DNA from: Escherichia coli O157:H7 str. 2011EL-2287
GTDB taxonomy: Bacteria; Pseudomonadota; Gammaproteobacteria; Enterobacterales; Enterobacteriaceae
Length of the DNA: 64,000 nucleotides
Assembly: GCA_000614405.2 (NCBI GenBank)
Contig: GCA_000614405.2_3612.1
Strand: one strand, 5' to 3'
Shown here in pieces: positions 1 through 64,000 of this stretch. The notes beneath the pieces are model-generated. The model made no database searches. It was not told the origin of the DNA and worked only from the letters and a program-made list of their open reading frames with translations. The stretch's first letter is position 1. Each line of letters opens with the position of its first letter. The position numbers were made by a program, and so were the translations under genes.

Positions 1-2
1 TG

Positions 3-1373
3 GACCAGAACAACAATATGATGGGTGTTGATCCTCGACAGGTGAGAAGGATTTTAATACCGCTTATGCCTAAAGATTGGGTAAGCAATAGCACAAACCC
101 AAGAACGGAAAATGTAGAGTGTGAGTTGCGCCTAGATCTGCTTCAGCCAGACACAGGCTGGAAAATGATGCAACTTAACAATATTCAGGTGAAAGAACAC
201 GACGTTGGGATCTGCACAGCATATGACGATATGTGGAACGTGTCTCCTTTAAGGGTGTTGAACAATATCAAGCGTCTGGGCTATACCGGAACCATAAACC
301 ACTATGTTGGTATGAGTCATTATTATGACTACACATGGTCAGGAACCCAATGGTCTATAAACAGAACAGGGGCGCTAAACGCTGCAGCTTATAAATGGCA
401 TGATGATTTTATGTACAATGCCAAACGACATAACTTCGACGTTATGCAGTCTGTAAGTTTTGAGCTTTACAGCGATGCCTGCCCGTTGGAATGGACCCAA
501 AGAGACTGGAATGATAACTACGCTAAAACAGGATATACACCTTGTAGCTACCTCCTGTCTCCAACCATTGAAGAGGGTATGAATTTCCTTACGGCAGTAT
601 TTAAGAATTTTGCATCAGCCGCTATGAGAAACAACCTGCCAGTGATTATGCAGGTTGGTGAACCGTGGTGGTGGTTCAATACCGATACTCGTAGACCTTG
701 TATTTATGATTACCCTACAAAACAGGCGTTTTATGATGAGACAGGTGAGTATGCATTAGATATTGGGACTATTGACGATCCTAAAACTGGCGGTGTTTAC
801 GACAAGTATGTAGCATTTTGTCGTGGTAAGCTTGGCGCTCGTATTGCGGCTATTTCAAAGGCAATAAAGGCACACGCTGCATCAGCTCAGATGACAGCTC
901 TGCTGTTTTTCCCAACCATTATGGAAACCGAGCTTACGCAAAAGCTGAACCTTGCTGACCAATATAAAAAAGAAGCAGGTGCTCTTGATTTCTTCTGCAC
1001 CGAGTGCTACGATTGGGTGATGCAGGGAGGTATTGAAAAGGCAAAAGAGTCTGTAAACATACCTATCGTTAAGCTAGGTTGGCAACCGTCTGAAATACAA
1101 TACCTTGCAGGGTTCGTTCCTAGTAAAGAGCTTGCTCCGGTATATGGATACGACCCAACTAGGAATTACCAAGAATTTTTATGGAGATGTATTTGCGGAA
1201 ACATGGCAACTATAGAGTATAGATACCCTGAGGTAAAACAGTATGTGTGGGCATACCCGCAAGTAATGTCTGACAGCATCACTGTTACCGCTAGAGATTC
1301 TACCGTGCTTCATATGGGGCAGGTTGCTCTGAAAGGGTATGTAGAAGATGTTGTCCCGCCAGACTTCTCATAA
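3..1373 (+). CDS. virion structural protein (tail/baseplate-associated), 5'-partial
   Basis: Reading frame is open to the window start; lies directly upstream of the tail-fibre genes; no catalytic motif recognised. Confidence 0.4.
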   Translation, partial: DQNNNMMGVDPRQVRRILIPLMPKDWVSNSTNPRTENVECELRLDLLQPDTGWKMMQLNNIQVKEHDVGICTAYDDMWNVSPLRVLNNIKRLGYTGTINHYVGMSHYYDYTWSGTQWSINRTGALNAAAYKWHDDFMYNAKRHNFDVMQSVSFELYSDACPLEWTQRDWNDNYAKTGYTPCSYLLSPTIEEGMNFLTAVFKNFASAAMRNNLPVIMQVGEPWWWFNTDTRRPCIYDYPTKQAFYDETGEYALDIGTIDDPKTGGVYDKYVAFCRGKLGARIAAISKAIKAHAASAQMTALLFFPTIMETELTQKLNLADQYKKEAGALDFFCTECYDWVMQGGIEKAKESVNIPIVKLGWQPSEIQYLAGFVPSKELAPVYGYDPTRNYQEFLWRCICGNMATIEYRYPEVKQYVWAYPQVMSDSITVTARDSTVLHMGQVALKGYVEDVVPPDFS

Positions 1374-1385
1374 TCAGGAGATAAA

Positions 1386-2426
1386 ATGTCAAAACCTAGT
1401 TTTCCATTAGAGATTTGGGCAGAGGAGGATCAGGTTCTGCCTAACACCCACAGACAGAACAGGCTACGCCCGATTGATGATTTGTGGAGAAAAGGTTGGG
1501 ATCTTGGTCAAAAGCCCTCATGTGAAGAACTTAACTATATTTTCAATATGCTCGGAACTTGGGCAAAATACATTGCTGACGAGCAGATCCCCGCTCAAGA
1601 AGGCCGTTATCTGGTACGTGATAATAACTTGAGTGATCTTTTGAACATCCCTGTTGCCCGTAGAAACCTTGGGATTATTACTAAGGAAGAGGCAGACGCC
1701 AGGTATGTAAAAGTTACAGGTGATACAATGACAGGCCCATTGGGTTTGCAGCGTATCAACTTTAAAGCTGCCGAGACAGATAAGGCTTGGATAGAGACAA
1801 CTATTGGCCCAGATAAGACAACTCTCGACTTTGGGTTAAGTGATAATACTGGGTCGTTTGATGATGGTGGTACATCTACGGTAGATGCGTTTCGTTGGAG
1901 ATTCCAGCCAACTCAGCCGGATATTAATCCAGAGTTCACTTTGATGTACCTTAACGCGATCACGGCTAACCGTGCGCTGTTGAAAGTGGTAGGCAATGTT
2001 GAAGTTGTCGATAACATGAGGTGCAATAACCTTACTATCAGCAATACAGCAACATTCACCAACTGTAATGTGGCTAGTCAGTTGACGACTGGGTCAGTGT
2101 ATGTTAATGGTGGTGCAAGTTGTGACAGTATGGTTGTAAGAAGTCAGCACTGTGTTGTCGGTAACAGAAATGTGGTGCGCTCTGTGAATGGAGTGACGGC
2201 TAACGGTAACGGTGATGTAACAATCACTATCCCGCAGACAGGTGTGCAAGACATCAGAATCGGTGCAAGACTTGTTGACGGCGTTTCTGAATCTCCAATT
2301 CGCAACGGCTACGTTGTCACAGGCTGGCATTTCGGTGACAAAAAAGAGATGCGTGGTTCAACCTACTGGGCAGGACCTTTACAAAAACTTGTAAATGGTC
2401 AATGGATCACTGTTAATTATGCATAG
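1386..2426 (+). CDS. tail fibre protein, paralog 1
   Basis: NLSDL..ARRNLG and GDTMTG tail-fibre motifs; C-terminus LQKLVNGQWITVNYA shared with ORF 3441-4484; AGGAGA RBS. Confidence 0.7.
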   Translation: MSKPSFPLEIWAEEDQVLPNTHRQNRLRPIDDLWRKGWDLGQKPSCEELNYIFNMLGTWAKYIADEQIPAQEGRYLVRDNNLSDLLNIPVARRNLGIITKEEADARYVKVTGDTMTGPLGLQRINFKAAETDKAWIETTIGPDKTTLDFGLSDNTGSFDDGGTSTVDAFRWRFQPTQPDINPEFTLMYLNAITANRALLKVVGNVEVVDNMRCNNLTISNTATFTNCNVASQLTTGSVYVNGGASCDSMVVRSQHCVVGNRNVVRSVNGVTANGNGDVTITIPQTGVQDIRIGARLVDGVSESPIRNGYVVTGWHFGDKKEMRGSTYWAGPLQKLVNGQWITVNYA

Positions 2427-2440
2427 ATCGGAGGACTAGC

Positions 2441-3025
2441 ATGAAAATACTTCAAGAGTTTAAACTTTACCAACCGGGATCTGGCGAATACCACTCCAAC
2501 AAGGAAACCAAGGAGCTGACCCCTCAAGAGGTTGAGGATTACACCGCATACACTGGGTATTTTTTACGTAATGATGATGGCGATTGGTATGTGCAGTCAC
2601 GAACATTACGACAAGAAAATCCGGGTTGTATCTTCCTACTTGTTGACGAGAAGGGAATTCTTAAGACATCTACAGAAGAACCTGATGCCTTATGGCCTGC
2701 TCCAGGTCTTCGTGTGGTTATCGCCAAAAAAGAAGAGGTACCAGAAAACATTATGCTTCACCACGACGCTTTGCGTTTAGTTGGTGATGAATTTGTCACA
2801 GATAATGAATTCTTTGTTCAACAGGCAGAGGGTGTCATAGAGACAGAACTTGCTTGGGCTACTGCTAGAATTGGTGCCTATCAAGACATGATTGACCTTG
2901 AATATGATCTTACTGATGACCAGAAACGTAACATCAGAGATTTGAAAATGTACAGGGTAAAACTTCTTGAAATAGATACATCTAAAGCCCCTGACATTTT
3001 CTTCCCGGAGCGACCTACCCTCTAA
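2441..3025 (+). CDS. tfa: tail fibre assembly chaperone (Tfa-like)
   Basis: C-terminal KMYRVKLLEIDTSKAPDIFFPERP matches the Tfa signature (YRVxLxxVDxSxAPDIxWPxxP); immediately downstream of a tail fibre gene. Confidence 0.75.
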   Translation: MKILQEFKLYQPGSGEYHSNKETKELTPQEVEDYTAYTGYFLRNDDGDWYVQSRTLRQENPGCIFLLVDEKGILKTSTEEPDALWPAPGLRVVIAKKEEVPENIMLHHDALRLVGDEFVTDNEFFVQQAEGVIETELAWATARIGAYQDMIDLEYDLTDDQKRNIRDLKMYRVKLLEIDTSKAPDIFFPERPTL

Positions 3026-3036
3026 GAGGAGGTGTT

Positions 3037-3351
3037 GTGGAGTTGGATTTGGCGGCATTGTACGGTATCTGCATGGGTACCGTTGTCCCGATCTGTGTAT
3101 GGGCTTTCAACCAGTGGCACACCAAATGGAAAGGCATTTCCAAGAGGTTGGATGAACTGGAGAAAGACCTCATCTTAGTGAAAAACAGTATGGTTACAAA
3201 AGATAAACTTGATTCCGTTATCGAGACCCGGTTAAGCAAGCTAGAGGCCGATATTAACGACCTTAAGCAGGATGTCAGGACAGATGTCTCCGGTATCCGA
3301 GCTGATGTACAAAAGATTTTGCACATGCTCGTAGAGCATAGTAAAAGGTAA
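3037..3351 (+). CDS. membrane-anchored coiled-coil protein
   Basis: N-terminal hydrophobic segment then charged heptad-like region; RBS GAGGAGG upstream. Confidence 0.4.
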   Translation: MELDLAALYGICMGTVVPICVWAFNQWHTKWKGISKRLDELEKDLILVKNSMVTKDKLDSVIETRLSKLEADINDLKQDVRTDVSGIRADVQKILHMLVEHSKR

Positions 3352-3440
3352 ACAAAGGTCAGAACGGAAAGGACTCCGTTCTTGCATTTTGTTCTCTAAA
3401 GTGTTAAAATAGTCCTAAGGAATTTTCTCAGGAGAACGCG

Positions 3441-4484
3441 ATGACTAAACCAGTTATCCCTCTTGATATTTGGGCCAATCAGGATGTTGTGCTTGAAAAT
3501 ACGGGAGAGTTGAATAAGTCTCAACCAAAAAAAGAAGAGAGATTGAAAGGTTGGGATATGACACAAAGAGTGGCATGTGAAGTTGTTAACTTTGAACTTC
3601 ACATGCTTTCTGCGTGGTTAAAGCATCTAACAGAAGATGTTGTCCCAGGATGGGATAATAGATTCTTAAGGGTCACTAATAATCTAGCAGACGTTCCAGA
3701 CAAAGCTGCTGCACGTCAAGTTCTCAATGTATACTCGCCTGAAGAAATGGACGATCTGTATGTTGACAAGTCTGGAGACATAATGACTCAGACTCAAACT
3801 TTAGGTCTTCAAAGAATCGAGTTTGCATCTGCGTCAACAGACAATGCGGCAATATATACCACCATAACTCCAGACAAGACGACGATGGATTTCTGGATTA
3901 TGGACAACATCGGTGGTGCTGACGGCACAGACCTTGATGATCCTTCTCACCAAATAGACGGGTTCCGTTGGAGATTTCAACCTTCTGGTGGGCAGCCTGT
4001 GTTTTCGGCTATGAAGCTCAATGCTATAACTGCCAACCGTGCAAGACTGGCCATCCAAGGAAATCTTGAATGCAACGATGCAAAAAGTTCCTCTGCAAAT
4101 GCCAATGCGGTCACGATACCAAGAGCCACTGTTAACGGACAACAATCCTGCGGAAGCGCTCAAATAGGTGGAAGAGTTGATTGTAACGATGAAACAGTCA
4201 GGGGTCAATATGCAACAGTTGGTGGAAGAAACGTGGTCCGCAGGGTAAATGGTAACGGCGCAGACAGTAGTGGTAACCTTACTATCCCTATGCCCAGCAG
4301 AGGGGTTGATGATGTAAGGATAGCAAACCGTTTCAAAACCACCTACAGAGAGTCAAGAGTCTACCCTGGACATGTGATGTGCTCTGGTAACTACGCTTAT
4401 AAACACCCTTATCAAGGTGATTACTGGACAGGTGCTATCCAAAAACTTGTAAATGGTCAATGGATCACTATATCTTATGCTTAA
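3441..4484 (+). CDS. tail fibre protein, paralog 2
   Basis: N-terminus and C-terminus (AIQKLVNGQWITISYA) parallel ORF 1386-2426; NNLADV..AARQVLN and GDIMTQ motifs; divergent central region. Confidence 0.7.
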   Translation: MTKPVIPLDIWANQDVVLENTGELNKSQPKKEERLKGWDMTQRVACEVVNFELHMLSAWLKHLTEDVVPGWDNRFLRVTNNLADVPDKAAARQVLNVYSPEEMDDLYVDKSGDIMTQTQTLGLQRIEFASASTDNAAIYTTITPDKTTMDFWIMDNIGGADGTDLDDPSHQIDGFRWRFQPSGGQPVFSAMKLNAITANRARLAIQGNLECNDAKSSSANANAVTIPRATVNGQQSCGSAQIGGRVDCNDETVRGQYATVGGRNVVRRVNGNGADSSGNLTIPMPSRGVDDVRIANRFKTTYRESRVYPGHVMCSGNYAYKHPYQGDYWTGAIQKLVNGQWITISYA

Positions 4485-4495
4485 AAAGAGGGTAA

Positions 4496-4762
4496 ATGAA
4501 ACTAACTCAGTTTTTATGGGGACTGGTTGCGGCATCTGATGACCCTACGAAAGTGTCCCAAACTAAGCTATGGTCGAACATAGGCATGGCGGTGATGACT
4601 GGGGTGTTTATTCATATGGGGTATAATGATACGCTTCCTGAATGGTATGCGTGGATATACGCGCCTTCAGTAGCTTGCCCCCAGCTTATTAGCAAATTCA
4701 TCTCGCTCCGGTGGGGTTGCCAGCACCCTGACCACGTTAAAAACGAAGAGCAAAAAGCTTAA
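4496..4762 (+). CDS. hypothetical small hydrophobic protein
   Basis: ORF with hydrophobic core, between tail fibre genes. Confidence 0.35.
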   Translation: MKLTQFLWGLVAASDDPTKVSQTKLWSNIGMAVMTGVFIHMGYNDTLPEWYAWIYAPSVACPQLISKFISLRWGCQHPDHVKNEEQKA

Positions 4763-4771
4763 GGAGAAATC

Positions 4772-6517
4772 ATGGCGCAAGACATGACAAGCTTTGAGCA
4801 GGCGGTAGATCAAGTAATTGTTGATTCTGAACGTTTGCACTTGGTTGTCAACGGTAACGCTGTGGATGAAGTTGTCGTAGAGGATGGGACCACCATCCCT
4901 ACGGTACGAAAAGCCATGCTTGACAACCTTTATTTTAAAACGCCACCGATCCCTTGGGCGTATGGTGCATCCACAACAGTTTTTAACCAGCTGTACGAGT
5001 TTAAAGGGGACACAGGCCCTCAGTGGTGGTACGCTCCCGCAGCATCAAAATCTAACCCGGTTAGAATGCCAGCAGATCCTTCACAATCTCCAAACTGGAG
5101 ATTATATACCGACTCTGCAGTAATGGCAAAATACTACGCAAAACTTAACAGCCCGAGGTTCGAAGGTGACCCACGAGTACCTACACCTCCAATGGACGAT
5201 AAGTCAGAGTCCATAGCAAACACAGAGTTTGTTGTTGACTATGTTGATAGCATATTTAAAGCCATGGAGGGGATGAAAGTTACTGTAGGGTCTTTGGTGG
5301 TAAAAGGTCTTACAGAACTCGCTAACACTATAGTTGGTGGCACCCTTACCTTACATGGACCTGTTAATGGGGCAGATTCTACTGCACGCTTTAGGAATCT
5401 AATCCTCACGGCAAATACTTCTACACTTACTTTTGCGTGGAGCGATCCTAAGCATGCAGACTGGAGAAGTACAGAGCTGCAACCTCATGAAGTGTCCACC
5501 CACAGGGTTATAGCTGACACTATAACTTCTGGGAAACCAGTGGCTAATAATAACGATGTGCATTTTGATGGTCTGGGTAATAACTTTTTTGACTACGTGT
5601 ACATTCGTGGTAATGCCATGAAGGCAGCAACCGAACCGACATTGCAGGTCGATGGGACCACCAGGGTTAAGAACCTTGAGGTGACAGGTACCGTTACAGG
5701 GATAACATACTCTGTCGATGGCACCATGATCTACCCTAGCTATATTGAAAGCACGGGTGATGCATTGATAAATGGCGATTTGGAGGTTGGCGGGTCTGTA
5801 GTTATTCGAGGTACAGCCTCTATCCAAAATATAGCTCTGAATACTCTAAGAGTCAATGAGCGTGCAACTTTTGAAGGAGAAGGGCTTACAGCCAATAAAG
5901 GTACAATTACCGAGCTAACCACCACCACTTTAACTGCAACAACTGCAAACTCTGAAAACTGCAACATTACCAGAAACTTGCAGGTAAATGGAGATGTTAG
6001 TTTAAACGCCGCAGGGACTGGCACCACCCACCTTCACAACCTTGAAATATCCGGCACAGTGACCGGGTGGCTGCCAGACTTCTCTAATGTCAACTTTGTC
6101 TGTAATGGCATTAACTCCAGTGGTAAGATAACCACCTCTCAAGAAATTGAGGCGGGTAAAACCATTACTGCCCCTACTTTCCACGCAGGAAAGGTAGATT
6201 TTGACTTAGAGGAGGTTGACGCGTCCAGTGGGACATGGACACCTAACGGGCAGGCCAGCATGTATGTTGTCCACTCGAAAGGGGATTTTACAATAGGACA
6301 GTGGCCTGGGACATCAGCGGAAGATAAACCTTATCCATTCACTGCAGTTATCTATGTCATTCAGGATGCTGTAGGTCACAACGTGACTTTGCACGATAAG
6401 TATGCTATCCTGTCGGCAACACCTGTTATTAACAACAAGGCTAACAGTGTTACCTTGCTGCAATTAACGTATTGTGGTGTTGGTGATATTGTAGACGTAG
6501 TAATTGCACAACGTTAA
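4772..6517 (+). CDS. beta-rich tail fibre / tail spike-like protein
   Basis: Repetitive Thr/Gly/Val-rich segments (VTGTVTG, TTTTLTATTAN) typical of fibre shafts; located in tail module. Confidence 0.5.
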   Translation: MAQDMTSFEQAVDQVIVDSERLHLVVNGNAVDEVVVEDGTTIPTVRKAMLDNLYFKTPPIPWAYGASTTVFNQLYEFKGDTGPQWWYAPAASKSNPVRMPADPSQSPNWRLYTDSAVMAKYYAKLNSPRFEGDPRVPTPPMDDKSESIANTEFVVDYVDSIFKAMEGMKVTVGSLVVKGLTELANTIVGGTLTLHGPVNGADSTARFRNLILTANTSTLTFAWSDPKHADWRSTELQPHEVSTHRVIADTITSGKPVANNNDVHFDGLGNNFFDYVYIRGNAMKAATEPTLQVDGTTRVKNLEVTGTVTGITYSVDGTMIYPSYIESTGDALINGDLEVGGSVVIRGTASIQNIALNTLRVNERATFEGEGLTANKGTITELTTTTLTATTANSENCNITRNLQVNGDVSLNAAGTGTTHLHNLEISGTVTGWLPDFSNVNFVCNGINSSGKITTSQEIEAGKTITAPTFHAGKVDFDLEEVDASSGTWTPNGQASMYVVHSKGDFTIGQWPGTSAEDKPYPFTAVIYVIQDAVGHNVTLHDKYAILSATPVINNKANSVTLLQLTYCGVGDIVDVVIAQR

Positions 6518-6565
6518 TATATCTAACCGCTCCTGACGGGGCGGTTTTCTTATCTGGAGAACACA

Positions 6566-9500
6566 ATGCTTCCAATCCCTTTGCTAAAACTTGGTCGTCA
6601 TTTCCTCGATAAGAGGGGTGGAATTAAGGAACTTGCTGTTCTGTCATACCCAATAGACAACAGTGATGGTACAAGCAACACAGTATCCTATGTAAATAGC
6701 TTAGCTATACTTTTTGATGATGGTCAGCTTAATATTACTGGCTATAATAGGTTCGGAGAGTGTCGGACTGGAGATCTTGATACAATAAACTATCCTAATG
6801 AGGCAGCTTGGAACGTAGACCATGTTTGGAGAGCTGACCGTGCATTTGTAATCCGCACATTCGATAATAAATTTTTCTATATTGGTTGCACAGCTGGTCT
6901 TATCGGATCGGAGGCAGCAGGTGGAAACGATGTTTGTGTCAGAGAGTGGACACCTTTGCCGGAACAGATCGTAACAGGGTTGCATTTGGACACCCATCCT
7001 GAGAGACTTGTTGAAGTAATGGGTGGCGTAAACAATACAGTGTGGGTAATTGCTGCACCAGAGGCTGATGGTATGCTTCACCTGTACGGCTCTGGCAATA
7101 ATACTTACGGCTCTCTTCATGTTGACAAAAGTCAACACGCTACTCCAGTTAAGATAGGTGAAACATCTGAAAGTCCAGAGACAGGTCCTTGGAAAAATCC
7201 AAGAATTAATTGTGAAGTTCATGACAACTCGGTTATTTTTGGTGGTCCTAACGGATTCTGGATTGCAGGTTATGATTTCTTAAGAAATAACAGCAAAAAC
7301 ACACTAGTTTATCCAGCCGAGCATGTGACTCTTGACCAGTTTAAAGGCATCCCGGTGGGCGAGACATGGAAAGGGTTCATGTGTGGACCTAATGGTGCAA
7401 TTATAGCCACAGAAAGGATGCACAAACCTGATGACCAACAGCTTGTTAATGTGTTTTATGGTCAGGATGTTTGGGGTGACGACACGTGGAGAAGCCTTAA
7501 CATCACCTATACCCATGAAGTAATTATGGCTCGCGGGTACGGGACTAGTGGAATTTTCTTCAATAATGGTACAAAACAGTACCGTGGTTTCTCCAGAAAC
7601 CTGTGTAACGATATTGGTGCTCAATCTGCTAATAATAGTCCTAGGGCCAATTTTATTCATTACAGAGCGCTGGCAACAGCTAAGTTTGTTGAACAGACAG
7701 AGCCAGTAAGCTGGACAGAAAGCGTTTATTTTCAAGGGATCCACAGGGAAGGTTTCTTAGGCACATTCTGTGTGGTAAATGGAAAGCTTTGGTGGTCAGG
7801 AATACCACGTGGTAGTTTTTCAGGATCTAATAACCTCTTTGGCGGCAGACTTAACAGCCAAGGGTTCACAGAGATTCCGGAGAATTGGTATAAAAATGTC
7901 CCGGTAGATAGCTGGGGTATCGAAGACATCTTTGATGTCAATGGTGTGAGCAATGTTAGCAACATTTACATCGGAGATACTGTCAAGATGAAATTGAAAC
8001 CTCAGCCGGAGGGTGCTACGTTCATTATTGACAAGATTGAGTTGGTAAATGCTGCAGGCACTGTTGTTACAGATGCAAACTATCAGTTCTCCACTAACTG
8101 GAACCATGGTGGTGCTAACGAAGTTGTGGTCACCCAGTATAACCGTAACATCAACAGACGTGGTTTGTATTCTATCAAGATCACCTACCATGACAAGCAT
8201 GGCACTGGAAGAACCTATACGACAAGGACTTTGAACTGGAACACTATAGTTCCTGCGTATCCGTCCAACGGCAAGTGGCATACCGTTGGTAGAAACAAGC
8301 AGTTCCATGTTAACGATACTGTATACTTTGGGCTGAATGGGACCCAGCCTGCAGTAGAAGGGGATACATCGTATATGGTCAGACTCCACAGAATGGATGC
8401 TGGATCAGTCACTTATGATGTGACCCAAGAGATCTACGATCAAAGACGCGCCACGTATGACAATATTGTGAAAACACAAGCCTTGTGGGAGTTCAATCCT
8501 AATGGCAAGGGTGGTAAAATGTTGCAGGTTAATGAGCAGAACGGAACGTCGTTGACTGTTCACGAACACCCAGACCCTTGGCCTGATCCTGGAAAACCTC
8601 ACCCGGGAGCTCGTACACTGAAAATTGTCAGCCATGATGCAGGATATTTCGGAATACGCTGGGAAGCTACAGTAAGATATGTCGACGGGACAACAAACAA
8701 CATAGGGATTACACTTGGCGGCACTAGTGAAGATAACTCGCTGAAAATTGCCTACACGCCCAGAGGTATCTCTATTGATAATATGGATGTTGTTCGCAAT
8801 GGCTACGGCGATGTGAATGTCAAAGTTACTCTTGGCGAACATCTTGGTGGGGAAAGGATCATCATGTATGCCTTTGATCATGATCCACGCACCAATGGAA
8901 CTTATGCAAATCAGGCATGGAGTTACCTGATAAATGCACCTGAGCCGAATACTAAAGAGTTCTACTATGGTATGAAGCGAGATGTGTGCAAGAAAACAGG
9001 AACACATGACTGGATTGCTATCTGCGTTAAAGATGAGCGCACAGCTTGGGATGAGCCTGTTAACAGATGGTTCATAGGTATTCCTACCAGAAGTGATAAG
9101 TATGTCGCAGAATATATTGTATGCATGGGCGGTACCAACCTAAACATGTGTTGGAACGAAGATGTAAACAAATACTCTGATTATGACTATATGAGGGATT
9201 ACTCTTGTAATTTGTGGTTTAACCAAACTACAGGTTACCCTCCAAGACAGGCAAGGGTAAATCCTGCAATCTTTACAGATACTCAGGTTTTCTTGACAAA
9301 ACAGGCAAACGAGGTTCAGACCTTCAAGAATAACTATGACCCTAACAAGTGGTTCTATAATTGTTACGGGGCATACTTTTGGGGGCCTGCTGAACTGCCT
9401 GACAGCGGTTCTTGCTTCGAGGCTGCAACCTACGGCAGCGACTATATCATGGGACAGGTCAAGAAGTACAAGATGATCCCAGGGCCTGAAACTTTAGGTA

Positions 9501-12202
9501 ACGCTGTTGACCCATACATAAATTTCGCAGCTTTGCATGCGAATATGGATGGTGCAAGGTATCCGTTCGACGTTCCAGTTGCCAATGGGTACAAACGTGT
9601 TGTGATGATCATTAAGTGCGACCTGATAGGTAAACAAGTTCTTGCAGAAAACGGGACATCCACACATCCTTTTGAGATCGCTCTGCACTATCAGTTTGCT
9701 GACTCACCTTTTGCAGGGGATAAGAGAATATCTGATACAGACGCACAGCGTTGTAAGAAAGTATTGTTGGGTGCAGGTTGGTGGTGGTATGAGTTTGATT
9801 TAACAGATAAGTTCACAGATGATACCAAGACTCTCACAGGTATCCGTCTGGATCTTGGTGAGAACATGCACAAAGCTGTTTGTGATGGCACCTACGGTGA
9901 TCCTACAGTATACTTGAAGTATGTCTCTCTTGAGCATCCAGAGGATGCCGTAATCGGTCCTAAACTGAAATTATTCGGCGCATGGATTGCCAAGGATAGA
10001 GTAGGTATGGGTAAGAAAGTGAGAGGATTCCTGATAGATGCAGGAACAGAGGACATGCTGGTTAATGCAGTGTGGCCTACGCTAGAAGGAACTGCCTACA
10101 ACAATGCAGCCAGGTCTATAAATTGGTTCAACATTCACAGAGCTATGTGGACTACCAACTGCTACTTGTGGAGAGAGCTCAACGATCAGGCCTTTGGCTT
10201 TAGTAACGGCAGAAGGATGGCGATCATCTGCTGGACAACACTGCAAAGATGTTATGACCATGACTACGAGATTGGCGGTAGAGCATGGAAAGATATCCGA
10301 GATAGAATCATATACAATTTTGCAGATGATAATGGTGGCGGGGCATATAACTTTGGCACAAGCCGACTTATCCACTTGAACGGATCTTCAGCCTACAAGA
10401 AAGAAGGTTACTCTGGATCCATGATCGAGTGGGGTCTGGTGAAAGATGCTCGCGTATTGATGGGCCAGCAACTTGCTGCCGCAATAGGTCCCAGCGCAGT
10501 GCAGTCGGTTAAACCAGCGTGGTTTGATATTCCATTGTGGTCACCCGGAACACCGGGAACTGCTGCAATCAACCCTACCACTGGGGATCTAGAAATCTCC
10601 TGGGAGGACTTGAAGCAGGTCGGCGGTTGGGACAAAACAGGGTATCAGGTTCAGTGGTGGAGAGCTGATGGATCTTTAGCTGCTGATGAGTTTGTTAAGG
10701 ACAATTTCTACACTATGTCCTCTGCAAAAGCACAGCAATTATTTGGTCAGGCCACTCCGTCAACAATCACCATGTCTATGTGCTGTAAAGACAACAGGAC
10801 TGGAGCTTTGGGGCCAAGGGTTGCTAAGGTTTTCTCAGGTATTAAATGGAATCTTCCTGTTCAAAGTGTTTCATGGAAGCAAATAGGTGATAACAAGCTG
10901 CTGGTTACCCCTGCCTGTCAGTTCAACGCAACTCTTAACGTTAATCCTGCTGTTGCGGCAAACTCAGCTAAAGCTTCTGACTTCTCTGTGTCTAACACCG
11001 CTATGGCAGATGTGAGGAAGATTGACACACTGAACGCCAGAATTACCTGTAAAAACACTTATGGCACATTCCAGATCATCAACAACTTCACAGATGCTGA
11101 TTCTAAGGTAGTGAGGACAGCAAGCCAGACTTTGAGTTTAGGAACTCTGGCCTATGCGGCCCTGATCACTGAACAGTCGGCAACACTCCAAGGAGGTGGT
11201 GTAGGCAAGTCCATTACAACACCTGTGTGGAAGCCAAATGAGTGGGTTGTGTTTGATTTGACTGTGGACTTCTCCAGCGATAATAACTGGACATGGGTAA
11301 GGAATTGTTTGTCACAGTTGATGGGCGGTCCAAGCTCCGTTAGTGATAGTCACGACTCTACTGACCCGAGTGTGTTCCAGGTAGGTAAAACTCACCCAGA
11401 GACTGGAGAAACGTTGCCTGACAGGAAGTATGCTTTGGTTTGCATCTCTTACGGAAAAGCAGATGTCACCTTCTCAGGGACACACACTTATAACGGAACT
11501 TACAACTTCTCAAGGAAGTATAGTCTCAAAGCAGGGAACATTATAGACGAGGTTGGTGTGCTGTATAATCCGGGCAACGGCATAGGGATTGTTGGTGGTA
11601 AACTGCAGATGCAGGAACCTTCTATTACCCCTTCCAACGTAGCCGGGATTAGAAAGACTTGGGAAAGTAGTAATACCAACATTGCAACAGTGGATGCCAC
11701 CACAGGACTGGTAACATTTAAAGCTACTGGGAATGTCACCATAAAGTTTGTAGTTACTGATGATGCAGGGCGCAAAACGTCTTCAACATCTTTTACTGTC
11801 AAACAGATGGCACCACAGTGGAGAATGTGGATAGGTACAGCAACAAACGGGGCATACCCTAATCCGGCAGGTACTTCTGGTATGAAGACTTTCTCTACAA
11901 GCAAACCGATGGAGTACGGCAGCGGTCCTAAGGTAGGGCAGATGGTGTACTTTGGTGCGTATATTCCTGAAATTATAGGGCTTCCGAGAAGTCAGCTTCA
12001 GTTGCTGTTTGGGGCTGGTGTTGACGATCTTGCCACTTTCGGGTATAGCGACAACATCGAGGCTGCAAGGAGTTCAGGATGGGTAGGGTTCAGAATGGAG
12101 CCTGGAAAGGAAGGCAGGATTCTAGGGACAGCCTCTATAGGTGTTATGTTCCCTGGTGACCAGCAGTATCGTCTAGAAGCCTACGCAACCTTTTCTCGTT
12201 AA
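6566..12202 (+). CDS. giant virion/tail-associated protein with Ig-like (Big_2-type) domain
   Basis: 1878-aa ORF; Ig-like segment (TWESSNTNIATVDATTGLVTFKATGNVTIKFVVTDDAG); N-terminal Gly-rich repeats; last gene of late operon. Confidence 0.55.
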   Translation: MLPIPLLKLGRHFLDKRGGIKELAVLSYPIDNSDGTSNTVSYVNSLAILFDDGQLNITGYNRFGECRTGDLDTINYPNEAAWNVDHVWRADRAFVIRTFDNKFFYIGCTAGLIGSEAAGGNDVCVREWTPLPEQIVTGLHLDTHPERLVEVMGGVNNTVWVIAAPEADGMLHLYGSGNNTYGSLHVDKSQHATPVKIGETSESPETGPWKNPRINCEVHDNSVIFGGPNGFWIAGYDFLRNNSKNTLVYPAEHVTLDQFKGIPVGETWKGFMCGPNGAIIATERMHKPDDQQLVNVFYGQDVWGDDTWRSLNITYTHEVIMARGYGTSGIFFNNGTKQYRGFSRNLCNDIGAQSANNSPRANFIHYRALATAKFVEQTEPVSWTESVYFQGIHREGFLGTFCVVNGKLWWSGIPRGSFSGSNNLFGGRLNSQGFTEIPENWYKNVPVDSWGIEDIFDVNGVSNVSNIYIGDTVKMKLKPQPEGATFIIDKIELVNAAGTVVTDANYQFSTNWNHGGANEVVVTQYNRNINRRGLYSIKITYHDKHGTGRTYTTRTLNWNTIVPAYPSNGKWHTVGRNKQFHVNDTVYFGLNGTQPAVEGDTSYMVRLHRMDAGSVTYDVTQEIYDQRRATYDNIVKTQALWEFNPNGKGGKMLQVNEQNGTSLTVHEHPDPWPDPGKPHPGARTLKIVSHDAGYFGIRWEATVRYVDGTTNNIGITLGGTSEDNSLKIAYTPRGISIDNMDVVRNGYGDVNVKVTLGEHLGGERIIMYAFDHDPRTNGTYANQAWSYLINAPEPNTKEFYYGMKRDVCKKTGTHDWIAICVKDERTAWDEPVNRWFIGIPTRSDKYVAEYIVCMGGTNLNMCWNEDVNKYSDYDYMRDYSCNLWFNQTTGYPPRQARVNPAIFTDTQVFLTKQANEVQTFKNNYDPNKWFYNCYGAYFWGPAELPDSGSCFEAATYGSDYIMGQVKKYKMIPGPETLGNAVDPYINFAALHANMDGARYPFDVPVANGYKRVVMIIKCDLIGKQVLAENGTSTHPFEIALHYQFADSPFAGDKRISDTDAQRCKKVLLGAGWWWYEFDLTDKFTDDTKTLTGIRLDLGENMHKAVCDGTYGDPTVYLKYVSLEHPEDAVIGPKLKLFGAWIAKDRVGMGKKVRGFLIDAGTEDMLVNAVWPTLEGTAYNNAARSINWFNIHRAMWTTNCYLWRELNDQAFGFSNGRRMAIICWTTLQRCYDHDYEIGGRAWKDIRDRIIYNFADDNGGGAYNFGTSRLIHLNGSSAYKKEGYSGSMIEWGLVKDARVLMGQQLAAAIGPSAVQSVKPAWFDIPLWSPGTPGTAAINPTTGDLEISWEDLKQVGGWDKTGYQVQWWRADGSLAADEFVKDNFYTMSSAKAQQLFGQATPSTITMSMCCKDNRTGALGPRVAKVFSGIKWNLPVQSVSWKQIGDNKLLVTPACQFNATLNVNPAVAANSAKASDFSVSNTAMADVRKIDTLNARITCKNTYGTFQIINNFTDADSKVVRTASQTLSLGTLAYAALITEQSATLQGGGVGKSITTPVWKPNEWVVFDLTVDFSSDNNWTWVRNCLSQLMGGPSSVSDSHDSTDPSVFQVGKTHPETGETLPDRKYALVCISYGKADVTFSGTHTYNGTYNFSRKYSLKAGNIIDEVGVLYNPGNGIGIVGGKLQMQEPSITPSNVAGIRKTWESSNTNIATVDATTGLVTFKATGNVTIKFVVTDDAGRKTSSTSFTVKQMAPQWRMWIGTATNGAYPNPAGTSGMKTFSTSKPMEYGSGPKVGQMVYFGAYIPEIIGLPRSQLQLLFGAGVDDLATFGYSDNIEAARSSGWVGFRMEPGKEGRILGTASIGVMFPGDQQYRLEAYATFSR

Positions 12203-12218
12203 CAAGAGGGGGTAAATA

Positions 12219-12250
12219 AAAAGGGGCCAAACGGCCCCTTTCTTTTTATA
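12219..12250. terminator. bidirectional rho-independent terminator
   Basis: Hairpin AAGGGGCC-AAAC-GGCCCCTT flanked by T-run on + strand and A-run (T-run on - strand); sits between convergent clusters. Confidence 0.6.
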
Positions 12251-12251
12251 G

Positions 12252-12452
12252 TTAGTAATACTCCCAACATGCACCATCTTCAGACGGCTTGACGCGCTTA
12301 CCTTTATGGTCAACATAGGTATAGCCACAACCTTCACAAATAACAGGTGCTGCATAGCCTTCCTTCCACTGATCCTCAGTGATCAGACCTTCCAAATCTT
12401 TGCAGTCAAAGCCAAACAACTCTTCAGAGCAATCTTTACAAAAATCAGCCAT
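12252..12452 (-). CDS. zinc-ribbon protein
   Basis: CxxC ... CxxC cysteine pairs (CKDC, CEGC) in a 66-aa ORF. Confidence 0.45.
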   Translation of the reverse strand: MADFCKDCSEELFGFDCKDLEGLITEDQWKEGYAAPVICEGCGYTYVDHKGKRVKPSEDGACWEYY

Positions 12453-12455
12453 TTC

Positions 12456-12863
12456 TCAGTCCTCGCATTTAACAAATTTTTCTACAGATCCACCAAGCAC
12501 AGCTTGTTGTTTGATGGCACTTTCTTCATCATAGTGAATAGACTTATGTTCCGTACCTCCAAACTTACCTGTGTGGAAGGTGTGCACCCAAATCTCTTTA
12601 GGAAGGGATTTATTCTCTTCTTCCACCAACTCCCACATTCCCCATAAGTGATCTGTGATATCTCTGATGAAATATCCCTCGCCTAGGTTTGTATTCACAC
12701 TATAAGCTGATTCGTGATCTCCACAAATATAACGGAAGGCTGTGTACTCTTTACCTGGTGTGAAGTGGGTATCCATTAGTATAGCTGTTAAAGAATAAGG
12801 GTCTCGAAAGCCCAAGAACTTTAGTTTAACAATTTCGACATTCACACTTGCAAGATTCTCCAT
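12456..12863 (-). CDS. hypothetical protein
   Basis: ORF tightly packed with neighbours; no motif recognised. Confidence 0.4.
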   Translation of the reverse strand: MENLASVNVEIVKLKFLGFRDPYSLTAILMDTHFTPGKEYTAFRYICGDHESAYSVNTNLGEGYFIRDITDHLWGMWELVEEENKSLPKEIWVHTFHTGKFGGTEHKSIHYDEESAIKQQAVLGGSVEKFVKCED

Positions 12864-13026
12864 GGCAGTCTCCTCTGTTTGGTTGGTGAGATAATCCTAT
12901 ACAAATCTGTTGTTGGTGTCAAGATTAATTTTAAGAGATCTGAGAGGGTATTTTATTCAGGAAGGCAATCGCACAGGGTGGGGCAATTTATGAAGGCACA
13001 GGCCTCGTTTGAGGCCTTAAATTATA

Positions 13027-13407
13027 TTATGACACTTTGACATAGCGCTCTGACAAAGCTGGGAAGCCAAAAGTAGTGCCTATACTACCATAGGCTATCC
13101 ACCATTGAAGTTCATCGTGACACCATTTTCCGATCAGGAAGGTGCTGGGATAGCGGGTCAGTATTTTGGCATAAGCTTTAGGATCTGCATCTTCTGGGAT
13201 AATGATGCTTGGAACATCTTTGTTATGACCACAGCAGCAGTTTAGCGTTTTCAATCCTGCCGCCCATAGACTCATGATAGGCTTAGCCATGCACTTATCA
13301 AGGCACACACGTTTTTTGCCGTCACGGAGCTTTTTAGGCACATCAACGATAACATTTTGATGCTTGGCACCTTTCACTTTCCAATTATAGGATTTACACT
13401 TGCACAT
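13027..13407 (-). CDS. cysteine-rich hypothetical protein
   Basis: Multiple Cys clusters (CKCK, CLDKC, NCCCGHN). Confidence 0.4.
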   Translation of the reverse strand: MCKCKSYNWKVKGAKHQNVIVDVPKKLRDGKKRVCLDKCMAKPIMSLWAAGLKTLNCCCGHNKDVPSIIIPEDADPKAYAKILTRYPSTFLIGKWCHDELQWWIAYGSIGTTFGFPALSERYVKVS

Positions 13408-13434
13408 TTAATCAGTCTCCATCTAGAAAGCAAT

Positions 13435-13608
13435 ACTTTACTTAAAATCTTTGTCACCTATTACGATTGCACGAATCCACTCATTGTGATGTTCAATGGC
13501 GGTAAGGTGTAACATAATGCAGTGATTGTCATTACCAAACACGGTGCGGTAAGCTTTAGCAGCACCATGATATAACTTCCACATCAGGTAATGATATCTT
13601 AGCCTCAT
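13435..13608 (-). CDS. small hypothetical protein (57 aa)
   Basis: Below ORF-track threshold; start codon overlaps stop of upstream gene (ATGA) suggesting translational coupling. Confidence 0.3.
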
Positions 13609-14084
13609 GGCTCTTTCTCCGGTTCAGGATCTGGGTAATCTTCAATAATAAAAGGCCATCCATTACGCTTTGCTTCAGACTTATACTTAATCTCCTTCAT
13701 TGCAAACTCTAATTGATTCTTAGCCGGAATACATGCCGGAGAATCATCAATCCAGATATCTGGGTAGATATCAAACTGAGCCAGATAGGCTGCCTTCTGA
13801 ACACCTCCAGTATAAAACACACCAACATCAAGCTCCTTGCGCCAATACTCAATGTCTACATTGTCTTGAGTAATGAATCGGAAAGTCACAAGGTAGACTG
13901 CCCACCCCTCCTTCTTCAGATCCCTGATCAGGCGGGAGAAGATGAAAGGGCTCGCATTAAACGTTCCATCAAAGTCAATGGCAATGATGTGCGTGCCGTG
14001 GCGAGTCTCATATGGATTGCTTGTGGTAAGATTGCTGTAGTTAAAAGGAACTTCTTCCCCGCAGTAGCTGTAGTCCATATTCAC
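13605..14084 (-). CDS. HAD-superfamily phosphatase
   Basis: HAD motif I IAIDFDGT and distal IWIDD motif. Confidence 0.6.
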   Translation of the reverse strand: MNMDYSYCGEEVPFNYSNLTTSNPYETRHGTHIIAIDFDGTFNASPFIFSRLIRDLKKEGWAVYLVTFRFITQDNVDIEYWRKELDVGVFYTGGVQKAAYLAQFDIYPDIWIDDSPACIPAKNQLEFAMKEIKYKSEAKRNGWPFIIEDYPDPEPEKEP

Positions 14085-14356
14085 ACCTTCTCGTTGATAA
14101 ATTTACGGGCGGTTTGGTGAGTTGTTTCTGCTGTCTTCAGAATGATATTAATCTTATTGTCAAGATCATTCATCTCTGCAGTTAATTCAGGAATCTCTCC
14201 GGCATGCATAGTGAAATCATACATAGACATGCCCAGAATCTCATTGATTCGGCGGTTGCATTCTGCAGCACGCTGGTTCATTTTCCAAGCTAACACCAGA
14301 GCCTCTTGCGTAGCCTCCAGTGCAAAGTCTAATACGTCAGCTTCTTCTTTCGTCAT
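14081..14356 (-). CDS. hypothetical protein
   Basis: Overlapping stop/start with neighbours in leftward operon. Confidence 0.4.
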   Translation of the reverse strand: MTKEEADVLDFALEATQEALVLAWKMNQRAAECNRRINEILGMSMYDFTMHAGEIPELTAEMNDLDNKINIILKTAETTHQTARKFINEKV

Positions 14357-14411
14357 CTCAGTCTCTCTTGTTGTATTGTTGGTAGGTGCATGAACACCTT
14401 ATATCTCACTT

Positions 14412-14978
14412 TTATTCAAACTGCAATAGCAAGTCCACCACCGCACTAGGCCTGTCAACAAATTCCCCAGGCCCACATGCCCATAGAGGGTATCCATCAA
14501 CATACCGCCATATCCAACCTGCAGTGTGAAGCTCAAGCAGGGCAGTGCCGTCCTTACTGTCAACCACCCTTTCCCACAGTGTTGGGCAGCGAAGCTTGAG
14601 AATCGGGTCCCCGCCCTTATACCCGTCCATGTAGATACCCATTGCAAAGTTCAGCATCATCTTTTTGTGCACTGATCTCTTACTGAGAGTGCTCATCACT
14701 TCCTCTTTGTGAATGTTTGTAAGCTTCTCCTTGGCTACCCGCAGATTGTTGCAACCATTGTTCAGCAGATCTTCCAGACACTTGATCCGAAGGTCGTGAA
14801 TGTCTTTGTCGTGTACCGTTGGCACAGGGTCGTAGCGGTATAGCACTGTTGATACAAGGTTGCTCGGGTGTGGGTCTGACAGCAACCCATAACCCCAATA
14901 CTCTTCTGTATCTGAAAGGACAAGACACCCAATGTCTCTGTCAAGCTTTCCTGTGTTGTAAGCCACATTGACCGCCAT
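14412..14978 (-). CDS. hypothetical protein
   Basis: 188-aa ORF in operon context. Confidence 0.4.
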   Translation of the reverse strand: MAVNVAYNTGKLDRDIGCLVLSDTEEYWGYGLLSDPHPSNLVSTVLYRYDPVPTVHDKDIHDLRIKCLEDLLNNGCNNLRVAKEKLTNIHKEEVMSTLSKRSVHKKMMLNFAMGIYMDGYKGGDPILKLRCPTLWERVVDSKDGTALLELHTAGWIWRYVDGYPLWACGPGEFVDRPSAVVDLLLQFE

Positions 14979-14980
14979 GA

Positions 14981-15226
14981 CTATAGCTCCACTAGCAAAG
15001 TGCTTTCAAAGTGCCGTTCATGCAAACCGTTGTAAGGGACCACTTCTACAACGCCATCACGGACATATGGGGCCATCATGGTGGTATAATCTCCAAACGG
15101 GTTGGTATTGTCACTAACCACAACCACCTTCTGCCCTTCCTTGGCAGAGTGCCAAATAGATCTGCACTTCATCAGGTGTTCGAGAGCTCCAGGTAAAATT
15201 TTGTTACGTTCTTTACGGGTCTTCAT
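14981..15226 (-). CDS. hypothetical protein
   Basis: ORF in operon context. Confidence 0.35.
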   Translation of the reverse strand: MKTRKERNKILPGALEHLMKCRSIWHSAKEGQKVVVVSDNTNPFGDYTTMMAPYVRDGVVEVVPYNGLHERHFESTLLVEL

Positions 15227-15672
15227 AACAGATATAGCTCCTTATGAAAGTGGTCTTTTAATTTCTCACTGAGAAACTTCTTGATACCTTCCTCTAAAGT
15301 GTTTTCGATGTAGTCCAGCTTAACTGCTTCGATGGACATATCATAGATCGCCAGCTCTAAGCTGTCAAGTCCCATCATAGCATGAACCATAAGATTTTCA
15401 TCTTCAGATACATTCAGGGGACTTCCTATAACATCTGTAGGTAGGATAGTTTCCCAATTATTCTGGGGGGTAGTTCTCCCACCATCCACTTTACGGCGCA
15501 GTTCGAAGGTGTTCTTAGTGTAGAACACTTCATAAGAAACGATACGACTATCGCTCTCATAATAAACGAAGTTCAGGTAGGAGCCTAGCCGCAGTCGGCA
15601 AACTTCTACCCCAAACCATTGTTTCTTATAAGAATTCAGGCTAATGCTGTCGCATTCACGCTTGCTCAACAC
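15223..15672 (-). CDS. hypothetical protein
   Basis: ORF with overlapping stop/start. Confidence 0.4.
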   Translation of the reverse strand: MLSKRECDSISLNSYKKQWFGVEVCRLRLGSYLNFVYYESDSRIVSYEVFYTKNTFELRRKVDGGRTTPQNNWETILPTDVIGSPLNVSEDENLMVHAMMGLDSLELAIYDMSIEAVKLDYIENTLEEGIKKFLSEKLKDHFHKELYLL

Positions 15673-15688
15673 GGCTATCTCCTTTTTG

Positions 15689-15922
15689 TTAATCTTCGTA
15701 AATCAGGATTTCTGCTTTAGGTTTTCGTGCTTTCAAGTTCAGCTCTATCCAGTGCACCATAGCTGTTTCAAGAAAAACAGCTTGGATGCATCCGTCCTCA
15801 GCGTGCCCCACCAACATAACAAGATCTTCACCTTCGTCATCTGCATCACGAACATACAGAATCTCTCCAGATTCAAAGTCTTTCACAACCTGATTGCTGG
15901 ATAATTTACGAATTTTTGCCAT
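15689..15922 (-). CDS. hypothetical protein
   Basis: ORF in operon context. Confidence 0.35.
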   Translation of the reverse strand: MAKIRKLSSNQVVKDFESGEILYVRDADDEGEDLVMLVGHAEDGCIQAVFLETAMVHWIELNLKARKPKAEILIYED

Positions 15923-15923
15923 A

Positions 15924-16187
15924 TCAGAAACCCTCTAAAAAGCTCTTGTAGAAAATAATTTCAGTATCAACACCAGTCACGATCTTGTCGTTCCTGATTT
16001 CATCGGTAAGATAGGTGTCAAAACGCAGAACCTGTGTGGTATTGTCGCACATCCACTCAGCTGTGACCATGGCGAAAATCTTAGCATCTTCATTATCTGG
16101 TGTAAATGTTACCACCTCACCACATTTAAATTTTTCGATAGGTTGCGTGTTAGCTTTCGGTTCTGCAATAGTGATTTTCGTGGTCAT
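15924..16187 (-). CDS. hypothetical protein
   Basis: ORF in operon context. Confidence 0.35.
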   Translation of the reverse strand: MTTKITIAEPKANTQPIEKFKCGEVVTFTPDNEDAKIFAMVTAEWMCDNTTQVLRFDTYLTDEIRNDKIVTGVDTEIIFYKSFLEGF

Positions 16188-16453
16188 TACTCTTCCTCCA
16201 TAGTTTCACCAAATACTTCGATACGAGCATCGAGCTCGGTTGCTTTCAGCTCCCCAACAAAATATTTTAGTTCTTTCTTGTCCAGATCGTAAGCCCACAC
16301 ACAAGAAGAACATGCAGATTTCACAATCAGCAGCGTAGATACACGACCTGACTCTGTGATCATGCTCACAATGGTTCCCACAGGGAACGTGTTGATAGCT
16401 TTTTTAACTGGGCGTTCAGCTTTAATTACTACCTCTGTTGCCATAAATAACAT
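16187..16453 (-). CDS. hypothetical protein
   Basis: ORF in operon context. Confidence 0.35.
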   Translation of the reverse strand: MLFMATEVVIKAERPVKKAINTFPVGTIVSMITESGRVSTLLIVKSACSSCVWAYDLDKKELKYFVGELKATELDARIEVFGETMEEE

Positions 16454-16459
16454 CCTCTC

Positions 16460-17941
16460 TTACTTAGCGTACTCGATTAATTCCACAGTTTTCCCAAAGC
16501 TAGGGATATAATTTTTATTATACCCTTCGGTGAGAACCCATAAAGTATCGTACTTTTTCCACTTGTTGTCAACAGCCTTTTGTTCAAAGTTATGCTCAAA
16601 GTATAGGTCGGTCAGGACGATGACATCTTTTGCATTCGGTATGTTGGCATCCAGATACTCGAACACGCAAGCAGCTGTTGTGCCCCATGTTGAGTGTACC
16701 TCATAGTTGATCATCTCGTCTATGTTGCCGCGAGTGTATACTTTAACCTCTCCGACTTCAGTTGACCAACAGAACATTGTAACCTTAAACTCTTTATACA
16801 GATTGCACAATCCGGTGATTTCATTGAACATTTTCTTTAAAGTTCTTTGAGAGATCGAGCCAGAAACGTCTAAAGCTACCACAATATCTATGGTGTTTTC
16901 CGGATTACGACCAGGAACAATAACGTGCTGGTTCTTGTTTATAGCCCCAACTTTTCGCATTGTGCTGGTCAAAGACCCAGATCGGCGACCAGGTTTTCTG
17001 TAGGTCAGTTCAGCCTTTCGTTTAGACAACATGCGTTGCTTGATGATGTCTATATAATTAATTACAGGCTTACCTCTATTCTTGACAAACTCACGAACCG
17101 CCTCAGGGCAACGGCCTCCGGAAGCTTGCATTGCTGCCTCCAGCATGTCACCAGAGTCCTGCATGGCCTGATCTTTATCAGATTGACTGATTACAGGTTG
17201 TGGCTGATCATACCCCATAGCCTTTCCAAGATCATCACTGGTGCCACCGTTACCACTCATGTGATCATCGGTTTGTCGCTTATCTTCTTGAGAGTTCTCA
17301 CCTTTACCGCTCTTACTTTTACCGTTATTCTGATCTCTTTGCTTATCAAGAACTGCATAAACGTTCTCAGCAATCCATCCATGAAACTTCATGTCGCAGT
17401 AGCAGCTGGCTAAGAAGCCAAAAGGCTTACCTTTCACGAACGTAGTGCTTTTCCCCTTCGAGAAGAAAACACAAGGAGGTTTGCTAAAGTCAACCACAAG
17501 GCCTGTGTTGATAACGTGATCACAAGCAATATTGAACAGTTCCGGCTCAAAGCTTTTACCACGGACCAGGTGATCACAGATAATATGCCCCACCTCATGC
17601 GACAGAAGAAAGGCCACCTCTTTCACAGATTTGGGGGAATAGAAAACCTCAGCCATCTCAAACTGCTTGTCAGTTAGAGAGGCCTTAAGAATAGCCTTGC
17701 GTTCATCAGCCAATCCCATAATGAACTCAGGGCTGTAATAGATGCGTTTATGGTCGGTTGCCATGGTGGAGCACCATGTGTGGTTTTCTACGAACTGCAA
17801 CCCTGACAGCAGTGTGCCATAAAACGGCAGCTTTTCAAGGAGATACATACGTGCAGCCTGCAACATTCTCAGGGCATCATCTTTCTGTGAGGCAACGATT
17901 TCTGAACTTCTGCTATCCATTAAAACTCCAGAAGGGGCCAT
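16460..17941 (-). CDS. vWA-domain protein with N-terminal HExxH metallopeptidase-like domain (DUF2201-type)
   Basis: HEVGHIICDH zinc-binding motif in N-terminal half; MIDAS motif IVVALDVSGSI in C-terminal half. Confidence 0.75.
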   Translation of the reverse strand: MAPSGVLMDSRSSEIVASQKDDALRMLQAARMYLLEKLPFYGTLLSGLQFVENHTWCSTMATDHKRIYYSPEFIMGLADERKAILKASLTDKQFEMAEVFYSPKSVKEVAFLLSHEVGHIICDHLVRGKSFEPELFNIACDHVINTGLVVDFSKPPCVFFSKGKSTTFVKGKPFGFLASCYCDMKFHGWIAENVYAVLDKQRDQNNGKSKSGKGENSQEDKRQTDDHMSGNGGTSDDLGKAMGYDQPQPVISQSDKDQAMQDSGDMLEAAMQASGGRCPEAVREFVKNRGKPVINYIDIIKQRMLSKRKAELTYRKPGRRSGSLTSTMRKVGAINKNQHVIVPGRNPENTIDIVVALDVSGSISQRTLKKMFNEITGLCNLYKEFKVTMFCWSTEVGEVKVYTRGNIDEMINYEVHSTWGTTAACVFEYLDANIPNAKDVIVLTDLYFEHNFEQKAVDNKWKKYDTLWVLTEGYNKNYIPSFGKTVELIEYAK

Positions 17942-17953
17942 TGGCCCCTGTCA

Positions 17954-18997
17954 TTATTTAACGTGTTTGAAAATACCTGCCAACTCGGTCATTGTCATGC
18001 GGGTGGTCTTCATAAGATCTGTCATAGCTTTCTCCATAATTGGAGATACTACCATAAAGTTTCCTTTAGTGAAACCTTTATTCCAGTCAGTCACCAACAG
18101 CGGTTTAAGTCCAGCTCCGAGACGTTCACCAGTTAAAGCACAGCATTTGCGAATATACGAACCCTTAAATTGGCTGAACGACAGATCAACTTTCATACCT
18201 GCATCGTAGAACGTTTGACAATAGAAAGTGTAAGCCTTAGCAATCTCAACATCATCAGGCAGTGCAGGAACCTCTTCTGCAATCTCCTCTTCGACCTCCT
18301 GAGGCTCTTTTTCTTCTTCAGAGGTCTGTTCTTCAATTTCTTCTGTCACAGTCTCGTTTACGATGTCTGAAATGTGTTTGTTGGCTGCACGATCAGCCAT
18401 GAAATTTTTAAAATCCTGCATCGGTGACATATCTTCTTCCTCTTCGTCAAATAGTGCTAGTTTATCTTCTTCTGTCCCGTATTGCAAGATGAAATCTTCA
18501 AAAGTATAATCACCTTTCAATTTCTCCATACGCTCTTCGCTCAGGTGGAGCATCATCTGCTGGACAATTTTTCGATCAGTTTTGTCTTTAATCAGGATTG
18601 CAGTCTTTTTATCTACCAGACAGTCTTTCAGAGCATTGCACCTCAACCCTACCACACAACAATTGTCAATTGCGTAAGGACCTTCATCATCTATACGCTC
18701 CAGAGATGGGTAGAAAGGATTTCCCAGCCCGTTTTCATCTGTGTGCATGTCAAAAGGTATAAGGGTATAGTCGCATACTCCATCTCCTAAAAGTTTTTTA
18801 CCAAATAGGAGGTATTCTTCCCATGACAGGTCGAACTCTATATCTCGTTTCCGTGCGTTATTCTGTTTGCGTCTATATTTTTTGAGCAAGCGCTCTAACT
18901 CTTCTGGTGTATAATATTTTTCAAGATTCATGAGTCGTCTCTCGTGCTCTGTAAGTGAAGAAATCGTATCAATTGTCTCAACAGATGTCAACATCAA
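17954..18997 (-). CDS. HNH-like nuclease-fold protein with acidic linker
   Basis: SLERIDDEGPYAIDNCCVVGLRCNALK resembles HNH/His-Me finger core; long Glu-rich linker; second related C-terminal segment. Confidence 0.45.
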   Translation of the reverse strand: MMLTSVETIDTISSLTEHERRLMNLEKYYTPEELERLLKKYRRKQNNARKRDIEFDLSWEEYLLFGKKLLGDGVCDYTLIPFDMHTDENGLGNPFYPSLERIDDEGPYAIDNCCVVGLRCNALKDCLVDKKTAILIKDKTDRKIVQQMMLHLSEERMEKLKGDYTFEDFILQYGTEEDKLALFDEEEEDMSPMQDFKNFMADRAANKHISDIVNETVTEEIEEQTSEEEKEPQEVEEEIAEEVPALPDDVEIAKAYTFYCQTFYDAGMKVDLSFSQFKGSYIRKCCALTGERLGAGLKPLLVTDWNKGFTKGNFMVVSPIMEKAMTDLMKTTRMTMTELAGIFKHVK

Positions 18998-19004
18998 AAA
19001 CGTG

Positions 19005-19033
19005 TTGACTTTACTCTAACTCCACAATATAGT
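19005..19033 (+). promoter_or_regulatory. sigma70-like promoter for 19074 operon
   Basis: TTGACT-N17-TATAGT followed by TAGGAG RBS and ATG at 19074. Confidence 0.5.
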
Positions 19034-19073
19034 GCACCCATTCGAAAGAAAACTAACATAGGAGCACTTACTT

Positions 19074-19973
19074 ATGGCAAATCTTAACAGTTTTAGTACG
19101 CGGTGGAAACAGGACATAACAACCAATCTTTCAGCTGGGGACATCCTTTCTGCAATTTACGAGGCTTTAGATGATAAAGCTACTTCAAAAGCGGTTTGTA
19201 CCAACCCACTAATTCCTGTAGTGATGAAGGTTATTGAGCGTAGATTGGTATCTGGGTCTGATAAGTGGACATATTTAGATAATGAAGGACACACCTATTC
19301 CAATGGGTACGTCGATATAAAAGTAGAATACGCGGTATCATACCGCCGGAGCGGTTCTGTAACTTTCAACTTCTCTGGAGGTTTTCGATCTCTGGCTACC
19401 TCACCTTTTGTTTCCTCAGAGGAGAAGTATGAGCTGCCATTTCTTTGGATGATGGCTAACGCGACAGGAAAAACCCCCGTTAGCATCCGAGTAAAATACA
19501 ACTACAACGGATCTAGTAAGATCTGTGCCGAAAGTGTCTCAGCAAGTTTTTATTTTGTGATGGGGGATGGAATCCTCAAACATATAAAGATGTGCGATAT
19601 GCATGATGTTATAAATGAAGTGACTGATAAGAATGTTCTAGTGAAAGACCTCAACAATTTTTATACACCCGGAGACTATTACGTCAGCCGTCCACTGTGC
19701 ATCTTTAATGCCGCACACCCTCTAGGTGAGTATTTGATCGCCAATAGCGATATTGCCAATAACCGCTTCGAGGTAGCAAGAGTTCAGAATGAGGTATTGA
19801 CATCTTGCAAGAGCGGTGATAAGTTTACCGAAGAAGAGATGGGTGTTTTAGAAATGATGGGATATAAGTGTAGCCTTTGGGTAGATGAGGTGTTTAATGA
19901 TTGCATCTATGGACAGGATATTTACCCATTAAAGAAGTATACTGATACAAGTTTAATTTATGCGAGGGTTTGA
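19074..19973 (+). CDS. hypothetical protein
   Basis: 299-aa ORF with RBS, first gene of rightward block. Confidence 0.45.
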   Translation: MANLNSFSTRWKQDITTNLSAGDILSAIYEALDDKATSKAVCTNPLIPVVMKVIERRLVSGSDKWTYLDNEGHTYSNGYVDIKVEYAVSYRRSGSVTFNFSGGFRSLATSPFVSSEEKYELPFLWMMANATGKTPVSIRVKYNYNGSSKICAESVSASFYFVMGDGILKHIKMCDMHDVINEVTDKNVLVKDLNNFYTPGDYYVSRPLCIFNAAHPLGEYLIANSDIANNRFEVARVQNEVLTSCKSGDKFTEEEMGVLEMMGYKCSLWVDEVFNDCIYGQDIYPLKKYTDTSLIYARV

Positions 19974-20248
19974 CTATGATGAAGGCATGTGGTAATGTAT
20001 ATTACGTCGGTGAACATGTTCAGGCAGACAGTGTGTGGAAATCTATTAAGTCCACCACTGACGATGCCTTTCTGAGTGGACTATGTTTCCCCAATCCGGG
20101 AGACATCCTCCCTCATCCTGGAGATTTTGTTGTCAACAAGATGGACGGTTATACCGTGTGCCTGATGGTTGAAAAAATCTTTTTAGACACTAGACACAAT
20201 CACCGTCTTGTGTTAAAATTTCAAGAATGTAAAATGACAATTGCCTAA
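19970..20248 (+). CDS. hypothetical protein
   Basis: ORF overlapping upstream stop. Confidence 0.35.
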   Translation: MTMMKACGNVYYVGEHVQADSVWKSIKSTTDDAFLSGLCFPNPGDILPHPGDFVVNKMDGYTVCLMVEKIFLDTRHNHRLVLKFQECKMTIA

Positions 20249-20618
20249 GGAGACCTTACCGATGTCTAAAGTTACTTATCGTGCAGCTATTTACTGCAAT
20301 GAACACCCAATCAATAATGATGGTCACTGCCTTTTTAAAGAAAATCAATTGGGCTGTATTGTCCTCCCTGATGAAGGGAAAGGTTATCTGATTGCATTGA
20401 CAGGGTTTGAACCTGAAGCTCTGGAAGCCAATCTGGACTACCTGGTAGAAGAGGGTGCTGCAGACCTGGTTGCCAATGGCTTCTCCATAAGCCTTGACGA
20501 AGTGGAGCGCTTCATGGGCAATTACCGTGTAGTGCGTGAGTTTACTATCGAGGTGGAAACTCCAGAGTGGGGTAGCCATGAAACTAATGCCGAAGAAAAA
20601 GAAGAGGAGGTAGAATAA
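20241..20618 (+). CDS. hypothetical acidic protein
   Basis: ORF with RBS AAGGAGA. Confidence 0.4.
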   Translation: MPKETLPMSKVTYRAAIYCNEHPINNDGHCLFKENQLGCIVLPDEGKGYLIALTGFEPEALEANLDYLVEEGAADLVANGFSISLDEVERFMGNYRVVREFTIEVETPEWGSHETNAEEKEEEVE

Positions 20619-20875
20619 TGAAAGTGCAGATCTTGACTAATGCCGAGAAGATGTTTATTGAAGATACACCTTTTGAAGCTGGTGAGCTACAGTTCATTTA
20701 TTTTGTTGACTTAGATAAGGTGTTCCCTGCACTGAATCTTGGTCTGGATGAAGTTCCTCATAAGGTTTTGTGCCAAGTTGTTCGTGCATTAGCGGCAGAT
20801 GGGGAGTTCCACACCCTTGAAGATGTCCAGACCTACGGGTATCTTGAACTACAACGAGAAGAAGAGGTGGACTGA
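20618..20875 (+). CDS. hypothetical protein
   Basis: ORF, start overlaps upstream stop. Confidence 0.4.
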   Translation: MKVQILTNAEKMFIEDTPFEAGELQFIYFVDLDKVFPALNLGLDEVPHKVLCQVVRALAADGEFHTLEDVQTYGYLELQREEEVD

Positions 20876-20877
20876 TA

Positions 20878-21258
20878 ATGGCCCTGTGGAAGACAACAGT
20901 TGACCTTCATGATCAGTGGTTAGGACGCATCACTGAAGACGGGAAGCTAGTGGAGTGGGACAATAAGCATGTTAGCGAGTTGGCAAGTATTGTGGCTGGC
21001 AAGTTACGCTCCAAGTTCCCTGAACAACTGGATCCTGATAGTTCAAAGTTCGATCCTGAGTTGGAGGATGTTGTATACTACTTCGACACCGTTGATGACT
21101 ACGACGCGTGGTTTGCAGCACGGGAACTTTACCCACAAGGCTCTGCTATGCGTCAGATGGAAGAAGATTATCCTCCGTGTGAGCAATTCAATAGTGCAAT
21201 GACTTGCCTCTATGATTGGGCAGATAAGAACCTTGTCTGGATTCGGACTGCATTTTAG
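20878..21258 (+). CDS. hypothetical protein
   Basis: ORF in operon. Confidence 0.4.
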   Translation: MALWKTTVDLHDQWLGRITEDGKLVEWDNKHVSELASIVAGKLRSKFPEQLDPDSSKFDPELEDVVYYFDTVDDYDAWFAARELYPQGSAMRQMEEDYPPCEQFNSAMTCLYDWADKNLVWIRTAF

Positions 21259-21302
21259 TGGGCAGGAATGGCGGCAAGGATGCTGCTTAAGGAGTAGTAG
21301 AG

Positions 21303-21572
21303 ATGTTATACCAGCAATATGAACTTCGTGCAGAAAAAGAGTTAAATTTTGACAAAGATATTCACAGATATTATTATGGGAAAGTTAGAGGGCAAGCAAG
21401 AAAGTGTACTCCAACACTCTTTTATGCCAGCAGACGACTAGCGCCAGAAGAGGCAACAGCAGAAAGGGTTGCGTACAACTGGAGAGTCACGTATGATATT
21501 GACAGATTCGATGTGATATCTGTTTTGGAAAACTTTGAAAACACTTACACACAAGTAGAGGACTTTTACTAA
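21303..21572 (+). CDS. hypothetical protein
   Basis: ORF in operon. Confidence 0.4.
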   Translation: MLYQQYELRAEKELNFDKDIHRYYYGKVRGQARKCTPTLFYASRRLAPEEATAERVAYNWRVTYDIDRFDVISVLENFENTYTQVEDFY

Positions 21573-22756
21573 TGTCAAGAAACGTATTCGAAAGTGGTCA
21601 AATCACTGTCCGTGAGTTGCCAGCTATTATTCAGTTTGCCCAACGTCATAGCCGATCTGTCCTAATTTTGGGACCAATGGGTGTGGGTAAAAGCCAGGTG
21701 ATGAAGCAGATCGCTGATAATATGTTCGGTGAGCGAGATGACAACCTTGTTGACGTGCGACTGTCAGATAAAGATCCTGCCGACTTATCTGGGCTACCTA
21801 TCCCTGTAGAAGCGGATGGAACTACACGTACAGTGTTTGCAATTCCAGAATTTTGGCCTGCGGATCCTGACTGGAGCGGAATTATCTTTCTGGATGAGCT
21901 CACTCATGCAGATAACTACCTGCAAAAGGTTGCAATGCAAATTATGCTTGACCACAAGTGCGGCACCTATGCATTCCCTAAGGGTTCTGTTTTTGTGGCT
22001 GCGGGTAACCGTTCTACAGATGGTGCGGTTCTTTCGGCGCTCGAAGCCCCTCTGGCTAACCGTTTTATCATTGTAGAGGTTACAAGCAATGCAGAGGTGT
22101 TTATTGAGGACTACGCATTCCTCAACGGGGTTCACTCCTCTGTGATTGGGTATCTGAAAAGAGTTCCATCAGCTATTGATAATTATGAGGCTATGGCTGA
22201 GATTAATTGTCCATCTTTTGCCACACCACGATCTTGGGTTGCTGCATCTGACATCTTGCACGATTTTGACAGCGGTATTATTTCTGACGCTATGGCCCGT
22301 GTTCTTCTGCAAGGTGCTATTGGTCACACTGCAGCGGTAGAGATCTGGACATACCACACCAAGAAACGCAATTTACCGGAAATCGGTCGGATTATGGCAG
22401 GTGGCTGCAAAGAATACATGGGTCCTAAGCAGCCAGACATTTTGTGGATTCTTGGATCTGAAGGTTGTATCGCTATTCGTAACATGATGGAAAATGCAAG
22501 TATCTCAGACGAAGATCTTGTCAGCTGCGTGGCAAACTTCCTAGATTTCCTTTGGGAAAACTTCAAGGACGAGAACCGAGATTTTGTATTCTCAGTCTTT
22601 ATGGCGATGATGAAACCTAATGCCTTAGGAAATGCCTTGCTTATCGGTAAAGGGCGTGACAAGATTGTTGCTCAGCTGATCAAAGCATACCCAAACCTGA
22701 TGAAGATTGTAAAAGAGTTTGGTGAAGAGTTTAGCGCCATTTTGGCTAAAGCTTAA
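21572..22756 (+). CDS. MoxR-type AAA+ ATPase
   Basis: Walker A GPMGVGKS, Walker B IIFLDELTHA, AAA_5-like organisation. Confidence 0.75.
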   Translation: MSRNVFESGQITVRELPAIIQFAQRHSRSVLILGPMGVGKSQVMKQIADNMFGERDDNLVDVRLSDKDPADLSGLPIPVEADGTTRTVFAIPEFWPADPDWSGIIFLDELTHADNYLQKVAMQIMLDHKCGTYAFPKGSVFVAAGNRSTDGAVLSALEAPLANRFIIVEVTSNAEVFIEDYAFLNGVHSSVIGYLKRVPSAIDNYEAMAEINCPSFATPRSWVAASDILHDFDSGIISDAMARVLLQGAIGHTAAVEIWTYHTKKRNLPEIGRIMAGGCKEYMGPKQPDILWILGSEGCIAIRNMMENASISDEDLVSCVANFLDFLWENFKDENRDFVFSVFMAMMKPNALGNALLIGKGRDKIVAQLIKAYPNLMKIVKEFGEEFSAILAKA

Positions 22757-22765
22757 GGGGGTTGT

Positions 22766-23146
22766 ATGGCTAAAGTAGGTAAGCGGGGAAACTACCTGGT
22801 GGTATTGACCGAGGAGCCGGAGAAGGAGTACGAATGCAGCTCCACTTGCGTGATCGATATCCGAGAAAAAGATGTAGATGAAATCTGGTTTAAAATATTG
22901 GACGCTTGCGATAGCAGTGATTATTTCTTCATCTATGTCAACGATAAGGCTGGGTTCTTCCATGACGACGGAGAGTTGCCGTATGAAATCTATGAACTTG
23001 TAGAGGCTTGCCATCGTGGAGATGCGGAGTTGTTTGGCTTACGGCTGAAAAGCGGTAAATTCTTCTATCAAGATGAGTGCATGAATCTTCATAACTTTGT
23101 AGAGGGAACTTGCAACGATGGAGAGATTTTGGCACACTACGATTAA
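22766..23146 (+). CDS. hypothetical protein
   Basis: ORF with RBS, ends before terminator. Confidence 0.4.
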   Translation: MAKVGKRGNYLVVLTEEPEKEYECSSTCVIDIREKDVDEIWFKILDACDSSDYFFIYVNDKAGFFHDDGELPYEIYELVEACHRGDAELFGLRLKSGKFFYQDECMNLHNFVEGTCNDGEILAHYD

Positions 23147-23156
23147 TTTCTAAGAC

Positions 23157-23187
23157 CTCCCCCGCTTCGGCGGGGATTTTCTATTTG
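23157..23187 (+). terminator. rho-independent terminator
   Basis: Hairpin CCCCCGC-TTCG-GCGGGG followed by ATTTTCTATTT. Confidence 0.55.
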
Positions 23188-23195
23188 GAGTTATT

Positions 23196-23696
23196 GTGAA
23201 AATTAAGATCTTTGCTATTATTTTGAGCGCATTTTTATCGCTGCCTGTTGTTGCAGCACCAAAACAAAAAGTATATCATACTTGCAAGCCCTCAGATACT
23301 AAGGAAAACATTCTGGCATGCAATATCTACAGGGAGGCTAGAGGGGATGGCACGATGGGTATGCTGGCATCCGGGTTTGCCACACTAAACAGGAAATCTC
23401 ACCCCAAATACCCAGACACTATAAGAAAGATTGTCTACCAACCTAACCAGTTTTCGTGGACAAACCACGGCAAAACTTTTAAGGTGACAGAAAAAGATTC
23501 ATGGGATCACGCTAAAAGTCTTGCAAAGATGCTTCTAAAGGTCTATAATAACAACCATGTTGCATACATGGCTATGGACATAACAGGTGGAGCAACACAC
23601 TACCATACAACCAAAGTACGACCGAAATGGGCAAAAAAGATGCAGAGGACAGCTCAATTCGGGAGTCATATCTACTACAAGGAGCGCAATAAATGA
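23196..23696 (+). CDS. secreted SleB-like cell wall hydrolase (Hydrolase_2 family)
   Basis: GTG start with RBS; N-terminal signal peptide (MKIKIFAIILSAFLSLPVVAAP); motifs NIYREARGD, ATLNRKSHPKYPDTI, QPNQFSW. Confidence 0.7.
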   Translation: MKIKIFAIILSAFLSLPVVAAPKQKVYHTCKPSDTKENILACNIYREARGDGTMGMLASGFATLNRKSHPKYPDTIRKIVYQPNQFSWTNHGKTFKVTEKDSWDHAKSLAKMLLKVYNNNHVAYMAMDITGGATHYHTTKVRPKWAKKMQRTAQFGSHIYYKERNK

Positions 23697-25675
23697 TTGT
23701 AAACAGTAATGAAACTAAAGCAGTACTAACCGGAAATATGGAGGTCACCAGGGGCTCAATTTCTCTGAACAAAGAGACTTTTGGGCTAATCATTAAAGGG
23801 ATTTACGAAGATAAGGTGCTGGCAAGCTGCCGTGAACCAATCTTCAATGCTGTGGACTCCCATGTTGAGTCTGGACGGGGTGATGTACCGATCATCATTC
23901 ACTCCCCTACAGACCTTGAACCATACTTCTTTGTGCAGGACGTTGGATTGGGCATGTCAGAAGAGATGGTCCGCAACACTTTCATGAACCTCGGGGAGTC
24001 AACCAAGCGCAACAGCAACGCTCTGGTAGGTAATAAAGGTGTTGGTTCAAAGGCTCCGTTCAGCATGGTGGACACTTTCGATGTTATCAGTGTGCACAAT
24101 GGTGTTGAAAGCACATATCTATTGTTCTTGGATCAGGGTATCCCAAACGTTACCAAGATCCGCGAGCGGAAGACTGAAGAGCACAACGGGGTAAAAGTTC
24201 AGTTTCATGTTAAGAAAGAGCATGTCCTGAAATATCGCACTGCTATTGCATCGTGCTTACGCTATGCGAAGTTTCCGTTCACCGTCACCGATCCCATGAC
24301 TAGTAAGATGTTAGAAGGTGACAAGGTTGAGGCGCAGTATCGCTACGAGAAAGATGGTTGGAAAATGACTATCCTGAAAGGTTATACCAGCTCTGATGAG
24401 AGCCGTGTGGTGATGGGACACCAACCTTACCGCTCTAAGTTTCTGGAAACATTGACCGATTACCCTGCAATCTGCGTGGAAATTCCTATTGGGGATTGCA
24501 ATATTAACCCTGGGCGTGAATGGACCATAGAGGGCCATGACGACGGTGGATTCCAGGATCGCCTGGAGGCCTTTGTCAAAGAAGGTATACGTCTTCGCGG
24601 GGCAGAAGTTGTTGCAGAACTGGAGACGGCAAAAACCTCCGCAGAAGCACGTGAAATGATGAAGAATAGTGGAGTGTTCGGACACATCTTCGGCAAAAAC
24701 TTTATGTGGAACCGTTGGGAAGAAACAGGGCTTGGCGACTTAGGCGATTGTGAAATTTTCGCTGGCGGCTTAAATAAAGGCCGCATAGGCTATGCCAGTT
24801 ACGGGAAGTCGGAGTTCTTACGAGGCGTATACCTTGTATTTAACGACGGAGACGGCAAATATAACCGAAATAAGTGTAACTACTTAAGCGAGATCACCGG
24901 ACGCAACGTTTTCTATTGCCGTAACACGGATCTGGTGGAAGAGTTTAAAGAAGCGGCACACCACCCGTTCTTTGCAGATACGGTCAAATTGTTATCAGAA
25001 CTCCCTCGCCGACCTGTCAAGAAAGGTGAAACAAAAACTCGTTATGAGCCAGGCTATTGGGTTAAAAAACTTGAGAAGGATGGTTACTTCCGCCGTGAGC
25101 GTATTACTAAGGCAGAGTTCCGGAAGATTAAACACTGCATCCCTTATGAGGGTGATATCCAACGTGGAAGTTGTTGGCTGGGGCAGATGAGTAACATCTA
25201 CCAGCAAGATTATGACCGTGTACGTGCGGCACTTCAGATTCCTGAAGGTGAAGATCTGTATCTGGTATCTGAATCTCGTCTGCTTTGGACTGATCCTGAT
25301 TGCCAGTATGTTACAGAGAAGAATGTGGAGCACCTGTTGAAAGAGGATGCTTGGAAATTCTTACTGACCCGTGCAGCAAATGAGACTTCTTATGACAGCC
25401 TGTATAGACAATTAGGGAAAATTATTCCCATGCAAGATTTTGGAAATTATCGGCCACATTTCCACAAGTGGGAAGGTAACACCACGTGGAAGCACAGTGA
25501 GCTAAATCATCGTGCCAAAATCTTAATCGCCAACCGAGTTAAATGCGGGAAGGCCTATATTGCAAGATTGGAAAAGAAATACCCGCTTTTGAAGCATGTA
25601 GGCTTGAAATATTGGGACACTCCTGCTATGATTGAATACCGTGAACTGATCGATACAAAGAATAACATCAAATAA
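23693..25675 (+). CDS. rIIA-like protein with N-terminal GHKL ATPase domain
   Basis: GHKL boxes: N-box REPIFNAVDS, G1 VQDVGLGMS, G2 GNKGVGSKA; ~660 aa followed by a ~400-aa partner, as in rIIA-rIIB. Confidence 0.55.
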   Translation: MIVNSNETKAVLTGNMEVTRGSISLNKETFGLIIKGIYEDKVLASCREPIFNAVDSHVESGRGDVPIIIHSPTDLEPYFFVQDVGLGMSEEMVRNTFMNLGESTKRNSNALVGNKGVGSKAPFSMVDTFDVISVHNGVESTYLLFLDQGIPNVTKIRERKTEEHNGVKVQFHVKKEHVLKYRTAIASCLRYAKFPFTVTDPMTSKMLEGDKVEAQYRYEKDGWKMTILKGYTSSDESRVVMGHQPYRSKFLETLTDYPAICVEIPIGDCNINPGREWTIEGHDDGGFQDRLEAFVKEGIRLRGAEVVAELETAKTSAEAREMMKNSGVFGHIFGKNFMWNRWEETGLGDLGDCEIFAGGLNKGRIGYASYGKSEFLRGVYLVFNDGDGKYNRNKCNYLSEITGRNVFYCRNTDLVEEFKEAAHHPFFADTVKLLSELPRRPVKKGETKTRYEPGYWVKKLEKDGYFRRERITKAEFRKIKHCIPYEGDIQRGSCWLGQMSNIYQQDYDRVRAALQIPEGEDLYLVSESRLLWTDPDCQYVTEKNVEHLLKEDAWKFLLTRAANETSYDSLYRQLGKIIPMQDFGNYRPHFHKWEGNTTWKHSELNHRAKILIANRVKCGKAYIARLEKKYPLLKHVGLKYWDTPAMIEYRELIDTKNNIK

Positions 25676-25685
25676 GGAGACCAAG

Positions 25686-26891
25686 ATGATTTTCATCTAC
25701 GAACATTTCAAAACTCGTAAAGAAGCACGCGACCGCCGTGCAGAACTTGAGAAGAAGGGTTTCACATGTGCCATTGAGAAAGGTGACACAACCTGGACAC
25801 TGGCAGTGGGTGCCCCAGAATTGTTCGATCCTGACCGTGACAGCGTCTGCTACACCCGTGAGGATTTTGAAACCCGTGAAGAGGCCCGTCTATTTCGATA
25901 TGGGCTGGAAGATAACGGTAAGTACGCCATGATCTTAGACTTAGGCGAAGGTTCCGTTAAACGTTGGGGCGTGATATACCCACTGTGTGTTGTTCACGGT
26001 GTGGGGTTCACCGGGGTGGCAATCAAGTCAGAAGAACCTTTAGTAGAAGTCAAAGACCCGGTGCTGGAGGTGGTGAGCAGTGTGTCTCAGCAACAGACTC
26101 GAAGCATCGAGCCTTTAGTAGTTATTTGTGGGGAACTCCTCCAGATCACCTGCAACGAAGGCATTTTTGAAATTCGCCGCAGCGAAAGTGAGGAAGTTTA
26201 CCAGAAAGTCTTCGACCATATCTCTGTTCAGGAATATGATGAGGCAATTGGTGAAATCCTTGTCTGGCTGGAACGCAAGAATGAGTTCACCACACTTGCA
26301 GACAACCTGATCATGAAAGATGGTAAGCTCTACTACTACGGTGTAGAGATGCGATCCACCATTGCAAAGAAAATTGAGAAAGACTATGCAGACGGAACAC
26401 TGGATGACCGCTATGTGAAATTCCTCGTTCGCCTGCTACGCAATCCTTCTGCAAAATCTGTAAACATGCTCTACGATTTTATGCAGGCCAACGATATCCA
26501 GATTGCAGAAGATGGTCGAATCATTTGCTACAAAGGGGTTCAGTTTAACGGCAGCAAGTGGGTGGATTGGCACAGTGGTAAAGTTCCACAATACCAGGGT
26601 GCTTTTGTATCCATGCCTCGTAACTTTGTAGAGGATGATCCTGAAGCTGCGTGCTCCTATGGCTTACACTGCGCCAGCAAGGAGTATGCAAAGAGCTACG
26701 GCACTGTAATGACTGTCATGGTTGACCCTGCAGATGTGGTTAGTGTGCCATACCAACACAATAGCGCTAAGTGCCGTGCATGCCGCTATGAGATTGTGGT
26801 AGCTCCGGAAGCACGCAAGGACGGAGACCCGATTGAATACGTGGTTGACCGAGACGGTAACACTATCGACATTCTTTACGAGGAGGCGTAA
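25686..26891 (+). CDS. putative rIIB-like protein
   Basis: Assigned by synteny only (immediately downstream of rIIA-like gene, size ~400 aa); no motif verified. Confidence 0.35.
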   Translation: MIFIYEHFKTRKEARDRRAELEKKGFTCAIEKGDTTWTLAVGAPELFDPDRDSVCYTREDFETREEARLFRYGLEDNGKYAMILDLGEGSVKRWGVIYPLCVVHGVGFTGVAIKSEEPLVEVKDPVLEVVSSVSQQQTRSIEPLVVICGELLQITCNEGIFEIRRSESEEVYQKVFDHISVQEYDEAIGEILVWLERKNEFTTLADNLIMKDGKLYYYGVEMRSTIAKKIEKDYADGTLDDRYVKFLVRLLRNPSAKSVNMLYDFMQANDIQIAEDGRIICYKGVQFNGSKWVDWHSGKVPQYQGAFVSMPRNFVEDDPEAACSYGLHCASKEYAKSYGTVMTVMVDPADVVSVPYQHNSAKCRACRYEIVVAPEARKDGDPIEYVVDRDGNTIDILYEEA

Positions 26892-28261
26892 TGGAAAAAG
26901 GGCAGTATGATGTAGGCACAGATGCTGCCCTCGTTGCAATCATGAGCGGTGAGAATGTCTTCGTTTCAGGACCCGCAGGTTGTGGGAAGACGTACCTCAT
27001 CAACATGATCCAGTCAATGTATGGAGACTCTTGCATAACGGTTGCCCCGACAGGGGTAGCCGCTTTAAACGTTAATGGAGCAACAGCACACCGAACCTTC
27101 GATCTTGCAGCAGGTGTGAGCATGGAGTCAGACTGGACCGCAATAAGGGCAAAAACAGCAAAGCCTTTGAAAAGCAAGGCATTTACCATCCTAATTATCG
27201 ATGAAATCTCTATGATCCGTGCTGATAAGTTTATAGAGATGGATAGGAAACTCCGCTTCCTTCGAAAAAATGACAAACCTTTCGGAGGCATACAGGTCAT
27301 ATTGTTTGGCGATTTTTACCAGGCACCTCCTGTTGTCTCTTCTATGGAGAAGGAAGCCTACTTCAACTTCTACCATACGGACCTGTGTTGCTACACCGAA
27401 TCTTGGAAAGAACTTGACCTCCACAACATAGCTCTAATAGATCAGTTCCGACAGGAGTCTATTCGATTTGCCACAATGCTCAACTGTGTTCGTGAGGGTC
27501 GTCGCATAAAAGAGGTTGTAGCAGAACTTAATGCTCGCTGTTACAAAGGCGGTGTACCAACAGACGCTCTCACAATTTGCGCCACCAACAAACAAGCAGA
27601 GGAAGTGAACAGAAGGTTCTATGATGCCATCAACGCCCCAGAGAAGGTATACACTGGTGAAATGAAGGGTAAGTTTCCCTCCACCCTGCCAGTTGAGCAG
27701 GAGATGAAGTTGAAAATTGGCATGAAAGTTATGATAACCGCCAACGATGTTGACCCGACGCACAAAGTACCTTATTATGTTAACGGAACACGTGCCACAA
27801 TTGTTAAATTTAAGAACAAGGCAGTGGTGGTAGAGCTTGAAGATGGAACACAGGTTGACATAGAGCAGAGGTTGTGGGAGAATAACGAGTATAAGCCCTC
27901 TCAGAGATACAACATTGCAGAAAGGAAGATGGAGAAGTTTATAGAGAGGGTAGTGATTGGGTCATACAAGCAACTTCCTCTGAAATCTGGGTACGCCGTA
28001 ACATCTCATAAAAGTCAAGGACTTACTCTAGATTGTTACAACCTAGACCTTGGAAAGAACGGAGCTTTCTCTCCTGGGATGACGTATGTCGCTTTGAGTA
28101 GAGTTAAGACAATACAGGGAATAAACTTGTTGCGTCCACTAAGAGAAGTTGACATTATTGTTGACCCGCGAGTCGTAGAGTTTTACAATACAACATTCCC
28201 TGACTTAGACAAAATTGTCAGGAAAGATTTTGAAACCAGAGCAGAAGAGGGGGACGTATGA
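26891..28261 (+). CDS. dda: Dda-like SF1 DNA helicase
   Basis: Walker A GPAGCGKT, Walker B IIDEISM, GDFYQAPPV, motif VI VTSHKSQGLT; ~456 aa. Confidence 0.8.
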   Translation: MEKGQYDVGTDAALVAIMSGENVFVSGPAGCGKTYLINMIQSMYGDSCITVAPTGVAALNVNGATAHRTFDLAAGVSMESDWTAIRAKTAKPLKSKAFTILIIDEISMIRADKFIEMDRKLRFLRKNDKPFGGIQVILFGDFYQAPPVVSSMEKEAYFNFYHTDLCCYTESWKELDLHNIALIDQFRQESIRFATMLNCVREGRRIKEVVAELNARCYKGGVPTDALTICATNKQAEEVNRRFYDAINAPEKVYTGEMKGKFPSTLPVEQEMKLKIGMKVMITANDVDPTHKVPYYVNGTRATIVKFKNKAVVVELEDGTQVDIEQRLWENNEYKPSQRYNIAERKMEKFIERVVIGSYKQLPLKSGYAVTSHKSQGLTLDCYNLDLGKNGAFSPGMTYVALSRVKTIQGINLLRPLREVDIIVDPRVVEFYNTTFPDLDKIVRKDFETRAEEGDV

Positions 28262-28599
28262 GTTTGTGGAGAAATATCGTTAACTACGTGTGTGGCAATC
28301 CAACTCCTGAAGAGAAGGATGTTGTGATTCACGATTTTACTAAAAGATCTCGTGAAAAAGATCTACTGCTAACAAAGGTGACTGATAAAGATCCTGCAGT
28401 AGGGGACTGGGCAGGTTTTGCGTTTACATCGGACGAATACACCTTTAACAAAGGTGACTACCTTGTTGTGGATTTTAACGAAGACATTGAGGGTGCTGAA
28501 CCTTACTATCAAACCCTTATTGTTGCAGGGTGTGTTAATCTCTCTGCAGGTATGCACAGTTTGATTCTTTTTGAGCTTGACTCTGAAGACCTTCAGTAG
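28258..28599 (+). CDS. hypothetical protein
   Basis: ORF overlapping dda stop (ATGA). Confidence 0.4.
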   Translation: MSLWRNIVNYVCGNPTPEEKDVVIHDFTKRSREKDLLLTKVTDKDPAVGDWAGFAFTSDEYTFNKGDYLVVDFNEDIEGAEPYYQTLIVAGCVNLSAGMHSLILFELDSEDLQ

Positions 28600-28659
28600 T
28601 AAGATGTAAGTCTAAAGGGGAGGCACTCCTCCCCACAAAAACTAAGGAAGCACTAAACG

Positions 28660-29868
28660 ATGAGTAAAACCAAATTAGAACTTACCTGGATAGGTAAAAA
28701 CGAGCGCAAAAAGTTAGAGCCGCACATTTTGTTAGAAGATTCTAGCAAATCTTACCACAGCCAGAAAGTGACCGAAAACGATATTTTTGATAATAAACTG
28801 ATTTTTGGAGATAACTTATTAGCATTGAAGGCGCTAGAGCAAGAGTATGCAGGTAAAGTGAAGTGTGTTTACATAGACCCGCCATTCAATACCGGGAGGG
28901 CTTTTGAGCACTACGATGATAGCCTGGAGCATTCCATTTGGCTGGGCTTAATGAGGGATAGGTTAGAAATAATTCGTAATCTTCTAAGTGATGATGGGGT
29001 AATATTCGTTCACTTAGATGATTGCGAAATGGCGTATTTAAAAGTTTTGATGGACGAGATTTTTGGTCGTGCAAATCAGTTAAATACCATATCGATGACC
29101 ACAAATTCCCCTTCGGGATTTAAGGCAACAGGAGCCACAGTTTTCTCCACAGCAAACTTTTTGCTTGTATATGCAAAAGATCGCACCCAGAAACCGCTTA
29201 ACAAAATCTATATACCTAAAGGGTATGATACAGGGTATAACAAATACTTATTAAACCCGGACGACCATTATAAAAATTGGACGTGGTGCGGTATTGCCGA
29301 TGCGTTTGCAAAGGCCAATGGCTATAAAGATGCAAAAGAAGCCAAGAAAAAACTGCCTGATACATTCGATGATGAATTAGCACAATTCGCAATTGATAAT
29401 GCAGAACGTGTATTTCAATCTGTTGCAATTGGTGGTGGAGCTAAAATAAAGAGAAAAGAAACTATCGAGAAGTCAAAGAGAGATAGGAATAAGGTTTATG
29501 TACATCCAAATGAGGATGTTGAAGGATTTTATATCGCAAATGGTAGGCAAATGGTCTTTTACTCCAATAGACTTTTGGAAATTGACGGTGAGATGCAACC
29601 TGCAGAACTAATAACTGATGTTTGGACAGACATTAGTTGGAATGGAATAGCAAATGAAGGCGGCGTTAGTTTCAAAAATGGGAAAAAACCAGAAGCTCTT
29701 TTGAAGCGGATTTTCGAAATGTGTACGCTAGAAGGCGATTTGGTATTGGATTCATTCGGTGGTTCGGGAACTACTGCTGCTGTAGCTCACAAGATGAAAA
29801 GACGTTGGATCTCAATCGAGCTAGGTGATCATTGTCATACCCATATTATTCCGCGCTTGGAAAAGTGA
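28660..29868 (+). CDS. Mod-like (beta-class) N6-adenine/N4-cytosine DNA methyltransferase
   Basis: N-terminus LTWIGKN...DNKLIFGDNLLALKAL; motif IV IDPPFNTG precedes motif I DSFGGSGTT (beta-class order). Confidence 0.8.
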   Translation: MSKTKLELTWIGKNERKKLEPHILLEDSSKSYHSQKVTENDIFDNKLIFGDNLLALKALEQEYAGKVKCVYIDPPFNTGRAFEHYDDSLEHSIWLGLMRDRLEIIRNLLSDDGVIFVHLDDCEMAYLKVLMDEIFGRANQLNTISMTTNSPSGFKATGATVFSTANFLLVYAKDRTQKPLNKIYIPKGYDTGYNKYLLNPDDHYKNWTWCGIADAFAKANGYKDAKEAKKKLPDTFDDELAQFAIDNAERVFQSVAIGGGAKIKRKETIEKSKRDRNKVYVHPNEDVEGFYIANGRQMVFYSNRLLEIDGEMQPAELITDVWTDISWNGIANEGGVSFKNGKKPEALLKRIFEMCTLEGDLVLDSFGGSGTTAAVAHKMKRRWISIELGDHCHTHIIPRLEK

Positions 29869-29997
29869 TCGATGGTGAAGATCAAGGGGGTATTTCTAAG
29901 TCTGTAAACTGGCAAGGTGGTGGTGGCTTCCGCTATTACAAACTTACTCCGACCTTAATTACGAAAGATAAGTCTGATCAATAAAGAGTACAATCAA

Positions 29998-30303
29998 ATG
30001 ATGAAACGTTATAAACCATACACTTTTGAAATCGATTTCGAACTTGACGATATGTTCACTGTGGAAGCTCAGGCAGTTGTCCAGTTGCCAGACCCAGAGT
30101 GCCGTGATTCTGATGTTGACTATTATGGATTTAGACAAATCACTGATGTGCATGTTTACCACAACGGTGAAGAGGTGGACTTCCACCAACTGCCAAACGA
30201 TATGCGCCACTCAATTTACAAACGTGCAGCCCGTGAACTAGAGTCATATCTGGATGCAGCGACGACAGCAGCTGCATTTGCTGAAGAAGTGGGAGGTTTC
30301 TGA
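29998..30303 (+). CDS. hypothetical protein
   Basis: ORF with RBS. Confidence 0.4.
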   Translation: MMKRYKPYTFEIDFELDDMFTVEAQAVVQLPDPECRDSDVDYYGFRQITDVHVYHNGEEVDFHQLPNDMRHSIYKRAARELESYLDAATTAAAFAEEVGGF

Positions 30304-30698
30304 TGATTACAGGTGTGAAGATTATCCAATACCACTTAACCAAATTGGAAGATGCTGAAAAAGAGCTTGCAGAAGTTCTGAATAGTGGATATACTTTACT
30401 ATCATGCGCCTGCTCAGACACCTACGCTGTGTGGACACTTATCCGGAAGGAAGAGCCTGCGGGGATCTTGGTGCCAAACCCTAAGATCATTAGTGAGGTG
30501 GATGACTACGCTCAGGACGGCCTGCCAGAAGGCTGGGAAGTATGGGAAGGTGGTGAAAACCCTGCACCAGGTAAGTGGGTAAAATACAAACTGCGTAGTG
30601 GCGCACAGTACGCTGACTATTCTGATGACCTGGACTGGAGTCATTCTTCACCAGAATCATCTGCAAGTTCCTATGATATCATAGCTTTTAAGGAATAA
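30303..30698 (+). CDS. hypothetical protein
   Basis: ORF, start overlaps upstream stop. Confidence 0.4.
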   Translation: MITGVKIIQYHLTKLEDAEKELAEVLNSGYTLLSCACSDTYAVWTLIRKEEPAGILVPNPKIISEVDDYAQDGLPEGWEVWEGGENPAPGKWVKYKLRSGAQYADYSDDLDWSHSSPESSASSYDIIAFKE

Positions 30699-30710
30699 GG
30701 AGAAGGCGGT

Positions 30711-31193
30711 ATGTCAGATTTTATGTGGAAAGTAGGTTACGCAGCCCCTGAAATGTGCGAAGCCTGCTTTGTGAAAATAGGCCGCGAGGATATCGACAAG
30801 GTGATCCTTAAGTTTCGTGATGTGGCTGTAATCGGCAACCGAGTGCTTAAGCACTTGAAGAATCTGAAGCTCACCAAAAAGAAGTTCTTCGGGCTTTTCG
30901 AAGAGAAGGTTGATGCTTGGACGCATTGCATTCAGGAAGCTAAATCTCACTACAGTGCTATCGTTACCCCAGAACGGGTAGCCAAGATGGAAGGGTTCAT
31001 CAACAGCACAGAGTTTGAGTGCCTGAAAGCTGCACTTGATAGTTATCCGAAATGCCTCAAGCACTTGGACAAATATGTAGAAAAGGATGGGGAAATGTAT
31101 CTCACCCTGGACGCATACTATGAGATGCAAGAAATTTTAAATTTAGATTTGACATTGGTATCCACCGAGTATACAATAGGTATCCGGGTTTAA
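30711..31193 (+). CDS. hypothetical protein
   Basis: ORF with RBS AGGAGAAGG. Confidence 0.4.
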   Translation: MSDFMWKVGYAAPEMCEACFVKIGREDIDKVILKFRDVAVIGNRVLKHLKNLKLTKKKFFGLFEEKVDAWTHCIQEAKSHYSAIVTPERVAKMEGFINSTEFECLKAALDSYPKCLKHLDKYVEKDGEMYLTLDAYYEMQEILNLDLTLVSTEYTIGIRV

Positions 31194-31198
31194 CATTA

Positions 31199-31228
31199 GG
31201 CCCTGCCCGAAAGGGTGGGGCTTTTTGC
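31199..31228 (+). terminator. rho-independent terminator
   Basis: Hairpin GCCCTGCCC-GAAA-GGGTGGGGC followed by TTTTT; same sequence recurs at 41622. Confidence 0.6.
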
Positions 31229-31242
31229 ATTAGGAGACAGCA

Positions 31243-32009
31243 AATTGAAATTCATCTACAAAGAACACTACCACAAAGGTGTTGTGTGGAGCCTATTTGA
31301 CGGGTCTGGTGGTGCAGTTATTGACTGGGCAAAAGCTGGGTACCTGTGCCTGTGCTTTAATGCAGAAGGTGCTGACCACGGCAGTTATGCAGAGGTGATC
31401 ACCGATCATCCAAATATTCACTATGTAGATTATTGGATTGATCCATGGTTCCCTCAGGAAACTTTCTGCATGTACCCAGCTCCGGACTTTGTTCTTGCAT
31501 TTCCTCCGTGCACCCACTTAGCGGTGTCAGGTGCTGCACACTTTAAGAAGAAGCTGGCTAAGGACCCGCTGATCCAGATTAATGCTGTAAAGGATGCTCG
31601 GGTTGCAGAAGAGTTGGGAGAGATTTACGATTGCCCGTGGCATGTAGAGAATCCTGTGGGTGTTATGTCCACACTGTGGCGCAAACCTGATTACCGTTTT
31701 CACCCTTCTGACTATGGCGGGTATTTACCGGAGGATGATGTAAACCCCTGGTTTCCTGAATTTATAGCTCCACGTGATGCCTATCCAAAAATAACTTGCG
31801 GCTGGATAGGTAATGGATTTATAATCCCGGCCACAAAACCTGTCCCGCAAATAGTTGACGCGGTTAGCGGGTATTCCATGCAACACGCCAAGCTGGGTGG
31901 AAAGAGTGCAAGAACGAAGATGATCCGAAGCCTCACACCACGTGGCTGGGCAAAAGCCGTATTCTTAGCAAACGAGCCTGTAGTAAGGAGCAGAATTAAT
32001 GGGAAGTAA
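31243..32009 (+). CDS. DNA (cytosine-5) methyltransferase
   Basis: Motif I SLFDGSGG, motif IV FPPCTHLAVSG, motif VI HVENPVG; probable TTG start after AGGAGA RBS (ORF track starts at 31215). Confidence 0.65.
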
Positions 32010-34077
32010 ATTTATGGCATCTGCATACAACCGTTTCGGTGAGCCAAACCCGAAAGCAACTAAGTATAAAAGTGGGGGAAGTGTGAAACGAGACTATCGT
32101 GATGAAAAAGAAGTTGAAACTGTAGAGACTGTTTTAGAAAATACTAAAATTGTCCCTGTCCCACAACAAAATATCGGTCTGATGGCTGCACAATATTTTG
32201 GTGTGCGATCAGCATTGTCCCAAGAAGACGGTGTGACAGTCACTGCAACATATTTCCCATATTACGACCGCTACGGAAATCTGTCTGGTTTCAAAAAGCG
32301 TGACTGGACTATTCCTAAAGAGCAAAGGGGCCATTTCTCCGTTGTTGGCATCGTAAAGGCCAACTCCCAGATGTTTGGTCAAAAGCTGTGTGCATCTTCC
32401 AACAACCGTAAGCAGATTAACGTTTGTGAGGGAGAAGGTGATGTTATTGCAGCATGGCAGGCTGCATATCAGATACAAGTAAAAGGGATTCTCACCAACG
32501 CTAAAGCCCCGGCAAAGGTGAAGCAGTGGGCTAAAGAGGTCCAGGACGGGATCGACGCAGTTATCAACGGTGGTGATCTGGCAGGAAAACCCTGCCTGCC
32601 TTTTGTTGGAATTAACTGTGGATGTGCAAACGCAGTAGATACTTTTGCAAACAATGAGAAGTTTATCCGTAGCTATGGAACAGTTGTGCTGGCAATGGAT
32701 AACGATGCAGCTAACGAGGTAGAGAAGCAAAAACACGTCATTAAAGGTGTTGAGGCCACGCACAATATCGCAGCATTTTTGATGGCTGATAACGTTTACC
32801 ACGTAGAATACCCTGGTGAAGTAAATGACCCTGACGGTGTAAAAGATATCCGAGACATGCTGAAGGCTAAAAAGCTGGAAGATATTGTCAACATGTTCCG
32901 GCACCCTGTTAAATATGTGCCTGATGCTGTGTCGGATTTAGAAGACTTCTCTATCGAGTCTTTGCGGAAAAAGACTTCCAACGGGGTAGATATCAGTGCA
33001 GAGTTCCCAAAACTGCAAAAAATGCTAAAAGGCTTGCACAAAGGGACACTCGTAATGCTTACAGGTCCATCAGGCGGCGGTAAAACAACCGTGGCTAAAA
33101 AACTGGAACACTGTATTGCAAGATACCTAATGGACCCGACATGCCCGAAGGCCGATGACTATGAAGAGGATGATCGTCTATGCATGATCCATCTTGAGGA
33201 GGATCCAGAGGAAGCAATTAACTCCTTGTATGCAAACCAGTTAGGGTTTGATGTTAAAGAGTTTGTTGAAGATCCTAGCCAGTTTTTAACTGATCAAGAA
33301 CATGCAGAGATTCACCAATCATGGGCAAAAGCTGGAAAAATCAAAGTGTTCAAACATTTCGGGTCTATTCCAGTGGACGAGTTGATTACCAAGCTTAAGC
33401 AAATGGTCTGCCTATACCATTGTCGCTATATTGTGCTGGATCACCTGTCTATGGTAATTTCAGGGCTTAATGTTAAAGATGAGCGAAAAGAACTGGACAT
33501 GGCTATGACTCAGCTGGCTGCGTTTTGTAAGCAGTTTAACGTGTTTATCTTGGTGATCGCTCACCTCAAACGTACAGAGATTGTGCCTCCTAAGGACAAG
33601 GATGGTAACCCATTACCTTTCTGGTATCCTGTGCGAAAAGAGAATTTGCGAGGATCGGCTGGGCTTGAACAGTTGAGTTGGGTAGTCATAGGTGTCGAGG
33701 CCGAAGAAATGGTGGATCGTTCTCGTGGGCGTGTCCGTCTGGTAGGTCTTAAAAACCGTCCAGCAAAAACTTTAGGTATTGCTGACACTTTAGTTATGGA
33801 CCCACATACAGGTAAGTTCCATGATGCCAGTAATTGGTACTGGGACAAAGAAATGCAGATGTTTACAGACGGAGAAGGTGGGGAGATTGTTTGGAGACCT
33901 CAGGCCATGTTTGAGGACCAAGAGCATGCAGTTGTAGAAACACCTATGGGCAAGGTTGTAGCCGATAAGGTTGTAACTCCTACTATTAAGCCTGTTGACA
34001 CGCAGGAAGACCTCCAGTACGATGATCCATCCTCTGATCCGGTCCCCGGTTTTGAGGATGATGAAACACCTTTTTAA
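31999..34077 (+). CDS. bifunctional DNA primase-helicase (TOPRIM + SF4, T7 gp4-like)
   Basis: TOPRIM Glu (VCEGEGD) and DxD (LAMDNDAANE); helicase Walker A LTGPSGGGKTT, Walker B RYIVLDHL; acidic C-terminus FEDDETPF. Confidence 0.8.
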   Translation: MGSKFMASAYNRFGEPNPKATKYKSGGSVKRDYRDEKEVETVETVLENTKIVPVPQQNIGLMAAQYFGVRSALSQEDGVTVTATYFPYYDRYGNLSGFKKRDWTIPKEQRGHFSVVGIVKANSQMFGQKLCASSNNRKQINVCEGEGDVIAAWQAAYQIQVKGILTNAKAPAKVKQWAKEVQDGIDAVINGGDLAGKPCLPFVGINCGCANAVDTFANNEKFIRSYGTVVLAMDNDAANEVEKQKHVIKGVEATHNIAAFLMADNVYHVEYPGEVNDPDGVKDIRDMLKAKKLEDIVNMFRHPVKYVPDAVSDLEDFSIESLRKKTSNGVDISAEFPKLQKMLKGLHKGTLVMLTGPSGGGKTTVAKKLEHCIARYLMDPTCPKADDYEEDDRLCMIHLEEDPEEAINSLYANQLGFDVKEFVEDPSQFLTDQEHAEIHQSWAKAGKIKVFKHFGSIPVDELITKLKQMVCLYHCRYIVLDHLSMVISGLNVKDERKELDMAMTQLAAFCKQFNVFILVIAHLKRTEIVPPKDKDGNPLPFWYPVRKENLRGSAGLEQLSWVVIGVEAEEMVDRSRGRVRLVGLKNRPAKTLGIADTLVMDPHTGKFHDASNWYWDKEMQMFTDGEGGEIVWRPQAMFEDQEHAVVETPMGKVVADKVVTPTIKPVDTQEDLQYDDPSSDPVPGFEDDETPF

Positions 34078-34135
34078 TGTTTAACAAAGAGTGGGAGGGG
34101 TAGTACAACCGCCTCCCCTTTAAGGAGAACTGTAT

Positions 34136-36559
34136 ATGAGCATGTGGTCGTTCGACTTTGAGTCATCCGGTTTGCTGGAAGACCCAGATCTTTATTATCA
34201 CTGCGGCCTGTTTAAAGAGCTGAATAAGAACCGTTTTATGCTGTTCCTTCCTCTAAATGACCGCACACACTACTCCGAGGAGGATATAGAAAAGGCTAAG
34301 AACTTCATTCTGGCAAAGAAAACTCTTTATAAAGATTTTGAAGTTCGCATAGCAGATTTTTCAGAGTTGGAAGGTTGGCTTACAGGAAATTCTGACTGGT
34401 CACCAACAGCTTTGAACTGCCATAACTGCTACAGTTATGACTTTATGCTGATGGAAAGATTATCTGGTATTCATTTTGATATGTTCCGTGATCCTAAATG
34501 TATGGGGACTATCAACGATCACCAGGTTAACCTGTTTGATACGTTGGCGATGAGCCGAATCTTGTGGCCTGATCGCCCTTTACCAAAAGGTTGTCCGGAC
34601 TCTGTATTCAACCCGGTTACTAAGAAAATGCAGCCTGTTGGTCCTCACGGCCTTATGGCATGGGGCTACGCCCTTGGTAACCAGAAAGTTCAAATTGATG
34701 ACTGGCGCGATCTTCCGTTATGGAAGTATGTGGATCGTGTATTTGAGGACGTTATCATCCAGGAGCTGCTCTGGAAAGAGCTGGTAGCGGAATCAAAAGG
34801 TGTATTCTACGGCAAATCTGACATGCAGAACTTTATGTACGATCCTGCCAAAGAGAAGCCGAAAGGGTTCAAGAAGATCACCTGGAAGAACGCATTACGT
34901 CGAGGCATGTTGCAGCACTTCCTGATGGAGCTGCAGGCCCGTCAGGGTGTATACTTCGACATAGATGGAGCTATTGCTTTACGTGACCGTTGCGATGCGT
35001 GGATGAAAGAAATCGCTGATCGTGTTGAACCACAACTGCCTTTAAAAGAGCTGTTAATGTCTCAGCGGCCCAAGTTCCCTGAAAAGCCGTTTAACCAAGA
35101 TGGGACAATCTCTAATAATGGTTGGAAATGGTTAAAAGATAAGCTTGGCTATCCTGTGGACATGAGTGCTTTAGAGTTCAAAGCCCCACCTAAGCGAGCA
35201 TTTACCTCTACAGGAGATGTCAGTAAGATGGGGATAAAATGGTGTGAAGAGATGGGCTGCAAAGACCACGATAAGATGGCTGATTTCTTGAGAGGCTATA
35301 TTAAGGGCACCTCCACACCACAACCTTTACCTAAAGAGCTGATGGATCAGGCAATAAGCGATCTGCAGCAGAAGCGAATGCCTGACTGCAAGATACCTAT
35401 GAAAATCAGCAATCAGGACGATATTAAGCGATACCTGATCAGTGCTGGTTGGCTTCCGACAATGTGGAGAACTAAGGATGTAACTAAAGACAGCAAGAAG
35501 AAAGCTTTACCTGATGCAGATGTTGATGCACGAGTATATGCATATATGGACGAGCTTTTGGAGTCAGAGTATTGTGACCTAATTATCAACTTCTGGAACA
35601 AAACTGATGCTAAGTTCCAGACAACCGTGCACAAGTTCCGAAGCTTTCCTAACTCCGAAAGGATTAAAAAGGAAGTATTCGGGAAAATACGTAGAAAAGC
35701 TAGGGCACTTATTACTTCTCCGCAACTGAAAGATACGTTTGGACACCTGTGTCCGAATCTTGAAAAATTGAACGGAGAGATGGCTAAAGATATCGTCTTA
35801 TGGTTATCATTGCGAAACCGCAGATCGGTCCTTGATCCACTCAAGGAGGATAAGGTTGACACTGGTCTTCTTAATCACCCACGCTTGAAGATTGACCATA
35901 AGCTTCCTGCTAAAAGTTCTGGGCTAACAAACACTTCCAGACAGAAACACAGTATTTGTGCAAACATGCCTAAACCATCTCCTAAAGTGGTTATGGGTAA
36001 AGAGATGCGTAGTCTATGGGGTGTTCCTCCGGGATACTTTGAGATCGGTATTGACGGGTCCAACTTAGAGCAGCTTATCGGAGCTTGGGGTGCCTTTGAG
36101 TTCGACAACGGCTTGTATTATGATGTTGTAAGTAACGGGGACGCACACCAAAACAATGCTGAGGCATATACAAAAGTAGCAGGTAGAGAGGTGTCTCGTA
36201 ACGACGGTAAACCTATCACGTATGGGGTTATGTACGGGGCACAAAAAGATAAAGTTGCAGACATGCTGGATATCTCTCCAGAGTTGGGACAAAGGGTAAT
36301 CGATGCACTCTGGGATGCCAACCCTGGTCTTAAGGGGCGCAAAGAGGATCTGGAGAAATTCTGGGAAGCAACAGGTAAGAAGTTTATCTACTCTTTTGAT
36401 GGTCATGCTATCTGGACCCGATCTAAACACTCTTTACTTAATGCATACCAACAGAATGGTGGTGCATCGCTGTGTGACTTAGTTGGGATACTCATGCACC
36501 ACCAAATGGTGAAGCGTGGGTGGTACGATGAAGGTGTTCGTCGTATTATTTATTACCAT
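34136..36559 (+). CDS. family A DNA polymerase, exon 1 (3'-5' exonuclease + polymerase motifs A and B)
   Basis: Exo I FDFESSG, HCGLF and WGYALG align to T7 gp5 as I recall it; motif A GIDGSNLEQLIGAWGAFEFDNG; motif B RNDGKPITYGVMYGA; ORF stops right at the His of motif C. Confidence 0.85.
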
Positions 36560-36835
36560 AAATAACATTGTGGCTTCATAGAGTAATCTATGTCGAATAA
36601 CCTCTTTAACTGCGGGAAGCCTAAACCTTATGGCAAGGTAATCCGCAACGAAGCGCTCAAAAGAGCGAACGCTCAGAGGCCATTCCGAAAGGAAGTAGAC
36701 CAGCAAGTGCGGTCGAAATGGGAGGATTCCTGTGGTTGCTTATCATAGGAATATGAGATGGTCCGATCCTACGTGAAAACGTATGGCTATGCACGTAATG
36801 GTGCGGGGTAGCTTAACGACCTACCTGAACTATTG
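36560..36835 (+). ncRNA. group I self-splicing intron (no ORF) in DNA polymerase gene
   Basis: Inserted between His and Asp-Glu of motif C; follows exon U, ends with G; GUGG guide near 5' end pairs with exon CCAU; core elements AACUGCGGGAAG, AAUCCGCAAC, GUAGACCAGC, GAGAUGGUCC. Confidence 0.7.
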
Positions 36836-37189
36836 GATGAGTACCAACTTCAGGTCCCTGACACACCTAAGTATAAGACTGTGTACACCTTCGACACAAT
36901 TGAAGAACTGGAAGCATTTAAGGCAGAGCAGGAAGCCAAACTTCATGTGTTCGACGGTCATAAGTACAAAAAGGCACGCAAGGATGAAAACGGAAACGAG
37001 GTGGTTGACAGAGACGGAAACACGGTGTACGATCCTATCCTGAACGATGACGGAAAGCTTGAACTTATCTGGAGCCCTGTGGGCGAGATGGTGGTACATT
37101 GCTTCTGGCAAGCTTCTAAAATGATGGGAGTCCCGTTCCAGATCACAGGTGAATACTTGTGTGGTCGTAACTGGGGTGATTGTCACTAA
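36836..37189 (+). CDS. family A DNA polymerase, exon 2 (motif C Asp-Glu to C-terminus)
   Basis: Begins DEYQLQV (cf. HDEIQV of T7 gp5); ends GRNWGDCH, matching the conserved Pol A C-terminal NW..H. Confidence 0.65.
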   Translation, partial: DEYQLQVPDTPKYKTVYTFDTIEELEAFKAEQEAKLHVFDGHKYKKARKDENGNEVVDRDGNTVYDPILNDDGKLELIWSPVGEMVVHCFWQASKMMGVPFQITGEYLCGRNWGDCH

Positions 37190-37238
37190 TGTAAACTATC
37201 AGCACAGGGAGGTGCTGTTGAGCAAAGAGGAGACTTTT

Positions 37239-37523
37239 ATGGTAGTAGAGCCAACAAAAACATTTACATCCATGACCATTCCTGTTATTATGCAGGTGGA
37301 GTGTGTTCAGGTATCTCAAGTGTGGCCTGGCACCAAAATCCCAACAGGGCCTGATTTCTTTCAGGTTGGGAAAGTGTACAATGTCTGGAAGGCACCAGAT
37401 TGTTACCCTTTCATTAAAGATGACCGTGGGATGCTGTGGTATCTTGGAAATGACTTGACACTGCACCTTGGGAATGCTATTATTGCAGTATTCAGACTTA
37501 ACAAGAAGGAGACCGATCAATGA
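37239..37523 (+). CDS. small paralog-family protein
   Basis: RBS AGAGGAG; shares GKxYxV...IKDDxGxxW pattern with neighbours. Confidence 0.4.
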   Translation: MVVEPTKTFTSMTIPVIMQVECVQVSQVWPGTKIPTGPDFFQVGKVYNVWKAPDCYPFIKDDRGMLWYLGNDLTLHLGNAIIAVFRLNKKETDQ

Positions 37524-37747
37524 CAACTTTGGTTAAAGCTACTTTTGTAGAAGAAAAGATGACAGACCTGTCCTTCTTTAAAGAAGGAAAGACCTACGAG
37601 GTTTATTACGATAAAAATCGTGCAAACAAGATGATTAAAGACGAGGAAGGGATTGCCTGGTTTATCTCCCATCTGGCAAACGGTGAGTATCATATCTACG
37701 GAACCGCCCTGCTTGCCAAGTTTGTAGCTGTTGAAGAGGGCCTATGA
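37520..37747 (+). CDS. small paralog-family protein
   Basis: ATGA start-stop overlap; KEGKTYEVYYD...IKDEEGIAWF pattern. Confidence 0.4.
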   Translation: MTTLVKATFVEEKMTDLSFFKEGKTYEVYYDKNRANKMIKDEEGIAWFISHLANGEYHIYGTALLAKFVAVEEGL

Positions 37748-37938
37748 AAGTAAAGTATCTGGCTGAGGGTATGAGTAGGTATTTCACCCTTGGTGAAGAA
37801 TATTGGCCCTTTACAAGCAACGGCGATGTCTACGTGAAAGATAATTTCGGCACGCCGTGGTTTCTGCACTCTAATGGGTTGGGATATTCCATTTACTGCG
37901 GTGCAGTGAACAACACAACTCTTGCAGAGTTCGTTTAG
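37744..37938 (+). CDS. small paralog-family protein
   Basis: ATGA overlap; GEEYWPF...VKDNFGTPWF pattern. Confidence 0.4.
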   Translation: MKVKYLAEGMSRYFTLGEEYWPFTSNGDVYVKDNFGTPWFLHSNGLGYSIYCGAVNNTTLAEFV

Positions 37939-37948
37939 AGGAGGTAGG

Positions 37949-38320
37949 ATGTTAGTAAAAGGTACCCACACAGTCAAACAACGTATCGAAGTTGAGATCG
38001 ATGACTGCGAGCTGAAGCATATTTTACGGTCATGTTCTAACGTTTTGCTACTCAGTATTCTCCAGGAGCGAGCGGAGAACGAGTTCTTAAATGCATTGGC
38101 AGGCCGTCCTGGTGACTTCTGCGTGCGTAAACGTGAAGGTCATAAGTCATGGTTGTGGGAAATCGATGCCGACTGGGATTACCACAAAAATGAGGGTATA
38201 GATGAGCCTATTCGTGAACTGACGGACAAAGAGATTCAGATGTACAATGAAGTTTGTCATTGGGCAACACGCCAACAAATTTACCTCGACCCTGTGTGGC
38301 TGATTGAAAATAGCCATTGA
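37949..38320 (+). CDS. hypothetical protein
   Basis: ATG after RBS AGAGGAGG (ORF track start 37922 lies upstream of it). Confidence 0.4.
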   Translation: MLVKGTHTVKQRIEVEIDDCELKHILRSCSNVLLLSILQERAENEFLNALAGRPGDFCVRKREGHKSWLWEIDADWDYHKNEGIDEPIRELTDKEIQMYNEVCHWATRQQIYLDPVWLIENSH

Positions 38321-38396
38321 CAAGAAGTAAGATTAGATATAAGATGCTTCACACAAACAGAGCGTTGATTTTTAAATAACTAAGGAGACTGCCAAG

Positions 38397-38651
38397 ATGA
38401 AAATTACTTTGAAGCCAGAATGCGTTGCAAATGACCGAGCTTTTAAAGATTGCACAGTCGGTGCAATTTATGAAGCAGAGTTTTGTGAGAACCCTCTGGT
38501 AAAAGCCCTTCTGGAAGAAGGGGCCCCTTTATCACAAGAAGAGATCGATGAGCTGGAAAACTCAGCACAGTGCCTTACCTTTAAAGATGATGAAGGAGAC
38601 TCTGTCTGGTGCACTGTTAATGAAGTCGTTTTTGTAAAACCTGAACATTAA
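38397..38651 (+). CDS. small paralog-family protein
   Basis: RBS AAGGAG; NDRAFKDCTVGAIYEA...FKDDEGDSVWCTVNEV pattern. Confidence 0.4.
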   Translation: MKITLKPECVANDRAFKDCTVGAIYEAEFCENPLVKALLEEGAPLSQEEIDELENSAQCLTFKDDEGDSVWCTVNEVVFVKPEH

Positions 38652-38714
38652 TACTTGACAACAGCGATAGGACCTAATACAATGGTCCTATCAAAACGAA
38701 AGGGGACCACAACA

Positions 38715-38987
38715 ATGACCAAACAATACCAACGAATTAAAGCCAAGGTTAAGCCAGACTATCTGGAGAAGGACTCTGCTTTTCGGGACTGCACAGCTGA
38801 CAAAGTTTACACAGGGGCCGTCCTGTTGAACGATGAACTTGAAGTAGATATTCTTGGTAAAGAGGCCACTATTAAGGACGACCAAGGCGATTATGTTTGC
38901 TGCACCACACGGGAGCTAGAAATCTTAGAATACTTCGGTGAAATCTTCACCTCTCTTGATGATTACTTAGATGACGAGGAAGCGTAA
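38715..38987 (+). CDS. small paralog-family protein
   Basis: DSAFRDCTADKVYTGA...IKDDQGDYVCCTTREL, paralog of 38397 ORF; promoter-like TTGACA upstream. Confidence 0.4.
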   Translation: MTKQYQRIKAKVKPDYLEKDSAFRDCTADKVYTGAVLLNDELEVDILGKEATIKDDQGDYVCCTTRELEILEYFGEIFTSLDDYLDDEEA

Positions 38988-39376
38988 TGAAAAATATTTG
39001 GGATATTGATATCTTTGAAGCCTCTAAGCTTGACGGTGCTGATGGAGTGATTATGGTGTCTGATGGCAAGGCAACACTAACTTCCGGAGATATCATCTAT
39101 GCCTTGGACGAGCTGGCGCTTCTGAAGTCTACCGGTAACACTCTAGAGGAGCGTCTTCAAGGCTTCGCCTTCAAAGAAGGCACAAATACCGCCATGATGT
39201 GCACCACACGGACAGTTCAGGTGGGTAACGGTGTCTATATGATCATTGCTGTGTGTCCTAAATTCAGCAACGTCAACAAAGATGATACTGACGCTGTCAA
39301 CGATGTGGTTGTTCTCTTCGTTGGTGACGCTATGGCAGATCTGATGAATGCAGGAGAGGCAGCAAATGAAGACTGA
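38987..39376 (+). CDS. hypothetical protein
   Basis: ATGA start-stop overlap. Confidence 0.4.
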   Translation: MKNIWDIDIFEASKLDGADGVIMVSDGKATLTSGDIIYALDELALLKSTGNTLEERLQGFAFKEGTNTAMMCTTRTVQVGNGVYMIIAVCPKFSNVNKDDTDAVNDVVVLFVGDAMADLMNAGEAANED

Positions 39377-39668
39377 AAACATCACCCCCGCAGGGTTCTT
39401 AAAAGTATACCGTGAACTGCTATACACTACAGAGGACAGTATTCTAGAGTATCCAGAGTATCTTTTGCTGTATAAGTATCTGCAGGAGGCTGGTGAAAAT
39501 CTGCCAGTTAGTGCAGAAGGTGGTCCGAACTGGATATACAGCGCATGGAGAAAGGTTGACATTCTCCCAGACCCAGGTAAAGATATGGTAGTTTGGCAGC
39601 TTATCAACAACATCGGGATTCCAATCTTTGATGAAGCTGTTAAAATCTATTTTGAACTTGACGATTAA
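39366..39668 (+). CDS. hypothetical protein
   Basis: ATG after GGAGAGG RBS (ORF track start 39348). Confidence 0.4.
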   Translation: MKTENITPAGFLKVYRELLYTTEDSILEYPEYLLLYKYLQEAGENLPVSAEGGPNWIYSAWRKVDILPDPGKDMVVWQLINNIGIPIFDEAVKIYFELDD

Positions 39669-39685
39669 TATCAGGAGACCTTAAG

Positions 39686-39931
39686 ATGGCTGAAGTAGTT
39701 GCTCGCGCAGGACAGAAAGTACGTTGTGTGGAAGTAGGTTTTGGTGGCAAAGGGTGTCAAAACTTGACTCAAGGTAAGGAATACGCTGTTATTTCTGGTG
39801 GTGGCGACGAGAGTATTGTGTTCGAGGGCCACATCCTGGATGCTGAAAACTTTGAAATCTTTGACGACGATGGAGATCCGATCACCTGCCTGCTGGACGG
39901 GAATTGGGGAACTTTCGAAGTGATTGGCTAA
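39686..39931 (+). CDS. small paralog-family protein
   Basis: GKEYAVIS...FDDDGDPITC pattern; RBS AGGAGA. Confidence 0.4.
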   Translation: MAEVVARAGQKVRCVEVGFGGKGCQNLTQGKEYAVISGGGDESIVFEGHILDAENFEIFDDDGDPITCLLDGNWGTFEVIG

Positions 39932-40014
39932 CAAATACCTATTGTAATTTACAGAAGGGGATGCTAAAATAGTGTCTCCTTCTATGTTGTTCAAATAAAA
40001 TCGGAGATTCCATA

Positions 40015-40380
40015 ATGGAACAAATGAACGATCAAGCGTCGGTTGCGATGAACGAGCAAGAACAACCTCAAGAATTTTTCTTAGGGTTAAGTAAAGATCA
40101 AGTGTCTCTTCTGCTAGTGCTTTCTTCTTTCATGGGAAGACTTCAGGAGCTCACACAACAGCCAGAGGCTGAACAATTATTCCAAGCTTTGCGTGAAGAA
40201 GAAAAATATCGTCGTTTGGACTATGCCTTAGGTTGGGTAGCTCAACAACGGGATATGCTGATGGCCCTCTCTGGGACCACAAGTTTTGCAATGGGCCTGT
40301 TGGCTCAAGTTCAGGACAAATTAATTCAAGCAGGGTTCGCACACACGGCAAGCACTAACGAAGAACAAGGAGACAAATAA
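40015..40380 (+). CDS. hypothetical protein
   Basis: ORF with RBS GGAGA. Confidence 0.4.
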   Translation: MEQMNDQASVAMNEQEQPQEFFLGLSKDQVSLLLVLSSFMGRLQELTQQPEAEQLFQALREEEKYRRLDYALGWVAQQRDMLMALSGTTSFAMGLLAQVQDKLIQAGFAHTASTNEEQGDK

Positions 40381-41606
40381 TGAGCGTTATTCAACAATTC
40401 GCTAACCCAATGAATCCGCGTGAAACTGTTTTACTAGCTCACGGCATGATTAAACGTGTTAGCATCAAGCCTATTAAAGGTGCTGATCCTACAACAGGTA
40501 TTAAAACCACTGTGTGGCAAGGTAAGAAAATTGAATCCAGCCACACCATCTCTTTACTGATTTCTGAACTGGATTCCTCTGATAACCTGCTTCAAGGTGG
40601 TGAAGAAGTCTGGATCAGCATGGGTGATAAGCTGCTTAAACCCGGTCATCAAGACTCTGTCTCTGTTAAGATTGATGACAAGTGGGAAACCGTAACGCCA
40701 GGATGGATCGTAAATATCCCTTTGAAGGCAAACGAGCATAACGGTAAGACCTATTACAAGGGCTCACTGGCTAAGATGGTTAAGCTGGGTGCAGGAGAGG
40801 CTCCAGCAGCGACTCAGCAGCAAAAACAGCAACAAGGTGCACAATCACAAGGCCAGAAGCAGAAACCTCAGCAGAATGCCAATCAGGACGTTTTACGCAT
40901 CTATGGTGATGTGACTCAGATTGTTGGCAACGTGGTTACTGTTAATGACCACAAGATTGGCGAAGGTGCTATGGTTGTAACTGATGAGCAGCTTAAAGAC
41001 CTGGTGGTAGGTGGTCGTGTTGCAGCCATTGTTGACAAAGACACCGGAAACATTATCAGTGGTTTCAAGGCCTATCCTCCTAAGGCAGAGAACGGCACTC
41101 AAGGATCTGGTGGCAAGCGTAAATCCTCTTACGACCCTATCGGTGTGGAAACGGGGCATAGCATCAATGCGTTGCAGATCATCCTGGATCGCGGGTTTAA
41201 GGTAGACGACCCACTGGGCGTGGCTAAAACACTGCACGTAGTCACCATTGAGCTTAAGAAAGAGTATGCTCAAGCCACCAACCGAACTGAAGATGAAGTA
41301 GGTGCCAGTGTCGGTAATGCGGTGTTGAACGCTTGTCGCCGTATTGACAAGAAAACGAAAGTTGATGATTTTGCAGCGGCAATTACTGCAGAAGCAAAAG
41401 ATGTCTTGACTAATCTGGCTGAACCGTTGTACGATTGGATCAAGAACGGTGCTGGGTCAACCGACCATCAAGAACCTCAGGCTGCCAAACAGGAAGCAGC
41501 TCCACAGCAAAACACTGTAGACGCTCCTCCTGTAAATGATGCGGAAGATGACCCAATGGATCAGAATCCAGCACAGTACGCCTTTGATGATGACATCCCT
41601 TTTTAA
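40380..41606 (+). CDS. ssb: single-stranded DNA-binding protein
   Basis: C-terminal acidic tail ...AFDDDIPF identical in form to bacterial SSB tail; Gln/Gly-rich linker; replication-module context. Confidence 0.6.
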   Translation: MSVIQQFANPMNPRETVLLAHGMIKRVSIKPIKGADPTTGIKTTVWQGKKIESSHTISLLISELDSSDNLLQGGEEVWISMGDKLLKPGHQDSVSVKIDDKWETVTPGWIVNIPLKANEHNGKTYYKGSLAKMVKLGAGEAPAATQQQKQQQGAQSQGQKQKPQQNANQDVLRIYGDVTQIVGNVVTVNDHKIGEGAMVVTDEQLKDLVVGGRVAAIVDKDTGNIISGFKAYPPKAENGTQGSGGKRKSSYDPIGVETGHSINALQIILDRGFKVDDPLGVAKTLHVVTIELKKEYAQATNRTEDEVGASVGNAVLNACRRIDKKTKVDDFAAAITAEAKDVLTNLAEPLYDWIKNGAGSTDHQEPQAAKQEAAPQQNTVDAPPVNDAEDDPMDQNPAQYAFDDDIPF

Positions 41607-41621
41607 CAATTAGTTAACATA

Positions 41622-41650
41622 GCCCTGCCCGAAAGGGTGGGGCATTTTTG
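41622..41650 (+). terminator. rho-independent terminator (copy of 31199 terminator)
   Basis: Hairpin GCCCTGCCC-GAAA-GGGTGGGGC + ATTTTTG. Confidence 0.6.
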
Positions 41651-41668
41651 TATAAGGAGATCTGAAAA

Positions 41669-42085
41669 ATGACATTAGAAGATATCATTGTTAAACCTGA
41701 GAACTATGACCAATACAACCTGTCAACTCAATCTGTAGACCTCGGATGCGCCACAGTCAGTGCATGGCTGGTTAACGGAAAAGAGCTTGACGAGTGCCTG
41801 GAAGCACACATGTCGGTGAATAAATTTCTTGATGAAAATACCCACTGGATAGAGGGTGCAGGAGTATATGCTTCATGGTTGGAGAGTATGGGATTCGACT
41901 ACCAATCTGAAGAGGGGTGGTGGAGCTATTTAGCTGTCTGCCCAGAGACGCTGCAATGCTTCATGAAATATTCTGAAGATTTGGAGTACCGGGCGGTGGT
42001 TGATAGTGCCATTGCCCGTTATAGCCGTAAACCTTTTTCCCACGACATTAAAACTGTGGAAGAATTTGTTGAAGTTTTCTGTTGA
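41669..42085 (+). CDS. hypothetical protein
   Basis: ORF with RBS AAGGAGA. Confidence 0.4.
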   Translation: MTLEDIIVKPENYDQYNLSTQSVDLGCATVSAWLVNGKELDECLEAHMSVNKFLDENTHWIEGAGVYASWLESMGFDYQSEEGWWSYLAVCPETLQCFMKYSEDLEYRAVVDSAIARYSRKPFSHDIKTVEEFVEVFC

Positions 42086-42181
42086 CACAGGTTGAAAGGT
42101 GTGCAATTATAACTTCATATAACGGGAGGACGCGATGAACGAAGAAAACTGGGATGTATAACTAACAGGAGGCCACTGCCC

Positions 42182-42379
42182 ATGATTTATCGAATCCGTG
42201 TAAGAGAAGACGCACCAGGCTGTTACTTTGACTGGCGTGGGTGGTGGTTTCTCCACCCAATGGATGGACTCACAGATAGAATGCTGGATGCTGCCCTTTA
42301 CACAGATACCGACATAGAATATAATCTCTATCTGAAGGACGGTATAGATAACGGCCTGTTTGAAGCAATTCCTGTGTAA
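42182..42379 (+). CDS. hypothetical protein
   Basis: ORF with RBS AGGAGG. Confidence 0.35.
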   Translation: MIYRIRVREDAPGCYFDWRGWWFLHPMDGLTDRMLDAALYTDTDIEYNLYLKDGIDNGLFEAIPV

Positions 42380-42447
42380 GAGACTGTGATAACTATGTTT
42401 TATGATCTTCCTGTAGCGCCACCACCTGTTGAACCCGGAGAACTAAG

Positions 42448-42873
42448 ATGATCTATGAAATGCCAAAACTGATTCGTGACGATGCCCAAAACGCTCACAC
42501 CATTATTATGGGCAAACGCATGGATATTATTTGTCATAAAGATTTCTGGGAAGGAAGTTACTTCACAGAGTATTTTGGTAAACTGGACAATGGTCTGCTG
42601 ATCCAGTTCTACACCGATGCGGAAAACAATATCTGCTGGGAGTTCGAAACTGAAGATATCCATAAACTTTTCACCTTCCTCGGTATTAAGGTTGAGGCCA
42701 AGTTTGAAGAAGGTGAGTGCGACGATTGTGGATTCTACGAGGTAACAGATTTCTACCTCCCGAGCGGTGAGAACCTTTACTATGAAAGCCACTTCGGTAA
42801 CTCCAATATGCCACAGTGCTGGACTGAGTTTTTTGAAATTGCGGAAGAGGAGCTGGCATACCGTGATTATTGA
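42448..42873 (+). CDS. hypothetical protein
   Basis: ORF immediately upstream of macro-domain gene. Confidence 0.4.
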   Translation: MIYEMPKLIRDDAQNAHTIIMGKRMDIICHKDFWEGSYFTEYFGKLDNGLLIQFYTDAENNICWEFETEDIHKLFTFLGIKVEAKFEEGECDDCGFYEVTDFYLPSGENLYYESHFGNSNMPQCWTEFFEIAEEELAYRDY

Positions 42874-42922
42874 TACTGTAGGGGGAGATCTAATCTCTCT
42901 TTTCAAGAAAGGGTCGGGCCAC

Positions 42923-43321
42923 ATGATCCACGGTTGTAACTGCTTTCACACAATGGGTGCAGGCATAGCGAAAGACATTGCCCGTGAGTTCCCTCAAGCA
43001 CTGGCAGCCGACAAAGAGACTGCTTATGGTAATCTAGACAAGCTGGGTATGTTTTCTTGTTGGGAGCATTTTGCCAAGAACAGGGCCGTATATGGAATCA
43101 ACCTGTATACCCAGTTCTACCCAGGGCCCAATGCTGAATACTTCTCAATCATGAAAGGTTTTGAGCGAGTCAACGAGGTATTCAAAGGTGTGTCATTGCC
43201 GTTCTACATTCCTAAAATCGGATGCGGTATTGGCGGTCTAAAGTGGGAACATGTAGAAGATGTAATTAATCTTGCAACCACAGATATTGATGTGGTTGTA
43301 GTAGAGTACAAAAAGTGTTGA
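42923..43321 (+). CDS. macro-domain (ADP-ribose binding/processing) protein
   Basis: HGCNCFHTMGAGIAKDI and IPKIGCGIGGLKW resemble macro-domain Gly-rich loops; start uncertain (ORF track frame opens at 42767). Confidence 0.55.
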   Translation: MIHGCNCFHTMGAGIAKDIAREFPQALAADKETAYGNLDKLGMFSCWEHFAKNRAVYGINLYTQFYPGPNAEYFSIMKGFERVNEVFKGVSLPFYIPKIGCGIGGLKWEHVEDVINLATTDIDVVVVEYKKC

Positions 43322-43375
43322 CGACCATCTTCTGAGGTGATATAGTCTCCACAACAACTAAGAGAGGAGAGCACT

Positions 43376-43546
43376 GTGGAGACTAAAATCTTAATTCTTG
43401 CTGTGGTAGATACAACCGAAGGAGCTATATTCGAATCTGCAGGAGGGTATTTCTACCTACCATACGGAAAAAGAACTTCCGAGCCAAGTAAAGATTCAAT
43501 CCGCAAAGTGTTCCCGTGTGCTTTCTGGCTGGAGATTTTGGTATAA
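43376..43546 (+). CDS. small hypothetical protein (56 aa, GTG start)
   Basis: Below ORF-track threshold; strong RBS AGAGGAGAG 7 nt upstream of GTG. Confidence 0.3.
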   Translation: METKILILAVVDTTEGAIFESAGGYFYLPYGKRTSEPSKDSIRKVFPCAFWLEILV

Positions 43547-43572
43547 GATTGCAGAGGATTTGGGAGAGAATT

Positions 43573-43767
43573 ATGAGAAACAAGAAAGAGCTTTACTCTG
43601 GTGAGTGGATCAACGATCAACAGGTGGGAGAGGTAACCTGCTTCCGATGTTTTACCAGGTACAATCTTAAAACTGCACCAAAAAGTGTTCCAAAGACTGA
43701 TGGTTATTACATAAAAGAACCTTATTGCCCAAAATGTAAATGCCGATTATACTGGAGTAACCTGTAA
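43573..43767 (+). CDS. zinc-ribbon protein
   Basis: CFRC ... CPKCKC cysteine pairs; ATG after GGGAGAG RBS. Confidence 0.4.
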   Translation: MRNKKELYSGEWINDQQVGEVTCFRCFTRYNLKTAPKSVPKTDGYYIKEPYCPKCKCRLYWSNL

Positions 43768-43830
43768 AAGATTGACATCTGAAAACTGCAGTGTATAATA
43801 TATGCATAAACTAACAGAGAGTGATGTATT

Positions 43831-44022
43831 ATGGTAATTTTTAACCGGGATGGTATCATAGTTAGACAGCACCCGTTCCTTGAATACTATCAAATTGAGC
43901 AATGGTGCTACGGGGATTGCAGTCACTCCTATGGGCAAAGTTGGGGATATCGTACAGTTTTTGAATCCACAGACCTTGACAAAGTAAGACAGAAAGTTTT
44001 AGAACTTATTAACAACAAGTGA
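43831..44022 (+). CDS. hypothetical protein
   Basis: ORF with RBS. Confidence 0.35.
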   Translation: MVIFNRDGIIVRQHPFLEYYQIEQWCYGDCSHSYGQSWGYRTVFESTDLDKVRQKVLELINNK

Positions 44023-44029
44023 GTATGAT

Positions 44030-44362
44030 ATGGTAACATTAGAAAGACGTAAAGCTATCGCCGCCACACTGGCAGACATCTTTTGGGAGTGCAATTTAAA
44101 AGATACTAGATATTGTGGCGCATCTGTAGATGCATTGTTCCCACGGCCTACTATTGTTGCAATGGGCAACCTGCTCGATGTGGTATATGGAGCATGGGAC
44201 AAGGAAGGTGGATTCTATATCTGGCAACCTGACTACGGGACTTGGAAAGAGGTTAGTGGTTCTTCGGACTTCACTCCTGCAGTGGCTAAAATGGATGGCT
44301 GGAAAATCTATGTCGGTAACGACATGGAACTGAAAGGCGAAATTGTTTACTGGTTACCTTAA
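44030..44362 (+). CDS. hypothetical protein
   Basis: ORF in operon. Confidence 0.4.
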   Translation: MVTLERRKAIAATLADIFWECNLKDTRYCGASVDALFPRPTIVAMGNLLDVVYGAWDKEGGFYIWQPDYGTWKEVSGSSDFTPAVAKMDGWKIYVGNDMELKGEIVYWLP

Positions 44363-44383
44363 GAAAGTCCAGGAGATAAAGTT

Positions 44384-44629
44384 ATGAACAAAGGGTGGAC
44401 ATTTGTAGACGGCGTTAAAAACATGCCTCTAGGAAAGTATATTGTAGCCATGGCAGATGAGAATGGCAATGTGGATTTCGGAGCTTGCGAGGTTGTTCTT
44501 GCAGGATCTGGTAACTATGTGGACAAAACCGGGATAATTAACGGTCAGTTCTACTTTGATCACAACCCTGTTGTAGCGTATATGGCTATGCCAGAGTTCA
44601 AGTTCCCAAAGGAGGGTGCAGATGTTTAA
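44384..44629 (+). CDS. small paralog-family protein
   Basis: RBS AGGAGA; beta-rich small protein. Confidence 0.4.
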   Translation: MNKGWTFVDGVKNMPLGKYIVAMADENGNVDFGACEVVLAGSGNYVDKTGIINGQFYFDHNPVVAYMAMPEFKFPKEGADV

Positions 44630-44819
44630 GCTTAAATCTGCATGGAACATCGCTGTGGGGGACGAGATCCGTATCCCAGGTGGAAAGACCATTATGAAGA
44701 TATCTCGTATCGAGTACGAAGGTGATCGTGTATTTCATATCTTTGCAGAGGATGGTCGAGAAATTTATATACAGGCAGGCTCTCACATCTATATTCGTAA
44801 GAAAGGGGACGACAAATGA
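44616..44819 (+). CDS. small paralog-family protein
   Basis: Overlaps upstream stop; AEDGREIYIQAGSHIYI pattern. Confidence 0.35.
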   Translation: MQMFKLKSAWNIAVGDEIRIPGGKTIMKISRIEYEGDRVFHIFAEDGREIYIQAGSHIYIRKKGDDK

Positions 44820-45145
44820 CAGAGATCATCATTTCAACTGCAGGGTATGTGTTCCTGACAATCATTGCACTGACCATTCTGGTGGTGGTATATGGAATTG
44901 TTATTCTCCCTATTCTTGAGACAATTAGTTTGTGTCGGTGTTGGAGAAAGGCTTACGGTCCACAGCCGTGGAAGGACTGGCCCCACCTGGTGCACATAGC
45001 GTTCTCTTATGCTTATGATCACGCCAGCAGTGCATGCATAACCGGGTATCACGCCCACAACTGGAGCTGGGAAGGGTTGAGGAAATGGAATGTTACAAAG
45101 ACCATACCTCTGCGCATGTACAAACCTAAAAACAAAGACAGCTGA
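44816..45145 (+). CDS. membrane protein
   Basis: N-terminal hydrophobic helix FLTIIALTILVVVYGIVILPIL; ATGA overlap. Confidence 0.4.
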   Translation: MTEIIISTAGYVFLTIIALTILVVVYGIVILPILETISLCRCWRKAYGPQPWKDWPHLVHIAFSYAYDHASSACITGYHAHNWSWEGLRKWNVTKTIPLRMYKPKNKDS

Positions 45146-45454
45146 TACTTGAAAATTCCTGGCATATCAAGTATAAGGGGGATTTCTAAAATGGATTTCC
45201 TCCTTTTGATATTTCACCGGGCCGGATATTTTAAAATTCTTAGAAAATCAGAAAATGGATCGAAAACTAAAATGGATTTTTCAGAGTAGGCGCGACAAGC
45301 TGAATAACTCATCCTATCGTTTGCACCATATTCCAGACCACCATTATAGATTTCCCGCACATGCTTACATCTCGCTACTAGAACTTCCTCCACTTACCCT
45401 TGACCTTTTATAGCAATAATCCAACCACTATCTTGAAGTTGCGGTGCAGCTTTC

Positions 45455-45620
45455 CAGGTACTCGATCTGTTTTTCGTTTCAAAGATTGAATTTTCTGAAA
45501 ATTTTTCTCGATAAATTTCTCAGTACTCGATCTGTTTTTCGTTTTCTGAATCGGATTTTCTGGAAATCGCTCCGGCTCTTGGCCTAAACTTTTTGGGGAC
45601 GAAATCGATTTTTCGTTTTC
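45455..45620. repeat. direct repeats (CAGGTACTCGATCTGTTTTTCGTTT x2 plus related CGAAATCGATTTTTCGTTTTC)
   Basis: Near-identical 25-bp copies at 45455 and 45521; related copy at 45600; AT-rich non-coding context. Confidence 0.5.
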
Positions 45621-45747
45621 AGAAATGGATTTTTAAAATTTCTATATGGGAATATTTTAGTGGATACTATTTTATAGGAAATTGTTACGGAGGGTAATTA
45701 GCGTGCTAATTAAATTTATTAAATGCGAGGAGTTCTCATTTAGAATT

Positions 45748-45766
45748 TTGAATGATAATCATTCTC
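45748..45766. promoter_or_regulatory. Fur-box-like operator (copy 1)
   Basis: TTGAATGATAATCATTCTC matches the Fur consensus GATAATGATAATCATTATC at 15/19. Confidence 0.45.
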
Positions 45767-45780
45767 GTTTGCAGAATAAC

Positions 45781-45821
45781 GGGCAGGCCCGGTGATTGTC
45801 TCCCGGCCCCTACTGCCCCGG
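45781..45821 (+). repeat. GC-rich structured element (copy 1)
   Basis: GGCAGGCCCGGTGATTGTCTCCC core shared with 45921 and, inverted, 54594. Confidence 0.5.
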
Positions 45822-45883
45822 CTTGTTATTATAGTAACACACAGGACAAAGAAAGCAAGAAGTTTTTGCATAAATTTTTAGAC

Positions 45884-45902
45884 GATAATGATAATCGTTC
45901 TC
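45884..45902. promoter_or_regulatory. Fur-box-like operator (copy 2)
   Basis: GATAATGATAATCGTTCTC matches Fur consensus at 17/19; overlaps a GATAAT -10-like hexamer with TTGCAT 18 nt upstream. Confidence 0.5.
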
Positions 45903-45920
45903 ATTTCATGCAGCGCCCAT

Positions 45921-45957
45921 CCCCGGTGGTTGTCTCCCCCGTCACCGGTGCCTGCCG
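45921..45957 (+). repeat. GC-rich structured element (copy 2)
   Basis: CCGGTGGTTGTCTCCCCCGTCACCGGTGCCTGCCG; internal inverted repeat CCGGTG/CACCGG. Confidence 0.5.
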
Positions 45958-46164
45958 TCCTTTCGATAGGTATATTTTGCCACCTGGCGGGGCCGCTGTC
46001 AACACTTTTCAAAAAAAAAAATTTCTAACCTGATGCGCTGACCGCTGCAACCTGGCGGGGCCAGCCTGGCAGGGCCTAACTGACCAGGTAGGAGAGAATG
46101 AAGGCTTGCAAACCTGGTGGGCCTATGCTATAGGATAGGTAACAATTGAAGAGGAGGTACAAAA

Positions 46165-46341
46165 ATGGAAGGTAATATGATCCCCCTGGAAAATGTAGCT
46201 ATTAATGACGCTGAGGCTATCGCCCTGGTTGAAAAGGCTATGGCGGGAGCGTTGGAACATAAAGAAGAGTACGAAAAAATGATGGTTAACCTGGCAGGGG
46301 CGGCGGCTGGAGAATTCTACCCAAAAAATAATTTTAACTAA
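46165..46341 (+). CDS. small hypothetical protein (58 aa)
   Basis: Below ORF-track threshold; strong RBS GAGGAGG before ATG. Confidence 0.45.
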   Translation: MEGNMIPLENVAINDAEAIALVEKAMAGALEHKEEYEKMMVNLAGAAAGEFYPKNNFN

Positions 46342-46344
46342 TGG

Positions 46345-46373
46345 TTGACAGCTCGGACAGTTCTTGTTATTCT
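46345..46373 (+). promoter_or_regulatory. sigma70-like promoter
   Basis: TTGACA-N17-TATTCT upstream of 46429 gene. Confidence 0.5.
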
Positions 46374-46428
46374 TATCCTCGCAAGGTGAACAACACCACA
46401 CCAATTAACAGAGAGGATAAAAAAAATC

Positions 46429-46626
46429 ATGAACGCCTACGGAATTAAAGTACGTCGCAACACTCGCCAGGTGGTCACCAATCAAGTGATTTGCCGGGTG
46501 GATGTAACCATCAACAACGGGCAAGGCCTTTATAAATTTCGTCGCGGTCATAGCTATACCCTGCAACAGCTTAACCGTTGCGCCCTGACAAAAGGTCAGA
46601 TCAACCACTGGTTTAATAAAAAATAA
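46429..46626 (+). CDS. hypothetical small basic protein
   Basis: RBS AGAGGA; own promoter. Confidence 0.45.
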   Translation: MNAYGIKVRRNTRQVVTNQVICRVDVTINNGQGLYKFRRGHSYTLQQLNRCALTKGQINHWFNKK

Positions 46627-46628
46627 TG

Positions 46629-46657
46629 TTGACATATGGTCTGACACAAAATACACT
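46629..46657 (+). promoter_or_regulatory. sigma70-like promoter
   Basis: TTGACA-N17-TACACT upstream of 46690 gene. Confidence 0.5.
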
Positions 46658-46689
46658 GAAATCGCAAAAGACACTAAGAGGATAAAATC

Positions 46690-47088
46690 ATGAAAACCAC
46701 TACCTTTAATTTTGATAATGCGGACTTTTCTTTTTCTGATGTCAAGAACTGCCGCCGTGATCGTGGATTTTACAAGGCTTATAATCTGGTGGGCCTGGAC
46801 GATGACAATAATTTGCACGAAGTAGCTGAGATCCGGTATTATGCCGCCGCCAGTGGTAACACTCACTACTGCGTGTTTTGGATTCACGACAACAAGAACA
46901 ATAAGTACGGTTATACTGGCGGCAAGGCGAGCGGTCACGGTTACGATAAAGCTAACGCAGCACTTGAGAGTGCATTAAATGCTATGGGGATCACTGCCGA
47001 CGGCTGGATCTACGAAGAAGAGTTTTTGTCGGCACTTGCTGACCACCTGGGCTATAAAAAGCACATTGTGACATGCGCCCACGAATAA
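46690..47088 (+). CDS. hypothetical protein
   Basis: RBS AAGAGGA; own promoter. Confidence 0.5.
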   Translation: MKTTTFNFDNADFSFSDVKNCRRDRGFYKAYNLVGLDDDNNLHEVAEIRYYAAASGNTHYCVFWIHDNKNNKYGYTGGKASGHGYDKANAALESALNAMGITADGWIYEEEFLSALADHLGYKKHIVTCAHE

Positions 47089-47102
47089 AAATCATTGACA
47101 CG

Positions 47103-47130
47103 CTGCAAAATTTAAGTAAACTAGACACAA
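47103..47130 (+). promoter_or_regulatory. sigma70-like promoter
   Basis: TTGACA-N16-TAAACT then leader hairpin GGCGGGAA-TGT-TTCCCGCC. Confidence 0.5.
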
Positions 47131-47170
47131 AAGGCGGGAATGTTTCCCGCCAGCACAAAGGAAAAAGATC

Positions 47171-47575
47171 ATGAATAAGAACGTACGCCGCATCATGAAC
47201 GAACTGGCAAACGATGAAAAAATTATTGACATGCACTTAGTGAACATTTGCCGCCGTTGTGTAACCTATAACAACCGCGCCGCAAAAGCGCGTGAGATGA
47301 ACGCAAAAGGCACCTTAAAGCCCTTCCAGGTGGTGGTAAAGGCCATTAAAGATGTAGCTAATACGGCAAACCAGGTACAGGGGAACACCAACGAGAGTAC
47401 CAATATTGATCCGGCTTACATCATGAAACGGATCCGGACCTGCAAGAACAAAGAGCAAGTGTATAACGTCATAGACTGGTTGGATTCCATGGGCGACGTG
47501 GTTTATAATAGGTTTTCTGCAGCCATTGAGATCCAGCTAGACAGGTTGGACGGGAAAGTACTAAAAACTTATTGA
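47171..47575 (+). CDS. hypothetical protein
   Basis: RBS AAAGGAAAAAG; own promoter and leader hairpin. Confidence 0.5.
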   Translation: MNKNVRRIMNELANDEKIIDMHLVNICRRCVTYNNRAAKAREMNAKGTLKPFQVVVKAIKDVANTANQVQGNTNESTNIDPAYIMKRIRTCKNKEQVYNVIDWLDSMGDVVYNRFSAAIEIQLDRLDGKVLKTY

Positions 47576-47576
47576 G

Positions 47577-47623
47577 TTTATTTTTAGATGGCCTTGACTC
47601 CAGGGCCATCGATAAAGTAAACT
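47577..47623 (+). repeat. promoter-stem-loop repeat (PeSL-like) copy 1
   Basis: TTTATTTTTAGATGGCCTTGACTCCAGGGCCATCGATAAAGTAAACT; hairpin GATGGCC/GGCCATC with TTGACT in loop. Confidence 0.55.
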
Positions 47624-47655
47624 AATCTCAGTTAAGCGAAAAAGGGGGCTTTAAG

Positions 47656-47775
47656 ATGGGCACTACACGCCAATACACAAAGGTAACTATTATCGTCTGC
47701 GTTGTCGGTTACATCCTGGCGCAAATGTTAATGAGTAGCGCTAACAGTTTTGCAAAATTTTTCTTAAATTTTTAA
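47656..47775 (+). CDS. hydrophobic micro-protein (39 aa)
   Basis: Below ORF-track threshold; RBS AAAGGGGG; central hydrophobic stretch VTIIVCVVGYILAQML. Confidence 0.35.
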   Translation: MGTTRQYTKVTIIVCVVGYILAQMLMSSANSFAKFFLNF

Positions 47776-47803
47776 TTGACAAGCTAACTTAGATCGGTAT
47801 ACT
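47776..47803 (+). promoter_or_regulatory. sigma70-like promoter
   Basis: TTGACA-N16-TATACT; leader hairpin GGGAA-AAC-TTCCC. Confidence 0.5.
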
Positions 47804-47854
47804 TAAACCCGTAAACGGGAAAACTTCCCAGAACACACAAAAGGAGAAAACACC

Positions 47855-48196
47855 ATGACCACTATGACCGCCGCAGAAAAAGCTATTCAGGTTGCCGCAC
47901 TGAAAAAACAGATCGCAGACCTTGAGAACAAGATCGATACCTTTGAAATCGACGAGGACAAGTACGACGAAAACTATGATGAATGGTTAGACGAGATCTA
48001 CGGAGAAATCATGATCGGAAACATTTCTTTTCTTCCGTCGCGTATCCTCAAGGAGCTAGATCCTATCGCTTACCGCTGCGGATTTAGCGACTACATCGAC
48101 AGCCTGGATATTGAGGACGATGAAGAATACCAGGAATTACAGACAGAGTTAGAAGAAGCAAAAGAAGAGCTTGCGGAGCTGGAAGAAAACGAGTAA
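47855..48196 (+). CDS. hypothetical acidic protein
   Basis: RBS AAGGAGAAAA; Glu/Asp-rich C-terminal half. Confidence 0.5.
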   Translation: MTTMTAAEKAIQVAALKKQIADLENKIDTFEIDEDKYDENYDEWLDEIYGEIMIGNISFLPSRILKELDPIAYRCGFSDYIDSLDIEDDEEYQELQTELEEAKEELAELEENE

Positions 48197-48198
48197 GA

Positions 48199-48244
48199 TT
48201 ATTTTTAGATGGCCTTGACTCCAGGGCCATCAATAAAGTAAACT
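48199..48244 (+). repeat. promoter-stem-loop repeat (PeSL-like) copy 2
   Basis: Near-identical to 47577 element (single G/A difference). Confidence 0.55.
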
Positions 48245-48285
48245 TTATACTGTTAACACTGAACTAATGCATAGGAGTTAAAACC

Positions 48286-48531
48286 ATGGCAGCACTAATC
48301 ACCAAATATTATGCCCCTACCAACACCAAAAGCGCCCGTATCATGGTAAAAGGCTTCGGACGTAAAAAGGTTTACACCTGGGATTATGCCTTAGACACGG
48401 AAGACAACTACACCAACGCGATGACAGATTTTATTAATGAGCTGAACACGCGGATCTTGACAAATTATAAAATTACCGATATTGCCTATATAGGGGAAGG
48501 CGGGATCTGTTTTGTCGGTATCGTCAAATAA
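48286..48531 (+). CDS. hypothetical protein
   Basis: RBS TAGGAG. Confidence 0.45.
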   Translation: MAALITKYYAPTNTKSARIMVKGFGRKKVYTWDYALDTEDNYTNAMTDFINELNTRILTNYKITDIAYIGEGGICFVGIVK

Positions 48532-48532
48532 G

Positions 48533-48580
48533 CTGTTTTTTCGGTGGTCCTGGTAGCAGGGCCATCTATAAAGATAGTTT
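48533..48580 (+). repeat. degenerate promoter-stem-loop-like element
   Basis: GGTCCTGGTAGCAGGGCCATCTATAAAG shares GGGCCATC-ATAAAG core with PeSL-like repeats. Confidence 0.3.
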
Positions 48581-48606
48581 ATCAACACAATGAAAGGAGA
48601 AAGTAC

Positions 48607-48960
48607 ATGATCAGCGGGGCAAGTTTTATTATTGGCGCTATTGCTACGGCTTTAATTGTAAACAAGATCCAATCTAAAAACGAAAAAGAGAGCAACGCGC
48701 TCACAGAATACCCATTTTGGGTATTCAACGACAATGAAGACTACATTATCAAGTACAAGAATGAGAAGGGCGACCAGGTAACACCGCGACCGATCCCGGC
48801 TTACAAGATGCAAGAAACACTATACCGCCTAAAGGCTGGAGGCGCAAAAATCGTAGACTTTTGGGGATATGATTGCAAGGATCAGGAGGTTATAAAGCGC
48901 CGTATCCGGGCTATTCAGGCCAATATTGAAGTTAGCAAGGGGGGAATATATGAAGATTAA
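48607..48960 (+). CDS. membrane protein
   Basis: ATG after AAAGGAGAAAG RBS; N-terminal helix ISGASFIIGAIATALIV (ORF track start 48544). Confidence 0.45.
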   Translation: MISGASFIIGAIATALIVNKIQSKNEKESNALTEYPFWVFNDNEDYIIKYKNEKGDQVTPRPIPAYKMQETLYRLKAGGAKIVDFWGYDCKDQEVIKRRIRAIQANIEVSKGGIYED

Positions 48961-49147
48961 TTTTGAGAAGATTGTAAAGCGATCTCATGATTCCGAAGAG
49001 CTGCCGGAACGACGCCAGCGTAACAATAAACTGAATAAGCCGAAAAGATTTGGGAAGATCTGGCGAAATCACTATGATCGCAAATTACCCAGCCTGCTTT
49101 TGGAACGTGAACGACAAGCGGAACGATACCGCCACAAAGACAAATAG
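48950..49147 (+). CDS. small basic protein
   Basis: ATG after AGGGGGGAATAT; Arg/Lys-rich; overlaps upstream gene end. Confidence 0.35.
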   Translation: MKINFEKIVKRSHDSEELPERRQRNNKLNKPKRFGKIWRNHYDRKLPSLLLERERQAERYRHKDK

Positions 49148-49154
49148 CAACCAA

Positions 49155-49184
49155 CGCCCCGCCATTGTGCGGGGTTTTTTATTT
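49155..49184 (+). terminator. rho-independent terminator
   Basis: Hairpin CCCCGC-CATTGT-GCGGGG + TTTTTT. Confidence 0.6.
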
Positions 49185-49328
49185 CTATCCTACGAATAGC
49201 GCCCCTGGTTGGCCCCACAAACGCCACAAAAGCCCCTACCTATGCAATCCCCTTTATTAACCTGAAAACATCACCCAGGGCCGTTTTATGGTGTTAAAAA
49301 ATATCATTGACAGTGATTTTATTTAAAG

Positions 49329-49357
49329 CTTGACACCTTGGAATAGTCCGGATATAC
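49329..49357 (+). promoter_or_regulatory. sigma70-like promoter
   Basis: TTGACA-N17-TATACT upstream of 49394 gene. Confidence 0.5.
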
Positions 49358-49393
49358 TAACCACATCAAAGCAAGAAGGAAGGAGTAAACGCC

Positions 49394-49654
49394 ATGCGTA
49401 AATTAAAAAATTTTGATAAAGTTGATGTTGTCCTGAATAATTTTTACTACTGCAATAACAAGGCCATTTGGTGGCGTGATAGTTCCACCGATAAAGTCAA
49501 GGCGCGCTTTCTCCAGGGGCACTGGCAAGGCCGTCCAGTGATTAAAATCATGGGGCAATTGGTAGCGTTTAAAAATTGCCGCCGTGTTGATGACGTTGAA
49601 GAGATTTTAAGCATTTTGCGCCACAATAATTTAAAAAATAGTGTTGACAAGTAA
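49394..49654 (+). CDS. hypothetical protein
   Basis: RBS AAGGAAGGAG. Confidence 0.45.
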   Translation: MRKLKNFDKVDVVLNNFYYCNNKAIWWRDSSTDKVKARFLQGHWQGRPVIKIMGQLVAFKNCRRVDDVEEILSILRHNNLKNSVDK

Positions 49655-49671
49655 ATCTCGATAAGTATACT
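49644..49671 (+). promoter_or_regulatory. sigma70-like promoter
   Basis: TTGACA-N16-TATACT; leader hairpin GGCGGGAA-AAC-TTCCCGCC. Confidence 0.5.
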
Positions 49672-49728
49672 TAAACACACAGGCGGGAAAACTTCCCGCC
49701 ACTAACAAAGAAAATAGGAGAAAATATC

Positions 49729-50352
49729 ATGACCACCGTTAACATTACCACAGGTTACAATTTATCTTTCGACGTGCTGACCGATGAACAAAAAGAAAAA
49801 GCTATTGAAATGGTCCGCGAAAGAGAAGAACACAGCGGGGATAACTTTTTTGCAGAAAGTGTAATTGAAGACTATAAAGAACATATCTTTCCAGAGTATG
49901 GCCTTGAAGATACCAAGGTACATTGGTCCGGCTTTTGGTGCCAGGGCGACGGCGCGTCAATCAGTGCGGAAAACGTGGATTTAGAAAAATTCTTGCGTAA
50001 AGTCAAGTCTCTGACTAAATTCCGCTCAATTCGTCACTTGTTCGGCACAATGCACGATGGCGAGCTATCCGCAAGTGTTGAGCGTGATCCATATAGCCGC
50101 TATAGTCACGAAAATACTGTGAGCGGGTACATCGATACTACATGGCTAGACCTGACAGCCAAGCAAGAAAGTAAGGTTGAAGAGCTGGAAGAGTTGATCA
50201 CCGAGAACGTACGGGAACTATCCCGCAAGGTTTACGTAGACCTGGAGCAAGCTTATCTTGAACAATTTACTACCGAAAACCTGATCGGCCTTATCGAGGC
50301 CAATGATTGGCGGTTTGATGTGGATGAATATGGAGAGATGAGTTTTTCATAA
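49729..50352 (+). CDS. hypothetical protein
   Basis: 207-aa ORF, RBS TAGGAGAAAA. Confidence 0.5.
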   Translation: MTTVNITTGYNLSFDVLTDEQKEKAIEMVREREEHSGDNFFAESVIEDYKEHIFPEYGLEDTKVHWSGFWCQGDGASISAENVDLEKFLRKVKSLTKFRSIRHLFGTMHDGELSASVERDPYSRYSHENTVSGYIDTTWLDLTAKQESKVEELEELITENVRELSRKVYVDLEQAYLEQFTTENLIGLIEANDWRFDVDEYGEMSFS

Positions 50353-50360
50353 ATAAAGTG

Positions 50361-50388
50361 TTGCAATAATCTAAAAACCTGCTATATT
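50361..50388 (+). promoter_or_regulatory. sigma70-like promoter
   Basis: TTGCAA-N16-TATATT; leader hairpin GGGGCAA-GACG-TTTGCCCC. Confidence 0.45.
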
Positions 50389-50442
50389 AAAACTCAAGGG
50401 GCAAGACGTTTGCCCCCCACACAAAACAAAGAGGAAAACATC

Positions 50443-50823
50443 ATGAAAAACACTACTAAAGCTATTGACACCGTCATGTTTAACCTGGTTACCTTTCGCG
50501 AGGATATGAAAGATCTTCCACGTGAAACAGTGTGCGATCACATTGAAAACTATCGCAAACTAATCAAAGAGTTGCCTTTAAAACGTGATCAGTATGCGGC
50601 TAACGCCATGCTTAATGCCATGATCAAAAAGATGATCCAGTGTGATTTAACTCTGGCCTATGACTATGCGGGTGGTCGTTTTGCAGTATACAATCAGCCC
50701 GTGCCCGGTATGGGCACCACCGAAGAATTGCACGCGTTAAATCTGAAGCAAGATGTATGGGATAACATGCCCCGCGTGGTGGTGTGGGCAGAAAGCGGAA
50801 AGATTTACGGCGATAATTTTTAA
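50443..50823 (+). CDS. hypothetical protein
   Basis: ATG after AAAGAGGAAAACATC leader (ORF track start 50410 lies within the leader hairpin). Confidence 0.45.
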   Translation: MKNTTKAIDTVMFNLVTFREDMKDLPRETVCDHIENYRKLIKELPLKRDQYAANAMLNAMIKKMIQCDLTLAYDYAGGRFAVYNQPVPGMGTTEELHALNLKQDVWDNMPRVVVWAESGKIYGDNF

Positions 50824-50832
50824 TCAGGTAAC

Positions 50833-50860
50833 AGGCGGCATATTTGCCGCCTTATTGTTA
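50833..50860 (+). terminator. putative terminator hairpin
   Basis: AGGCGGCA-TATT-TGCCGCCT followed by TATTGTT. Confidence 0.45.
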
Positions 50861-50887
50861 AACAGAGTTGCAAAAGAGGTACATAGA

Positions 50888-51259
50888 ATGGAATTTATTA
50901 TTTTGGCTGTAGTAGTTGCCTTGTTCAACGCCTGGATAGCTGGCAAAATAGGTAGATCCGCTTTTCTATGGTTTGTTATATCTATTTTCCTGGGAGTGGT
51001 TGCAACCATTGTACTAGTTATCCTTGCAATTGTTGACAAGGATAATAATAAGAAGGGTAAAGTATTTTCCGACCTGTATGACGCCCAAACTTTTGTTAAC
51101 GCCTATTATAGTGATCTTCCGGTCTCCTTGCGCTGCAGCCTGGCGCAACAAGTTTTTGATGAGGCTAAAACCAGAGATCAAGCCCATGAGATATGTTTAA
51201 CTGAGGCGGATCGCCTATTTGAGAGGAATAGAAAATATGTGGGCCAGCCGTTTAAATAA
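50888..51259 (+). CDS. membrane protein
   Basis: ATG after AAAAGAGG; two predicted TM helices (ORF track start 50753). Confidence 0.45.
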   Translation: MEFIILAVVVALFNAWIAGKIGRSAFLWFVISIFLGVVATIVLVILAIVDKDNNKKGKVFSDLYDAQTFVNAYYSDLPVSLRCSLAQQVFDEAKTRDQAHEICLTEADRLFERNRKYVGQPFK

Positions 51260-51482
51260 TACCACGTTAATTAATCCCTTTAATGAAGATTTGAAGCCAG
51301 CCGCCTGGCGTGATGGATTCAATAACGAACGCTTTATTTTCAGGCCTGATCTTGAGGAATTTTATAACAATGGATCGAACAACGACAGAGATAATTTTTC
51401 TTGTGATGTGCGTGGTGATGGTACTCCTGGGGGACATTGTAAACCACGTCACTACTACCAGGAGGAAAGGGGGAGACGATGA
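51237..51482 (+). CDS. hypothetical protein
   Basis: ATG after AGAGGAATAG; overlaps 3' end of upstream gene; start uncertain. Confidence 0.3.
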   Translation: MWASRLNNTTLINPFNEDLKPAAWRDGFNNERFIFRPDLEEFYNNGSNNDRDNFSCDVRGDGTPGGHCKPRHYYQEERGRR

Positions 51483-51598
51483 CAACCAAGGATAAGCCCC
51501 GCACCGATAAGGTGCGCCAGGTTATGGTATGGCTTGAGATCATCGCCCTTGAAATATTGTTAGGGGTAGGAATGTACTTTATTGCTATAAGTAACTGA
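51479..51598 (+). CDS. hydrophobic micro-protein (39 aa)
   Basis: Below ORF-track threshold; ATGA overlap; RBS GAAAGGGGGAG; TM segment WLEIIALEILLGVGMYFIAI. Confidence 0.35.
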   Translation: MTTKDKPRTDKVRQVMVWLEIIALEILLGVGMYFIAISN

Positions 51599-51602
51599 TA
51601 AC

Positions 51603-51631
51603 GCCCCCGATCATGGGGGCTTAACTTTTTC
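51603..51631 (+). terminator. rho-independent terminator
   Basis: Hairpin GCCCCC-GATCAT-GGGGGC + TTAACTTTTT. Confidence 0.5.
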
Positions 51632-51653
51632 AAAAAATTTTTCTTCCAGGGTG

Positions 51654-51681
51654 TTGCAATCTGGTCCGCAATATGGATAAT
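51654..51681 (+). promoter_or_regulatory. sigma70-like promoter
   Basis: TTGCAA-N17-GATAAT; leader hairpin GGGGA-AACA-TCCCC. Confidence 0.4.
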
Positions 51682-51737
51682 AACAATCAACGGGGAAACA
51701 TCCCCACCAACACAAAAACCAGAAAGGAGAAACAAAA

Positions 51738-51938
51738 ATGAGCAACAATATCCGCGTTATTAACTTCAAAAAAGAAGAAAAAATTGCCGTGCTGATTGAC
51801 GGTCAAGAAATCTTCAAGGGCGACTATGAAGATCATCAAACGGCGATTAGTATCACTCGCGTGATTGGTTACCATAATTTTTACCCCCAAGGCGCTGAGG
51901 CGGCGGTTAAACGAATCAAAGAGATTGTAGGCCTGTAA
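51738..51938 (+). CDS. hypothetical protein
   Basis: RBS AAAGGAGAAA. Confidence 0.45.
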   Translation: MSNNIRVINFKKEEKIAVLIDGQEIFKGDYEDHQTAISITRVIGYHNFYPQGAEAAVKRIKEIVGL

Positions 51939-51939
51939 A

Positions 51940-51985
51940 ATTTATTTTTAGATGGCCTTGACTCTAGGGCCATCAATAAAGTAAA
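51940..51985 (+). repeat. promoter-stem-loop repeat (PeSL-like) copy 3
   Basis: TTTATTTTTAGATGGCCTTGACTCTAGGGCCATCAATAAAGTAAAT; near-identical to copies at 47577 and 48199. Confidence 0.55.
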
Positions 51986-52031
51986 TTTAAACCCTGTTAA
52001 AATACCACGCAGTTAACAAGGAGTGATAGAC

Positions 52032-52331
52032 ATGTTTATCCAGGCTAATAATCTTTATTTCTTTGATGGTCAGATCGTAGATGGTGTGGAAGTGGAGATC
52101 ACTGGGTGCCCTGGTGGTCAGGCTATGACTTTTCGGAATAATGCCTTTGATGATTCTCATATCGTTATGAGAATGGAAGTTACAAAGCTGGACGACAAGA
52201 AAACGCTCATTGACTATTCCGTGAAAGATCATCCAGACTACCACATGATCTATGGTGATTTGTGCATTGTTGACCGTGACAAGGTGGGCGGCATTGTGAT
52301 CGCTATTGTGAACGATGTTTTCTCTGTATAG
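52032..52331 (+). CDS. hypothetical protein
   Basis: ATG after AAGGAG (ORF track start 52023). Confidence 0.45.
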   Translation: MFIQANNLYFFDGQIVDGVEVEITGCPGGQAMTFRNNAFDDSHIVMRMEVTKLDDKKTLIDYSVKDHPDYHMIYGDLCIVDRDKVGGIVIAIVNDVFSV

Positions 52332-52389
52332 TTCCGGCAAATGATGCAAAATAAGGCCCCTAGCAGGGCCTGCAGCGATATAATCACAT

Positions 52390-52425
52390 AAAGGCCATGC
52401 GGTTGCATGGCCTTTATTATTTTGG
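52390..52425 (+). terminator. rho-independent terminator
   Basis: 10-bp stem AAGGCCATGC-GGTT-GCATGGCCTT + TATTATTTT. Confidence 0.65.
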
Positions 52426-52471
52426 CGTTACAACGGCCTCCAAGGCGCTTAAAAATTTTTTAAAGAAGTAC

Positions 52472-52500
52472 TTGCATCAAGCCCTACAATATGGATAATA
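52472..52500 (+). promoter_or_regulatory. sigma70-like promoter
   Basis: TTGCAT-N17-GATAAT; leader hairpin GGGGGC/GCCCCC. Confidence 0.4.
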
Positions 52501-52552
52501 GTACGTGTCAGGGGGCGGCCCCCAATCATTAACAGAAACAGGAGTTAAAACT

Positions 52553-52837
52553 ATGGCTATTGTTACCGCTGGCGATGTAGTAGAAATGGAAGCAAAATAC
52601 TTAAAAGCGGGTATGCATATCCTGCGCAACGATCTTGAACTGGTCTTGACAATGGTTGACTATAACCCAGGGCAAGATTATCCAAGTGTTGACTACTTTT
52701 TTGAGTATGTTGATGAAGAGTTGAAAGAGGATGAGGCCTATTGCGGTGAGTTCTGCAACTTCTTTTGTCCTGATGAGGTTGTAAAGGTTATCTATCAACC
52801 TGGCGTAGCTTTCCCGCTGCACGCTATCAATAAATAA
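52553..52837 (+). CDS. hypothetical protein
   Basis: ATG after ACAGGAG (ORF track start 52505). Confidence 0.45.
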   Translation: MAIVTAGDVVEMEAKYLKAGMHILRNDLELVLTMVDYNPGQDYPSVDYFFEYVDEELKEDEAYCGEFCNFFCPDEVVKVIYQPGVAFPLHAINK

Positions 52838-52899
52838 ACCTGGCGGGGCCGAAAAGGCCTCCGCCTGAAATTATGAAAAATAAAAAGAGGCAAACTATC

Positions 52900-53130
52900 A
52901 TGATGGAACAAATTAAACGCGCTGAGGCTATTAATGGCAATGTGATCTATTTTGTCAGCAATAACGAAAAAGGCGTACCATATGCGGCGGTAATAGTACA
53001 GCCTGACGGCGATTATTGGTTTACTGTGTACGGCGCTTACTCTTTTGGGCGTCCAGTGCATGATAAAATTTTGAAAGTAGCGAACCCTACCGGGAAGAAT
53101 ATCACAGCAGAAAAATTTTTTGAAAAATAG
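52900..53130 (+). CDS. hypothetical protein
   Basis: ATG after AAAAGAGG (ORF track start 52873). Confidence 0.45.
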   Translation: MMEQIKRAEAINGNVIYFVSNNEKGVPYAAVIVQPDGDYWFTVYGAYSFGRPVHDKILKVANPTGKNITAEKFFEK

Positions 53131-53158
53131 TTGACATGGCCTTATAAGACTGTAGAAT
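53131..53158 (+). promoter_or_regulatory. sigma70-like promoter
   Basis: TTGACA-N16-TAGAAT; leader hairpin GGGGGC-AACAA-GCCCC. Confidence 0.5.
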
Positions 53159-53210
53159 ATAAATCAAAGGGGGCAACAAGCCCCACCAACCACAAAGAGG
53201 ATAAAAAATC

Positions 53211-53390
53211 ATGGCTATTATTGCAAAGACTGAGATCGTAGGCTTAGATTCTATTCTCCTCGCATATGAGGAAGCTATAGAAATGTATGTGGTTTCCTAT
53301 GGTGAATATATCCGTGAATATAAATCTATTGATCTGGCTTTTGAATGTTATATTCGCCAGGTTAATAAAGCGTACGATGATTATCGTTAA
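53211..53390 (+). CDS. small hypothetical protein (59 aa)
   Basis: Below ORF-track threshold; RBS AAAGAGGATAAAAAATC. Confidence 0.35.
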   Translation: MAIIAKTEIVGLDSILLAYEEAIEMYVVSYGEYIREYKSIDLAFECYIRQVNKAYDDYR

Positions 53391-53480
53391 AATAGCTTGA
53401 CAACAAACAACCATCTAACAAAGCATAATACATAAGGCGGTGGAATGGTCCGCCACCTGGAACAAGAAGAGGAAAACAAG

Positions 53481-53585
53481 ATGAAACAGAAATTAATTGA
53501 TGCGGTGATCCTGGTTATTGCCCTGGGTATTGGCCTGATTGCAACCATGTCTAATATGATCTTGTCTTCCAACGGTATCGGGTGA
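53481..53585 (+). CDS. hydrophobic micro-protein (34 aa)
   Basis: RBS AAGAGGAAAA; single TM-like segment AVILVIALGIGLIATM. Confidence 0.35.
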   Translation: MKQKLIDAVILVIALGIGLIATMSNMILSSNGIG

Positions 53586-53594
53586 GGTTGGCAA

Positions 53595-53810
53595 ATGATC
53601 ACTAACAAAACAGGCAAAACAGAATTTTTACGCAACTTACAGATCGGCAAGCCTGAGATCTGGTATTGCACTAAAACACCACGTGACGAAATGAAAGACT
53701 TCACCGCCACGCTGCAACGGGTAAAGATATCCATCACGCAGAAAAAGGCCTTATTAGTGGTGGAAGGTGAGATCCCCCAAACCGTTGTTATAGTTGAGCG
53801 TACAGCATAG
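53595..53810 (+). CDS. hypothetical protein
   Basis: ORF with RBS GGTGAGG. Confidence 0.4.
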   Translation: MITNKTGKTEFLRNLQIGKPEIWYCTKTPRDEMKDFTATLQRVKISITQKKALLVVEGEIPQTVVIVERTA

Positions 53811-53901
53811 TTTAATTTATACCGATACCCGAAAATTAACCAACAAAGCATAAACAGGCGGTTACCGCCGCCTTAAACGTAGCAGAAAGAGGATAGACAC
53901 A

Positions 53902-54186
53902 ATGAAAAAGATGATCGCAGCGGTTGCCCTGGTTGTTGGACTTAATGCGCCTGTAATGGCTAAAGAGCTGGCAAAAGAGGTTAATCTAACGGATATTCAT
54001 GCCGTCAATCAAATCGGGGTTACTTATCGCTTATGCCTTGCCGCTAAAACTTTCCAGGACGGCACGACAGAGTACTACGGATTCGAGGGTATCCGGTGCG
54101 GTGAGCTTGCTCGCGACCTTAAGGAAGATCCAGACCTGGAAGATCTGCCCATCACCGTAAACGGTAAAGCTTACGTAAACCGTTAA
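53902..54186 (+). CDS. secreted small protein
   Basis: Signal-peptide-like N-terminus MKKMIAAVALVVGLNAPVMA; RBS AAAGAGGA. Confidence 0.45.
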   Translation: MKKMIAAVALVVGLNAPVMAKELAKEVNLTDIHAVNQIGVTYRLCLAAKTFQDGTTEYYGFEGIRCGELARDLKEDPDLEDLPITVNGKAYVNR

Positions 54187-54188
54187 CC

Positions 54189-54323
54189 ATGAGAAAGATA
54201 ATCATCACCTTGGGGATTGTGGCGGGATCGCTGGCGCTCTTTCCCATTATGGTTAGGTATGTGCTGATCAGTATTGTCCTGGTAGTCAGTGATCTATTGG
54301 AAACGGTTGGCACCTTGTTTTAA
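54189..54323 (+). CDS. hydrophobic micro-protein (44 aa)
   Basis: Start overlaps upstream stop region; two hydrophobic stretches; weak RBS. Confidence 0.3.
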   Translation: MRKIIITLGIVAGSLALFPIMVRYVLISIVLVVSDLLETVGTLF

Positions 54324-54342
54324 AGAGCGATAAAAAAAAAAA

Positions 54343-54534
54343 ATGAATGTCGAACAAGTTAGAAAGGTATTGGCGGTACTGCGTTATCATAATCATAGAA
54401 AGGTCATAGACGATCCTGATTATGTCGATTCAAACCTGGAAGAGGATACACTACAAGCCATAAGTAACATGCAAGAATTGCTAAAGCGCATGACAGAGAA
54501 AAACCGACCGGACTACATAGGCGAAAAAATATAA
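54343..54534 (+). CDS. hypothetical protein
   Basis: ORF; weak RBS. Confidence 0.35.
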   Translation: MNVEQVRKVLAVLRYHNHRKVIDDPDYVDSNLEEDTLQAISNMQELLKRMTEKNRPDYIGEKI

Positions 54535-54550
54535 TATTTATAAACTACAA

Positions 54551-54580
54551 AACAGGGCTTGCAATGGTCCTGTTTTTTGT
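54551..54580 (+). terminator. rho-independent terminator
   Basis: Hairpin ACAGGGC-TTGCAATG-GTCCTGT + TTTTTT. Confidence 0.55.
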
Positions 54581-54593
54581 TATACTTATTCCA

Positions 54594-54640
54594 CGGCAGG
54601 CACCTGGCGACGGGGGAGACAATCACCGGGCCTGCCTGTC
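54594..54640 (-). repeat. GC-rich structured element (copy 3, inverted)
   Basis: Reverse complement GGCAGGCCCGGTGATTGTCTCCCCCGTCGCCAGGTGCCTGCCGT matches copy 1 (23 nt exact) and copy 2. Confidence 0.5.
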
Positions 54641-54661
54641 ATATAAGAACTATAAAAACCG

Positions 54662-54690
54662 TTGACATCTGCCATGGGGTGGGGTAACAT
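54662..54690 (+). promoter_or_regulatory. sigma70-like promoter
   Basis: TTGACA-N17-TAACAT; leader hairpin GGGCA-AAAG-TGCCC. Confidence 0.5.
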
Positions 54691-54744
54691 TTATCTTGAA
54701 GGGGCAAAAGTGCCCACACAACACCCAGGAGAGAGGAAAACATT

Positions 54745-55017
54745 ATGTCAAGCTGGATTAATCAAGAAGTCGAATCACGTTTTAATGCTATATGGGATCT
54801 CATCGAAAAAGAGGACGGAACATCAAGCCCCTACCTCAACAATTTGGAATTCCATTTTGTGGAAGCGATGAACGCAGAACATGATCACGAAGGTGGCGCA
54901 GATGAGTTCGCTAAAGGTTATGGCTTTAACAATGCCAACGAAATGATCGAGGCGGTAGTACTCCAGGCTGAGGAAGATTATCAATTAAAAACGCTTGAAT
55001 TCTGCCGCCGTAAGTAA
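54745..55017 (+). CDS. hypothetical protein
   Basis: RBS AGGAGAGAGG. Confidence 0.45.
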   Translation: MSSWINQEVESRFNAIWDLIEKEDGTSSPYLNNLEFHFVEAMNAEHDHEGGADEFAKGYGFNNANEMIEAVVLQAEEDYQLKTLEFCRRK

Positions 55018-55077
55018 TAAGATAATGACACGGGCCAAAAGGCCCACTAATCAGAACCACACAAAGAGAGAAAGAAA

Positions 55078-55296
55078 ATGACAACCCGTAAAATTAAAGT
55101 TGTTTGCATTGAATCGACTGGGGGCGCTTTTGTAGTTGGTCAGGAATATAATGCGGTTTTAATGGGTACGGATTGGAAGGTTAAAGGCCTTAATGGTTAC
55201 GAGTACGGCACTACTTGCGGCTTGCGTGGTCGAATCGGATACGTGAGTTTAGACAATAAAGAAAAATTTGTTTTCGACACCCTTGTGAGTAAATAG
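55078..55296 (+). CDS. small paralog-family protein
   Basis: RBS AAAGAGAGAAAG; beta-rich small protein similar to the 37-39 kb family. Confidence 0.45.
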   Translation: MTTRKIKVVCIESTGGAFVVGQEYNAVLMGTDWKVKGLNGYEYGTTCGLRGRIGYVSLDNKEKFVFDTLVSK

Positions 55297-55373
55297 CATG
55301 AATTGCTAAAAACTGATCTGCGAACTGCTGTATTATCAACTAATCAAAACGAACCACATAAAGAGGAAACATC

Positions 55374-55637
55374 ATGAAACGTCTGGATCAGCTTAAACTA
55401 GTTCAGTACATGGCCTACAAAGTTCTTGAAGTCCAAAAAGGTAGCAAAAAAGAGGTTTGCGAGAAAGCTTATAAGATCTTTACCCGCAAAAAAGATGACT
55501 GGATGCTACGCCAGACCAAAAAGGCTGACATCTTGGGGTACCTGGAAGAAGAGATCCGCCTTGAAGAGCAAGAAGAGATCCGCCGCAGTGAAGCAGATTA
55601 TCAGGCAGCCTGGGAAAACTGGATGAATAACAAATAA
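55374..55637 (+). CDS. hypothetical protein
   Basis: RBS AAAGAGGAAA. Confidence 0.45.
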   Translation: MKRLDQLKLVQYMAYKVLEVQKGSKKEVCEKAYKIFTRKKDDWMLRQTKKADILGYLEEEIRLEEQEEIRRSEADYQAAWENWMNNK

Positions 55638-55704
55638 TACAACAAGTTACATGGTCAGGGGGGCAATAAAGCCCCTTGATCACATAAAAATTATGCTATC
55701 CTTA

Positions 55705-55733
55705 TTGACAAGGATCGGCAGTTTTGCTATATT
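55705..55733 (+). promoter_or_regulatory. sigma70-like promoter
   Basis: TTGACA-N17-TATATT upstream of 55783 gene. Confidence 0.5.
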
Positions 55734-55782
55734 CTTTTTTAAAGGGAAGTTGTAAGAAAATTAACTAAGAGGTAAAAACACC

Positions 55783-56202
55783 ATGAACATTAAATCTAAT
55801 AATCCGGCATATAGCTTTGATAACGCTTTTTGTCACGGTCCGGCGGCGAAAGGATTCGAAATCGATGGTAAACTAATTATTGTCAATGTTGACGGGGAAG
55901 AGGTTGCAGTATATCCGGTGGCAGACGTAAAAAGCCGTTTACAATGCCGCATTGATGTTACCGCCTATCAGCTTGATCCGGTCCGCATAGTTGCCCTGGT
56001 CCTGGAAGAAGAAATTAAAGCCATGCACCATAGCAACAGGTTTATTGGTGACGCTCAGGATAATATGAAGGTGTGCCGCCATAAAGTTAATGAAGTGCTT
56101 AAAGAGTACGGCTATAAAGATCTTATGATCAAACGTGATGAAAAATTCCGGTACCGTAACGACCTGGCAAATCGGATTTTTGAAATATACGAATCATTAT
56201 AA
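55783..56202 (+). CDS. hypothetical protein
   Basis: RBS AAGAGG; last gene before non-coding region. Confidence 0.5.
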   Translation: MNIKSNNPAYSFDNAFCHGPAAKGFEIDGKLIIVNVDGEEVAVYPVADVKSRLQCRIDVTAYQLDPVRIVALVLEEEIKAMHHSNRFIGDAQDNMKVCRHKVNEVLKEYGYKDLMIKRDEKFRYRNDLANRIFEIYESL

Positions 56203-56220
56203 TTTTTTAACTGAATTATC

Positions 56221-56246
56221 AAGGGGCTTAGGCCCCTTTCTTTTTG
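56221..56246 (+). terminator. rho-independent terminator
   Basis: Hairpin AAGGGGC-TTAG-GCCCCTT + TCTTTTTG. Confidence 0.6.
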
Positions 56247-56854
56247 TCTGATCTTCCCCCTACCATAAACGGCCCTACCTGGCAAGTGGAATAATTGACG
56301 AGCCATCAACCCCACACACTGTACAAATATACATGGAAAATAACTATTGCATAATTTTTCATTGTGTGGTAGCAAGTCCATTTTTACCCGTTTTCTCTCC
56401 CAAAAGTGCACGTAATGCCGCTATTGCACAAATTTTAACCTGATGCACATCTCCAATATCTTGTCAACAACTAAAAATCTTTATAAGTCATACACTTACA
56501 CAGCATCGAAAGCGTGTTCTACGCGAAAAATCGAGTATAACTATAGCCGCCAGATCTCAGAATTCACGTACGCACGCCATTCTATAGCCTGCAAAGTATT
56601 TATTCCAACCACAGAATAACGGAATAGTCAATACCTGCATAAAATAATTATTCGTGTAAACTGCATAACATAAATCAGCTCAGGTGTCAACATTTTTCGT
56701 AAACAGTCCGAAATTATCACGATGAGTTATCATAAACAGAGAAATCTTTAGTCGTCTAATGTTTACTGTACATTACTATATTGACTGGAATCATTAGATG
56801 ACTAATAGAAAGATAAGAAATAATTAACAATACAATTATTTTATCTGTAACAAT

Positions 56855-57052
56855 AAGGCAACTATGCAAACGAATGGCATGGCGCGACGGAGTCGCGACA
56901 TAATATAAAAGCAGTAACCATCACCCCCGTGATAGTTTGTCTGCAATCTATTAATCAGATCATAGTTGCCTTGTATTTAGTTAATCATGACATAACAAGC
57001 AAGGCAACTATAGATCTGCTAATAGTTGCCCTGCTTTTATATTATGTCATAG
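56855..57052. repeat. nested palindromes / inverted iterons (AGGCAACTAT x4 alternating; 18-bp inverted repeat)
   Basis: AGGCAACTAT at 56856 and 57002, inverse at 56962 and 57023; GACATAATATAAAAGCAG (56893) inverted at 57031; GCAAACGAATGGCATGGC repeated at 56865 and 57127. Confidence 0.5.
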
Positions 57053-57157
57053 AAACACCCGAAGGGGTGACCAAAGGTCACCTGGCATAGCCAGTGAAAT
57101 ATTGTAAACAAGTTAATTATTGTCATGCAAACGAATGGCATGGCTTATCATCTCTGT

Positions 57158-57289
57158 GTAAACAGTTTGTTTGTAAACAGTTTATACGTGAACAGTTAAC
57201 TATGTAAACTATTGAGAATGTAAACAGTAAAGGAAGTGAATAGTAAGCGAGTGAATATTAATAGCGTGAATAGTGACAGCGTAAACAGT
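57158..57289 (+). repeat. iteron array: nine 9-bp direct repeats GT(A/G)AA(C/T)A(G/T)T at ~15-bp periodicity
   Basis: Copies start at 57158, 57173, 57188, 57205, 57220, 57236, 57251, 57266, 57281; non-coding context. Confidence 0.6.
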
Positions 57290-57873
57290 CAGGCATGTCA
57301 ATTAAGTCTAAAGTGTCAAAGGTGTCATATTATGTCACCATTATGTCAGACAAGTTTTTCTCCTCTTTGTCAAGTGCTGCATGAAAATTTACAATCTGGT
57401 ATGGTAGCATTTTTGCGGCCCTGTTTACATTCAGTTGTGTATGTATAAGCCTTGTTGTGTGGGCGTTTAGACGTCTAGACGGTTGGAAGTCTACAGGTCA
57501 ATATCTAATCTATTGGTTGCTAACTATATCCCACACAAATAGTAAGAAATATAATTGTTATGTGTGTAAACTGTAACTCATGTTATCAATCCCTGTATGG
57601 ATCGCCAGTGGTGCGCATAATGGGTATTATGTTAAATTGCCCGTAATGATAACAGTTCTCACAATGATAGGTATTCTCATTCACCCCACAAGATAGGTTG
57701 CAAATGTTGTGCCACTGTGTGAACGGCCTCACCTATTAATTTGCCTCACTGCCTCGATATTTGAGAATTATTATAAGAATGAGAAGTATTCCCATTCCGT
57801 CCGCCTGGCAGCACTCCTGTCGGTCAGGTCAAAATCGTGGTAGAATTGGGCCTATTCAGATATTTCTGGCTGA

Positions 57874-58068
57874 CTCTTCAGGTCTGTGTGGGAAAAGCCA
57901 ACCTCTCCGGCGGGGCAGGGGGAGGTCAATTAAAAAATTTACGTGGTGTATGAAGCGCTCTTCAGGTAAGGCAGGTATTATGGGATGAAACCCTCTTCAG
58001 GCAATGATATTTGTGGGTGTGATATTTGCTGGAAAGCCAGATATGACGGGACTCCCGGCGGGGCAGGG
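57874..58068 (+). repeat. direct repeats (CTCTTCAGG x3; CCGGCGGGGCAGGG x2)
   Basis: CTCTTCAGG at 57874, 57958, 57993; CCGGCGGGGCAGGG at 57907 and 58055. Confidence 0.4.
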
Positions 58069-58765
58069 GTAGTACAGACAGGGAAAATATGGGGATGTAG
58101 TTGGGTGAATTGATCGGGCAGGTAGAGTATGGAATATGTTACAAGTATGTTAAATATGGAGGTTGAATATCTGTAGGATTTGTGTGTAAAATCAAAGACT
58201 TAAGGGGTGTTGTGGTATTTTCTATAAATAATTCAAGTTTAATAGGCAATATTTGTCTCTATCCGCTTTGTGTGGTAAACAGATTCAGATTAGATTGGTT
58301 TACAAGTGTATACATAATATACAAATTAAAGATACAAGAAACCCCCCTCCCCCCTTCGGCTACCATTCACCTTTTCCTCTGACTGGTACTTAAACACTTA
58401 TTCAGACTCTTCAGGTTATCACCCATATATCATATGGCAGTGACTGGTGTCCTCCGGCCCCTCTTTCGTCACCCGTCCGCTTCGCCATGCTAATGCCATA
58501 GCTAATGGTTCGGTTGTTCACCCTGTTCACTCAGGTGTATCTCTATACCCCTTCAAACCGAAGAGAACAGAAAACCCGAATTACTCGGTAAAAGAAAAGA
58601 GAAGAACTTAATTTTATCAGGATAGGCAAGAATGTCAAGGCATGACTGCTCACTAAACAAGCAAACAGTCATGTGTGGGAGGTAAGTGATTGTGGTGGTA
58701 GGAAATTTAGTTGAAAGATGTGTTATAGGTGCTTCCAGCACTTTAGCCGGGCAGCTAATTGTGTG

Positions 58766-58981
58766 TCAGTCCAGCGGTTCATCCTCTACTTCACTGAAAT
58801 CAATGTTCATGGTCTCTTCCCAACCATCGATCTCAGCACAAGAGTGGAGTTCTTTAGGGTTTACTCCCAAAGCCTCAGCAACAGAGTCTATATTTAACAC
58901 CTCTGGCAGGTATGATTCATCGAATTCAAGGTAAATCAGGCCACGAGTGTTGTCAGCTCCACCAAATATTTCTATCTTCAT
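58766..58981 (-). CDS. small acidic protein
   Basis: ORF at 3' end of leftward cluster; Glu/Asp-rich. Confidence 0.4.
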   Translation of the reverse strand: MKIEIFGGADNTRGLIYLEFDESYLPEVLNIDSVAEALGVNPKELHSCAEIDGWEETMNIDFSEVEDEPLD

Positions 58982-59102
58982 AAAATCTCCTCTGGGAATG
59001 AAAGTGTGAACAGGGTTTTATACGTTCTAATGCACAGGAATTATACACGTTTGCCTCTTCAGGCCATGCTTTAGCATGAGGAACCTGTGTGGGCTCGGTG
59101 CT

Positions 59103-59516
59103 TCATAGTCTACCACCTCTGAACTCTTCGTGCTCAGGCATAATAGAGAACCAGATATCTACGATGTCCTCCCACGTCAGGTCATCAGCCTCAGGATCTG
59201 TCTGGGACGAAGATGAAGAGTCCTCAGAATCTAAGTTTTCCTCTTTAACTGGCTCATCCAAGGGACATATGGTCACTCCTTCGGATGTCTCTTCAGATGC
59301 ATGTGTGTTGATCATGTTCCACCCGTGAGTATTCCGGCAACAGCCGCTATGGAAGTAATGATCATCAGGATCACCACTAAAACTTCGGACAATGTTCTCA
59401 TTGTGTATTCCATATTCTCCAAATGATGTGTGGATATTATCACTGGAGCGGCAATGTGTCAACAGAAACGCCGCGAGGGTTTGGTTAAAATCCGAGCGTA
59501 TGGTGATTTGGGTCAA
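59103..59516 (-). CDS. hypothetical acidic protein (start uncertain)
   Basis: ORF with Ser/Asp/Glu-rich C-terminal half; alternative internal start near 59315. Confidence 0.3.
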   Translation of the reverse strand: MTQITIRSDFNQTLAAFLLTHCRSSDNIHTSFGEYGIHNENIVRSFSGDPDDHYFHSGCCRNTHGWNMINTHASEETSEGVTICPLDEPVKEENLDSEDSSSSSQTDPEADDLTWEDIVDIWFSIMPEHEEFRGGRL

Positions 59517-59617
59517 AACGGACGTGCGTTCTCGCTACGCTCGAAAAAGAGAGTTGTTTGTAGGAAGCTCTTAAACGCTCTGTAAGGAGATTATCTGTCC
59601 AAGGTATGCAATCGTGC

Positions 59618-59652
59618 ACCAGATAAAGAAAAGGACGCCACAGAGCGTCCTA
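59618..59652 (-). terminator. putative rho-independent terminator
   Basis: Hairpin AGGACGC/GCGTCCT with T-run TTTTCTTTATCT on - strand. Confidence 0.45.
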
Positions 59653-59675
59653 GGTGTCTTAAATTTGATATTTTG

Positions 59676-59987
59676 CTATACCCATGAGGGCTTATCAAGG
59701 TTGGAGTAGCTAAAAGGTGTCAAAAGGTGACTGTCAAAATCTCTCAAACTATCCAAATCTTTTTCCTCGTCCTGACACCATCTGTGCCTACATTTATTGT
59801 TGTAGTGCATAGAATGCATAGCGTTCTGCAACTTAACAGGCACAATTGATTCAGGAGTAGTTAGTATTGTTGGGTATGCCAGAACCACCTCAAACAGTGG
59901 AAACACATCGAAACTAAAATCTACCTCTGCAGAGGTTGATGGCATGTAGGAGTATTTAGCCGTCTTTGTAGACATAATCCACCTCAC
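59676..59987 (-). CDS. hypothetical protein
   Basis: ORF; overlapping start/stop with next gene. Confidence 0.4.
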   Translation of the reverse strand: MRWIMSTKTAKYSYMPSTSAEVDFSFDVFPLFEVVLAYPTILTTPESIVPVKLQNAMHSMHYNNKCRHRWCQDEEKDLDSLRDFDSHLLTPFSYSNLDKPSWV

Positions 59988-60310
59988 ACAGGTTTGATAA
60001 TACCTTCACCGAATAACTCTTCATATCTAATCTTATCCGGATCCCACTCCTGGATAATTTCGAAGACAATATCCAACCCTGGGATAATCACTTCTCCAGT
60101 GTCAAGTTTGGCAAGAACAAAACCAGAAGGCTGAATGGTTTCCCAGTTGCGACGATTGGAATAGAAGACCTCGAAAATATCACCGACCTTGATCTGTTGA
60201 TCAAGATGTTCAAGGTTCTCTTTCATGTAGACGCAGCGTATTTTTCGTGCAGGCCATAGACCACCTGCATCGCGTTCATTCAATTCTTTTACAGTGATCG
60301 GTATACTCAT
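59984..60310 (-). CDS. hypothetical protein
   Basis: ORF in leftward operon. Confidence 0.4.
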   Translation of the reverse strand: MSIPITVKELNERDAGGLWPARKIRCVYMKENLEHLDQQIKVGDIFEVFYSNRRNWETIQPSGFVLAKLDTGEVIIPGLDIVFEIIQEWDPDKIRYEELFGEGIIKPV

Positions 60311-60327
60311 CTCAAATCTCCTTCATA

Positions 60328-60358
60328 GATAGTAAAAAGAGGGGCCCAAGCCCCTCTC
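60328..60358 (-). terminator. putative intra-operon terminator/attenuator
   Basis: Hairpin AGAGGGGC-TTGG-GCCCCTCT followed by TTTTTACT on - strand. Confidence 0.45.
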
Positions 60359-60365
60359 TTTGTCA

Positions 60366-60671
60366 TTATTCTACAGAGCGTTTGAACAGAATGTCTGCCT
60401 CGGACATGTGCTCAACCTCTTCTTCGATTTTAGCTCGACGTTTTTCAGCCTCATATCGAATATCGAACTCGGTAGCCACCAGAGATTTGATGAATTTAGG
60501 AGAATACAGATGATCCTGCTTCTCAACAAGAATGATATCCTTGATGGCATCTTTCAGATCTTTAATCTGAAGTTGGAGTTCCACCAGTTCTTCGATTGTT
60601 TTGCGAAGGCGATCACGCTCTGCAGTGTCAGAAGGAAGAGAGGTGAACAGTTCAACTTTAGATTTAGCCAT
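60366..60671 (-). CDS. coiled-coil protein
   Basis: Charged heptad-like sequence (ELVELQLQIKDLKDAIKD). Confidence 0.45.
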   Translation of the reverse strand: MAKSKVELFTSLPSDTAERDRLRKTIEELVELQLQIKDLKDAIKDIILVEKQDHLYSPKFIKSLVATEFDIRYEAEKRRAKIEEEVEHMSEADILFKRSVE

Positions 60672-60699
60672 AGTAAGAGTCTCCTTATGTTGTTTTAAA

Positions 60700-60951
60700 T
60701 TAACGTTCTACAAAAATACCGTTCAGTTCAATAACCAGGAATTTCTGGTCTTCACTATCGTCTCGTGCCAGCACCTCACAGACGTATCGGTCATCCCCAT
60801 CATCATCGCAGTCAAATACAAGACTGAGGACTTTATCATGATAAACCTTCGCCACTACCGCCTCGTAAGTATTGCCGATTGTGAATCCAAGATAATCTCC
60901 GATGCATTTGACAACAACATGGTCGCCAGCATTCAAGTCAATCTTCGTCAT
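60700..60951 (-). CDS. small acidic protein
   Basis: ATG after AAGGAG RBS on - strand (ORF track extends to 61017); DCDDDGDD acidic patch. Confidence 0.4.
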   Translation of the reverse strand: MTKIDLNAGDHVVVKCIGDYLGFTIGNTYEAVVAKVYHDKVLSLVFDCDDDGDDRYVCEVLARDDSEDQKFLVIELNGIFVER

Positions 60952-61106
60952 TACTGCGCTCCTTGGGTAATAATACTGTATGTAAAACTTTAACCAGAGA
61001 TGTGAATAACGCCCCAAAACACACCGATAGCGCTAAAACAGACAAGGCCATCATTAAAGCTTCAGTAAAATCTGTCATTCCTCACCTCTTGTTAGTCACT
61101 ATACTA

Positions 61107-61370
61107 TCATTTATCCTTACCGTCAAGAACTTTTTTAAATCTTTCAGGGATATCTCCCGTTCTTAGATAGTTCATGACCTCACAAGGTTCCCACTTGAAT
61201 TTCTTACAAAGCAGGGCGGCTGATATTGTCTCATTGCGAAAAGAAAGGATATTAATATCCCATTCTGAGAACCCCAACTTCCGAAGGGTAGCTACAGAAA
61301 TCCTCACCGCAACCCAGCAGCAAAAACATGCAACAAACGCCACTGCTATAACCCACATCAGGATGTTCAT
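61107..61370 (-). CDS. membrane protein
   Basis: N-terminal TM helix ILMWVIAVAFVACFCCWVAV. Confidence 0.4.
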   Translation of the reverse strand: MNILMWVIAVAFVACFCCWVAVRISVATLRKLGFSEWDINILSFRNETISAALLCKKFKWEPCEVMNYLRTGDIPERFKKVLDGKDK

Positions 61371-61459
61371 ACAAGCACCTCACTGAAATACAAGACACAG
61401 TGTTAAGGTTACTGACCAGCAAATAATTAACAGTGCCGTTGCAACCTTGGCAAGATTTA

Positions 61460-61747
61460 TCATAGTGCCTCTAAGATTTCATATCCTTCGGGTCGGAATA
61501 CAAGCCACTCCGTGGCTCCGTTTGGTCGATACGCTTTATACAGAACAACCTGATCTCGGCACATGCACATAGCTACATAGTTTTCATCCACACCTGCAGC
61601 CTGCATTGCAGCTTCTTCTCCGGCAACTGCTTTGCTTACAACCTCCTTGGTAGGCAGGTGTGCGATCAGCTCGTCACCATCATTAATTCCAAAATGGCTG
61701 AGCTCTCCATTGGTATCTTTAATCTTAATCTTAACCAGATCTTTCAT
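61460..61747 (-). CDS. small paralog-family protein (leftward cluster)
   Basis: ORF; acidic, similar size and composition to neighbours. Confidence 0.4.
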   Translation of the reverse strand: MKDLVKIKIKDTNGELSHFGINDGDELIAHLPTKEVVSKAVAGEEAAMQAAGVDENYVAMCMCRDQVVLYKAYRPNGATEWLVFRPEGYEILEAL

Positions 61748-62076
61748 TAGTCTTCCTCCAGGTTCAAAGGCCCTAAGATTTCATATGCCAGATTAGAAGT
61801 TACCAGAGGGTCTTCTGCATCTTTAGTATTATACCACCCGTGAATAACCAGAGTCCCACTCTGTTTCATATCCAACTGGAACTGTTCTGCAGTTTCCTCA
61901 TCCATCTCTAAGATCTCCATGAGGTATTTGATGTTAGGAAGGTATGCAGCTGTTACAGTTCCCTCCACCAAACCTTCGGGCCAACCTACATCTGGATGAC
62001 AAGTAGGAACCAGGTTGGTCAGCTTAATGGTGTACGCTTTTTCTGCACGAGCCTTCAGTAACGGGTCAATCTTCAT
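61747..62076 (-). CDS. small paralog-family protein (leftward cluster)
   Basis: Overlapping start/stop. Confidence 0.4.
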   Translation of the reverse strand: MKIDPLLKARAEKAYTIKLTNLVPTCHPDVGWPEGLVEGTVTAAYLPNIKYLMEILEMDEETAEQFQLDMKQSGTLVIHGWYNTKDAEDPLVTSNLAYEILGPLNLEED

Positions 62077-62426
62077 TATTCGTCCTCCTCTTCGGTGCCT
62101 GCTTCCAGTAATAAGTTAAGAATATCTTCTGCACAAGGCTCATAGAACTCTTGGCCTTCATTATCGATGATTTTGTAGTCATCTCCACGAATAATCAGAG
62201 GATCACTCTCAAAATTATCGAGACCTTTAACAACGACAACACGATCGATTGCCATCATTGTAAGAACTTTATCAACATCTTCCTCTGCTACACCATACTG
62301 CAGCAGAATGTCTTTGGTAGGAGGAACAGCATCCACCACAACACCGTTACCAAAACCTTCCGGCAATTTAGATAAAATATCTTCCGGAACCGCATTCACA
62401 TCAAAACCGGTAATTTCTACTTTCAT
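62076..62426 (-). CDS. small paralog-family protein (leftward cluster)
   Basis: Overlapping start/stop; acidic. Confidence 0.4.
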   Translation of the reverse strand: MKVEITGFDVNAVPEDILSKLPEGFGNGVVVDAVPPTKDILLQYGVAEEDVDKVLTMMAIDRVVVVKGLDNFESDPLIIRGDDYKIIDNEGQEFYEPCAEDILNLLLEAGTEEEDE

Positions 62427-62687
62427 TTACAGCACCTCTTCGTCGACTACTTCATAAAAATGGCTTGGGATTGCAATAGCGTTCTCACCTTCACCTACAA
62501 ACACAGTTCCGTCAAGAATCAACATCATAAGAATTTCTGGAATATCCTCTTCCGGAACGTTGCCAAAACCTTTAATCAGCGTGTAGGTTGGAAGATTTAC
62601 CTCTAAGATGTCACCATCTTTAGAACGGAAATCTACACCGTCCTGAATCTCTGCCGTTTCAAGGTTTTTCAATTTAATCTTCATCAA
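62427..62687 (-). CDS. small paralog-family protein (leftward cluster)
   Basis: ORF; ...ILMMLILDGTVFVGEGE... resembles neighbours. Confidence 0.4.
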   Translation of the reverse strand: MMKIKLKNLETAEIQDGVDFRSKDGDILEVNLPTYTLIKGFGNVPEEDIPEILMMLILDGTVFVGEGENAIAIPSHFYEVVDEEVL

Positions 62688-62763
62688 TCGGTCTCCTGTC
62701 TTGTTAAGATGAAGGTATTATTTCACACAGGGTTGGCGTTGTCAACACCTGTGTGCAAGAAAA

Positions 62764-63159
62764 TTACTGAAACAGTGCGGATAAATTACCTTCTGGTGGA
62801 AACTTATCTGCCAAAAACGGTGTTAGCACAGTAGCCTTCTGAAGATCTGGGGTCCACTCGTTGTTCAGAACATCCCAGTAGTACGCAATGTTGCTGTGTG
62901 GGTGCCGCATTACGAACTTTTTCCCTTCGTAGTCATCTGAAACCTCTACAGAAGAAATAACAACAGAATCTTCAAGGGTTTCTTCATAGAAAGATCCACC
63001 TTCAAATTTCCAACGAGATGCAAGAGCCCCTGCCTTGAACGCTGCAGATAACGGACTGTCGGCAAGAACATACATTTCTTGCACTCTGTCGCTGCGATCT
63101 TTGCTTCTTACGTTGTATACAGTATCTGAGCTATACTCAACACGGTATAGTCTTACCAT
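62764..63159 (-). CDS. hypothetical protein
   Basis: ORF in leftward operon. Confidence 0.4.
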   Translation of the reverse strand: MVRLYRVEYSSDTVYNVRSKDRSDRVQEMYVLADSPLSAAFKAGALASRWKFEGGSFYEETLEDSVVISSVEVSDDYEGKKFVMRHPHSNIAYYWDVLNNEWTPDLQKATVLTPFLADKFPPEGNLSALFQ

Positions 63160-63491
63160 TACCGCACCTCCTCAATAACTTCCACATCTGAACCTACCAC
63201 AAATGCAAAAGGACAGGTTTCATGAAAGACATCCGGATCGCCGCCAAGCTTGCTAACAATTTCTCCACCACTAATAAACACAAGCTCACCGATATTCATC
63301 AGATTGCTGAAATAGTATCCATAATGATTAAAGAATGCAGCAGGGTCAGGTAAACTAGTAGCCTCAAGTTCTACATCGTTTGAGATTACTTTCTTATCAT
63401 AACCTCTCGCCTTCTGAGATGCAAGATCTGCAGAATCTTCAGGCGACCGGAGATGCACAGGAATTGTTTCACCAATAAATCGTACTTTCAT
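63159..63491 (-). CDS. hypothetical protein
   Basis: ATG at 63491 after GGGTGAG RBS (ORF track extends to 63518). Confidence 0.4.
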   Translation of the reverse strand: MKVRFIGETIPVHLRSPEDSADLASQKARGYDKKVISNDVELEATSLPDPAAFFNHYGYYFSNLMNIGELVFISGGEIVSKLGGDPDVFHETCPFAFVVGSDVEVIEEVR

Positions 63492-63495
63492 ATTC

Positions 63496-63759
63496 TCACC
63501 CAACAACCATAGCTTCAAAAGGAGTCATGAACGAATAAACGGCATCATCATCTGCTTCAGGGAATGCTCCCAAAGACTTCATGTCTGAGCCCTTGACAAA
63601 TACAAGGTTTTGATCAAAAGCTTCTTGGGGATCAATCCGATACATATCTCGTAGAATATCGCTTACCTCCTCATCAAGAGGTGAGTATGCTGTGCACGTT
63701 TTTCCGATCAAGCTTTGAGAATCAGGGTATCCACCTGAAGTTTTAAAATAAACAATCAT
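63496..63759 (-). CDS. small paralog-family protein (leftward cluster)
   Basis: ORF in operon. Confidence 0.4.
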   Translation of the reverse strand: MIVYFKTSGGYPDSQSLIGKTCTAYSPLDEEVSDILRDMYRIDPQEAFDQNLVFVKGSDMKSLGAFPEADDDAVYSFMTPFEAMVVG

Positions 63760-63854
63760 ATAGTATCACCTCTGGCAAGAGATGGGGATTCCTTTCCCAC
63801 AAATAATTACAAACTTTTCTTTTTATTGAGAGAAGTATGCTAATCCAAGCAGGA

Positions 63855-64000
63855 TTACTCTTCTACAATCTCATACACATCAGGAGTTACAATCAACTCT
63901 TCTCCGTTACCCGGTGCAACAAACACCACCAAGCCTTCAGGTGTGTGCTTTTTAGCCATCTCGATAACATCTTCCCGCAGAGCTGGCTCCATCAGATCAA
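63855..64000 (-). CDS. small paralog-family protein, 5'-partial (runs off window end)
   Basis: Open frame from window end to TAA at 63855; C-terminus ...LVVFVAPGNGEELIVTPDVYEIVEE resembles 62427 ORF. Confidence 0.35.
   Translation of the reverse strand, partial: DLMEPALREDVIEMAKKHTPEGLVVFVAPGNGEELIVTPDVYEIVEE

Follow-up and report, generated by a model that had tools for sequence, protein, structure and literature searches.

Why does a phage genome keep 2.5 kb free of genes between two operons that run towards each other? The window, by which we mean the whole 64-kb stretch of DNA analysed here, is a Vequintavirus (an rV5-like myophage), and its ORF-free gap (56203-58765) is kept in about 120 records. 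A first-pass annotation of this DNA had found no credible ORF in the 2.5 kb, which an alignment of 21 relatives bore out, and had placed the region between the 3' ends of convergent units, as the flanking genes confirm (Table 1). No ORF of at least 40 aa stays intact in 21/21 aligned relatives, and substitutions in the gap lack a 3-nt (codon) periodicity; on these two grounds hidden small genes were rejected. The depositors of relatives disagree among themselves on small-ORF calls in the gap. An Rfam scan of 55500-59500 (E ≤1) returned no match, and no tRNA or tmRNA was found in the 64-kb window. In the 21-genome alignment hypervariability is confined to repeat arrays, and the outer flanks are 90-100% conserved, as is the central segment described below. 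Searches of E. coli genomes and plasmids gave only a 51-nt match to a hairpin cassette and one Vequintavirus genome deposited as a plasmid. Since an IMG/VR scan with the boundary pattern described below gave only two loci, GenBank phage records were used for relatives. In the literature on Vequintavirus transcriptomics we found nothing relevant.

We then asked what the neighbouring genes say about the gap. Among the ten neighbouring proteins, all PHROG matches are to families of unknown function except one transcriptional regulator, 1.6 kb away; there are no Rep, O or initiator domains and no informative Pfam domains, and the depositors' notes of "Rel homology" and "FtsK" were not reproduced. 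These small proteins, devoid of informative Pfam domains, were dropped as candidate binders of the region. Elsewhere the window encodes a DnaB-like helicase (its rV5 homologue is annotated as primase/helicase), a family-A DNA polymerase and a PIF1-like helicase. The terminase genes lie beyond the 64-kb window.

Table 1. Features in and around the gene-free gap, in window coordinates (DTR, direct terminal repeat)
Feature	Position	Strand	Remarks
Left flanking gene	55783-56202	+	matches PHROG family without known function
Conserved, moderately AT-rich non-coding spacer	56203-56847		scattered (T)GTAAAC at 56655, 56699, 56758-
Terminator-like hairpin ending the left operon	56221-56238	+	stem followed by TCTTTTTGTC; dG -12.9 kcal/mol
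Palindrome module	56848-57050		four alternating GGCAACTAT, 18-nt inverted repeat, two terminator-like hairpins; from repeats and folds
Segment bracketed by 20-nt direct repeats ATGCAAACGAATGGCATGGC	56864-57144	+	copies at 56864-56883 and 57125-57144
Variable cassette	57049-57099		three small hairpins CACCCGAAGGGGTG, GGTGACCAAAGGTCACC, TGGCATAGCCA; 41% alignment gaps; fold z -3.2
Nine GTRAAYNNT repeats, 15/16-bp period	57158-57289	+	60-190 bp outside left DTR boundary
Five TGTCA motifs, ~9-18 bp spacing	57296-57348	+	the final motif forms the outer half of the left cut site
Putative direct terminal repeat of virion DNA, 457 bp	57349-57805		by homology with relatives' record ends
Sigma-70-like promoter (predicted), TTGTCA-17-TACAAT	57367-57395	+	10/12 matches; just inside left DTR boundary, inward
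Two composite-repeat copies (CTCTTCAGG ... GGAAAGCC ... CCGGCGGGGCAGGGG)	57874-58072	+	outside right DTR boundary
Very highly conserved block	58350-58700		identity across 21 genomes 99-100% for the most part, 94% in a single 50-nt bin
Strong predicted sigma-70-like promoter, TTGACA-16-TGaTAAAAT	58638 to 58611	-	points toward DTR
Right flanking gene	58766-58981	-	matches PHROG family without known function

The ends of deposited relatives point to an answer. Gotham carries a repeat_region (1-459 and 136567-137025) that is identical at both ends and maps to 57349-57805 at 95%, and the YN3 record opens and closes with an exact 458-bp repeat. The Pr121LW record begins with GACAAG and finishes with TGTCA, and four bov records (bov10K2 and its sisters) begin at the other boundary of the same segment. 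Seven records from four groups therefore start or end on the same two nucleotides, 57349 and 57805. The segment is 95-99% identical to the Gotham and YN3 repeats and 92-98% identical across the 21 aligned genomes, and it occurs twice, in tandem, in the I29 assembly. Twofold coverage of the repeat and strand-specific read-start peaks have been reported for Gotham, with one specific start, and for KPP-1. In Mydovirus, a 514-bp DTR was derived from coverage and PhageTerm (PMC9862379); the Mydovirus records DP and KP12 start exactly at 514-bp DTR boundaries, and fixed ends are seen for KPP-1 as well. We infer that 57349-57805 is a short direct terminal repeat, present once per concatemer junction and, in packaged DNA, at each end; the genome ends of the window phage are here read across from its relatives. 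Of the three functions proposed in the first pass (ori, pac or terminus), homology with the ends of Gotham, YN3, Pr121LW and the bov phages thus favors the terminus, and pac is a plausible reading.

The two boundaries of the repeat resemble each other. The left one reads TGTCA|GACAAG and the right one CCGTCCGCC|TGGCAG, which on the bottom strand is TGCCA|GGCGGAC, so that a single motif, TGYYA^, marks both DTR cuts, inverted from one to the other and thus on opposite strands. The pair TGTCA|GAC and TGCCA|GGC is found in 20 of the 21 genomes, the exception being rV5, with TGCCT. The corresponding boundaries are TGCTA|GAC and TGCTA|AAC in KPP-1, and TGCTA|GAC and TGCTA|AAA in GEC_vB_MG. The probability that a random pair of sites reaches the level of match seen at the window's boundaries is 6e-4. 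Homology between genera sets in about 7 nt ahead of one cut and stops about 9 nt past the other. The symmetry, which extends to Mydovirus and Seunavirus, would fit staggered nicking followed by fill-in. It is based on 5-8 nt, and the boundaries of T7's own repeat are without it.

Outside the left boundary lie two arrays. The cluster of TGTCA motifs noticed in the first pass is the element abutting the left cut; TGTCA-like motifs number about 2-9 in relatives, and the one at -5 never varies (21/21). The nine phased 9-mers reported farther out consist of eight strict GT[AG]AA[CT]A[GT]T copies and one variant (GTAAACTAT at 57204), with start-to-start spacings of 15, 15, 16, 16, 16, 15, 15 and 15 bp (TRF period 15). 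The motif occurs 15 times in the window against 5.9 expected, a count not reached in any of 100 shuffles, and ten of these matches are inside the region; likewise, seven of the eight copies of GTAAACAG in the 64 kb fall there, and a k-mer analysis found (T)GTAAAC enriched over the whole 2.5 kb. The number of GTRAAYNNT copies ranged from 0 to 10 in the 21 genomes (none in V18, one each in navn and FFH2), with period and core kept. Consequently, the array cannot be a site that an initiator or terminase strictly requires, nor is it, despite the prominence given to it in the first-pass annotation, the terminus, given its distance from the boundary and its variable copy number.

The other side of the DTR carries different repeats. 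In addition to the composite repeats of Table 1, there are copies of CTCTTCAGG at 57958, 58407 and 59055 (0.57 expected; four lie in the region besides the one at 59055, and every copy is on the + strand), and CCGGCGGGGCAGGG occurs twice outside the right cut, at 57907 and 58055; the direct repeats described earlier as following the TGTCA cluster are thus genuine. In KPP-1 and GEC_vB_MG, copies of CTTCAGG lie on the corresponding side in the corresponding orientation. As for transcription signals, the motif at 57367-57395 is a putative promoter judged by its match to consensus and by a block, TTGTCAAG...AAATTTACAA, that the sequences of KPP-1 and GEC_vB_MG show to be conserved. A sigma-70 promoter pointing into the DTR and conserved in the other genera was not found. 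A structured RNA in 58320-58606 was considered and rejected, since folds of either strand were no better than shuffles (z -1.2 and -0.2); the near-identical sequences of this interval permit no covariation test.

The left flank begins with a spacer that is 88-98% identical across the 21 genomes, and GC content falls to 30-37% over 56600-56999 compared with about 44% window-wide. In the palindrome module, GGCAACTAT is present at 56857(+), 56962(-), 57003(+) and 57022(-), in the alternating arrangement first described; the 10-mer AGGCAACTAT is exact in three of them, and GGGCAACTAT takes its place in the fourth. The window holds six copies of GGCAACTAT against 0.46 expected, and no shuffle of 100 reached this number. 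The 18-nt perfect inverted repeat is real but lies at 56897-56914 and 57031-57048, its first arm starting 4 nt from the earlier position of 56893. It is the U-rich tail, CTGCTTTTATATTATGTC, common to two opposite-facing terminator-like hairpins (+ strand 56997-57036, - strand 56937-56916). Folds in the module reached -20.3 kcal/mol (z -4.3) and -16.6 kcal/mol (z -3.2), and 56848-56985 folds at -41 kcal/mol (z -5). The nested palindromes of the first pass are therefore present, part of them resolving into this pair of hairpins. Both members of the pair, like the hairpin ending the left operon, have the form of a rho-independent terminator, a GC-containing hairpin followed by a U-rich tract; the annotators of Murica called the site homologous to 56221-56238 a terminator. 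A further terminator-like hairpin lies at 57069-57056 (-).

The module is about 93-98% identical in 50-nt bins across the 21 genomes. It is wholly absent from FV3, in which the first copy of ATGCAAACGAATGGCATGGC, the 20-nt sequence already recognized as duplicated, is joined directly to what lies beyond the second copy, so that the repeats are the deletion endpoints. An array of 0-10 copies and a phage without the palindrome module indicate that neither element is strictly essential. In other relatives, TTAACTTGYTAATTGT-type repeats stand in place of the variable cassette; the cassette itself matches a non-coding part of 13.7-kb capsid-encoding E. coli episomes over 51 nt, at 90% identity.

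Could the region instead serve replication? The GTRAAYNNT repeats would then be iterons for a phage initiator, 56600-56999 an unwinding element and the palindromes auxiliary. Phased direct repeats do adjoin DNA of 30-37% GC and palindromes, and the conserved strong predicted promoter at 58638-58611 could yield a priming transcript. The end regions of T7 carry the promoters phiOL and phiOR, which are associated with secondary origins, and an origin could coexist with a terminal function as T7's end-proximal secondary origins do. However, the 9-mers recur every 15-16 bp (~1.5 helical turns) rather than as 17-22-bp iterons on one helical face, and in viable isolates the array is down to 0-1 copies, not conserved among relatives. 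The region has no DnaA box (≤1 mismatch), no Rep-like or initiator gene is among the ten neighbouring proteins, and genes point in towards the site from both sides, as one would expect of a terminus and not of a bidirectional origin. The skew change at this place in rV5 was ascribed by its authors to transcription orientation (PMC3606486). We thus regard an origin as quite unlikely. A role in partition, as a centromere, was dropped: the phage is lytic, no par genes are near and the ends are fixed at the site. A simpler view, unlikely too but less so than an origin, is that the gap is mainly a zone of termination and insulation between convergent operons, in which the arrays are neutral slippage products without sequence-specific function. 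Terminator-like hairpins on both strands, the hypervariable copy number of the arrays and the deletion of the module in FV3 speak for it. Yet it leaves unexplained why the genome ends are fixed at 57349 and 57805, and it sits poorly with a repeat period and core that persist as copy number drifts, with the enrichment of (T)GTAAAC over all 2.5 kb, with CTTCAGG repeats and alternating-repeat palindromes that hold side and orientation in three genera, and with about 2 kb of flanking non-coding DNA as conserved as genes.

The remaining alternative is a headful pac site, with packaging starting near the TGTCA cluster, terminally redundant and partly permuted genomes, and record ends that reflect the first cut only. 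The short repeats clustered around the cut do resemble those of P1 pac, which consist of hexamer clusters. PhageTerm-based calls for two other Vequintaviruses were "circular permutated" (PMC8407724) and "headful (PAC)" (PMC13211470). Against this, both ends rather than one appear fixed and non-permuted, YN3 and Gotham have the identical 458/459-bp repeat at both ends, records from other laboratories start at either boundary, and the twofold coverage and specific start in Gotham are matched in Mydovirus; transposase libraries are also known to blur termini. Headful packaging from this site is, in our view, highly improbable.

Overall, the region is probably a Vequintavirus concatemer junction, at which the DTR would be made by staggered nicking and fill-in and which would be flanked by accessory elements. 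A packaging nuclease would nick one strand at each boundary, just 3' of TGYYA: the top strand on the left (TGTCA^GAC), the bottom strand on the right (TGCCA^GGC). The 5' overhangs so left would be 457 nt long, and their filling by a T7-like phage replisome would give each daughter molecule a full repeat. The flanking cis-elements would attract the machinery or set its position, and would insulate the junction against the operons that converge on it. They would comprise the TGTCA half-sites arrayed in helical phase at the cut, the GTRAAYNNT array, the alternating GGCAACTAT palindromes with their back-to-back terminator-like hairpins and, on the opposite side, the CTCTTCAGG and G-rich repeats, each of use yet none indispensable by itself, as with the arrays of short repeats beside the T7 terminal repeat. 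With 0-1 copy of the array in V18, navn and FFH2, and FV3 devoid of the module, neither is indispensable for packaging. More tentatively, and with some doubt, we suggest that throughout the Vequintavirinae the repeat may arise when two inverted TGYYA^ sites, one on either side of it, receive staggered, sequence-specific nicks, a scheme conserved in at least three genera. The outer half-site may, in Vequintavirus, have been amplified into a phased nuclease-loading array, and GTAAACAG and the alternating palindromes may bind a conserved phage protein that assembles the junction complex. If true, this would define short-DTR duplication in a large myovirus at the nucleotide level.

The concatemer-junction reading would locate the physical ends of a widely used group of therapeutic and biocontrol coliphages, most of whose deposited genomes, that of the type phage rV5 included, are opened arbitrarily, and it would resolve the conflicting published packaging calls toward fixed short DTRs. 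As the 2.5 kb is unannotated or filled with spurious small ORFs in most deposits, the result should aid correct annotation. The TGYYA^ cut sites, the half-site array, the GTRAAYNNT array and the palindrome module offer targets for engineering and study that bear on how short terminal repeats are duplicated, which is still argued for T7; the natural deletion variants FV3, V18 and navn are ready controls.

How does this junction compare with known ones? Within the Vequintavirinae, the DTR measures 459 bp in Gotham, 514 bp in the Klebsiella phages KPP-1 and DP and, by alignment, about 515 bp in the Seunavirus GEC_vB_MG. The homologous element lies in the same place between convergent small-gene operons and has the same cut-site pentamers, and both KPP-1 and GEC_vB_MG have an alternating-repeat palindrome module 300-550 bp outside one boundary and CTTCAGG repeats outside the other. 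In contrast, the GTRAAYNNT and TGTCA arrays are specific to Vequintavirus, KPP-1 having no comparable tandem array. Nucleotide similarity between genera is limited to the DTR and a few flanking bases. Because direct comparison of the window with KPP-1 gave a single 37-nt match, inside the DTR (E 0.002), the relation was established through the boundary motifs and a Mydovirus-Seunavirus alignment.

Terminase sites such as lambda cosB/cosQ, the P1 pac hexamers and SPP1 pacL/pacR also have clustered short repeats, and there, as here, the cleavage point is flanked by several short, roughly helically phased copies. By analogy, the phased repeats could load the small terminase or an accessory DNA-bending protein. 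Unlike those phages, with their cohesive or permuted headful ends, both ends are fixed here and 457 bp are duplicated. T7 is closer. Repeats of the T7 type must be duplicated before packaging, via nicking and synthesis (PMC4281155). When the T7 genome was checked directly, its terminal repeat (1-160) was found to be followed by a CCTAAAG array with a 13-bp period (175-341), matched by an array at 39606-39744 before the right repeat, with the promoters A0, phiOL and phiOR in the same zone; short direct-repeat arrays thus adjoin the terminal repeat in T7 and in the window alike. The phage studied here shares with T7 a short exact DTR, an identical sequence of a few hundred bp that, judging from relatives, would lie at both virion ends; a direct-repeat array immediately internal to a repeat copy; promoters in the junction zone, one pointing at the end (here the predicted one at 58638-58611); and a replisome of the T7 type, with family-A polymerase and DnaB-like helicase. 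It differs in being a myovirus of about 137 kb without a phage RNA polymerase, in its far larger non-coding zone, on which genes converge, in the inverted TGYYA^ boundaries, and in repeat motifs that differ between the two sides, where T7 has one motif on both; the two regions have no sequence similarity. The kind of element is one already known, and the gap is a conserved, tidy example that resembles the T7 junction region.

A comparison of where related phage records begin and end indicates that the region is the concatemer junction of a short direct terminal repeat (DTR), an already known kind of element. The Gotham record carries an annotated repeat_region at its start and end, both copies being identical, and this repeat aligns to window 57805..57349 with 95% identity. 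The YN3 record begins and ends with an exact repeat of 458 bp, the Pr121LW record opens with GACAAGTTTT and closes with ...TATGTCA, and four bov records start at the DTR boundary opposite to the Pr121LW start. The ends of these records coincide, and therefore four groups reached the same two nucleotides, which in the window are 57348^57349 (...TTATGTCA^GACAAGTTTTTC...) and 57805^57806 (...CCGTCCGCC^TGGCAGCAC...). In the I29 assembly (ON286975) the DTR segment is present twice in tandem, as expected of an artefact from joining both end copies. The first-pass annotation had offered an origin, a pac site or a terminus, centred on a 15-bp-periodic array; terminus was right by strong homology, and the array, rather than being the terminus, lies next to it as an accessory element.

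By megablast, window 56200-58800 matched 122 phage records, essentially all of them rV5-like E. coli myophages (Vequintavirus), with a query coverage of at least 80% in 99. The rV5 counterpart (104013-106618, opposite orientation) lies between convergent small genes and has no annotated gene; the rV5 genome paper ascribes a GC/AT skew change at 104425-105475 to transcription orientation and says nothing more on the region (PMC3606486). In other depositors' records it is either empty or filled with small ORFs that conflict between records. Most Vequintavirus records, rV5 included, are opened arbitrarily and have their true ends internal. Vequintavirus genomes have also been deposited as about 19 'Campylobacter phage' records (MG0656xx, marked UNVERIFIED) and as the E. 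coli 'plasmid' CP057073.1 (137.6 kb). Among the proteins encoded in the window are a PIF1-like helicase, a DnaB-like helicase and a family-A DNA polymerase. The proposed non-coding status was borne out: no ORF of at least 40 aa stays open throughout the 21 aligned relatives, and substitutions lack codon periodicity. Scans with Rfam (55500-59500) and for tRNAs (whole window) returned no matches.

The two DTR boundaries are alike when read on opposite strands: TGTCA^GAC on the top strand at the left and TGCCA^GGC on the bottom strand at the right. These pentamers are common to 21/21 genomes, the sole change being an A-to-T in rV5, and a match as good as this one occurs at a frequency of 6e-4 among random site pairs from the window. 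In the Klebsiella phage KPP-1 (Mydovirus) the boundaries are TGCTA^GAC and TGCTA^AAC; its DTR was placed by coverage and PhageTerm (PMC9862379), and records DP and KP12 begin at precisely these coordinates, which confirms them. In the Salmonella phage GEC_vB_MG (Seunavirus) the boundaries are TGCTA^GAC and TGCTA^AAA. Mydovirus-Seunavirus homology sets in about 7 nt ahead of one cut and ends about 9 nt past the other; therefore, what is conserved as a unit is the DTR together with the two inverted pentamers. We infer that each strand is nicked 3' of TGYYA, which would yield 5' overhangs of repeat length that would then be filled in; T7-type repeats are classically held to be regenerated in this way (summarised in PMC4281155). 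With a nick at this position, the TGTCA cluster noticed at first pass would thus repeat the outer half of the cut site several times.

Features around the terminal repeat, listed from the palindromes toward the left cut and beyond the right one
Feature	Window coordinates	Strand	Remarks
Palindrome module	56848-57050		
Variable cassette			
Conserved 20-mer ATGCAAACGAATGGCATGGC			
GTRAAYNNT array	57158-57289		nine units, spacing 15 or 16 bp
TGTCA-like array	57296-57348		spacing ~9-11 bp across aligned relatives; last TGTCA, at the cut, invariant
DTR (inferred)	57349-57805		conservation 92-98% (21 genomes)
Composite unit (CTCTTCAGG + G-rich 14-mer), first copy	57874-57924		
Composite unit, second copy	57993-58072		
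Strong sigma-70-like promoter (predicted)	58638-58611	minus	invariant; near-consensus, extended -10; points toward DTR

In a MAFFT alignment of 21 genomes, the outer flanks are conserved at 88-100%, on a par with or above neighbouring genes, and hypervariability is limited to 57050-57349 and some tens of bp directly outside the right boundary. The motifs described at first pass are all in place, with the 18-nt inverted repeat off by 4 nt in one of its arms. The degenerate 9-mer GT(A/G)AA(C/T)A(G/T)T has 15 matches in the window (5.9 expected), 10 of them inside the region; the number of GTRAAYNNT copies in the array ranges from 0 to 10 among the 21 genomes (none in V18, one each in navn and FFH2) at a constant period of 15-16 bp. 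(T)GTAAAC is dispersed beyond the array across the entire 2.5 kb. Navn combines the loss of all but one unit with a 50-bp insertion on the other side, directly outside the right DTR boundary (just right of the 57815 equivalent). A 51-nt cassette with three small hairpins (57049-57099) is carried by only some Vequintaviruses and shares 90% identity with a non-coding segment in circular E. coli 'plasmids' of 13.6-13.7 kb (NZ_CP035869.1, 10647-10697; NZ_CP074841.1; NZ_CP020521.1) that encode major capsid, tape measure and baseplate proteins. Its middle hairpin shows a compensatory pair (GGTGACC with GGTCACC versus GGTGACT with AGTCACC). Possibly the cassette is a small cis element that is mobile or shared; the episome, for its part, might represent a satellite or a miniature phage. 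A palindrome within the DTR, CGTTTAGACGTCTAGACG (57464-57481), contains AGACGTCT and then AGACGGTT, an arrangement that may resemble tandem MetJ boxes.

GGCAACTAT is enriched in the window (6 copies in 64 kb, 0.46 expected), and four of the copies lie in the palindrome module, alternating in orientation over 175 bp. The 18-nt perfect inverted repeat is the common tail CTGCTTTTATATTATGTC of two opposite-strand hairpins whose folds beat shuffles significantly (-20.3 kcal/mol, z -4.3; -16.6 kcal/mol, z -3.2), and the + strand hairpin was also called a terminator by Murica's annotators. That the zone is purely a terminator or insulator would account for the hairpins but is unlikely, since it leaves the fixed ends and the cross-genus architecture unaccounted for. 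At this position KPP-1 and GEC_vB_MG have unrelated sequence, yet in both of them a ~13-mer is present 4-6 times with its orientation alternating, and these copies include a perfect inverted repeat of 18-21 nt. There the module lies 300-550 bp beyond the homologous DTR boundary, and its arms do not form U-rich tails. Shared hairpin tails are thus probably not the full account of the palindromes, and the position kept across genera suggests a DNA-level role. FV3 (NC_019517.1) is a natural knockout of the module: a clean 261-bp deletion relative to window 56884-57144, between two 20-nt direct repeats, takes out the two terminator-like hairpins together with the 18-nt inverted repeat and 3/4 GGCAACTAT copies, and its viability means that the phage can live without the module.

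A replication origin is a rather improbable reading. T7 end regions show origin activity as well, but the repeats here are short, off-phase for Rep-type iterons, variable in copy number down to zero and located where transcription converges; the region has no DnaA boxes, and no initiator gene was found among the neighbouring genes. A headful pac site does not fit two fixed ends and is very improbable. PhageTerm analyses of other Vequintavirus members gave 'circular permutated' (PMC8407724) and 'headful' (PMC13211470); the literature is therefore not unanimous on packaging. The ends that coincide, and their exact repeat, argue against these calls.

CTCTTCAGG has 6 matches in the window (0.57 expected), five of them to the right of the DTR, on the + strand within 57874-59063; KPP-1 and GEC_vB_MG carry CTTCAGG copies that agree in side and orientation. 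One CTCTTCAGG copy (CCTGAAGAG on the gene strand), at 59055-59063, lies 74-82 nt upstream of where the 58766-58981 (-) gene starts. In Mydovirus and Seunavirus the motif recurs past the last of the genes that head toward the DTR, and instead of serving packaging it could be a phage-specific signal for transcription or processing. The block 58350-58700 is ~99-100% identical across the 21 genomes (one 50-nt bin, 94%), above adjacent genes. The predicted promoter is followed after 20 nt by a weak hairpin and U-tract; the RNA downstream of it, over this block, gave no significant fold and no Rfam match, and no equivalent DTR-directed promoter was found in KPP-1 or GEC_vB_MG.

For Vequintavirus, a few GenBank entries and a single announcement note that the DTR is present; we found no description of its anatomy. 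What is new and most useful here is the symmetric TGYYA^ cut motif, together with the natural deletion variants. The ground plan is that of T7, a terminal repeat with an adjoining short-repeat array and promoters: in the T7 record, a 160-bp repeat is followed at 175-341 by CCTAAAG units that recur every 13 bp, a similar array at 39606-39744 precedes the right repeat, and the array zones also hold promoters A0 (leftward), phiOL and phiOR. The two differ in zone size, in the convergent genes found here, in repeat motifs that here differ between the two sides, and in the symmetric cut motif, which T7 lacks.
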